Position numbers and translations under genes: made by a program
Part shown: positions 1 to 64,000 of the stretch, in pieces
How positions within the stretch are numbered: position 1 is the stretch's first letter
How the letters are laid out: each line of letters starts with the position of its first letter
The notes under the pieces: generated by a model
Told to the model about the DNA's origin: nothing
Database searches by the model: none
Seen by the model: the letters and a program-made list of their open reading frames with translations, nothing else
DNA from: the human T2T-CHM13v2.0 reference genome, Homo sapiens
DNA length: 64,000 nt
Assembly: GCF_009914755.1 (NCBI RefSeq)
Contig: NC_060942.1
Direction: 5' to 3' (one strand)

Positions 1-1669
1 ATTATAATGCGATTTCTACCTTGGTAATCCAACAGATGGTTTCTCTCTTCCTGTCTTGGATATTATGAGAAAGTGGATCAAATTCAGAGTCTTGTAAAGC
101 TACTGTTGAAATTCTGACTCAAATCATGAGCACCTTCACACTTGTGTACAAAAGTGAGGTATTCCTGGCCTTCCCTGCCAACTAATCAAATTTAGTTGTT
201 GTGGCCCCACATCTCTGGCTTGGCATTATGTGGAAAGAGACATTCCAGGGGTGCAATAAGCTATCTCATTTACATTATTTCTAGTGTTGTTTATTACAGT
301 TTGCTAGGCCTCATGGCAGGAAGTTTTTGTTTTTTTTTTTTTTTGTTCTAGAGCAGAAGGTAATTTTTCTCTCTCAATATTTCCAGCCTCTGTGGTGGCC
401 AAACTCTCACATATGAGGTAGTCAATGTGAAGAACTGCAGGTTTGAAAATATATGTACTTTTAGTATGAAAGTAATTTTGATTGAGTGAGAAATTCACAT
501 TTTAGCTGAAGAGATTATGTAAATGTTACTAGGTTTTATGAAAGCTCTACTAGAAAATTGCATTTTAACCAGAAATAAAGACATTTCAATATTGGTAACC
601 TTTTTTGACATGAGGGGCAAGATCATTACCTTACTGCCTCATCATGCCTCATATTTTATAGTCACTCTCTGCAGTAAGGCTCTTACAGTTGTTTTATGAA
701 GCATGTGTGATTTCAACATTTATTAGAAAATTTTAAGCATCTAAATATCATTAAAGCAGAAAAAAGGATGGTCTTTTTTGTATTTTATATTCTGAATTTA
801 CTGAACATTTTATGAGAAATAATAACTATGACCTTTTATTATAAGTTTATTTCTAAATATTTAAAGAGAAACATAATTCAAATTTATAATATAAATCCAT
901 GGTAGAAATAGGTTTGGTGTTAATGAATAAAACATGCAAGCATTTTATCAGAAAATTTTAATTCTTGAATATGTGATAGAAGTGAGTGAAGAACTTATAA
1001 ATATTTATACACCCATATATTTAATAGAATACTCAAAGTTACAGCATTTATGATGACAAGAATATGGCTCTCTAAAATAAGATTTATAGTTTTGTATTGC
1101 TAGGATTAAATAACTTTGGGTAAAAGATTAAATATTTTATAAAGTCCTGTGGGTTAACCTGAATAGTTTTATTTTCAAAACAGAAAGTGAGTATCCATTG
1201 CTAGAACCTGTAAAAATTCCACCTAAAAGTATTTTCCTATCATTCTTCACTACAGCATGCAGATTAAACTGCTAAGCAAATAGCCCAACTGAACTCAAAT
1301 CTAGAACTGTCTTAATATATATGATGTGATTTTTAAAATGCCTAACATAGTGACTGGCATATAGTAGATGTTCAAATTGATCTTCTTGTCTCCTTGGAAG
1401 TAACAGGATAAATGTTTTTTATCTATTTGTTTCAAGATAAATGGTTTCAGTTTCAATTTCCTTTTTACCAAATGGTAAAGTAAATTTTTACCCATTTTCC
1501 TTTTTATTAATAATATATGATGTTCATATATTAATAACACAAAAATAAGTTCAATGTAAGTGGTCAGACCAATTCTCTGCTATAATGGCTCAACTCAGCC
1601 ATCTAGGCACAATACTTCAACAATATCACTTGCAGGAAAACCCAATACATTATCTAGTTATTTCAGTGA

Positions 1670-3245
<1,576 letters not shown>

Positions 3246-3699
3246 TAAAATACCATTCTAAACTGATTAGCCAGCAAATCCTATTAATTATTTACATCTA
3301 TGCTCAAATACCACTTCTGCAACATGATCTTGTCCAGTCTTCCCAGATCACAATTAATACTTCCTTCCACTGATTCCCCAAATTTTTATACATAAATTAT
3401 AGCTATTACTTTATTCTGTCATTTATGTTAATATTTGTATGCTTGCTTCCTTATAGTAACATCCTTAGCAATAGCTTCAAGTTGTTTTTTACGTTCTCTT
3501 CACAATGCCTCATCCACTTGAGCTTGTAATACAGCAGTATTGATCATTCAAGGTTCAATGAAAGAATACAGGCCTTTGACTAAAAACTTGATGAAGAATA
3601 TACACAAATTTATAGAAATGTATACACATGTGCTACAGTTTTCTAGTTTTTAAATATTATTGAGGACTCAAATGCACTGTTTTTACTTTCTTATTGTTA

Positions 3700-3845
3700 T
3701 AAGAAATGCATAATATAAAATTTTAACATTTTTAAATGTACAGTTCAGTAGTATTAAATGAATTCACATTGTTGTACAACTATCACCACCATCCATCTCC
3801 AGAAATTTTTATCCCAAACTGAGACTGTGTACCTGCTGAACAAAC
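3700..3845 (-). mobile_element. Old L1M 3'-end fragment
   Basis: tgtacagttcagtagtattaaatgaattcacattgttgtacaactatcaccaccatccatctccagaa resembles a reverse-complement L1MA/MB 3' end; boundaries approximate. Confidence 0.7.
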
Positions 3846-4964
3846 ACATATCGCTTTATTTTATAACAGCTATTACAAGAGATACTCTATGATTCTTACA
3901 ACATTCATACATATTTCAGCTTCTGATAGTATAACAAATTCATATCAGCAATTGCTACTCATTAGGCATAGGTCACAAATAACTCCAAAATGGAAGCCAG
4001 AAAAGCTGTCTTTCATTTTGATGTTTCAAAATGTTAATATACATCTATAGGGACTATAACTTGGCATGGGCTAAAAACTCAGTACAACTCAAAAATGATA
4101 TACCAGATGTTATTACAATATCTTTTAAAGCTCCTTATAAACTTACTGTGTCAGGAGCAAAGATATTACAATAAAAATGTTTTAGTAAGTGTTCTACATT
4201 ATATATTTCTTTAAATTATAATTATACTTACAACTTCATTTCCATTCTCACATAAAAAGTTGGCTTAAGAATACAAGAAACTTTAACTCTGCTTGTAGAT
4301 GTCAGAGTTCTACAAAGAAAGGTGACAAATACGCCAAGTGTTAAAGAAAGGATAAGAGTTACTCAAACAGTTTGAGGAGCAAATAATGCTAATAATGATG
4401 ACTTAATGTAGGGTCAGGAAACAGAAATAAGTAGCCAGATAAGTACAAAAATGTGGACATGATTGAAGGGGAGAATGAGCAAGCTAATCCCTACCTTCCT
4501 GGAACATTATGCTGATCCTTTAGTCATGGAGTATAACCCTATGGAATTCTTATCTTTTAAAACACCTTATTCTCCCACAAAACTGAGAATACATGGACAA
4601 AATGAACTGTGTCTTTATTATTTAATATAACAGCTCCCAGACCTATCACTGTATTTAGAACATTGTGTGTAAAAAATAAATGTTTTTATAAGAATTGACT
4701 TATTAAGCATGGAAAAGAGAAGTATCTGGAATCTAACTCCTTTCGCTTCCCTCACCTTATGTCAGAGAAATTGTCAGGAAATCCATGAAAAGCATTTTAA
4801 GGGTGGTTGGACAGTACAGAGAAATAAAAGAACAGGAAAGGATTACCACTCAGTCATATATGTTCTAATTGTAAACAACATGATACATCTATGAAATAAA
4901 ATTTCAGCTTGTAACTTATTCTTCCATTTCTTAAATGATATTGTAGTAATAATAATGATGCCGA

Positions 4965-5205
4965 TAATAACAGCTAATACTTACTGCTTCCAGCATGCCT
5001 TTTACTGTTCTTAGACCTGACATGTACGAATTCATCTATTTCTCACACCTGTAATGTAACCACGGTTATTATCCCCATTTTACAGATGTGGGGACTAAGA
5101 TGTAGACAGGTTAAGGAAGGCAACCAGTCTTTCAGCCAGTTATTTGTGAAGTTGACTTTTGAACCCGTGCCCTGCTCCAGAGCCAATACTTTCAATCATT
5201 ATCTT
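4965..5205 (-). mobile_element. MIR
   Basis: Core attatccccattttacagatg-ggggactaa in antisense. Confidence 0.75.
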
Positions 5206-5276
5206 AAAGTGCCCTACAGTGTTAGAAATAAAATAATCCCTTTGCTTATGCTATTGTTCTTACTTCAAATGACTTA

Positions 5277-5665
<389 letters not shown>

Positions 5666-6139
5666 CTAATTTGACATCCACTGACTCATTAAATCCTGCA
5701 GTTCCTGGAAATTATTCAAAATGCCAAAAATAATTAAATGGAAGCTATATTAAAATTTAAAAATGCATGCATACATAAATATCTTACCTCTCAACATGTA
5801 TTAACACCATTGGAAACACCATAACACACTTAAAGTGTTTTCATTGGTAGATGAATTATGTTAATAAGCAAACTGAATTTTCCTGCCATGTAAATTGAGG
5901 TGGTTAATTCATTTTATTTTAGGAAATGTGGCTTAAGGTAGAGAAAGAGATATCATGAATGTACACACATATATATGTATGTACACACACATTCCATACA
6001 TGTACATGTTATGTACAACTATGGAAAAACACAATATTATTTTCTTCATTTTACAGATGAGAAAATTATATTCACATGGTCTGTTTTGCTCAGATTTACA
6101 AAGCATGTTAAAGATTATATGCTAGAGAAATCTAAATCA

Positions 6140-6328
6140 TCCAGTTACCTCCAGCCTCCCAGTCTTCCCAGCTGAGGCTGCAGATTGGAGAATAAAGCAA
6201 AGCCACTCCTTGGTAAGCTTTGCTAAATTCTCAACTCATTTCCCCCAGTCCACAAGCATATTAAAATGACTGTTTTTAAGCTTTTACGGGTTGAGGTGAT
6301 TTGTTACACAGAAATAGACACTAAAACA
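6140..6328 (+). mobile_element. MLT1-type MaLR LTR 3' fragment
   Basis: Ends ttttaagc...gtgatttgttacacagaaatagacactaaaaca, typical of an MLT1 3' terminus. Confidence 0.6.
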
Positions 6329-6748
6329 ATATACAAGCAAAATAAAAGTTGCCGCTCACTCACATTTTAATAACTGTATGGAAATTGAGATTTTGACATA
6401 TTCAGAAAACAGAATTTGATATTCCTTGCACAGTTTCTCAGCATGATGTCCCTCTTTCCAAAATTTTCATTATTGAAAAAGACAGTTACTAGAGGCTTTT
6501 CCTTTATTGAAATGGGAGAGAAATCACTCTTCATAATTTTAGACATCTATTTTGTTCATTGGAGTTTAAATCAATTTCTGTAATAATTGCAATGCTTATA
6601 TCTTGGATTTTAAAGTAGATTTTCCCTAAATAATTCTTTGCATTACACTTCCATTTTTAAATTATGCGTCTATTAAAATGCAAATAACAATATTTTCCTT
6701 TATGAAATAGAGAAATGTAGAAATGTTCTACCACATAACAACTATTAA

Positions 6749-7011
<263 letters not shown>

Positions 7012-7934
7012 ATTTTATACAATATTTTATGCATCTTTAGTTAAAGAGTTAAAAGTTTCTTTAAGATCTTTGAAATTATTTTAAAATACTGATCACTGTT
7101 GTTTTTTTCCACCAGTTTCTCAATTCTTAAATTCTATGTTCTTTTAAATAAAATTTTGACACGCTGAAATTTAATCATGTTCATATTTATATTGAATATA
7201 TTTATTGTCAATTTCTTAGTTTTATAGACAAATAGATTTTATTATGGTAAATCCACATAGTATTACTTTTTTGAAAGTGCATAAAAATTAGCTCATAGAT
7301 TAAGTCTTTCCTGGAATTGCATCACTTTGAAGATATTAAATAGATGCATCCTTCACCTTATTTAAATCAAATTTTCTTTCTTTTCAGCACATTAATTTCA
7401 ATGTACATGAGGTATGAGAGTTTGCTTGCTTTTTAAGTTTTTTGATAAAACATCCTGGGGAGGAGGCCAGAGAAAGTGCCATGAGAGTTGGAGGGTTTAC
7501 ACAAAGTTCATTTACCTTTTTCATTGTTTCTTTGACTTTGAAATGTGCTCATTGATTTTCTACCTGGTGATTTCGAAGCTGTTGAGCAAACAGTAACCTG
7601 GTGTTTCTGTAAAGATGAAACTGCACTTAGCCATGCAAGTGAATGAATGTGAATGTCACATTCTGTTGAAAAGTTGTCTAAGTTTTCTCCTCAAAAGTTT
7701 GCACAACTTTTTTTGTATATTCTTGCCAAACACAAAGTTTACACAGTTGGCTGGGAAATAAAACCATAGAATATATAATACTATTAACACTATAATTTTT
7801 ATATGAATATATTTATATCCTACTCAGGAAAATTATTCCTCTGTAATCTGTTTTTTTTCTCTTTGGTCTCATCTGACCTTTATTTATCAAATTGTGGATC
7901 ATTAAGAAATAAATTCATTTAGACAGTTTTTATT

Positions 7935-8130
7935 AGCTTTTATTTATTGAGCCCTTGTTACAAGCCATGCACCACTCTGGGCACTTTACATATAGTAATC
8001 CAAAGTTTTACTATTACTTTCTTAGACAGGACCTATTGTGATCATTTTATTGCCAAAGAAACAAAGGCACAGACAGGTTACTTAAACTGTCCAAGGTCAC
8101 ATGTTGAGTAAGCAACAATGCCAGCCACTT
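7935..8130 (-). mobile_element. MIR
   Basis: gaaacaaaggcacagacaggttacttaaactgtccaaggtcaca matches an antisense MIR core. Confidence 0.6.
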
Positions 8131-8329
8131 ATATGTAGATTATTGAAATGATACATTTACTCTAAATAAATTTCAAATTCATCCTCCGTATTTGACAAGC
8201 TATTTAGCTAAAATATCTCTCCCATATTTAACAACTTTTATCAACAACTGCATTTTACTACTGTGGTGGATTTTAAAACTTCAGCATGAAATTCAAGGCA
8301 AATTGGCCCTGCTGGCATTTCTAATCCCA

Positions 8330-9137
8330 CTTTCCAACATTCCCCTACTCCAAAACTCCAGTTATTCCAGATTGTATAATTTTCCAGCTGCTCCATGTAA
8401 TTTCTTACTCTCATGACACTTTCTCTTTTACTCTATCTTCGTGGAATGTTCTTCCCCTTATCCTTGGTCACTTGTAAATATCTCTTCATTCTTTCAAATC
8501 TAGTTCAGGTGTCATTGCTTCCAGTAAACCATCCTTAAATTCTACTACCACCAAATAATTGATCAATCTTTCTACTATTTTTTTTATCTTGGGCATTATT
8601 GAAATATTATATGTTGCATTGTATTAGAATAATTTCATTATCCATTTTATCCCTACTAGCCAAAGTTTCCTTTTCAAGAAGGAGCCATGTTATTCATTTT
8701 TGTGTTCCTGGCTGTATTAGTCTGTTCCCACATTGCTGATAATGACATACCTGAGACTGGGCAATTTACAAAAGAAAAAGGTTAAATGGACTTACAGTTC
8801 CACGTGGCTGGGGAGGCCTCACAGTCATGGTGGAAGGCAAGGAGGAGCAAGTCATGTTTTACATGGATGGCAGCAGGCAAAGAGAGAGAGCTTGTGCAGG
8901 AGACCTCCTCCTTTTAAAACCATCAGATCTCATGAGACTTATTCACTATCATGAGAATCGCAAAGGAAAGACCTGCCCCCATGATTCAATTACCTTCCAC
9001 CGGGTCCCTCTTACAACATGTGGGAATTGTGGGAATTACAATTCAAAATGAGATTTAGGTGGGGACACAGCCAAACAATATCACTGGCATCTAGGCTAGT
9101 ATGAGATATATAATAAATGCTTGTTGAAAAAATGAAT
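8330..9137 (+). mobile_element. L2 3' fragment, interrupted by THE1
   Basis: L2-like pyrimidine-rich body, ending aataaatgcttgttgaaaaaatgaat after the THE1 insertion. Confidence 0.55.
8713..9083 (-). mobile_element. THE1 (THE1A/B-like) solo LTR, ERVL-MaLR
   Basis: Reverse complement begins tgatattgtttggctgtgtccccacc and ends gactaataca. 5-bp TSD CTGGC at 8708-8712 and 9084-9088. Confidence 0.95.
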
Positions 9138-9226
9138 ATGTAAAAATTAGGGCTTAAATCTTTAGTAAACTCTAGAAAACTTGTCAAATTTAATTAATTA
9201 AATGTAAATTTAAGATATGACATTAA

Positions 9227-9632
<406 letters not shown>

Positions 9633-9794
9633 ACAGAGTGTTTATTTCTTAAACAAATAATATTATATCCAATTTTATAATGTAGTGTCATATTTACTAA
9701 GACAATTTAATCTCATGTTTTCTTTTGTCCAATTCAGAAAGGTGAAGGAAGCAAATAATTTTCCTCTTACAACAGGAAGGAGAAGAATATTAAT

Positions 9795-9960
9795 AACTAA
9801 TAACATTTGTGGCATGTTTACTACATAGCAGGTACTATACTCAAAATCAACTTATGTTAATAGCTACTTTCATTATCTCCATTTTATGGCTGAGTTATAG
9901 GAGGTGCAGAGAAATTAAATGAACTATAAGTGTTACTAATTTGAAAGCAGGTCTGTCTGA
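9795..9960 (-). mobile_element. MIR
   Basis: ttatctccattttatggctgag...gcagagaaattaaatgaac core. Confidence 0.5.
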
Positions 9961-10769
9961 TATAAATGATAAAAATATCTGAAAAAGGGTCAAGAAGCCT
10001 GTAATACGCTGATGCTGTTCCTCTGTGAGGAACTAGAGCCACAGGGATCTCAGGGACCATCTTTCTCATAGCACAAAATGCTGTGCTGTATCTTCCAAAA
10101 TGTACCTTTCCTGTCAGCATTCTCATTGCTTACTTCTCCATGTCTGGGAACCTCCAGTCTCTGAGAAGCCCATGGCCTTTTGCAAGTGTACCAGATTATA
10201 ATATATTATTTACTAAACCTGAAATGAATAAGCAGACTTCATTGTAGACACTCTGGACTATGCATTTGCTATCTTTTTCTTGTCTACTTACAAAAGTAAT
10301 ATATACTCATTGTAGAAAATAGAAACTAACACTAAAGAAAAACATCATTAATAATCCTATAAGCCAAATCTAAACCCTGCTACAATTTTGGTGAATAAGA
10401 AAGAGTGGGGAGGGGGTAAATTTTTTTAAACAGGAAATGAGGAAAATTCTATATACATTCTTTGGAAACTTGATTTTTAATTTATTATGTCCAAGTATAT
10501 TTGCTCATGTTGTTGAATAAATTTCCAATTGCTTCAGTACATTCATAATTGCTAATATTTCTCAAGAATTTCTTTATCTGCTTGGCAATGTACTTTATAG
10601 TAGTACTTCTCACATATCAGTCTACCAGGACTACTTAAGGACCTATTGTGTTAATGTGGGTGAGAAAATGAAAGTCTGAATAGGATACTTTTACTGAGAA
10701 TATTGAGAAATAGACCTGCTTGAATTTAGGAGTTAAGAGTGGCATTGTTGATGATGAACAAATCAAATA

Positions 10770-11160
10770 GTTGATTTGTCTGACGGGAGTGAAGAAAAGA
10801 GAGTAGTGAAGAAAAGGTGTCTTCCAAGGTGTCTGGCTATAGCAACTGAATGCATGGTAGTTCCATGCACTCTGAGGAGAGAATACTGGGAGAGGGCCAG
10901 ACTTGGTAAGAACAAAGAGGAAGCTAGGTTTTGTGGAGCATGAAGCTTATGCAATTTGCCCACCTTATTTAAACCATGTGACTATGAACATATTGCTACA
11001 TTACTTCCATGACATTGGAGGAAACCTGTGCTTATGAGGCTTATGTTTGAGCCTTATTGGTTAAATCTCCCACTTGATATGGAGTTCACTTTTGGACCTG
11101 TTGAATGCAAGGGACATCCAAATAGAGTTGTGCAATAAGCAGTTCAAAAATACAGAGATG
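10770..11160 (-). mobile_element. L2 fragment
   Basis: tctggctatagcaactgaatgcatggtagttccat...gagttcacttttggacctgttgaa...gacatccaaatagag resembles antisense L2. Confidence 0.6.
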
Positions 11161-12279
11161 TCTTATTTACAATTGCAAGCACAATGCTTGGCATGAAATA
11201 GCACACAGTGCTTAAGAATAGAATAAAGTAATTGTCTCAATACTGTCTTCTCATGATTAAGGAGGATGAATGGAAGCAGATTGCCTAGAAACAACTCATT
11301 CCATACTTCTGGACTGGGAAGAAATAAATGGTAATGAACAATTGAATGTTACCTCACAGAAAAGTACAAATGATAGCTGTTGCCCTGCCGAAGGGGGACA
11401 TGTTGCCAGCCATGACAAAACAAGGCTCCAGCGTCACTCTTACTCCTCCAAAGGATGACTGGAGAACATTTACATTCATCCTGGTTTATGATTCCTCCAT
11501 CTCTTCAGCCTTCAAATTAATTTACCAGAAAAACTAAAGAGTACTATAGTGGACCTTAAAAGTATTTTTCTCTTTTTAAAAAAATACCGAAGAATCAATA
11601 TTTCTCTTGAGATTATGATGAGCCTTATAGCTTACTGGCTTTAGGTATATTAATTACTAGAAGAACATCTTGAAAGTTTACCTCTCTAATGCTCTGCTTC
11701 TGAACAATTTGTTGTTAACTGTTATCTGCGAGGGAAAATAGACATGGTTTACATAGTGCCAAAAATGTGTCAGGCTCAATGAGAGACCAGATGTACTGCC
11801 AATTTGAAGATGGAGAATTCCAGACTCAGTTTCATTTCATCACCCAAGGGCATATACTAGTAAACAAGAACAGGAATTCAAAAGCAGGTTGTTATTATTG
11901 CCCTTGCTTATTCTCAAAGCCCATGCTCTTTCTAGTATATGAGGCTGCCTCAGCTCAAGATTTTAAGATTATTACTAATAAGAAATATTTATTGAGGAAA
12001 ATGCTGGGAAAGGCTACCAACAGTGAAGAGTTTATTATCTCTAGATGTTGCCTAAGGGAGCCAGCAATAGGTCCTTCCCCAACTGTGTGGGCAGGTGAAG
12101 GACATGTCTACCACCCTATGCTCTGGGACTTGAGATGGTTGGAAGAAAGTCAGCAGTCATTTTTCTCCCTCCAAACTTTACCCTAACAAAGTTCTGATCC
12201 CAGAAGGGAAAGGATTGGCACTTTGACACACCATTTTTAGAGATTGCTAAAGATTAACAAGAACCCAATCAGAGTCACT

Positions 12280-12714
12280 CTGGCAGAGGTAACTAGCTGT
12301 TCACCTAAAAATTCACATTCCATCTTCCAGAAACTCTTAAGTGACAAACTGCTTAGCAAGAAACTCTATTTCCCAGTCCCACTGCAACAATATGCCATAT
12401 GGGCATATGACTACTTTTTGCCTATGAAATCAGACTAGAAAGGACATGGTTTCAACGTACAGTGTATAAGAATCAGTTGGAGCATTTTCATTCTGGTTTC
12501 CTCTCACGGGTTTGATGCAGGGGACTCTGGGGGCTCTAGCAGATGACAGAACATCAAGTTAGCAGAAGCCTGAATCCCTAAATGATTATGTGGAAGAAAT
12601 TCACCTAGTGGCTAGGTATGTCTATATTGCACTGTAAACTGGAACTATCGCACTATAAGCTTTTTTGGTGTTAATCACTGGTGGTTATGGCAGCTAATGT
12701 TACCCTAACTGATT
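12280..12714 (+). mobile_element. Old ERVL LTR (LTR16-like)
   Basis: ctatttcccagtccc...agaagcctgaatccctaaatga...ggcagctaatgttaccctaactga motifs; boundaries approximate. Confidence 0.55.
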
Positions 12715-15429
12715 CCCAGAGCCAAAAGAAACAATGAATACATCACCAATGGTAACGAGGAATAAACAGAACTGAAAGAAGCAATTATTGGCTATATTTA
12801 TGCAAATAAACATTTGGCTGGATCACAGGAACCTGTGAGGGTGATATAATTCCAGGTTGAGTTCAGCTGAGGGCAAAGGCACCAGCTCAGATTAATCCTT
12901 GCTCAGTACAAACTAAAAGCAAACTGAATACTAAGCATTTTATCGCCCTTTCAAAATACTTAGCATGTGCTGTTCTCTCTGTGGACATGTCTCTGGCTAC
13001 CTGAAGGCATCCAGCATGTGAAAAAACAACTCAGACCACACATTTTCCACCTATGTTCTTCGGGATGTGCTGGAGATGATATGTGAAGAGAAAGAGACTC
13101 AGCTTAAGACCCGACAATTCCGGTAACCCATCTACATACATAGTAGCCCACTTAGAATGTCATAGTGCCATTTGGTCACTCATATTTTAAATGTTTCCTC
13201 TAAGGAGTTGGCAGTAATAAATGAAGGCAAAGGTTAAAAGCAATTTCCAGACCCACCATGTCTTGATAATTCCAACTCTCGGTTGTCACTTATTGATCTA
13301 GCTGGCAGAACCAGAGTGTGCTCTTTAAACACATTTGTCCCTGTGTAATTGCTGTGCACACATTCTGTGCTCTGGAGGTATGGGATTGATACCCGTCCGT
13401 CAACTCTCTGGCAAAGAAGGAACTATAATCCCATTTCAGGGACTGAGCCTTGCCATCTTCTAAGGGTTCAAATGTGCCTTTATAGATATTTCACTGAACT
13501 AATAGGAATGAGAAGATATTATCTCACATTTGGCAAGTTGCTATGAAGTCATAACTTAAATTAAGCACAAGGCTGATGTTCTCACCATAAGACAGTAAGT
13601 TGCTTGTCTGGTTATTTGTTAGCTGAGCAATTCTGGGAAGAGAATGAAAAACATTTTGTTGATGAGAATCTGTATTCATCAGTTTTTGTACAAGACTAAG
13701 AACTCGGCATGCTTTTACATTGGAAATTTGGTAATTAATATCAGGTATGTGGTTTCATTTCATGGTTTTAAATTGTGCAATTCTTTCAGTTGCTAAATCT
13801 GTACCTGTTCAATGAGTTTTAAAAGGAAAACTCGTGTAAAAGGAAAATATGTTTTTTGTAAAAAATTGAAATGACAGAAAAGCAAAAATTGAACAAAATC
13901 ATCCTTAGTACTACTTTTATCATTTTCTAGTTTTCCAACTAGGAGTTTTCTATACATATTTATACATGATTGAGAGTGTATGTGCACAAATATATTCATT
14001 ATTCTTTTTACTAAATTTTTAAAACTGGTTTCTCACTTTGCTTTATTACACTGTCTTCAAATGTGTCAGGCTTGCAAGTAACTCACTTGCAGTTTCCTCT
14101 GCCATGGCTCTTCCTCTACCCATTCTCATGCTTTGCTCCTTCACCTACTTTAATTTTTATTCAAGTTTTACTTTCTCAATACCCCTTTTCTTCCTTTATT
14201 TTTATTTCTAGATTTTCACTATGCAAAGTATTATTTACTTTACATATAGAATGTTAGCAATGGATAAATAATATTATATCATGCTTATCTATTACACTTT
14301 AGCTCACCCTCTATGCTTCTGTTTATGTTGTTTCATATTTTATTGCAAAAATTTGTTGTTAATATTTAATTGGGGCTATGAGTGAGAGATAGACTTTTTC
14401 AGTATAAAAATCAGTGAGAAAAAAGATAGAAACCTACATATTTGGTTAAATAAAAATAAAAATTTTTATATAGCAAAAATATCAAAATCTGAAAAAAATG
14501 ACAAATTTTAGAGAATGTGGCTGTATTTATTTTGAATATAGAAAAATCAGTTTGCATTTCTATGTATTCATCTTTACTTCATAGATTGCTCCATCAATAT
14601 TAAGCTCAGAACAATTCCTCTCTCCTTGGAAATTTAACAAATATTTATATTTATCTCATTTCATATTTCTTATGATTTGATTTTTTTCAATTTGCCCTTA
14701 GATGCATCCGTAAATTTAATTATTTGTTAGCTTGTGTTTGTTTTTAAATTACTAACTCTTGCAGATATCGGTTGTTCCTTACCTGTATCAAACTAATTCC
14801 CTCTTCCTCTGTTAACAGCATCCTGATTTTCCATTGGGGAGTAAGTCAACCTTCCTTGGATAGTAGCATAGGGACCTTTATTGTACATAAGTAACCTGGA
14901 CTTGGACAGAGTCAATGAATTTATCCACGAATGGGTATCTGCCTTCAGTCCAGTGAAAATCAACCAGGTACTTCTGTACAGCCCGAGGGGGAATATGTCC
15001 TTTTCTCTGCCTGAAGTTGCCCATGGTCATGTTTGTGATTATACGGGGTAAACTGAGAATAAAATAATCACATACAAAAGAAGAATCAAAAAAATGAGAT
15101 ATGATCTTGATAACCTAATTTAAACTCTAAGTAATTCTCATAACAGGATTTAGTGAACATTCTAACCCTTTTCCAACAACCCATCCTGCTACATGCCTTT
15201 ATCATAAAATAGCTTCATATATAAAAGCGTCATGTTAAAGTTAGTTTTACGTTTCCACTTATATAGATTTAAATATATTTTATTGAATTATTAAAACTTT
15301 ACAAAGTTGGGGCTAATCCTAGCTCTTGTTTATACAATTTTAAAAATGATATTTGTTTATTTTCCAAAGAACTTTAAGAATTATAAATTACCCATTATAA
15401 TGTTAATTTCAATTGTGTTAAATTTAGAA

Positions 15430-16105
15430 TTTTTTTATTATACTTTAAGTTCTAGGGTACATGTGCACAACATACAGGTTTGCTATATATGTATACATGC
15501 ACCATGTTGGTGTGCTGCACCCATTAACTCGTCATTTACATTAGGTATATCTCCTAATGCTATCCCTCCTCTCTCTCCCCACCCCATGACAGGCCCCAGT
15601 GTGTGATGTTCCCCTTCCTGTGTCCAAGTGTTCTCATTGTTCAATTCCCACCTATGAGTGAGAACATGTGGTGTTTGGTTTTTTTGCCCTTGCAATAGTT
15701 TGCTGAGAATGATGGTTTCCAGCTTCATCCATGTCCCTACAAAGGACATGAACTCATCCTTTTTCATGGCTGCATAGTATTCCATGGTGTATATGTGCCA
15801 CATTTTCTTAATCCAATCTATCATTGATGGACATTTGGGTTGGTTCCAAGTCTTTGCTATTGTGAATAGTGCCGCAATAAACATACGTGTGCATGTGTCT
15901 TTATAGCAGCATGATTTATAATCCTTTGGGTATATACCCAGTAATGGGATGGCTGGGTCAAATGGTATTTCTAGTTCTAGATCCTTGAGGAATCGCCACA
16001 CTGACTTCCACAATGGTTGAACTAGTTTACAGTCCCACCAACAGTGTAAAAGTGTTCCTATTTCTCCACATCCTCTCCAGCACCTGTTGTTTCCTGACGT
16101 TTTAA
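15430..16105 (-). mobile_element. 5'-truncated L1 (L1PA4-like) 3' end
   Basis: ORF 15483-16151(-) encodes the ORF2p C-terminus ([21 protein letters not shown]...YYAAMKKDEFMSF), followed by the L1 3' UTR. Confidence 0.97.
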
Positions 16106-18192
16106 GTAGGCAGGAATTTGCATTTGTTCTATCAGTCTTCTCAACATTCATTATTCATCTGTAGTTGTCAGTGAAATACTATAGGTCTTTTTAGAGAAGA
16201 TGTAAACTTCCATTTAAAAGTATTTCTGAGTGTTTTATTAATAATATGAGTTTTTTCTTTCCTTATTTCTATCATTAACTGATTATTCTTGTTAAATGAG
16301 ATTATTATTATTTTATGTAAAAAATTAATGTGAATATACATATGTAATATTTGATCACTCTATTAAAATCTTTTATTAGTCTGAGAGTGGCATTTGACTC
16401 ATTTTCTAATTAGCATCATGGCACTAGGAGAGGAGTCACCTGTCCACACTGGCATCTTCTGATGTGGATATTATCTCGTGGACTTTGGGCTGGTCATTTT
16501 TCCTATGCTGTCACTAATGGAGATGTATGACCCAAGCTACCGCTGAACTGTAGTCATTCCTCCATACTAGCATCCCGTTAGATATACATGTTCCCATTCA
16601 ACCTCTGGATATAAGTTCCATTATTCATCCTAAGACTGCATCTGTAAACCCATCCATGTACACAAAAACATCTCTATGGATAACACCGAGTCCATTTTAA
16701 TGGAGCCCTTGGCAACCTTCAAGTGTTCTTTCACATCATTCAGAGGTCACAGAGATTACCTGGGGAAATGTTCAGATCTTTGCTTAGACATAACATCTCA
16801 CCATTCCTACCAAAAGACTGTTCTGTCCAGTGTTAAGATAAAGGGGCAGTTCCAAGACCTTTCTCTCTTTTCTAAGATTCTATGTGAGAGTGAAAGCTTC
16901 TGCTACTTTCAGAGCCTTAAACTTCTGTGAATTCTATCACCAGCATTCTTGCATTTATTAGATGTAGAGTACAAAAATAATGGGGTCCTTCTTCAGAGCT
17001 CTGCACCACAGGCATCTCAATATCCTGATTAACCCCTCACTCCCCTTCTTCTCCAGATTTGAAAAGACTTTATGTAGCATGGTGGAGAGAAAAAAAAAAT
17101 GAGTCTAAGAATTTTTTTTTGTCTTTTATGTGGACTAAAAAAGATAACTTAAAATATCAGCCTACTACCTAGGTATACAACCATCCTGCCTGAAAATGAT
17201 AATATTTTACTTGTGGCCTAGCATCCTAACCCCGGAATATACAGATTCTTACAGCCTCTCAGCTGGAATCTGCTTAATCCTACTGAACTCCCGGGGGTAG
17301 GGGCAACCAGCACTGGCTGTGGCTGCCTAGTGTCTAAGCCATTTGAGTTCCTTGTGGGAGGGGCAGCAGCCAGCACTGGGACTGGCAACTGCCTAACAAG
17401 CTAAGCTCCCTGGACGGGGGAACAGCGACATCCATTTGTATAGCTCCAGGCTGCGCTTTTCTCCTTCTGGAGCCAGGGAGGCTGAATGGCTTAGTCCCAA
17501 GACTTGTCCCCACAGCCCAACACACTGGCTGTGGCAGTCTGCAACCAGAGTGCCCCTTCAGGCCTAACTCTGACCCTTCCTTCCTCAGTGGGTGGGGCTT
17601 CCCCACAGGATCTCCAATAACTCCAGCCAGAGGCTCAGGGACAGAGTTCAGATCTCCCTGGGTCTGAGCCCCTAGCGGGGAGTGGTGGCCACAGTATCTG
17701 AGGACCAGCAGACTTACCCTCTCCTCCTTGTAGTTCTGAGGAATCCAGGAAGCCCCGATGAATGGGTTTCCCCCCAGAAAAACACACAAAGGGACAAAGT
17801 GCTTCATTAAACAGGTCTTGCTCCCCGTGCCACCCAACTGGGTGAGACGCTTCAACAGGGGTTGTCAGACACCCTATTCAGCAGCAATCCTGCTGGCATC
17901 AGGTTGGTGCCCCCAAGGCCTGAGGTCCCAGAAGAAGGAGCAGGCACCCATCTTTGCTTCTCTCCAGCCTCCGTGGAGTGACATCTCCAGGCATGGGAGT
18001 GAATCAGTTGAATAGGGCCTGAACTGAACCCCCAGCAAACTGCAGAAACCCTACAGAAGGGACCTGACTATTGAAAGAAAAACAAACAAGCAGAAAGTGA
18101 CAACAGCATCAACAACAACAAAAAAGGCCCCCACAGAAACCCCATCCAAGAGTCAGCAGTCTCAAAGACCAAAACTAGACAAACTCACTAAG

Positions 18193-19675
18193 ATGAGAAA
18201 GAATCAATGAAAAAAATGCTGAAAACCCAAAAGGCCAGAGTACCTCTTCTCCAAATGATCACAATGTCTCTCCATTGGGGCAGAGAACTGGACAGAGGAT
18301 CAGATGGACGAATTGACAGTAGTAGGCTTCAGAAGATGGGTAATAAAAAACTACAATTAGCTAAAGGAGCATGTTCTAACACAATGCAAAGAAGCTAAGA
18401 ACCTTGATAAAAGGTTACAGGAATTGCTAATTAGAATAACCAGTTTAGAGAGGAACATAAACGACTGGATGGAGCTGAAAAACACAGCATGAGAATTTCA
18501 TGAAGCATACACAAGTATCAGCAGCTGAATAGACCAAGTGGAAGAAAGGATATCAGAGTCTGAAGACCACCTTACTGAAATAAGACATGCAAATAAGAAT
18601 AGAGAAAAAAGAATGAGAAGGAATAAACAAAGCCTCCAAGAAATATGGGATTTCATAACAAGACCGAACCTACGATTGGTTGGAGCACCAGAAGGAGACC
18701 AGGAGAGTGGAAACAAGCTGGAAAACACTCTTTAGGATATTACCCGGGAGAACTTCCCCAAACTACCAAGACAGGCCAATGTGCACATTCAGGAAATACA
18801 GAGAACGCCATTAAGATACTCCGCAAAAAGATGAACCCCAAGACACATAATCATCAGTGTCATGCGTGTCCGTATGGAAGACCACCTAAACAGGGTTTGT
18901 GTGAGCAACAAGGCTGTTTATTCACCTGGGTGCAACTGGGCTGAGTCCAAAAAGAGAGTCAGTGAAGGGAGATAAGAGGGGGCAGCTTTATAGGACTGGG
19001 GTAAGCAGTGGAAAGTACAGTTAGAGGTGGTTATCTATTGTTAGCAGGGGAGAAGGTCACAAGTTGTATGGTGGGGAGATCATAAGACTCGTTGTCCAGA
19101 AGAAGAATGTCACAAGGTCGATTGATGAGTTGGGGCAGGGCAAGAACAAGTCATAATGGTGGAATGTCGTAAGGTTGGTCAATCAATTAAGGCAGGAGCT
19201 GGCTGTTTCACTTCTTTTGTGGTTTTTCGGTTGTTCCAGACTTCTTGGCTCCTGCAGGCCATGTGGACATATATGGGCAGGTCACAGGGGTTACAATGGC
19301 TGAGCTTTGGCTCAGAGGCCTGACAATCAGATTCTCCTGGAAAAATTATTAAAGGCAGTCAGAGAGAAAGTCCATGTTACCTACAAAGGGAAGCCCATCA
19401 GACTAACAGTGGACCTCTCAGCAGAAACTCTACAAGCCAGAAGAGATTGGGGGCCAATATTCAACATTCTTAAAGAAAAGAATTTTCAACCCAGAATTTC
19501 ATATCCAGCCAAACTAAGCTTTATAAGTGAAGGAGAAATAAAATCCTTTCAAGGCAAGCCAGTGCTGAGGGATTTCCTTACCACCATGCATGCCCTGCAA
19601 GAGCTCCTGAAAGAAGCACTAAATAGGGAAAGGAAAAACTGGTACCAGCCACTGCAAAAACACCCCAAAATATAA
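18193..19675 (+). pseudogene. L1 ORF1p remnant (stops, frameshifts, LTR insertion)
   Basis: EERISESEDHLTEI..RPNLRLVGAPE and VTYKGKPIRLTVDLSAETLQARRDWGPIFNILKEKNFQPRISYPAKLSF. Confidence 0.92.
18858..19325 (-). mobile_element. HERV-H solo LTR (LTR7 family, LTR7C-like) inserted in L1 ORF1
   Basis: Minus strand starts tgtcaggcctctgagccaaagc and ends acggacacgcatgaca, with TATA-like cctataaag and AATAAA. 5-bp TSD ATCAG at 18853-18857 and 19326-19330. Confidence 0.92.
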
Positions 19676-19738
19676 AGACCAATGGCACTACAAAGAAACT
19701 CCATCAACTAGTGTGCAAAATAACCAAATAACACCATG

Positions 19739-23510
<3,772 letters not shown>

Positions 23511-23861
23511 ATAAGTGGGAGGTGAACACTAAGAACACATGGACACAGAGAGGGAAACGATACACACCAGAGCCTGTTGAGGGGTAGGGGGTGAGGGGAG
23601 GGAACTTAGAGGATGGGTCAATAGGTGCAGCAAACCACCGTGGCACATGTATACCTATGTAACAAACTTGCATGTTCTGCACATGTATCCCATTTTTTTA
23701 GAAGAAATAGAAAAAAAAAAGTTGCGCATGTGTGTAAGTTATATCTACACATATATCATGATCATATATCTCATTTCTTATACATATTTATGGTGCATAA
23801 CATTTCCATATCACATATACATATGCATATATATATCTTATACTTATATAAAATGTGTTTG

Positions 23862-24151
23862 TTTTTTTTTTGAGACAGAGTCTTGCTCTGTCGCCCAGGC
23901 TGGAGTGCAGTGGCGCAATCTCGGCTCACTGCAACCTCCCCACCTCCTGGGTTCAAGCGATTCTCCTGCCTCAGCCTCCTGAGTAGCTGGGATTACAGGC
24001 ATGTGCCATCACGCCCAGCTATTTTTTTATTTTTAGTAGAGACGGGTTTCACCATGTTGGTCAAGCTGGTCTCGAACTCCTGACCTCGTGATCCGCCCAC
24101 CTCGGCATCCCAAAGTGCTGGGATTACAGGCGTGAGCTACCGCACCCGGCC
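23862..24151 (-). mobile_element. AluS (Sg-like)
   Basis: Full antisense Alu, flanked by imperfect TSD TAAAATGT(G)TTTG. Confidence 0.95.
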
Positions 24152-25667
24152 TAAAATGTTTTGAAATAGCTTCACGTGCAAATACGTTTAACATTTTTAA
24201 ATGCAGGAAGGTATATAGATGAAATTAAAATTCATTTGAAATCGCACCACTGAGACAAAGAACCACTATAAAGATTTGAAGAACACCACTCCATCTGTCT
24301 ATGCATATATTATTTTAACTCATTTATATGTATATATGTATGATATATATGAATATATATTATTTACTTTATATATGTATTTATATAAAATATTTTCTCT
24401 ATATATGTATATATTTAATTATGAGGTATATATTATTTAAACCTCAATCTTATCTATAAAATAGAGATCACATTACCTAACTTAAAGGGTTGTTAATAAA
24501 GATGAAGTAACACACGTAATTGTCTCAACGTAAATAGATGTCCTTTTCTCTTAAAATTGTTTCCATATTGTCTAAGCCTGCATTATTTGTCTTTATAGTT
24601 CTGTCAGTGTTCTGTGTTTATCTGCTCATTATTCCACCTTGTAATGTTTCACTTGTCAGTTTCCCTTAAAGACTATGTCTTGTTCACTGTTACATCTCTC
24701 AGTGCCAGGCAGAAGGAAGACACTTAATAAACATTGTCAAAATAGATGTTTTAAAACATTACATTAAAACACCTGTATATCCTAGGTTGTTAATAACTTG
24801 TTGCTGAACATGAATATAATCCAGCCACTTTATACAACAGATGTGGAAACTCTCCAGACATATTTAATTACTTCTCAAGGTTAAATTTGGTTCATGCTTC
24901 TTGTTTAGAGCAGGAATTATAATTATCATGTAATTAAAAGGTATAATATTAATTATTAAATGACTTTATACTAGTGATGAGATTATCACTCGGACTTCTG
25001 CTCAGGGTGCCCTAAATATTTCTTGGCGATAGAATGTTCTATAACTTCTCAGCATATTTCTGTGCATACATGCCATCTTACGGCTTTGGTGATGAAGTTT
25101 TCATAGTCTTTTTGGAACTTCGAGCTTTAGTTCTCTTACTAATGGCAATGAGGCTTCCTTGTATTTTCTTCTTCTTTCTCAAGAATGTACCATTTGTCAG
25201 GTTTCAGCATCTCTACCCAAATCTACTCCTGTGAATACTAAAATGTCCTTAAAGAAATGGATTTTAAAACTACTACTACCTTTAATTAATACATATATAG
25301 ACTACTATGAAATCAAAATGGTTTCTAAAAGTTCAAAACTTGAAAGGGTCATCTGACATCCAACTAATACAACAGAAGAGATTTTAACCAGTAAGTAGTT
25401 CCAGTGGGTTATTTGAAGTTTATAGCTTTTGTCCCTTATACAGTCTCCACTAGACAACCCCAAGACACTTGAAATAAACAATTCAAGTGTGCTTGCCACT
25501 GAAATCAGCTACAAAGCAATTCACCTACCCAAACTTTCCAAGCCAGCTGCTCACCTCAAGCTCTGACTTTATGACAATTACAGGGCTGCCTGTAGGTTTG
25601 CAGATGCTTTGAACTGGACTGTTGCTGACAAGGACTTCTTGAAACACATATCTCATCAGCCTAGTTC

Positions 25668-25709
<42 letters not shown>

Positions 25710-25714
25710 CGCAT
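25668..25714. repeat. Compound (TG)n(GC)6 microsatellite
   Basis: tgtgtatatgtgt(gt)10 gcgcgcgcgcgcat read directly. Confidence 0.95.
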
Positions 25715-26174
25715 TTGTGCGTACATGTGTGTATAGTGATGTCTCTAAAGATATGGAAAAGTGCCATGAAGTCTTGAGTAGACAGGATACAGATGGTTTT
25801 TCTAGTAATTGAGAAAATAGAGATAGGGCTTAATAAATTATAAGAGAAAAGGGACTGAAAGTCATAATGGTAATTAATTTTGTTTGTAGGTGTGGTTTCT
25901 GCCAGATTTATTTTGGTTTGTTTGGTCTTTTTGTGGCCAGCAAGGAGCTCAATATTATAAGAAAATGAATTTAGGGTCTCCATTGTTATCCTTCTTAGGC
26001 TCACAGCCCTCTTTCCAAATTTGTATTTTGGTCATATTCTTGAAGAAAACAACAGGGGAGAAAGTAACACCTGAACAGGTCAGCAACAATCACCACACTA
26101 TTATTACAGTATAGCAATGTCTCCTAGTGTCAAGAAAAGCAATTTTCCTCATATCTCTTCCCCCCCGACCCCGC

Positions 26175-26336
26175 CGAGACGGAGTTTCACTCTTAAGCCC
26201 AGGCTGCAGTGAAGTGGCCCGCGGTCTCGGCTCACTGCAATCTCCGCCCCCTGAGTTCAAGCGAGTCTCCTGCCTCAGCCTCTGGAGTAGCTGGGATTAC
26301 AGGCACCAGCCACCACACCCGACTAATTTTTGTATT
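26175..26336 (-). mobile_element. Alu right-arm fragment (AluS)
   Basis: gagacggagtttcactctt...ctaatttttgtatt; no left arm and no poly(T). Confidence 0.88.
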
Positions 26337-26849
26337 AATCCAACACTTTTTTTCACTAGATTCTCCACAACTTTCTACCGAATTGAATGCAATAATATAT
26401 AGACAGAATAAACCTAAGGTCATGAGGATGGAATCAATAAATGAACACAAGGTATAATGAAGATAAAATAAGTTGCCGTGTATATAATGGTCTTATTTGG
26501 GCATTCCACCATAGCATAGATAGTTGACAACTGAACGACTTCCCATCTGACATTGTATAACTCATATTTTCTTTTATAAATATGCTAAAGCAAATCCCTA
26601 GGATTGCAAACTAAAACAAGTGTTTTTGTCTAAATTTGTCAAGAAAGTGTCATATGATATTTAAAGAAACTAAAAGGTTATATTAGGTAATTATGTTAAC
26701 CTCATTCTATCATAACACTTCATATTGTCTCTGATTGTATCTTATTTTTATTCAGACATACATCATCCAGTTTACATAGAATTAGGGTCTGTAATATCAT
26801 AAAGCATATTAAATGCATTTTATGAAGCTAGTTTATTTTTACCAGAAAT

Positions 26850-28260
26850 AGTTGTTTAAAAAAGTTCATTGCAGACACATGTATGTAATCTGTCTCATGC
26901 TAATGCCTGCATAATATTTCCTTTTATTAATCCAGTGTGTTATTCTTCTGTTGTTGGATGTTAAGAACAATGAAAATATATTCTCATTGTAAATAACACT
27001 ATAACAAATCAATTTGCATACATTTTTTTCTGAATTATTTACATGAAACGTATTTTTCTTATAAGTTATCTAATTAAATTAGTTGAATGGCTAGAGCAAT
27101 GCCTATATTTTTCTTTGTATTTTTTCTTTCATTCCTGTCCCATAGGCCACATTCTGAAGGCTTTCATATGTTTTCTTTTGCAATATGTTTATTTTTAATT
27201 TAGAAAAAGTTTATCAAGTTTCTCATTATATCCAACTGAAATCTTGATTAGGATTGTATATTGGTTTCTTACTGTTTTAGCCGCATCTTACAAGCACTGG
27301 TCTGTAGTGTTTTTGTTATCAATCACTTGTAAATATTTTTTTAAATTTCCATTAGCATTTTTTTAGCGAGTGAGTTATTTAATAATACATTTTCTAGCTT
27401 AAAAACCTATGGAATATTTTAGTTATCTTTTTGCTTTAATACGTAAGTTTATAGTATTTTGCAAGAAAGCATATGCTCTGTTATTCATACTTTGAAGTTA
27501 ATTGAAACTTCTTTGTGGTTTAACGAAGAATATATTTTGTTAATATATTAATCCTGCTAAAAATGTTTATTCTCTGTTAAATGTAGAATTTTACATATAT
27601 CTAATAGATTAAGCTTATTATTTATGTCATTTGATATCCTAGTATTAATGCTTAAGTTTCATCTTTTTGTACCTTCAGTTTATGAGAGGATTGCATTAAA
27701 GTTTCCAAAGCAATTACTGACATGCACGTATGCAATTATATCAGTTGATGCTTACTATGACTTGAGGATGTATAATTTGTGCATATATCCTGTGATATTT
27801 ATTTCTAATTTTTCTCTCTTTATATATACAATATCCTTTCAACTTACACTGTATTTATATCGTATTTTGCTTTAAATTTTACTTTGTCATATAAGATTGT
27901 TACCCCATCTGTCTTTGTTTATATTTATATTTACCTGGTATAATTTTTCAATATTTGATTTTCAACCACTATTATAGTTTTTTATCAAAATATGTCCCAT
28001 CGGTATTATTGTATCTTGTGCAGTTTAAATAAAACCAAATAATTACTGTCTTTGAATTGATGTTTAACCCATTTATATTTATTTAAGTTATTGTTATTTT
28101 AAAAATCATTCTTGTTATTTTAGTTCACACTTTTTATCTATTGTATCTTCTAGTCCTCTTTTTCCTTCATTATCACTTTCTATTGATTGATCAAGTTTTC
28201 TTTTGTTGGACATATATATATATAATAGAAAAAATATTAGTTATATGATTTATTTTGTTT
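26850..28260 (-). mobile_element. Highly decayed L1M fragments
   Basis: T-rich tract with phrases typical of antisense old L1 ORF2/3' UTR; boundaries approximate. Confidence 0.5.
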
Positions 28261-28537
28261 TATTTATTTTTGATGATTTCTTAAACATCATTATCCTCAT
28301 TTTCTTCCTATAATGGCAAGAATTTAAATGATTTTGGGCACAGATCCAGTATAACAAGTATATATTTGCACCAGAGAAATATGTACGAGAAAATTTTAGC
28401 AGCTTTTTTTCTTGCATAGTAGCAAAAACTAGAAACAACCCTAATGACCATTAAGAGTATGATAAAAAAGATTTGATATATTTATACATAATAGTATTTC
28501 ATAAACTGCTATGTACAGTAAAATAATAAATAATACA

Positions 28538-28893
28538 TATCTTAGTCTGTCCAGGCTACTATAATAAAATACCTTAGACTGGGTAATTTATAAACAACAG
28601 AAGTTTATTTCTTGCAGGTCTAGGTGCTGGGAAGTCCAAGATCAAGCTGCCAGCAGATTTGTTGTCTAGTAGTCTTGCTCTCTGCTTTATAGGTGGTGCT
28701 ACTTGCTGCATCCTCACATGGCAAAGGAGTCAAAGAGCAAAAGAAGGCCTAAAAGACTTGCTTAAGTCCTCTTATAAGGGCAGAGCCCTCATGATCTAAT
28801 CTTCTAGGGAAGTCTCTACCTCTTAATACTATTGCATTGGGGATTAAGTTTCAACATGAATTTTGAAGGGATGCAAACCTTCAAACAATAGCA
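28538..28893 (-). mobile_element. MST/MLT1A-type MaLR solo LTR
   Basis: tatcttagtctgtccaggctactataataaaataccttagactggg...aaacaatagca; near-TSD ATACA/ATATA. Confidence 0.88.
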
Positions 28894-29220
28894 ATATATA
28901 AATAATAAATATGATATAATATAACTAAAATATTAAATAATAAAGATACATATCAATAATAATTTTTAGAACTACAATGAATAACTTTTAGAACTAATGT
29001 CTGAATCTTTCCATGTAACTTTGAGCTAAACATACCAGATGCAAAAGGGAATGACTCTACCTACGTAGGGAAGTTCAAAAACAGCCAAAAGTCAATTACT
29101 GACCTTTCTGGGGAGAGTAGCCCAGGTTAGGGCAGGAGGAAGGCTTCTGGGTGTTGGTATTGTTTGTTGCCTGGACCTTGATGCTGCTAATGTTCTCTGT
29201 CTTGATCTGAAAAGTACTTA

Positions 29221-29708
<488 letters not shown>

Positions 29709-30970
29709 TCACACTCCAGACATAAACTGCCCAAAACACACTCCATGCTCTGAAGAGCTTGCTTAGATTTTTGGTTTCTTTCTGGCATTCGTATTTCCCT
29801 TTTGTTTCCCCCGTTGCTCCAGGATAGGATTTTATGGAGGAAGTCAATAGCTTCTGCTTGTTTATCATCACCGAATTAACCAGCAGCTTCCTCAAGTGAG
29901 TCTTATAAACACTTGTAATGGCCTTTGATATGCCAAATTGCTTTTGAAAATGGCCATTCTACAATCTGTGCAGCAGCACTACAGATTTAATGCACTATCA
30001 CTAGCTTTTGGTGACATATGTCACTTTAAATTGCATGCCTTGTAAATTATCCCTCAATTTTGCTTTAATTTGCAATCATTGCAACAGTAGCAAAATTAAA
30101 CAATGTCTGTTATTTGCATTTGCTTTTCAGTCATTTTGCTGTTCATGTTTTTGCATATGCATTTATTAACATCATGATGTTGTCCTTATTACTGGGATTA
30201 AACATTTAACACTATTTAGATATTCTGTTTCTTCCTACTGATAGAATAAATGAAAACATTTTGAAATGTTATGAACTCAAATGTAAGATTAAGTAAACCA
30301 GACCACCTGTCTGTCAGGAGCAGGGAGCAAGGAATGTGATATTTTAATTACTGAAATCACACATGCCTCTACATCCACGAACTACAGACATCATATATAG
30401 TTTATTCAGCTCAGAACCTCATTTTTGAGTTAATGGTGCTTTTGTTCAGAAAGGAGTAAGACAGTGGGAGTTCCTACTTTCTCTGTAGTCTCACTTTACT
30501 TGATGCCATGTTGGCACTGGGGCATCTGTCAAGTATAACAGATGTCGGGAACAGAAAATTCTCTGTGACCAAGTTTCAATCTGTTATTTACATATGCTGC
30601 TAAGCACACTGATAGCAGTTTCATTTCAACAGAAGGAAGACAATGTATCTCACCTGCAAGTGTATTCTCCCTTTAGCTCCTTGAGGGCAGATAGCAGTTG
30701 ATTTTCTTATTGCTATTCAAGAAAATACAAAGAGAATAATTTCCACAAGAAATTCATAGCTCTGATTGTTTCCTAGTAAGACATGATGTTAAAGTGAATT
30801 TTTTAAATCTTCACAATGTTGAATATACAAGAGTATCTTCTTCAGTTGCATTGTAAAATTAGGTACATGTGGTGCTAATCTTATGGAGCAGGTTTTTTAG
30901 AATCTTAGAGACAACTTGTATAATGACATGGTTTGTTATTACCTGGTTTTGTAGTGACTTAACTAAAATA

Positions 30971-32940
30971 TAGGCATACTTCATTTTGTTGCACTTCATT
31001 TTATTGCTCTTGGCAGATGTTGAGATTTTTACAAATTGAAAGCTTGTAGCAACCCAGAATCAAGCAAGACTATTGGTACCATTTTTGTCAACACTATGTG
31101 CTCACTTGGTGTCTCTGTGTCACATTTTGATAATTATCTCAATAGTCCAAATTTTTCATAATCATTTTATCTATTGTGGTGATCTATAATCAGGGACCTT
31201 TGATGTTACTATTGTAGATGTTTTGGCCATCATGAACCACACCCATGTAACACGGCAAACTTAATAAATGTTACCTGTGGCCGGGCGCGGTGGCCCATGT
31301 CTGTAATCCCAGCACTTTGGGAGGCCGAGGCAGGCGGATCACGAGGTCGGGAGATCGAGACCATCCTGGCTAACACGGTGAAACCCTGTCTCTACTAAAA
31401 ATACAAAAAATAACCAGGTGTGGTGGCAGGCGCCTGTAGTCCCAGCTACTCTGGAGTCTGAGGCAGGAGACTAGTCTGAACCCGGGAGGCGGAGCTTGCA
31501 GTGAGCCGAGACAGCGCCACTGCACTCCAGCCTGGGCAACAGAGTGAGACTCCGTCTCAAAAAATAATAATAATAAAATAAATAAATAAATAAATGTTAC
31601 GTATGTTCAGACTGCTCCACTGTTCCCCACCTCTCTCCCTCTCCTTGGGCCTCCCTATTCCCTGAGACACAATAATATTGAACTTAGACCAATTAATAAC
31701 CCTACAATGGTGTCTAAGTGTTCAAGTGAAAGAAAGAGTGCCATGTAATGCACTTTAAATTAAAAGCTGAAAACGATTAAGCTGGGTGAGGAAGGCATGT
31801 CAAAAGGTGAGATAGGCTGAAAGTTACGCCTCTTGAGCCAAACCACCAAGTTGTGAATGCAAAGGAGAAGTTCTTGAAGGAAATTAAAAGTGCTACTCCA
31901 GTGAATGCATGAATGATAAGAAAGTCAAAACAGCTGCATTGCTGATATGGAGAAAGTTTCGGTTGACTGGATAGAAGATCAAACCAACGACAACGTTTAC
32001 TTAAGCCAAAGCCTAATCTGGGGCAAGACCCTACTCTATTTAATTCTATGAAGGCTGAGAGAGGTAAGAAAATTATAGAACAAAAGTTTAAATCTAGCAG
32101 AGGTTGGTTCATGAGGTTTAGGAAAAGAAACTCTCTCCATAACATAAAAGTACAAGGTGAAGCATCAGGTGCTCATGCAGAAGCTGCAGCAAGTTATCCA
32201 GAAGATCTAGGTAAGATCATCGATGAATATGGCTACACTAAACTTCATCACTAGATGAAGCAGCATTATATAGGGAGAAAATGCCACCTAAGACTTTCAC
32301 AGCTAGAGAGAAAGTCAATGTCTGGCTCAAAAGTTCAAAGGGCAAGCTGACTTTCTTGTTAAGAGCTAATGCAACTGGTAACTTTAAGTTGAAGACAATG
32401 CTTGTTTACTATTTGGAAAATCCTAGGGCCCTTAAATATTATGCTAAATCTACTCTGCTTGTGCTCTATAAATGGAATAATGAATACTAGATAACAGCAC
32501 ATCTGTTTACAGCATGGTTTACTGAATATTTTAAGCTACTGTTGAGACCTACTGCTCAGAAAAGGAAATTTCTTTCAAAATATTACTGCTCATTAACTAT
32601 GCACCTTGTCATTCAAGAGCTCTGATGGAGATGTACTAGGAGATTAATGTTTTCATGCCTGCTAACACAAGGTTCACTCTATAGGCCACAGATCTAGGAG
32701 TAATTTTTACTTTCAAGTCTTATTATTCGAGAAACACATTTAATAAGGCTATAGCTGCCATAGATAGTGATTCATCTGAAGAAATCTGGAAAAGGCAATT
32801 GAAAACCTTCTGAAAAGTATTCACCATTCCAGATGCCATTGTGACCATTCATGATTCATGGGAAAAGGTTGAGATATCAACATTAACAGGAGTTTGGAAG
32901 AAGTTGATTCTGACCTTCATGGATGACTTTGAGGCTCAAG
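30971..32940 (+). mobile_element. Tigger1 (pogo-like DNA transposon), 3'-truncated, with decayed transposase
   Basis: 5' TIR-like (c)aggcatact after TA. Transposase remnants [11 protein letters not shown] (CENP-B-type HTH), KLTFLLRANATG and ENPRALK in ORFs 32048-32490. Confidence 0.93.
31279..31588 (+). mobile_element. AluY inserted in Tigger1
   Basis: gagatcgagaccatcctggctaacacggtg and ggagcttgcag; TSD core AATAAATGTTAC at 31263 and 31589. Confidence 0.96.
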
Positions 32941-33616
32941 ATCTTTCCTGAAGAATGTTCATATTCATGCCTCTAGTTTCCCAAGTTGGATAAAGTTCAT
33001 GTCTATTATAGCAATGCTTCATTTTACTTTCCACTTCTGTTTTCATTTCTTCTTAATTTCTGTCATCTGTGTGTTTTTCTTTCTTGCTTGCTAGCTCAGC
33101 CATCATTTTTAGGTCATGAGTGGGTTTTCAAGTTATTATACTCCGATATTTTCATAAAACTACAGTTTCTCTTCTTCCAATTTGCTGTTTGTTATGAATC
33201 TAAATTATTTCCCTACTATTGTTTCCTTTGTGTCAAATTTGTGACCCTTTCTAATTTTTTTATCAATCTTAAATTCTATATGCTTACTGATTACCTTCTT
33301 GAAAGTGAGAGAAAGGCCAAGGAATAATTGAGCCCGTATAAACTTTGGCCTCAGGCAGACATAGGTCCACAAACAGTTCTACCATTCGTAAGTGTTTGAC
33401 TTTGGATTTCTTAGGTAAATGCAAAGCAATACAGGACTAAACCATTAACTCCACATACCAATTTTTAACTATCATTTCTGACTTTTTCCTTTCCAAATCA
33501 TAGAAGTTGAGTTTTCTAGTCGGCCGTCTTTTATTCCTCTAGACTAACCAATGAAATTTCAGTTCTTAGCCTTGAAACTATGTCTTTCTAATTGCTAGTT
33601 TAAAAGAAAAGCTACA

Positions 33617-33968
<352 letters not shown>

Positions 33969-36045
33969 TTAATCTGCATCAAAGAATTAGTCTTAAAAAA
34001 ATTAAACCCAATAATGAGACTTTGTAAAACAAACAAACGAACAAAAAACCAGACTTCTGATATCACTGTTGTGTCTTATTAAATTAACCTTTAATCTCTA
34101 AGGTGTGTAATTCCAACTGATTGCTTTACTTAATAACATAGTGTCCTGAAATGATATTTAAATGAACATCTTTATTTTCTCAAAAGTATAAATACTTTTC
34201 TTTTCTCAAGGTATAAGTAATTTTCTTTGAAGAGGCATAAGTTAGTTAATCATTGGGGTTTTTTCTCACATGCATAGAGAGAAAGAAATGAAATGACACA
34301 TTATATTTCTTACTTAAATAGATTTTGAGAGTCTTGTCTAAAATTGTATCATCTATACATTGAGAAAATAATTAGCTTTCACATGGAGCAATTAGATGAT
34401 AAAATGATTAATTGATAGAATGCCCGTGAAGCACTTGGCTCATAGTAGCCTTGTGATAGATGCTACTTCATCCCCAGACTCAATGCTGTATCTTTCTTCT
34501 CTGACTTCTAGGTCATTATTTTTTCCTAGCTATCTTTTCTTGTTCCTGACCATTTATGTGCCTTTTGTTTTTGCAAAAACCTCTTTTCCTTTCTTCTGCT
34601 AAATTGTATGTGTCTTTCAAAAGATGGCATTGTTTTGGCATACTTTTTTTTCTCTTATCTCTCCTCAGAAAGATAATACATTCAAAGCTATAGTACAAGG
34701 TTGTTGTGAGGAATACATGACAGCTCCTAATCTGTGTGGGTTCTAAGCAGTTGTATCGTTTTGTATCTGACACTCTATTTGCTTATTTACATGATATCAC
34801 TGAAAGAGGTGGCTTAAACAGATAAGTATTCAGTAATGAAATTTAACTGATAACAAGGTCTTTCAATGAAGCAGGTTTTTTTTGTCATTTGATGTACAAA
34901 ACATCCAATAGGGATAAAAGGAAAAGAAGTCTATTTTTGTTTTCAGATGAAGTGTAATAAGGTATAATATTCCTTCACCTTAGATCTTTACCTTCATGAT
35001 GAAAACCGCTTCTGGATAGAACTTGATTAAGTAGCTGTAAGATCTTTGGAAACTTTATGAACTTAGACAGTTGTGAAATGGACAATGGTAGTCCTCCCTC
35101 TGGTGATTCTAAATAATTAATATGAATTTAAAATGTATTTTCTAGTCCTTAATTTTTTTCTCAGCTGGGGATGCGAAGTAAGTATTTTAAGGCTTTAATA
35201 TATTCACCTTCTGGAGAGGTTGCTGATTTCTTTTCCCATAAATTATGTATCAGTACTTTATTATTGATTCTGAAATTAAAATCTGTAAAATTAAAAAACA
35301 AAGCTATCAATCACTGTATGACACTAAAATGAGTAATGACACTAAAAATGACAAAATCTTAATATTTAATAAATCAATAGCTGTATTATCAGACTGAGTT
35401 ATTATTTGCCAAACAACTCTTTAATTCTAAAGCATACTTATTCTTGGGTGAAATCATCTCAGAAGTATATTCTATGCATATTTGATATGTAAAAGCACAG
35501 GGAGCTGCAATGTAGGGAAAAGACCAAAAGTTTAAATAGAATGTGTTGAACTTATCCAGGCTCTTTATCTTTCTAGACATGCCCTTTTACATAGTCATGA
35601 TATTGAGTGCAGCAAAAAAAATCCCTCCTGAAATACACACAAAGGCAATTTTAAATGCAGATAATCCAATCTTTGCTTAATTGGATGTTGATAGCATTAA
35701 TCAATTGTTCATAATTGGGAGTTCACATTAGAAACACCTGGACAATATGTTTTTAACATATTCATCATTAGAATTGATATCTAGGGGTTTTATTTACTCA
35801 GTAGGTTTCCAATGGTGTTTAGGCAAAAGTATTTTGAAACAGCTTCCCATATGTTCAATTTTGTACCAAAGATTAAAAACATATATAAAATTATTATTTC
35901 AGAACATATGTCACTGCTGGTAAAATGGTTTATTCTGATAAAATGGTTTATTTTGAAAGGGAGCAGTGAATATTGGATTAGATAACCATGAGTATGTTCT
36001 TGTGTTCTTCAGGGGCAATATTAATACCCATCCAGATTAGCCTCA

Positions 36046-36234
<189 letters not shown>

Positions 36235-36479
36235 CTACACTATTCTCATGGTTTTATAAGTCAGTAATACTTTTCTTTAAAACTTCTTCTGTAGTTATAG
36301 TTCAAAATCTTAACACATTATAAAAATGTAATATTGGCTTTGCATAAGTAGAAAAATCAACAAGTAAATATTTTTTGCTTACCTGATTCATTGGCCTTCA
36401 TGTCTGTGATACTCAAGTATATGATTATTGTAGTGATCTGAGAAATGGCATGTTTCATATGCAATTTCTTTAATCCACA

Positions 36480-38785
<2,306 letters not shown>

Positions 38786-38789
38786 TATG

Positions 38790-40648
38790 TAGTCATGTGT
38801 TGCTTAAGAATATGTTCTGAGAAATGCATTAGGCAATTTCGTTGTTGTGTCATCACAGGGAACTCCGTAAGTACTTAAAGCTTATAGAACAAGAATATAA
38901 AGAAAGAAAATGCTTTTGTACAATTTTATGATGTGTTTGTGTTTTAAGTGAAGTATTGTTACAAGAGTCAAAAAGTTAAACAAAAAGTTAAAAAGTTCTT
39001 AAAGTAAAAAAAATCGTAGATTAGGTTAATTTATTACTGAAGAAAGAATTAAATAAAAATTAATTTGATATGGCCTATATGTACAGCATCTATAAAATCA
39101 AGAGTAATGTGCACTAATGTCCTAGACCCTTACGTCCATTCACCTCTCACTAATACAACCACAACGGCTTTCAGTCCCACAAGCTCCATTCATGGTAGGT
39201 GCCTATAAAGGTTCACCATTTTATATCTGTTATACCATATTTTTAGTGTACATATGTGTTGGATACATATGTGTTAGATACATAAGTGTTAGATGTTTAC
39301 ATATGTGTTGGATACACAAATACTTACTATTGTGTTAAATTACTTACAGCATTCAGTACAGTAACATGCTGTACAGGTCTGTAGCCTAGGAGCAATAGGT
39401 CTGTAAGTACTTACAGAATTCCCTGTGATATAGTGAGATAGACTATCACTGTATCGTAGTGATATAGCCTACTGCACATCTAGGCTATATGGTATGACCA
39501 ATTATTGCTCCTAGGCTGCAAACCTGTACAGCATGTTACTGTACTGAATGCTGTAAGTAATTTAACACAATAGTATTTGTGTATCCAACACATATGTAAA
39601 CATCTAACACATATGTATCCAACACATATGTAAACATCTAACACATATGTATCCAACACATATGTACACTAAAAATATGGTATAATAGATATAAAATGGT
39701 GAACCTTTATAGGCACCTACCATGGATGGAGCTTGCGGGACTGAAAGCCGTCGTGGTTGTATTAGTGAGTGGTGAATGGATGTAAAGGTCTAGGACGTTA
39801 GTGCACATTACTCTTGACTTTATAGACGCTGTACATACAGGCCATATCAAATTAATTTTTGTTTAATTTTCTTTCTTCAGTAATAAATTAACCTAATCTA
39901 TGATTTTTTTTACTTTAAGAACTTTTTAACTTTTTGTTTAACTTTTTGACTCTTGTAATAATATTTCGCTTAAAACACAAACACATCATAAAACTGTACA
40001 AAAGCATTTTCTTTCTTTATATTCTTGTTCTATAAGCTTTTTACTATTTAAAAAATGTTTTACTGTTTTTTATTTTTTAAATGTTTTCGTTAAAAATGAA
40101 GACACAAACATGCATTAGCCTGTAGAATAGTAGGCAAGGTCAGGATCATCAATCTCACTGTCTTCCACCTCCACATGTTGTTCCACTGAAAGGTCTTTAG
40201 GGGCAGTAACAGGCATGGAGTGGTCAGCTCCTGTGAGAACAATGTTGTCTTCTTGAATATCTCCTGAAGGACTTGCCTGAGGCTGTTTTATAGTCAACTC
40301 TAAAAAATATATCTAAGTAGAAGAAATATACTCTAAAATAACAATAAAAAGTATAGTACGGTAAATACATACACCAGTCATTTCTCATTATTATTATGCA
40401 CTGTGCGTAATTATATGTATTATGCTTTTACACCACTGGCAGCACAGTAGGTTTATTTACACTAGCATCACTATCCCCACAAATGTGTGAAGAACCTATT
40501 GCATCTATCGAACTACAACATTAAGACAGCTATGACCTATGACGTCACTAGGCAACCAGAATTTTTCACCTCCATTATAATTTTATGGGATCGCTGTTGT
40601 ATTTGGGGTCTGTCATTGACCAAAATGTTGCTATGCAGTGGATAACGG
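38790..40648 (+). mobile_element. Tigger3b/MER7B (Golem) non-autonomous DNA transposon carrying an internal inverted duplication
   Basis: Termini (c)agtcatgtgttgcttaa and tgttgctatgcagtggataacgg-TA; internal tagcctactgcacatctaggctatat and cctgtacagcatgttactgtactgaat. Length minus the duplicated part is about 1.3 kb. Confidence 0.88.
38877..40040. repeat. Long inverted repeat: arms 38877-39397 and 39503-40040, 105-bp spacer
   Basis: Manual alignment of the left-arm reverse complement to the right arm gives about 19 substitutions plus a few indels. Confidence 0.97.
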
Positions 40649-41522
40649 TATTTTTGTGAAATCATATTTTTCTAATAATTTGTTAATATTTTATAATGCA
40701 ACTGTTATTTTATTGAAATCTGTTAGCAATTTATTTTCTAACTTCGGTTGACTTTTTTTTTAAGTAAGGAATCATATAGTGTATAAATACTGACAATGTC
40801 AATTATTTCTTCCTAAACTGTACACCTGCATTTCTTTTTCTAGTCTTACTGGGTTACACAGGACTTTCAGTCAAATATTACAAAGCAATATTAAAGATCA
40901 TCCTTGTCTTTTTCTTCTGAATTTAGTAAGTAAACTCAAAGTAATTAACATGACCTGATAATCACAAAAAATGTTTCAGTATTAAATATGAGGCTTCCTA
41001 TAAGTTTTGATAGCTATCATAGATGAGATTCAGGAAGTTGCCTTCTACTGTAGTATAATACGAGGAATTTTGGTGTTGTTGATGTACATAGTATTCGTCC
41101 AGTTTTTGACTATGAAATTGTCATAAACAGTCTTTTAATATCGTTCATTCTACTTTTGTATATATCTAAAATTAGAATTGTTGCTATACAGTAGGATATG
41201 CTTAACTTTAATAAATATTGCCAAAACATTTTGCAAAGCAATTGTACCAATATACACTCTCACCTGTAATATATATGTGCTTCAGTTCCTCCAATTGTCA
41301 TCAACACTTGTTACTCCTCTTATTTTTAGAGATATTAGTAACTGTATAGTCATAATTTATCTTGGTATTAATTTGCATTTCACCAATTACTAAGGCTGTT
41401 GAGCAACTTTTCATATAACTGGGGGCATAACCATTTTACGAAGTGTATATTTAAATTGTTTGCCTACTATAATTTACTTTTTTTTCTTCCGGATTTAAGT
41501 ATCTTTGTTTTGTTATGAATAT

Positions 41523-41837
41523 TGAGACAACCAAGTAAAAAGGGCTCCCTGGAGAATCTCCAACTGGTCTTCTCTTCTCACTGGGAGGAGAGGGTGGGGC
41601 CTGGGGAAGTTGGCGCCCTTTGTAGAGGAGACAAGCCTGGCCTCTCCTGTTCCTGGGTGATAACCTGGGATTCAACCTGTCAGATGGGGGCCTAACAAGA
41701 ACCCCTCTCACTTTGCTGTGCTGCTTTTCCTTTACACCCAATAAATTCCGCCCGATAAATAACCCCTCATCCTTCAAAGTGTCTGCGAGCCTAGGCTTTT
41801 CTGGTCATGTGACAAGAACCTGGTTCTTCCTACAACA
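41523..41837 (+). mobile_element. ERV1 solo LTR (MER61-like)
   Basis: TG..CA ends (tgagacaacc...cctacaaca), internal AATAAA, 4-bp TSD ATAT at 41519-41522 and 41838-41841. Confidence 0.85.
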
Positions 41838-42583
41838 ATATTAGTAGTTTGTCAAATATATATTTTGAAATATAATATGCTAACTGATGACTTGCCTTTT
41901 AATTCTCTTAATTGAAATTTTAAAAATAGTGACTTAATGAAGATAATTTTTCCTTTTTTGTAAGGTTCATATTATCAAAGTTTTCTTTAGTATGAAGAGC
42001 GTTTAAATTCTCCTTAAGATATTTGCCAACTCAAAAGTCATGAAGATCTATGTTTGCATGAAGAAGATGTATTCTACTTTTCACATTTAAATCTCTAATA
42101 CTAAAAAACAAAAAAATTTAAATTTTGGATTTACAAGAAAACCTTAACAGTACAGAGTTCTCATAAAGACCACAATCAGTTTCCTGTATTATTAACATCA
42201 TTATGGCACATTTGTTATAATAATGATCAAATGTTGATACATTATTAACTAAAGTTGAAAGCTTTTGCAGATTTCCATAATTTTTGCCTAATATTCTTTT
42301 TGTATTTAAGGATCTCAGCCAAGATGCCGTAATACATTTAGCTGTCCTGTCTCATTAGGTTCCTCTTGGCTGTGACAGTGTCTTACCTTTTTTTTGTTGT
42401 TGTTCTTGGCGACCTTGACAGTTTTGAGGAGTAGATATTTTATAGAATGACCTTCTATTATAATTTGTCTGATATTTTCCATACGATTAAGCTGTATTAT
42501 GTGTTTTTGGGAGAAGACCACAAAGGTAAAGTGGCTTTTTCATCACATTTTATCAAGAGAATTTGTTTTCAACATATATATAG

Positions 42584-43352
<769 letters not shown>

Positions 43353-43486
43353 CTATTTTATTTTTTAATAGAGACAGGGTATTACTGTGTTGCCCAGGCT
43401 GGTCTTGAATTCCTGGGCTCAAGTGATCTTCCCACTTCAGCCTTCCAAAGTGCTGGGATTATAGGCATGAGCCACCGTGTTCGGTC
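43353..43486 (-). mobile_element. FLAM/AluJ left monomer
   Basis: gttgcccaggctggtcttgaattcctgggctcaagtgatc...gagccaccg. Confidence 0.88.
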
Positions 43487-43712
43487 AATACATACTCATT
43501 TATTTTGCTGCTTAAATTATTTCAACATTAGCAACTGGGTGATCTTTTGGTGGCCTCATGTGTGCCTTTGGCATATCTCCATCAACGTAGTTTTTTTATG
43601 TATTGTTTTTAAAGACTTCCTTATTTTCTAGCACTATGCTCGAGGCTTATTTGTGTATTGCCTGCTTTAGTTCTAGAGTCAGCCATTTCTCCCAGGAGCC
43701 AGGGTTCCTTTT

Positions 43713-43793
43713 TTAGGTTGGTGCAAAAGTAATTGCGTTTTTTTTGTCATTAAAGGTAATAGCAAAATCCGCAATTACTTTTGCATCAACTTT
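43713..43793. mobile_element. MADE1 (Hsmar1-derived MITE)
   Basis: ttaggttggtgcaaaagtaattgcg ... cgcaattacttttgcatcaac; ~80-bp self-complementary element. Confidence 0.93.
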
Positions 43794-44607
43794 GCTAAGA
43801 TGACTGCTAAGAGATATCAAGTCCTAGATGCTAGATATGCTCATTACTATTGGGGTTTCATCATTTCTAGGCCCTTTCAGCTGACAGAACAGGGAAATAT
43901 ATGTATGCATACTAACCAGTGCATGTATACTTATCTATAAATATTTTATCTGTAACTTTCTCTATCTACATAAGCAAAGAATGAGTTCATACTGATGTTT
44001 CCAACTTTTCTACACTACTATGTGAACCATTCTAACCTTTCACCCTGCTTATATATAAACTACCATTGCGTTAGAAAGAAATCTGCCTTCCACCATATAG
44101 CATCCATTTACTCAATTGTTCAATTTTTATATACATGTACAGTAGTATCAGAACTGTTAACCTATACCTGCATGGGAAACACTTTATCAAATATAGTATA
44201 ATACTAATGTGCAGTTCCTTTTTCCTTTAGGTTTTCAAACTCCATTCATTTCCATAGTTACTTAGATCACCACCTTAAACTCTATTCCTGTCAGTGAGTT
44301 TGTTTTACACATTTGTAATACATTTAAAAGCTTTTGTTGCAGTCTACAATTCATCCGGGAATCCTCCTACCTCCTACATAATTTTAAAATTTGCATATGT
44401 TAGTTTCACTCTTGGTTTTGCAAAGTTCTATGGATTGCGACAAATGCATAATACCAAGTATCCACTATTATTTTACCATACAGAATGGTCTCCTTGCCCC
44501 AAAATATTCTCCATGCTTTACCTATTTAAACTTTTCCCTGCCTTCCTGAACTCCTGGCCACTACTGCCCTTATTGTCACATAATTTTGTTTTTTCCAGAA
44601 TGTCACG

Positions 44608-44977
44608 TGATATGGTTTGGCTCTGTGTCCCCACCCAAATCTCATCTTGTAACTCTCATAATTCCCACATGTTGTGGGAGAAACCCAGGGGGGAGATAAT
44701 TAAATCATGGGGGCGGGGTCTTTCCCGTGCTGTTCTCATGGTAGTGTATAAGTCTCATGAGGTTTGATGGTTTTAAAAATGGGAGTTTCGTGCACAAGCT
44801 CTGTCTATTTGCCTGCTGCCATCCATGTAAGACGTGACTTGCTCCTCCTTGCCTTCTGCCATGATTGTCAGGCTTCCCCAGCCATGTTGAACTGTAAGTC
44901 CAATTAAAATGCTCTCTTTTGTAAATTTCCAAGTCTCAGGTATGTCTTTATCAACAGTGTGAAAATGGACAAATACA
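44608..44977 (+). mobile_element. THE1 (THE1A-like) solo LTR
   Basis: tgatatggtttggctctgtgtccccacccaaatctc...ggacaaataca; TSD TCACG/TCATG (CpG decay). Confidence 0.95.
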
Positions 44978-45213
44978 TCATGTAATTCAAATTATACAGT
45001 ATATACCTTACTCAGACTGGCTGTTTTTAAATTAGCATTATGCATTTGAATATTATTCATGTCTTTTCACGGCTTGGTAGCTCATTTCTTTTTACTATTG
45101 AATAATATTTCATTGTATGGATGCACTGCAATTTGTTTACCCATTTTCCCGTTGATAAAGATCTTGATGGCTGCCAGTTTTTAGCGATTATGGATAAAGC
45201 ATTTGTGTGCAGA

Positions 45214-45498
45214 TTTTTTTTTTTTTTTGAGATGGAGTCTTGCTCTATTGCCCAGGCTGGAGTGCAGCGGCACAATCTTGGCTTACTGCAGCCTCCGCCT
45301 CCCAGGTTCAAATGATTCTTCTGCCTCAGCCTCCTGAGTAGCTGGGACTACAGGCGCCTGCCACCACACCCAGCTAATTTTTTGTATTTTTAGTAGAAAC
45401 GGGGTTTCACCATGTTGGCCAGGATGGTCTCGATCTCTTGACCCCCGTTTGGCCTCCCAAAGTGCTAGTATTACAGGCATGAGCCACCACACCCAGCC
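45214..45498 (-). mobile_element. AluSc-like
   Basis: Antisense Alu; TSD TGTGT(G/A)CAGATTTTT. Confidence 0.95.
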
Positions 45499-45860
45499 TG
45501 TGTACAGATTTTTAATGGACATAAGTTTTTAAATCAGTTGGGTAAATACCTCAGAGTGTGATTGATGTATTGTATGTTAACACTATGGTTAACTTTGTAA
45601 AAGAAACTGCCAACTGGCTTCCAAAGTGGCTGTATTATTTTGCATTCCCACTGCCAATGAACTTGAGTTCCTGTTGGTTCACATTCTCATAAGCATTTGG
45701 TATTGTCAGTGTTTCAAATTTTAGCCATCTAATGGATATATAATGATATCTCATTGTTGCTTTGATTTGCAACTTCCTAAAGATATGATACATTTTTAAC
45801 AGCTTTATCAAGATGCATTTTACATACCATACATTCACATAAGTAAAGTGTACTATTCTA

Positions 45861-47572
45861 ATAAACTTTAAAGAATCAATAGTATTTTCTTATGTGATAG
45901 CAAATTTTCTGAAAACAAAATCAAGAAAAGAATCACATTTACAAAACTACAAGAAAAATGAGATATTGAGGAATAAATGTAACCAAGGAAGTAAAAAAAA
46001 CTCTACAATCAAAACTATGAAACATTAATGAAAGAAATTGAAGAAGACACAAATAAATGGAAAGATATCCCATGTTCCTGAACTGGAAGAATTAATATTG
46101 TTAAAATGTCCATATTACTCAAAATGATCTACAGATTCAGTGCACTGTCTATTAAAATACCAATTACATTCTTCACAGAAATAGAAAAACCAATCTTACA
46201 ATTTCTAGGGAACCACAGAAGACTCCAAATAGCCAAAACAATCTTGAGCAAAAGGAACAAAGCTGGAGGCATTATACTACCTGACTTCAAAATATCTGCA
46301 AACCTATAGTAATGCAAACAGCATGGTACTGACATAAATGACAGAGACGTAGACCAACAGAACAGAATAGAGAGCCCAGAAATAAATATACACATTTACA
46401 GCCAACTTATTTTTGACAAAGATGTCAAGAACACACACTGGAGAAAAAATAGTCTCAATAAATGCTGTTGGAAAAGCTACATATCCATATGCAGAAGAAT
46501 GAAATTGGACTTTCATCTCTCGCCATATAGAAAAGTCAATTCAAAATAGATTAAAGATGTAAATATATGTCCTGAATTATAAAATTACTAGAAGAAAATA
46601 TAGGGGAAACACTTCATGACATAGGTCTGGGTAATAATTTTTTGTATGAGGATCTAAAGCACAGGCAATGAAAGCAAAAATAGACAAATGAGATTACATC
46701 AAACAAAAGTTTTCACACAGCAAAAGAAACAATCAGTAGGGTGAAGAGATGACCTACAGAATGGGAGAAGATATTTCCAAACCATACATCTGACATCCAA
46801 AATATATAAGAAACTCAAATAACTCAAAAGCAAAAAATAAATAAATTAAAATAAATAAATAAATAAATAGATAGCTTAATTTAAAAAATGGACAAAAGAA
46901 CTGAATGTACATTTCTCCAAAAGAAGACATACAAATAGCCAAAAGGTATATTTTTCAAATGCTCAACTTTTTTAATCATCAGGAAATGCAAATTAAAACT
47001 ATAATGAGACATCATTGCATCCCAGTAGAATAGCCATTATCAATAAAATAAAGGATGACATGTGCTAAAATGAAGTGGAGAAAAGGGAACACTTATCCAC
47101 TATTGGTGGATATGTAAATTAATACAGCCATTACAGAAAACAGTATGGAGGTTATACTATCTTAAGTGAAATAAGCCAGGCAAAGAAAGACCAATACTGC
47201 AATGAACTCACTCATACATGGAATCTAAAAAATCGAATCTCATAAAATTAGCATAATGGTGGTTATCAGAGGTGGCAGTAGTTAGGGGACAGGTGATGGG
47301 AAGACATTAGTCACAGGATACATAATAGTTAGAGAACATAAATTTCAAGAGATCTATTGTGCAGCAAAGTGACTATGGTTAATGACAATATATAGTAGTA
47401 TTGAAAAACATATAAAACAGTGGGTACTATATGTGCTATCAGCACAAAAGTAATAACTATGTGAGGTAATGCATTTGTTAATTGGCTAGCTTTAATCATT
47501 CTACAACATATACATACTTCAAAAGTTTGTATTGTAGAAGATAAAATATAATGTTATCTGACAATTGAAAAT
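45861..47572 (+). mobile_element. 5'-truncated L1MA-type element (ORF2 3' part and 3' UTR)
   Basis: ORF 46106 [28 protein letters not shown](T/G)GTAC(T/A)ATTCTA at 45845-45860 and 47573-47588. Inserted in an antisense L1M 3' end. Confidence 0.92.
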
Positions 47573-48799
47573 AAAGGGTACAATTCTATAGTTTTTAAAG
47601 TACATTCACACATAAGTGCAACCATAATTATAGTCAATATTTTAATTTTTCATCACCTAAAAATAACTCTATAAAATATGTTTCATCCCCCATTCTCCAA
47701 TTCTCCACCATCTACTTTATCTCTCTCTAAAGATTTCCCTAATCTGAACTACTCGTATGAATTGATTCACATCACATGTGGTCTTTTTGACTGGCTCTTT
47801 CACTTAGCATAATGTTTTTAAGGTTCACTCATATTTTAAAAAAAGAGTGAATATGTATCAGTACCTCACTGTTTTAAATGCCTGAATAATATTCCATTAT
47901 GTGGATATACTACATTTGTTTGTCTATTCATCAATTGATGGAGATTTAGGTTTTTTGCATCTTTAGATTACTACAGATAATGTTGTTAGGAATATTTGTG
48001 TACAAATGTTTCTAACATTTAATGTTATTGTTGATATAGTTAAAAGTGTCTGCCAATTTTTGTTTTCTATTTAGCTCATGGTTTTAATGTTTCTCTGTTC
48101 CTCCTTTACTGCTTTCTTTTACAGTAAGTGAACATTTTCTTATGTAGCATTTTAATTTATTTAATCATTTTTATTGTATTTTTAAGTCATCTTTTAGTGA
48201 TTCCTCTTGGTTTTACTATATTCATCTTAACTTACCAGATCACCCTCAGATTTATACTAGATTAATTTCTATGATAAAGGTACTACTCGTATAATTCTAT
48301 TTCGTTTTCTCCCTTTTACGGTTTTATATTTAATACATATTACATATATTTAACACATATTACATGTCTTAATGTTACAAGCGCAATATTAAATTCTTAT
48401 AATTATTACTTCTGCAGTACTTCTGTATAATTATTACTTCTGTACTACAACACCATCTGTAGTTATTTCCTCAGCCTAATACAGCTTTGCTCCAACACAC
48501 CTCACAGAACACACATAATGACACAATCGCTTTTTCAACCAATTCAGAGAAGAATTACCTTTACCAGTGCTCTCTGTGTTTGTTGTTGTTGTTGTTGTTG
48601 TTTTGTGGGAATATGAATTACTATCTAGGGTCATTTGCTTTTAGCTTGAGTAACTTTTTTTAGTATTTCTTGTAACGCAGGTCAGCTAAAACAAATTCTC
48701 TGGTTGTGGTTCTTTATCTCTTTTTGTAATCTGGGAAAGTATTATTTTTTGCCTTTATTATTGAAAGATAGCATTGTTAAATAAGATTCTTGGTTAACA

Positions 48800-49208
48800 A
48801 TATCCTAAAGTAGAACTACCATTTGATCCAACAATCCCACTACTGGATATCTACCCAGAGGAAAAGAAGTCATTATAAGAAAAAGATACTTGCACATGCA
48901 TGTTTATAGCAGCACAATTCACAATTGCAAAACTATGGAACCAGTCCAAATGCCCATCAATCAATGATTAGATAAAAGATTGTGATCTATATCACATTAT
49001 ATATATATTCCTTTTTATGGCTGAGTAGTATTCCATGGTGTAAATAAAAAGGAAAAAAATGATGGCATTCACAGTAACCAGATGAAACTGGAGACCATTA
49101 TTCTAAGTGAAGTAACTCAGGAATGGAAAACCAAACATCACATTATCACTCACAAGTGGGAACTAAGCTATGAGGATGCAAAGGCTTAAGAATGATACAA
49201 TGGACTTT
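48800..49208 (+). mobile_element. L1PB-type 3' fragment with internal micro-inversion
   Basis: ctaccatttgatccaacaatcccactactgg...aagctatgaggatgcaaaggcttaagaatgatacaatggacttt. Confidence 0.88.
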
Positions 49209-49499
49209 GTTTCACTTCCTGTATTTGCTTATAGTTGTTTCTTAATAAATTTGGAAAGTTATCAGCCATTATTTATTCGAATAGATTTTTCTCCTTTCTT
49301 TCTCCCCTCTAATGCTGTGATTTCCATTATGCATATGTTGGTGCACATAGTGGTTTTTCACATTTGTCTGAGGCTCTGTTCATTTTTCTTTATTTCTTTC
49401 TCTTTGCTCTTCAGCTTGTGTAATCTTGATCAATCTATCAATGTATCTTCAAGTTCACTTAGTCTTTCTTCTTTCAGTTCAAATCTGCTACTGAGCTCT

Positions 49500-49946
49500 C
49501 TTATGGGTTGAATTGTGTTTCTCCAAAATATATGTTTAATTTCTAAACCTTAATATCTCAGAATGTGGGCTTATTTCAAGACAAGGTATTCAAAGTAATT
49601 AAATTAAAATGTGCTCATTAGGGTCGACTAAATCCAATAGGACTGGTGGCCTTACAAAAAAAGAAAACATGTACACTAAGATAGACACACACAGGGAGAA
49701 CACCAGATGAAGATGAAAGTGGAGGTCGAGGTCCCACAATTACAAGTAATGCTAAATATCGCTAGCAAAGAACCAGAAGCTAGGGAAATCAAAACCATGT
49801 TTCCTTCCCAGCACTCAGAAAAACCCCAATCCTGCCAACACCTAATTTCAGACTTTTAGCCTCCAAAACTGTGAGACAGTAAACTTCTGTTGTTTAAGCC
49901 GCCCAGTTTGTGGTATTTTGTTATTGAAGTCCTAACAAACTAATAT
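49500..49946 (+). mobile_element. MLT1B/C-type MaLR LTR
   Basis: ttatgggttgaattgtgtttctccaaaa...aaacttctgttgtttaagccgcccagtttgtggta...aaactaatata. Confidence 0.88.
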
Positions 49947-51219
49947 AAACTCCTCTAGTTAATTATTTGTTTTAGTTATTTTACTTTTTGACTCTAGAAT
50001 TTCCATTTGGTTCCTTTTTATAATTTCTCTTTGTTGACATTTTCTACTTGAAGTGACATTGTCATCATACCTTCCTTCACTTCTTTAATCGTGGTTTTCT
50101 TTAGTTCTACGAATATGTTTATAAAAACTACTTCAAAGTCTTTTTCTGAAAAAATCTGACATTTGATTGGTCTCATAATTAGTTTCTATTGGCTTTTTGC
50201 CCCCTTCCCCCACCCATATCTGGGTCGTACTTTCCTGTTGAGTGACATGCCTGATTTTGTTGTTATTGTTTGAAGTTCGACATCTTTAATAGCATATTGC
50301 AGCCACTCGGAATACTGCTGCCCTTCTTCTGGGTGTATTATTGTTATTTGATTGTTTATTTGTTTAGTGAATATCTGGATTATTTTAGTGAAGTTTATTT
50401 TCTCTCTCATTCCCAACCCCAGCACACAGTGTAAAGACTCTGATATTTCTCCTCAGAGAGGTACAAATATGAATATACCCATAGCCAAATATGGTGGTAA
50501 TTTTGGTAAGGCTTTCTTCTCTTTCTCTGACCACATTCAGCTGTTAAACTCCACTAATTGCCAACTGATTGCTCTACTGTTTTCAACAACATTCTAGGAC
50601 ATAAACTGTTCTACAAAGTAAACCAATCAACTTCTGGCCCCTTTGAAGAAGTAGTTTCTGAGTCTAATATTTGTTCTGACCCCAGGAGGGCTCCTCTCAG
50701 TCGTCTTATTTCCCATTTTTCCCCAAAAACTTGTTTGTCTGTCATTTAGCCTTTATCTTGACTATCTCTCCAATTGCCTTTCACCGTGTATATATCCACT
50801 GTTCTTAAGAGTGCCTTTAGCTTGGAATTTACTTATGCTCTGTTGCAAATACAGTTCTTTTAGGAAGAGATAGGGAACTATGTTTTATGATCTGTTTCTC
50901 CCATAGGCAAAATTTCTGAACCAGGGCTATAGAACTGGGAGTGGGGACAGTGGCACACTTTTCTCAGAGTGAAATCTGTGCTCTAGATGCTGCACACTCA
51001 ATGGAAGTCAGGGAAGCAGCCTAAGATCCTTTTGGCTTGTCTCTCCTAACATGGAACCAACTAGCAGGGCCCCAGTATTCTCAGCCCGCCATGCAAGAGG
51101 TAGAGTCTCTATTCCATGAGTGTGGGTTGGGCAAAAGAAGGAAGTCTCCACTTCTCAACTGCAGTCATTCAGGACTTAGCCTCTGCAATAGGTAACTGAG
51201 AGTAGGATAAGAAAAGCTG

Positions 51220-52129
<910 letters not shown>

Positions 52130-52604
52130 CTGATGAGGAAAGAAATTCTGCGTTCTTGGGAGTGGAGTCTCCATGTTGCTAAGCCAGGAGGTGGGGGAAG
52201 GGTGAAGTCCTGATCCAAATACCACAGGCTCCAGGCTTTCTTACTGAATTTTCAAAGATTATCTTGAATAGATATTTTTTTATTTGCTGCTTTGGGACTA
52301 TTTCTAGTCATTTGGGACTATTTCTAGAAGCTTTAAATAATCGTTTTGTTTATAATTGTAACCAGTTTCATAGGGGAACACTTCAGTGAGGTGCCTCACA
52401 CTCTCATGCTAGAAGATCTCCTGATATGATACGTTTTTAATTAATATTTTTATGTATAAGTTGGGGTGAAGTTTAGTTTTTCCATACAGATGCTGAGTTG
52501 ACCCGACATAATTTATTGAAAAGATAATATTCTTTCTCATGAATTGCAGTAATGCATTTGTTGCAAATCTGGTTTAAAAATATGTATGTGTCTCTTTTAA
52601 TGTA

Positions 52605-52740
52605 TTTATTAATTTTTTTAAGTGTAGAGACAAGGTCTCACTGTTTTGCCCAGGCTGGTTTTGAACTTCTGGGCTCAAGCGATCCTCCCCCTAGCCTCCC
52701 GGCATGCTGGGATTACAGGTGTGAGCCACTGCACCTGTCC
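52605..52740 (-). mobile_element. FLAM/AluJ monomer
   Basis: gtagagacaaggtctcac...gggattacaggtgtgagccactgcacc. Confidence 0.88.
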
Positions 52741-53140
52741 TGGGTCTCTTTAGAACTCTTTTCTGTTTCACTGGTCAATTTGTGTATCCCTATGGCAGTA
52801 CCACACTGTCTTGATTACTGTAGCTTTACAGAGAGTTTTGATGTTTAGCAGTGTAACTCTTCCAACTTGATTATTCTGCTATATGATTTTTTTTGGAGAA
52901 TCAGCATGCTTTCTTTGCTTACATACTTTTGAAATAAGCTGGTCAATTATCACACATACACACAGAAACATGCATACTCACACATGTATCAATGCTGGAA
53001 TATTAATTGGGACAGCATTGAAGTAATCATTTTGTAGCAAATGAATAGCATATAAATATTAATAAACACAGTATATCACCATTTATTTTAATACTTTGTT
53101 TTCAATAAGGTTTTATTTATAAGTGGATCATTTACAGATT

Positions 53141-53440
53141 ATTAAAATTATACATAATTTTATAATTCTTATTAAAATTATACATAATTTTATAATTCTT
53201 ATTAAAATTATAATTTTATAATTCTTATTAAAATTATAATTTTATAATTCTTATTAAAATTATAATTTTATAATTCTTATTAAAATTATAATTTTATAAT
53301 TCTTATTGAAATTATAATTTTATAATTCTTATTGAAATTATAATTTTATAATTCTTATTGAAATTATAATTTTATAATTCTTATTGAAATTATAAATAAT
53401 TTTATAATTCTTATTGAAATTATAAATAATTTTATATTTT
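53141..53440. repeat. AT-rich minisatellite, 26/30-bp unit, 11 copies
   Basis: Unit att(a/g)aaattataattttataattctt; order 2x30, 4x26(A), 3x26(G), 2x30 with the last partial. Confidence 0.97.
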
Positions 53441-53609
53441 ATAATTATTTATAAAATGCTATTTCTGTCAGTGAATGTAACTGTGTGTTTATTTATTTAT
53501 TTATTTATTTGGAGCTGATGCTTTTCTAATGTTACACAGGCTGGCCTGGAACTCCTGGGCTAACATGACCTTCCTGCCCCAGCCTCCCAAGTAGCCATTG
53601 TGCCTGTTG

Positions 53610-54430
53610 ATTAATAATAAGAAAACAATATAATTCACCACATTAAAATATCAAAGAAGAAAAATAATTTAATTATTATAACAGGTGCAGAAGAAGCATT
53701 AAGGATCTGTATCACTTATGGCAAAATCCCTTAACAAAGTATGCATAGAAGGAAAATCCTGAATCTGCTGAAAAGTTTTCTATAAAAAATAGAATAAATT
53801 TCATGTTTAATACCAAAACACTGAAAATCTTTCCTTTGTGGTTGATAATAAGACAAAGATGAAAGAATTGTATTATCAACTCCATTAATTATGTTGCTGG
53901 AGATCCTTACAGTGTGATAAGACAAGAAGAATAAACAAAAATTTAAGGTATAGAGATAAAACAAAACAAACAGTAAGCAAAAATGGCGTTATTTAAAGAT
54001 ATCAGTAGAGACCTTCTAAAGACTCTATTTACAACTTTGAGAAATAATAGCAGAGTTGATCAAAGTTGATCGTTAAAAACTCAGTATACTGGTTATGTCT
54101 CTATACACTGACAATGTTTAGATAAACATTTTTTAAGAATGTTTTTTAAGAAAACATTTTTTAAGAATCTAAACTTTTTAAGAATACTATTCATCAACAG
54201 CCATTCCACAGAAACAAAAATGGCCCTTAATCATATGAAAAGATGTTCAATTTCACTCACAACAAGGGAAATGCACAAAATATTTGTACTGAAATACCAT
54301 CTTTCAAATATCAGGCTGAGAAATGTTTCAAAATGTCATAGTACATTGGCAAGGTGTGAAAACAGATATTTTCATATTTTCCCAGTAGAAATATATATTG
54401 TCCCATTGGCAATAAGGGGCAATTAGGCAA
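53610..54430 (+). mobile_element. Highly decayed L1M ORF2 fragments
   Basis: ataacaggtgcagaagaagcatt (IDAEKAF-like) and MALNHMKRCSISLTTREM in ORF 54139. Confidence 0.65.
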
Positions 54431-54432
54431 TA

Positions 54433-54893
54433 CAGGGTGAACGTCTCTTATCCAAAATGCTTGGGATCAGAAGTGTTTCAGATATAGAATATTTTTGGGT
54501 TTTGGAATATTTGCATATATGTAATGAGATAGCTTAGGGATGGGATCTAAGCCTAAACAAAAATATTTATGCTTGTTTCATGCACACCTTATATAGATAG
54601 CCTGAAGGTAATTTTATATGATATTTTTAATAATTTTGTGCAGGAAACAGATTTTTTTAAATTACCCTTTGTAAGGCATTTGGAAAACATGTATATCAGA
54701 TGAAGGGGCTGGTAGGGTCTTTTTTCATTTGGGGACATTGAATAAACTGTGCATCGTGTGCCTGCATTTTGACTGTAATCTGTCACATGAGGTCAAGTCT
54801 GGAATTTTCCACTTGTGGCACCATGTTGATGCTCAAAAATGCTTTCAGATTTTTGAAGCATTTCAAATTTGAGGATTAGGGATGCTCAACCTG
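54433..54893 (-). mobile_element. Tigger4/MER46 (Zombi) non-autonomous DNA transposon
   Basis: TIR-like ends cagggtgaacgtctcttatcc and ggattagggatgctcaacctg, TA on both sides. Confidence 0.88.
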
Positions 54894-57428
54894 TATCTAT
54901 AAAAGTTACAAATTTAGATACTTTGAGCCAACAGTTTTATTTCCAGAAATTAATTATACAGATATACTCACATGCATGCAATTGTTACGATGTCAGAGTC
55001 TATTGTGCCATAGGAAACACCTAAATGTCCATAGAAGCAGACCATTTAAGTTAATGTTACTAGGAAGACACGAGTATCTACTGCCTAGGTCCTCATCTCC
55101 CAACGTTTTCTTCTCCATGAACACAAAATGGTAAAGAACAAAATTAAATGACACAAAACTCATGTCCTAAGAATAATTCAAAGACATAGAATGTGTAAAT
55201 TCCAAATAACCCTAAGTAAAAAAAGGAATAAAACCATTTCTAATCCATAATCTCTCATGCTCCTGTTCAACTGTCATTGGCCCATCACTTTGCAGCAAAC
55301 AAAGATCAACAAAAAGCACTGCCAGTAAATGAGAAGAAGCAGGCTAGCAATGCCATCCAAAATTGATCTCAAATTAGTGCTATAAATACTAAATCCATCC
55401 TAAGTCTGAGAATAATACAAAGGGATCCTGGTAAATAAGGACAAGGATGCAGAAAAGGGAATTATCCATAAATGTGTTTTGAACGAATGATCTTTGCACC
55501 ACAACATTTGGGGCCTGGGTGGGGGGCTGTCAAAAGGAAAACAGAATGGTGAAGGGAAAAAGTAGCCCAGAGGGAAACTCTGCAGCCCGAAAACAGAAGA
55601 AAACCAAAACATTTGAAGAATGCAAAATCTTTCCCTTCATCAACAAACGAAAAATAAATTTTTTGACAGAAGAGGATACCATGAAACTGGAAATCATGTA
55701 AAATGATTCAATTTCACAACAATAAATAAGAAAATAGTAGATCTATAAAGACTTATTTCAAAAAACATCAGAGAAGAAAAATTAACTCATAACTGAGGAA
55801 AACTCTCCCTAGAAAAGCAAGCATGAATCAGGAAATGGACAGATACAGAGACAGAAGAGAAGACAATGTTTCACACTGAATTAAATATATACAAACATGG
55901 GTTTGAGGGTATTACAAACCACTTGGAATTAAAAATTCAAAAACTAAGAAGGAAAATCAATTTTTAAAAATGTGGGAATAAAGTGACTGAACTCAGGAAA
56001 CAGAACAAAGACAATAACAAATTTGTTTCAGAAGTAAATAAAAAGTTAGAACTGGTCAAGAGAACATACACTTAAAGAAAAAGAATGGTGCCTATCAGAA
56101 AGCAAGAAAATGGGCAGAGATCTGTATGATACAGTTTGTATGCACCAAAAAATATCAATCATATTTTTGATTTAGTCAATAAACCTTACACCAATTAAGA
56201 AAATAATTTCAATGAAATTGATTGATACATTAATATTTAGTTAAAGAAAGGGGGACTATCTTTACATATGTATTTCAATTTGGTAACGCAGAGCTGTATG
56301 ACAGTCAGGAAATTTGACTTAGATATGTTAATTGCAGTATAGATGATTTAATTTTTAGTTTCATGCAAAGTAAGGCGGTTACATCAGAGAATAATACCAT
56401 TGCACACACTTTATTTCAAATGACTCATACAAAATTGTTAAGAATGTATTATTTATGCAAGGCATTTTACCTTCTATCTTAAATTTATGTTGGCTATTAT
56501 TTAGAGGTTTTCAGGACCTCATGAGAAATCACTGCACTTACTAGTGAAATACACAATTTAATCCCCTGGCATTTTCCAGTTGATTAAAAGTGCTCAAAAA
56601 GTTTTTAAGAGATGCTTAAATCAATGTGATATAGATATATATATTTAACATCTATAACAATGATAGGTATATAAAATTCTTTGAGTACTTTCATTTTGAG
56701 AATAAAATAGAAGATGAAGTTATTACACAATAATAGAGATCTGTTCATTTAAAGAAAAAAATTATACCCAGTGTGTTTCCATGTAATTCACTGATTTACT
56801 CCGTGAGCATGCCTTCACACAAAATCCAATAAAATCATTTTGATGAAACACACTTGTTTCATAACTAAAAATTTTCATATGAATCAGGACAAGTTTGGTA
56901 AGTCATTATTTTACCCAGCTGTAAAGATGTACCAAAATATCTGAAAAATATTTTTTGAAACATTTGACATTAATCAAAGGCAGGTTGTTATGTAATATCC
57001 AGACAAAACCGCATATATAGGATGCAGAAATAGATTTTATCATAATGGAGTTTTCCGCTAGCATTGTAATACCTGACATTTTCTATGAGCATGATCAAGG
57101 TAAAGTTGACATTGTGGAATCTGCATGGACTGTGGGGTGGCAAGAAGCAGAAAAGACTTTTCATCCAGGTTGTGCCTTTGGAAGCACTGAAAATGTTAGG
57201 ACTGACTTTATGGTGATGAGGATCAGACCTGCTGACTCTTATATCTTGAGTCACTACCCAGATGTCTAGCTCTTACAATAGAGTAAATCCTATAATGCAT
57301 GTAACTTCGACTAGTCATTTTTTATGATTCACCATTCCCTAAATATATCATTAATTCTGAGATATTTTAGGCACAGGTATTTGTATTTAGGCACAGGTAT
57401 TTGTACCATTAGGGATTGTGCCACGAGG

Positions 57429-57432
<4 letters not shown>

Positions 57433-57464
<32 letters not shown>
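57433..57464. repeat. (TA)n microsatellite
   Basis: About 16 TA units read directly. Confidence 0.95.
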
Positions 57465-57465
<1 letters not shown>

Positions 57466-57896
57466 CTTCAGCTAGTAGAAAACAAATTGGTTATTCTCCA
57501 ATTCTTACATGAACAACATCCTATAAGCTTTTCCTAATTGGGTTAGAAAATAAAACTCATTTACACAACTTGGAACAAGGCAATTTGATTGAATTAAATC
57601 AGGCATGAAAAAAATCAATAAAACTCACCAATTCAAATAAATCAGTTCCAACAAACAAACTGAATCAGGTTAAAGAAAAAAGAGCAAAGCTGTTAAAACC
57701 ATAGCAATTTTTAAACTTCTCCTGTGGTGATTTATTCAAAATTTCAAAACCCAGGAATGTACAAGGAGGAAAAAACAAGGAAAGTTACATATGTGTTTCA
57801 TTCTGGCATAAATAGTAACAAAAAACTTCAAATGTACATGTTGTTGGAAATAACCATCATTTTTCTATATTGGGTTTTCAGAAGCTGACAAACGGT

Positions 57897-57941
57897 TTAT
57901 ATCAGAAGGTGGAATCGTGGGTATGGTCGATGTGGCAGGTC
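57897..57941 (-). other. Candidate terminal coding exon segment of an unidentified minus-strand gene
   Basis: Acceptor-like tttatgtttag, then GAC CTG CCA CAT CGA...ATA TAA (DLPHRPYPRFHLLI*), retained CpGs, and a unique AT-rich downstream region with AATAAA (minus) at 57731-57736 and 56410-56415. No transcript evidence. Confidence 0.3.
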
Positions 57942-59454
57942 CTAAACATAAATTGGGTAAGCTAAGGCAAGCAAAGCTGTTACTTTTGTTTAAACCAATC
58001 TCCATTAATGCCCCATATTATTAGATTTGGTTGCTTGCACAAATTTATAAGGAAGCAATCATTGTTTTTCTAAAACTGATCATTCATCTCTAGCAATATG
58101 TGGTAATTTTCAGCTGTGCATTTTCATTTCAAAGGCCCTTTACTAGGATGAAAATCGACAGGAGAAAATTGTTTTTAAGATTGCTGAAAGGCACTTGACA
58201 GAGATGATAAGAGTTCACTGATAATCTTGCCAGGTCCCAGATGTTAGGTGGGCAAAGGCATTTTGCAGAGGTCCTTGCACAGCTTCACATGCATGTGACA
58301 GACAGCACCTGAGGAAACCCTTCCCATTGGCCACCCCTCTGCACTCTCGTTTTCTTCCAGCTCCTATTGTCCTTTCCTGCTGTCCATTCCTCCTGAGACA
58401 CAGTTCATTTCACCACTAAGGGTATCTGGTTTACCAGAAAGCTATGTCTTTTTGACAGTAAGTGTAAAAGAAAGTTTGATCCATCTGATTATCCAAATAG
58501 CAAAGGAAACATTTAACTCTGAGTCTGAGGACAGGGTTCAGCCCCAGGAGAAGCTTAGCTCCAGAGCAGTCAGTGCAGCTGTTTCCTTTACCACATACTC
58601 AGTCCCCAACTGTACATGATTTAAAGCCCTCAAGTTGCCTTGGAATTGAAGAAAACAAACATGAATCAAAGCTATATTTTTTTAAAGGCAGAAAACTAAA
58701 AATTTCTTAGCAAGGAAAAAAAGCAATCTGGAAATGAAGATCAGAGAACGAATAGCCAGAAGCGAAGTGTTAAAGGTTGTCATTCATTCTCCTGCAGTCA
58801 ATAAAAGATGTTCCAGACAGAGATTAGAGAATCCACATTTATGGACAATGTAACCCATCAGCACTCCCCTATATGACTTCATTTAACACTCTCTACCAGG
58901 TACATGTTAATATCCCTCATTATGGGTACAGAAATCACAGGCTTATAAACAGTACTTTGCTCAAAATATACAGTTGCAAGATATTGGTTCCACTAAAACA
59001 GTTTTCTTCTGTTTTACACCATAGTAATAGATCTCATTTATTAGTTGCTGAGTGCAGTATATTAACAACTTGGTACATGGAGGGTTCATATTAATACCTG
59101 AGAAGACTAACTCTTAGAATGACTACAATCGTTACCACTCAGCTCTAAATGGAAATTATCCTAAATGGAAATTGTCAGAAAGGACTATCCTATAAATTAA
59201 CAGACATGAGGTTTAGTTCTAAATATGCCTGTTATAACCTGTAAGAATGGCAAACCTAGAAAGTCAGATAAGAAGTCCTAAGAGCATCAAGCACTTTTGA
59301 TAGGTGTATAAGGTCCAATTGTCTATTTAGAGAGTAGTCTAACACGACTTAGAGAATTTAAGTATGCATATACCTTAAGTGATCATGTAACTTATCATCA
59401 AACCTAGAACACTTTTTTAGAGGGAAAAAAGTAAGAATAATAAAAAATAATAGC

Positions 59455-59630
59455 TGTTATAGACTGAGTGTTTGTGTCTTCCCAAAAATGTATATGTTCA
59501 AGCCCTGCTTCACAGTGTGGTTTAATTTGAAGAGGAATCCTCTAAAGAGGTAATTAAGGTTAAATGAGATCAGACAGGTGGCGTTCTGATTCAATAGGAT
59601 TTGTGTCCTTATAAGAAGATAGAGCACATT
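59455..59630 (+). mobile_element. MLT1A/MST-type LTR 5' fragment
   Basis: tgttatagactgagtgtttgtgtcttcccaaaaatgtatatgtt...gtccttataagaaga. Confidence 0.75.
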
Positions 59631-60964
59631 CCACTCTCAATGCATAGAAACTACAGCTGTATTTGAATTTAAGTAATAATCTGAGCTTCTTCCTGTAAGA
59701 ACCAGGGGATTCTGACAGCTCTTTGTATTTAAAAATGTTTCTAAATCGATGGTCGTTCTCCCAATATAATTCTAATAAAATATTTTTGAGTTTTACTATG
59801 CATCTTATTTCATTACATTCTGTCAGACAAAGGCCACCCCCACAAATAATCTTCAACACAAGTCGTTCTGTGGATTATGCTGACAGAGTCTTGTGGAACA
59901 ACATCATCAAGATTCTTAAAAACCTCTTTGTCTAGTCTAAAATATGTGTAATCCACACTCTTAATATTTTTAGTAAATCTCTTCTTCTCTATGTTAGAGG
60001 ACATACAAGGCTCATACTTACTCTTAGAAGCCCAAATAGGCATGATATAAATCTTTCAGAAAACTCAATAAATAGTCTTTTATCCACAGCCTTGAAATCT
60101 TTATCCTGAGGCTATGCTTACTGATGGCGTCCTAGGCCATTTTTAAATTTGAGATTCTTTACTGAAGGGGTCTAGGGATAAGAAACTGTTTTATTTTGAA
60201 CCCAGCTCACTTGAGTATCCTATAAATTTTGCTTAAAATCTGTATAATTCTTTCTCTAGGATAGCTTTATCTCCACATATTTAAGTATAGGCAGCTATAC
60301 ATAGATTAGTAGATAGAAAGTAAAGATTCTATTGTTTCCTATTAAATTGCCTTTTGTTCAGAAGTATTATAGCTGAGGTTGTATGCATGTAGGATGAACA
60401 TTTTTTCCTCTTTATTTTCTCTGCTTTCCCTGAAATTTATCACAGGATTTCTCTTCAAGTATGTTTTATAAAAATAAATGAGCTGTTCTTTCCTCCCTGG
60501 TAAATAATTTATAGAAATGCTCTCAATGACATTTGATGAATAGAAAAAAATTTTAAAGAATATGTTTTCTAACATAATAGGTGCATAACAGTCAGACAGA
60601 CCAAATGAGCTTCAGTTTTGAGAGGGTCTGTTTATTGAATTCTCTATTGCTCTTTATTTGATCACGCATGCCCCATGTATCAAGCAGGGCAGGAAGACAC
60701 CAGGAGATCATTAAGGTAATTTTCTGTCACTTATTTCTACTGATATTCACTATATGAGAGCACCGAAAATTTGACATTACCATGAGATTTGAAAATGTTT
60801 ATTTATTTTCAACCATTAATTTTTTAGTATCAGTCAGAATTTAACAGATGGTGTCTATAAATTAGTCTAGGGAGGTAGCAAAGATATACTTTAGTGAAAA
60901 GATAAAGTCAGAAGGTGTTGACCTTCACAGCAATGAATATGAACTCATTGAAAAAGAAAGTGAG

Positions 60965-61043
60965 ATACCTAGAAATAATGCTGTATCAACTTTACGGTCA
61001 TCCTTTAGCCCAGTCAAGTTGATGCATTAAAATAACCATTACA
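60965..61043 (-). mobile_element. MLT2 (ERVL) LTR 5' fragment
   Basis: Reverse complement tgtaatggttattttaatgcatcaacttgactgggctaaaggatg...cattatttctagg. Confidence 0.7.
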
Positions 61044-62854
61044 CTGCCCAACTCAAAGTCGAGGGCACAGGCATTCATGGCTATAGATCAGACACCTCAA
61101 CCTCCTGGGGCAGAGAACAGGTTCGAGGAGTGATCTGGAGGCATCAAAAAAGAAAAGACACCTGGCTCAAATCTTGTCTGCCATTCTATGATCCTACACC
61201 TTCCACCAGTGATCCATTCTACCTCCCCCATCATCTCTGGCAGCCACAGTGTCAATCTTCTCTCAGTTCCCTGTCTCCATTGTCACCTCCCCGGCTTCTC
61301 TTTCCTTTAAGGCACTGCTTTCTAGTAGAAGATGATGTGTGTAGAAAGAGATTTCTTAGCTAAATACATAAGCAATCCTGGCTATTAAAATCTTACCCAA
61401 TTTGGTTTAAAGTGTATATTACCAGAAGTTTCTTAAGGTCAAGAGGTTGATCAGTTGTTATTTTTGAGTATGACAAGTTTTTCAGTTCTTTCATAGCTCT
61501 CCAAACACCTCCGCCTGTATTTATGCATTAATTTAATGAGCACTGAGCCTCTACAAACATTTGAATATGTGCTGGAGATAATGAGATTTAAACACAGTGT
61601 GCACATTCCACTATCCTATAGCCCATCTAAGAAAACAGGAAAGTAAAAACAAAATTTTTAGCCTGGTGTAATAGGGATGTAGATGATATAGACATAAGGC
61701 ACCTGAATCCCTTTTCAAGAAGTAGTGTGTGTTCCTTAGTGAGGAATGAAGTTAGCTTGGAGCCTCCAGCTACAGAAACTTTAGGGGCTGTTTCTGCTCG
61801 ATCTGAGGCCACCACACTCTTTCCCGGCAACCATCAGCCAGTACCTGAGCACAGGGGCTGGAGGTAGGGTGTTGGTGAGTAGTAGGGTCTTCTGTTTCTA
61901 CCCAACATGGGGCTCTTCTAATGTTTGTTTTGGAACTTTCATTTGAGTTGGCTGAGACTGTCAGATCTTCACCATCTCAGACTTTTTCTGCCTATTTTTC
62001 TTTCCTCTCTTTTATTTTCAGAGATTTACATTGTTGGCTAACAGTTTTATATGCTCAATCTTGCTTCCTCCTCCTGGACCTTTCACAGACCTCACTCCTT
62101 GATAACATTCTTGCACTCATATTTTTATTTCAGCACCTTCTTCTCAGAAGATTTGAACAATGCTAGGGTTATGCATAAGTATAACATGCTACGAGAGCAA
62201 GAAGCACTTGTCCATGAGAATCTGATCATACTTGGAAGTGCCAGACTTGGTCACATGTACACATTTCTATTGTTTCACAGAAACATAGCATCTCAGATCC
62301 AGAAGAGGACCTTGGCCTACCATATGCCTAATGCTTGAATTTCCTTACCTGTCCAAGAAGTCCCTTATGATGTACTCTTGTAATACCATCTTTCATCCTT
62401 AGACAACTTAACTGATATGAAGTTCAAACTTATATTGCCTGCTTGACTGTGGTTTCAACACCTTATACCTAATATCACTCCTAGGACCATAAGGGGTAAA
62501 TCTTTCACATGACTGCTCCTACAGTTGTTTGAAGCCATCAATGATATTCACTCATAGAGGGCTTTGAGGCTTACCAACCTTTGCTACAACAATATTCCTC
62601 AGGAGACAGTCTTGAGTACAGTGCCTGCAATACATTTTGTTATCATTGCATAATTAATTGATAATTGTATTCAAATTCTTTCTTCAATATCATAGGCTCT
62701 CTCCCTTAGGCATCTCAAATTTATCTTCACAGCTTTTCAACTGCAAATTTAAGAACAAAATGTAAAACCTCTGATACCTCTAAGCAGCATAATAAAATGA
62801 AGGTTTTAAGGCCTTCTTTTGCTCCATAATATACGTATGTCAGTGTGGCATAGG

Positions 62855-63090
62855 TTATTAGCTACCATTTATTGTGCAATTATAATGTACTTGGAACTAA
62901 GCTAAGTACATATTATCTCATTTAATTTTCACTATTTTGTAAAATTGAAGATATGTATTTGTTTTATATTTTAAGAAACTGAAGCCAGAGAAGCAAAACA
63001 ATTGCTCAAAGTCATTCAGTTAGTTAATGAGGCAACAAGATTTGAAACCAAGTTTGTCTAATCTCAAAGCTCATACTTTTAACCATTATT
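62855..63090 (-). mobile_element. MIR
   Basis: tagctaccatttattg...aagaaactgaagccagagaagc...aaagtcattcag...gatttgaaacca. Confidence 0.7.
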
Positions 63091-63389
63091 TTATTACTGC
63101 CTTTGTAGATGCTTGGCAACCTCATTAAAGCATTAACATATGTTGAATCTACTGTCAATTATATTTGCCTATTTCACACGTGTTTTGCATTGCCTCTTTA
63201 TCATTACAAATTATTTTGTTTTTGTTAAATATAACTTACATGATAGAAAAAAATGATTGAATCCACTTAGCATCAGTACACCTGCTCTGAGAACTGTAAT
63301 TTACATAATATCTTTTACCTTGCCTCTTCCTCCAAAAACTGGGAAAAATAGTATTGGCACACACCTCTTGGCCTACTCAATGGCCAAGG

Positions 63390-63485
63390 TATTCATCTGT
63401 TTTGTCCACTGATGTATCTCAAGCACCTAATACAGTGTTTGGCTCACAGTAAGTGCTCAAAAAAATCATTATTGAATGGATTGCT
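63390..63485 (+). mobile_element. L2 3' end
   Basis: tctgttttgtccactgatgtatctcaagcacctaatacagtgtttggctcacagtaagtgctcaa. Confidence 0.7.
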
Positions 63486-64000
63486 GTGATTAAAAGACAC
63501 ATTTTATGTGTATGCTTTGTGGAATACCTTGGAAACATTTTACTATCGATAAATGGTAGACATTCTTAATTTGAACTTTGAGAACATAAAGGATAGTACA
63601 TGTGTCTATTACATTTAGCTTCTTCCCATAATTCAGCATATTGAGATATTATGAATTTTGATTCTCTCCTGAAACATATTTATCTTGGCTTCTAGTTCCA
63701 TGTTGCCAGAACACGCCTACTATATGTTAGTCTCAGTTACTCATAAAAACATAGTACTGGACAGATCTTATAAACAGAAATTTTTAGTAGACTAGAATCT
63801 CCCCTCTAGGCTTGACTCTGATTTTCTATATAGATGGTTTTTTATTCATTTAGGCTCCTGGAGATTTATAACTGACAAGGATCTGATAAATCACCGATAT
63901 CTTAAACCAAATCACCAAACAACTTTTAGCAAATGATTCCCATTCCCTCACTGGTTCCTGCCTGATCCTTCTCACCAGGCTTCCGAGTGTCAAATTGCAT

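What the first reader, a model, noticed from the sequence alone, without database searches (positions are those of the whole stretch)
38877..40040. ~520-bp, ~96%-identical inverted duplication built inside a Tigger3b fossil
Seen: 38877-39397 is the reverse complement of 39503-40040 across a 105-bp spacer. I counted about 19 substitutions by hand, all but one transitions, plus small indels. The arms are internal Tigger3 sequence, not TIRs. Both carry the same aacacatatgt tandem expansion in different unit arrangements. Established: Tigger3 copies are far more diverged from consensus than 4%, and long, closely spaced inverted repeats are depleted and unstable in mammalian genomes. Inference: the duplication is much younger than the transposon, or is homogenised by arm-to-arm conversion. 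It could extrude a hairpin/cruciform or, if transcribed, form a ~500-bp non-Alu dsRNA stem (ADAR/MDA5/Dicer substrate).
Basis: partly seen in the sequence, partly recalled or inferred. Interest (0 to 1): 0.8.

Follow-up and report, generated by a model that had tools for sequence, protein, structure and literature searches.

The report
Late inverted duplication inside a Tigger-like transposon fossil
A dead 1.2-kb DNA transposon on human chromosome 18 later copied about 520 bp of itself backwards next to the original; this looks like an ordinary, probably neutral replication or repair accident, not a functional element.

Summary
Window 38877-39397 is the reverse complement of 39503-40040 across a 105-bp spacer. 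The gapped alignment has 501 matches, 20 substitutions (18 transitions) and indels of 2, 19, 4 and 3 bp, giving 96% identity without gaps.

Both arms lie in one ~1.86-kb copy (38790-40648) of a ~1.2-kb non-autonomous, Tigger-like element. The best other genomic copies are only 69-78% identical. Against 18 of those copies, the arms share 74 derived states and differ at 20 polarisable sites. Two independent insertions are therefore excluded.

Best reading: a locus-specific inverted duplication that arose after most of the element's decay, roughly 12-30 My ago by recalled primate rates. It probably arose by template switching or templated break repair. The 60-nt centre cannot be aligned to the family.

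I found no conversion tracts, no Rfam match and no strand bias in G·U-compatible mismatches. Concerted evolution still cannot be excluded without ape and monkey orthologues.

A 105-bp spacer at 96% identity lies outside the range reported as unstable, so the repeat's persistence is not surprising. Transcription was not testable.

Verdict: a real but ordinary instance of a known kind.

The parts
38790..38876 (+). 5' terminal piece of the transposon fossil, forward orientation (element positions 1 to about 100). It begins 'tagtcatg' where the canonical terminus is 'cagtcatg'. Its last 25 nt (38852-38876) are segment A.
   Evidence: A profile built from 16 canonical copies aligns 38781-38860 to profile positions 26-117, E = 9.9e-14. 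The terminus was read. Flanking dinucleotides are TG (38788-38789) and TA (40649-40650), where TA/TA would be expected.
38877..39397 (-). Left arm: the reverse-complement copy of element positions about 142-624. This is the inserted inverted duplicate.
   Evidence: pairs with 39503-40040. (BLAST to canonical copy L010: 38877-39399 matches reference 629-147 on the opposite strand). (canonical homology ends inward at 39399, profile position 176).
38876..38877 (.). Outer junction: the forward 5' piece is joined to the far end of the inverted copy. At most 1-3 nt of microhomology, inside an AAGCTT site.
   Evidence: Read. Segment A matches its inverted copy up to 38876. The arm homology with 40040 starts at 38877.
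39398..39502 (.). Spacer of 105 bp. It holds A' (39401-39429, the inverted copy of 38852-38880) and an 18-bp perfect palindrome (39400-39417). It also holds 60 nt (39400-39459) that cannot be aligned to the family. From 39460 the canonical sequence resumes in forward orientation.
   Evidence: pair I7; palindrome; spacer self-complementarity score reached by 0.3% of 1000 shuffles; right side canonical from 39460, profile position 138; A/A' 26 of 29; further central symmetry not significant, p = 0.07.
39503..40040 (+). Right arm: the original, forward-oriented internal sequence, continuous with the rest of the element.
   Evidence: In one search the stretch 39459-40635 is one collinear match to canonical positions 108-1202.
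40041..40648 (+). Single-copy 3' remainder of the element, up to the degenerate 3' terminus.
   Evidence: the only match at 100% is itself, and the next best of the 39 other candidates scored is 77%. There is no second copy near the locus. Searches give the 3' end.
39249..39316 (-). Tandem array (15/19-nt units) in the left arm. It has one 19-bp unit fewer than the array in the right arm.
39580..39666 (+). Tandem array in the right arm (34-nt period, 2.6 perfect copies). The expansion is specific to this copy and predates the duplication.
   Evidence: (family D1). In one search the other copies carry a single or double 'tctaaaca'-like unit instead.

Best explanation
One old, non-autonomous Tigger-like (Tc1/mariner-type) transposon copy sat at this site and decayed for most of its history. 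During that time it acquired a local tandem expansion and a small palindromic insertion near its 5' end. Much later, a single local rearrangement inserted a reverse-complement copy of its own positions about 75-624. The insertion lies between the 5' terminal ~100 bp and the rest of the element.

The layout is: forward 1-100, then reverse 624-142 plus reverse ~100-75, then a short filler, then forward ~104 to the end. This is what a switch-and-return replication error produces. The nascent strand copies itself or the opposite strand backwards for about 550 nt and then returns. That is the inverted-repeat-creating type of the four-point template-switch model, at a larger scale. Templated synthesis during break repair would give the same layout.

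The centre was either complex from the start or was remodelled afterwards. One arm lacks ~46 bp, and there is a ~25-nt filler with small local copies. That left a 105-bp asymmetric spacer.

Since then the arms have diverged independently by about 2% each. By recalled primate substitution rates, that places the event roughly 12-30 My ago, around the ape or catarrhine ancestor. The structure is most likely neutral and stable because of its spacer and mismatches.

Shown: the anatomy, the shared derived history, the lack of a second copy elsewhere, and the absence of conversion tracts. Inferred: the mechanism, the date and the neutrality.
For: 1. The arms are 96.2% identical. The best other genomic copies are 69-78% identical (40 of 4795 candidates scored).
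2. Against 18 other copies, 468 of 517 arm-to-arm columns could be polarised. Of these, 374 are unchanged, 74 are derived and shared by both arms, and 20 are private to one arm. By those counts about 12% of this copy's divergence postdates the duplication.
3. Both arms carry the same copy-specific tandem array. Segment A and A' carry the same ~10-nt palindrome-forming insertion, which I saw in none of the 18 copies aligned (read by eye).
4. The right arm is collinear with the whole canonical element. The left arm is the extra piece: the element is 1859 bp against ~1210 bp.
5. The 3' half is single-copy.
6. Identical runs between differences fit random placement: P(max run >= 57) = 0.88 and P(variance) = 0.71. 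Four indels remain unhomogenised.
7. The excess of differences in 39725-39868 tracks the region's higher shared-derived density and GC content (Fisher p = 0.21).
8. A second family copy on C17 (L021) has an independent 167-nt inverted partial duplication at 94.6% identity with a different layout. Late local inverted duplications therefore recur.
9. Literature passages read: template switching creates inverted repeats in one step in primates (PMC5453318, PMC10710096). Palindromes undergo secondary rearrangements that lengthen the spacer (PMC10766186). Spacers of 42-52 bp or more abolish inverted-repeat effects in mammalian cells (PMC3300023, PMC7999016).
Against: - Shared derived states are also what continuous arm-to-arm gene conversion would produce. 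Points 1-3 therefore exclude two insertions but do not by themselves date the duplication.
- No primate orthologue could be examined, so the date rests on recalled rates and on 21 differences. The Poisson 95% range is 13-32 differences, or 1.3-3.1% per arm.
- The centre is not explained by one clean switch-and-return. Sixty nt cannot be aligned to the family, one arm lacks ~46 bp, and the suggested residual symmetry is not significant (p = 0.07).
- The outer junction has almost no microhomology (at most 1-3 nt). This fits end joining as well as template switching.
- The transition excess among private differences (18 of 21) exceeds a 2:1 expectation (p = 0.046). It also exceeds the shared-derived set (43 of 74; Fisher p = 0.022). 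This excess is unexplained.
- The published template-switch surveys I read deal with short events. I found no stated precedent of ~550 nt in the passages read.
- The 'majority of 18 copies' is only a proxy for the ancestral sequence. The 18 were the best matches to the arm, so they are biased towards well-preserved copies.
Confidence: 0.65

Rival explanations
1. The inverted repeat is old, formed at or soon after insertion (for example by aberrant transposition or gap repair). Its arms have been kept alike by recurrent arm-to-arm gene conversion, as in the large sex-chromosome palindromes.
For: - Shared derived states (74) and shared indels are expected under concerted evolution as well.
- Arms of 520 bp at 96% identity are long enough for homologous recombination.
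- Private changes lean towards A/T to G/C (11 versus 6). That is the direction expected from GC-biased conversion, though per-site rates are about equal (0.015 versus 0.018).
- A second family copy (L021) also has unexpectedly similar inverted arms.
Against: - No patchiness: run lengths between differences fit random placement.
- Four indels, including a 19-bp repeat unit, remain different between the arms.
- The inverted copy includes copy-specific late features: the tandem array and the palindromic insertion. These are absent from the 18 other copies. The duplicated template was therefore already decayed, unless these features were also spread by conversion.
- The L021 arms are only 167 nt with a ~600-bp spacer, a poor conversion substrate. 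Late duplication explains both loci more simply.
- Arm divergence from other copies (69-78%) equals that of the non-duplicated 3' half (71-77%).
Confidence: 0.2
2. The hairpin is a functional or at least expressed locus. A transcript through it folds into a ~520-bp non-Alu double-stranded RNA that is edited by ADAR, sensed by MDA5 or diced into small RNAs, and selection helps to preserve the pairing.
For: - The + strand folds into an almost continuous stem, minimum free energy -854.7 kcal/mol.
- 18 of 21 arm differences are transitions. In RNA these give G·U or A·C rather than bulkier mismatches.
- Template-switch hairpins are known to seed new miRNA genes (PMC10710096, passages read).
Against: - No annotated transcript overlaps the locus. 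The nearest gene model is a predicted lncRNA about 22 kb upstream (annotation supplied with the finding).
- No Rfam family match. The only hits are E = 0.4-1 matches of the CA/TG-rich tandem array to mir-297 and mir-466, at 21-25 bits against gathering scores of 85-90.
- The transitions that would give G·U on the + strand versus the - strand number 10 versus 8 (counted by hand from the table). There is therefore no strand-specific preservation of pairing.
- Any long inverted repeat folds this way.
Confidence: 0.04
3. The structure is an assembly or sequencing artefact (a fold-back chimera), or it is two independent insertions of the same family in opposite orientation.
For: Fold-back chimeras occur in long-read libraries, and nested or adjacent insertions of one family are common.
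Against: - An artefactual fold-back would give identical arms. These differ at 20-21 sites and four indels.
- Two insertions would differ from each other about as much as from other copies (22-31%). They would not share 74 derived states, a private tandem array and a private insertion.
- Only one set of element termini is present.
Confidence: 0.02

Closest known systems
Template-switch mutations of the four-point model, the type that creates an inverted repeat (Löytynoja & Goldman 2017, PMC5453318; Mönttinen et al. 2023, PMC10710096; passages read)
   Same: A reverse-complement copy of immediately adjacent sequence is inserted in one step, giving a hairpin-capable repeat. The copy is flanked by a short direct re-copy (segment A). 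Small quasi-palindromes lie at the switch region.
   Different: The copied fragment is about 520-550 nt, whereas those surveys target short events. The centre is not clean. The outer junction has almost no microhomology. The ancestral state could not be checked in an outgroup species.
Long inverted repeats of the human genome and the 'recombinogenic' subclass (Lobachev et al. 2000 and Wang & Leung, as summarised in PMC5414712 and PMC7999016; passages read)
   Same: Arms longer than 30 bp at more than 85% identity within 2 kb, located in intergenic DNA, made of repeat-derived sequence.
   Different: It fails the instability criteria quoted there (spacer under 20 bp; arm/spacer ratio above 16). 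Here the spacer is 105 bp and the ratio is about 5. It is not a pair of separate Alu insertions but an in-place duplication of one element.
Palindrome revision by centre-proximal rearrangement in mammalian cells (Cunningham et al. 2003 'center-break', seen only as a citation in PMC3300023 and PMC10766186; spacer-lengthening secondary rearrangements in PMC10766186)
   Same: The disorder is concentrated at the axis: a ~46-bp loss in one arm, a ~25-nt filler and 60 nt that cannot be aligned. The outer ~520 bp of each arm carry only small indels.
   Different: It is not shown that the repeat was ever a perfect palindrome. The centre may have been complex from the start.
Gene-conversion-maintained palindromes of the sex chromosomes (reviewed in PMC7999016, passage read)
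   Same: Arms are much more alike than their age as sequence would suggest.
   Different: Arms are 0.5 kb rather than 8 kb to megabases. There are no genes, no conversion tracts were detected and indels are not homogenised.
Inverted duplications of transposons that act as hairpin 'killer' loci in plants (Mu killer, recalled; Ac/Ds case in bioRxiv 10.1101/2020.01.07.897926, abstract seen in the search listing)
   Same: A partial inverted duplication of a DNA transposon that could give a hairpin RNA homologous to the family.
   Different: The family was long dead when this duplication arose: copies are 22-31% diverged from this one. There is nothing left to silence, and no transcription is known here.

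Membership tests
   No repeat library is on hand. The name Tigger3b exists in Repbase's human list (PMC5753468, table read). My own recollection of the Tigger3 terminus agrees, but that is recall, not a test.
   The first look gave 4795 candidates. All 40 scored matched, on many chromosomes, at 69-78% identity. Full copy L010 starts 'cagtcatgc' and ends with its complement 'gcatgact'. The window copy starts 'tagtcatg' at 38790 and has a degenerate 3' end at 40648.
   The window copy is flanked by TG and TA. In the alignment, TA directly precedes the terminus in 6 copies (L003, L006, L007, L009, L013, L020; read by eye). The others are decayed.
Template-switch (switch-and-return) inverted duplication | The new segment is the reverse complement of adjacent sequence, and the layout can be written as forward / reverse / forward with two junctions | tested here: met
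   forward 1-~100; reverse 624-142 plus reverse ~100-75; forward ~104 to the end.
Template-switch (switch-and-return) inverted duplication | The ancestral state without the repeat is seen in an outgroup lineage | not testable with these tools
   No primate genome other than the window's own is held (one search states that the genome has no relatives here).
Template-switch (switch-and-return) inverted duplication | One event explains all the changes at the junctions | tested here: inconclusive
   The outer junction is clean (38876|38877). The inner junction has 60 nt that cannot be aligned and a 46-bp loss in one arm. Either extra switches or later remodelling is needed.
Unstable ('recombinogenic') long inverted repeat | Arm identity above 85% | tested here: met
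   96.2%.
Unstable ('recombinogenic') long inverted repeat | Spacer under about 20 bp, or arm/spacer ratio above 16 (criteria quoted in PMC5414712) | tested here: not met
   The spacer is 105 bp and the ratio is about 5.
Conversion-maintained palindrome | Mosaic of long identical tracts and diverged patches; indels homogenised | tested here: not met
   Run-length test P = 0.88 and 0.71. Four indels differ between the arms.
Conversion-maintained palindrome | Arms within a species closer than orthologous arms between species | not testable with these tools
   No other primate genome is available.
miRNA or hairpin-RNA gene | Match to a described RNA family | tested here: not met
   Rfam 15 at E <= 1 gives only sub-threshold hits to the tandem array: 21-25 bits against gathering scores of 85-90.
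miRNA or hairpin-RNA gene | Transcription and processing of the hairpin | not testable with these tools
   No expression, small-RNA or editing data are on hand. No annotated transcript overlaps the locus (annotation supplied with the finding).

The most novel reading that the evidence does not exclude
The repeat is a sub-kilobase palindrome whose arms are kept alike by ongoing arm-to-arm gene conversion. It is transcribed into a ~520-bp non-Alu double-stranded RNA that feeds ADAR, MDA5 or Dicer. That would be a small autosomal counterpart of the large sex-chromosome palindromes, with an RNA output.
Probability: 0.04. Interest if true: 0.65.

Novelty: new member of a known kind. Interest (0 to 1): 0.25.

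Why it matters
In itself it matters little. It is an intergenic, apparently silent structural fossil.

It is useful as a clean, datable example showing that switch-and-return errors or templated repair can make inverted duplications of hundreds of base pairs in the primate germ line. That is larger than the short events usually catalogued. It also shows that such a repeat can persist for what is probably more than 10 My once its centre is asymmetric.

The independent second case in another copy of the same family (C17, L021) hints that this class of mutation is under-counted.

If ape and monkey orthologues showed concerted evolution, or RNA data showed expression, the locus would become more interesting. 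It would then be a model for small-palindrome conversion or a source of long non-Alu dsRNA.

Tried and rejected
- **Rfam scan of 38000-41500.** Nothing near threshold.
- **First polarisation count.** The figure of 111 shared-derived states was wrong, because columns with too few outgroup bases were counted. One search replaces it with 74.
- **Placing the central pieces with MAFFT or one reference copy.** The result was noisy. A profile of 16 copies gave firm limits but left 39400-39459 unassigned. For that profile, L011 and L016 were dropped because their 5' ends did not align.
- **A simple palindrome with symmetry running through the spacer to a centre near 39450.** The residual symmetry is not significant (p = 0.07). 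I kept it only as a possibility.
- **A longer AAGCTT microhomology at the outer junction.** Rejected on closer reading: only 1-3 nt are shared.
- **Conversion-tract test and regional clustering test.** Both negative.
- **Strand-biased G·U test for an RNA stem.** 10 versus 8, no bias (counted by hand).
- **My window-wide inverted-repeat scan.** It dropped the target itself, because BLAST joined both arms into one self-complementary hit. It still served as a background count.
- **Literature gaps.** The NF1 intron palindrome paper (PMC1310899) is not held. One paper reading failed on term syntax and was not repeated. I could not extract the fragment-length distributions of published template-switch events (one search found no passage).
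- **Prior description of this locus.** No paper describing it, or an inverted duplication inside a Tigger element, appeared in the listings. These searches were by keyword, not by coordinate.
- **ORF scan of the element.** Only short frames. No Pfam search was run.
Full report
**Observation**

The repeat finder splits it into collinear pieces that together span 38877-39397 and 39503-40040. A gapped alignment of the left arm with the reverse complement of the right arm has 549 columns. Of these, 501 match, 20 are substitutions (18 transitions) and 28 are gap columns in indels of 2, 19, 4 and 3 bp. That is 96.2% identity without gaps and 91% with them.

Within the multiple alignment used later, the arms differ at 21 of 517 columns: 18 transitions and 3 transversions, K2P 0.042. 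TRF confirms the tandem array in both arms. The left array is 39249-39316 and the right array is 39580-39666, the latter with 2.6 perfect 34-nt units. The arms differ there by one 19-bp unit.

In the whole 3.1-Gb genome the only matches above 78% are the query itself and the other arm, E = 3e-224.

**What the arms are part of**

The window's genome could be searched. The first look gave 4795 candidates. Forty were scored, and copies on many chromosomes match at 69-78%.

One of them, L010, is a complete ~1.2-kb copy. It starts 'cagtcatgc' and ends with the complement 'gcatgact'. Using it and a profile of 16 copies, the window element runs from 38790 ('tagtcatg') to about 40648, which is 1859 bp.

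- The stretch 39459-40635 is one collinear match to canonical positions 108-1202. The right arm is therefore simply the original sequence.
- The stretch 38877-39399 matches canonical 629-147 on the opposite strand. It is the extra piece.
- The 5' terminal piece 38781-38860 aligns forward to profile positions 26-117; the element itself starts at profile position 35.
- The 3' half (40041-40648) is single-copy.

I could not test the name 'Tigger3b', because no repeat library is available. The termini and the TA that precedes six other copies (read by eye) fit a Tc1/mariner-type element. Repbase does list a Tigger3b (PMC5753468, table read).

**Junctions and centre**

The outer junction is at 38876|38877. 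There the forward 5' piece abuts the far end of the inverted copy with at most 1-3 nt of shared sequence.

The last 25-29 nt of the 5' piece (segment A, 38852-38880) recur inverted at 39401-39429, with 26 of 29 matching. The inverted copy therefore originally reached back to about element position 75.

Both copies of A carry a ~10-nt insertion that I saw in none of the 18 other copies aligned. In the inner copy it forms an 18-bp perfect palindrome at 39400-39417.

Canonical homology stops at 39399 on the left (profile position 176) and resumes at 39460 on the right (profile position 138). The 60 nt between cannot be aligned to the family. The left arm lacks about 46 bp that the right side has.

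A residual symmetry around 39450 is suggestive only (p = 0.07). The present 105-bp spacer is thus a patchwork. It holds an inverted copy of A, a short filler with small local repeats, and the forward sequence that the left arm has lost.

**One lineage or two**

I polarised the arm-to-arm columns against 18 other copies. Of 517 columns, 468 had at least nine outgroup bases. Among those, 374 equal the majority, 74 are derived and shared by both arms, and 20 differ between the arms. An earlier tally of 111 shared states wrongly included poorly covered columns and should be disregarded.

The arms lie 17.5% and 18.4% from the majority. The 18 copies, which were chosen as best matches and so are biased towards well-preserved ones, lie 7.5-14.3% from it.

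Together with the shared private array and the shared private insertion, this excludes two independent insertions and excludes a family-wide layout. An assembly fold-back would give identical arms, which these are not.

**Young duplication or concerted evolution**

Shared derived states cannot separate these two readings, so I looked for signs of conversion.

- The runs of identity between differences fit random placement: P(max run >= 57) = 0.88 and P(variance) = 0.71.
- Four indels remain different between the arms.
- Twelve of the differences fall in 39725-39868. That stretch is also the most GC-rich and has a high shared-derived density. Relative to shared changes the excess is not significant (Fisher p = 0.21).
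- Private changes are 11 A/T to G/C against 6 G/C to A/T, but per-site rates are about equal.
- Divergence of the arms from other copies (69-78%) equals that of the single-copy 3' half (71-77%).

These results favour independent decay since one event. Only orthologues can settle the matter.

**Dating**

With about 2.0% change per arm (Poisson 95% range 1.3-3.1%) and primate lineage rates that I recall, not measured here, the event falls roughly 12-30 My ago. By the counts, about 12% of this copy's divergence postdates the duplication.

**Mechanism**

The layout is forward 1-~100, then reverse 624-142 with reverse ~100-75, then forward ~104 to the end. In the four-point template-switch model, this is the type of event that creates an inverted repeat. 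That type made up 31% of high-confidence human-chimpanzee events (PMC5453318, passages read).

The same process is documented as a one-step source of hairpins in primates (PMC10710096, passages read). Here the copied fragment is about 520-550 nt, well beyond the short events those surveys target. The near-absence of microhomology at the outer junction fits end joining with templated synthesis equally well.

The disordered centre could reflect extra switches at birth. It could also reflect later centre-proximal revision, which is reported to lengthen palindrome spacers (PMC10766186, passage read; the 'center-break' paper was seen only as a citation). I hold the general class of mechanism with moderate confidence and the exact path with low confidence.

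**Stability and function**

The passages I read put this repeat outside the unstable range.

- A 42-bp spacer abolished repeat-induced repair in HeLa cells (PMC3300023).
- 320-bp inverted Alus stalled replication with 0-12-bp spacers but not with a 52-bp spacer (PMC3300023, PMC7999016).
- In yeast, going from a 12-bp to a 100-bp spacer cut recombination 300-fold, and going from 100% to 94% identity cut rearrangements about 15-fold (PMC10164571).
- The quoted criteria for labile repeats are a spacer under 20 bp and an arm/spacer ratio above 16 (PMC5414712). Here the values are 105 bp and about 5.

As RNA the region would fold into an almost continuous stem, -854.7 kcal/mol, as any such repeat would. 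However:

- No annotated transcript overlaps the locus (annotation supplied with the finding).
- Rfam gives only sub-threshold hits to the tandem array.
- Transitions compatible with G·U pairing are split 10 to 8 between the two strands (counted by hand).

The transition excess among private differences (18 of 21; p = 0.046 against 2:1; p = 0.022 against the shared set) remains unexplained.

**Context**

Close inverted repeats of high identity are rare nearby.

- Besides the target, the 64-kb window holds three inverted pairs, all 80-83% identical and 2.7-3.7 kb apart.
- The 18 control loci (about 68 kb) hold two overlapping pairs in one locus (L003), at 85-87% identity and about 3 kb apart.

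Yet one other family copy of the 39 scored, on C17 (L021), has its own 167-nt inverted partial duplication at 94.6% identity. There the inverted piece (canonical 413-581) lies about 180 bp outside the element's 5' end. In the second sample, 0 of 39 other copies showed an opposite-strand neighbour. Ranking by shared words may favour such loci, so 1 in 39 is not a frequency estimate.

**Verdict**

It is best read as a late, local, probably neutral inverted duplication of a decayed transposon, made by a template-switch-type error and no longer in the unstable range. It is a new instance of a known kind.

No paper describing this locus, or an inverted duplication within a Tigger element, appeared in the keyword listings.

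Noticed in passing
L021 (G000:C17:35505500-35509500), arms 1719-1885 and 2483-2644: Another copy of the same transposon family carries an independent inverted partial duplication: 167 nt, 94.6% identical, 597-nt spacer. The inverted piece (canonical 413-581) lies about 180 bp outside the element's 5' end, so the layout differs from the chr18 case.
   Followed up: partly
window 40472-40559: Many family copies match the window element up to 40471 and resume near 40559-40560 with a shorter gap on their side. Others run straight through to about 40650. This suggests two structural variants (subfamilies) of the element's 3' part.
   Followed up: no
window 5317-5611 / 9335-9631; 26197-26336 / 29434-29571; 33602-33932 / 36667-36999: These are the only other inverted pairs of at least 60 bp and at least 80% identity within 5 kb in the window. 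They are 80-83% identical with spacers of 2.7-3.7 kb. Their sizes (~300 bp) suggest pairs of separate SINE insertions; this was not verified.
   Followed up: no
window 40115-40312, minus strand: A 65-codon open frame ending in an acidic stretch. It might be a remnant of the parent transposase's C-terminus, read antisense to the orientation used here. No family search was run.
   Followed up: no
window 39606-39669, minus strand: The CA/TG-rich tandem array gives weak matches to the rodent mir-297 and mir-466 models (E = 0.37 and 0.95; 21-25 bits against gathering scores of 85-90). I take this as a compositional resemblance.
   Followed up: yes
window 39400-39417 versus 38862-38879: The inner copy of segment A is an 18-bp perfect palindrome, while the outer copy is imperfect (only 10 bp perfect, 38868-38877). 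One of the differing positions coincides with the outer junction. Another would be a quasi-palindrome 'perfecting' change of the kind that template switching makes.
   Followed up: partly
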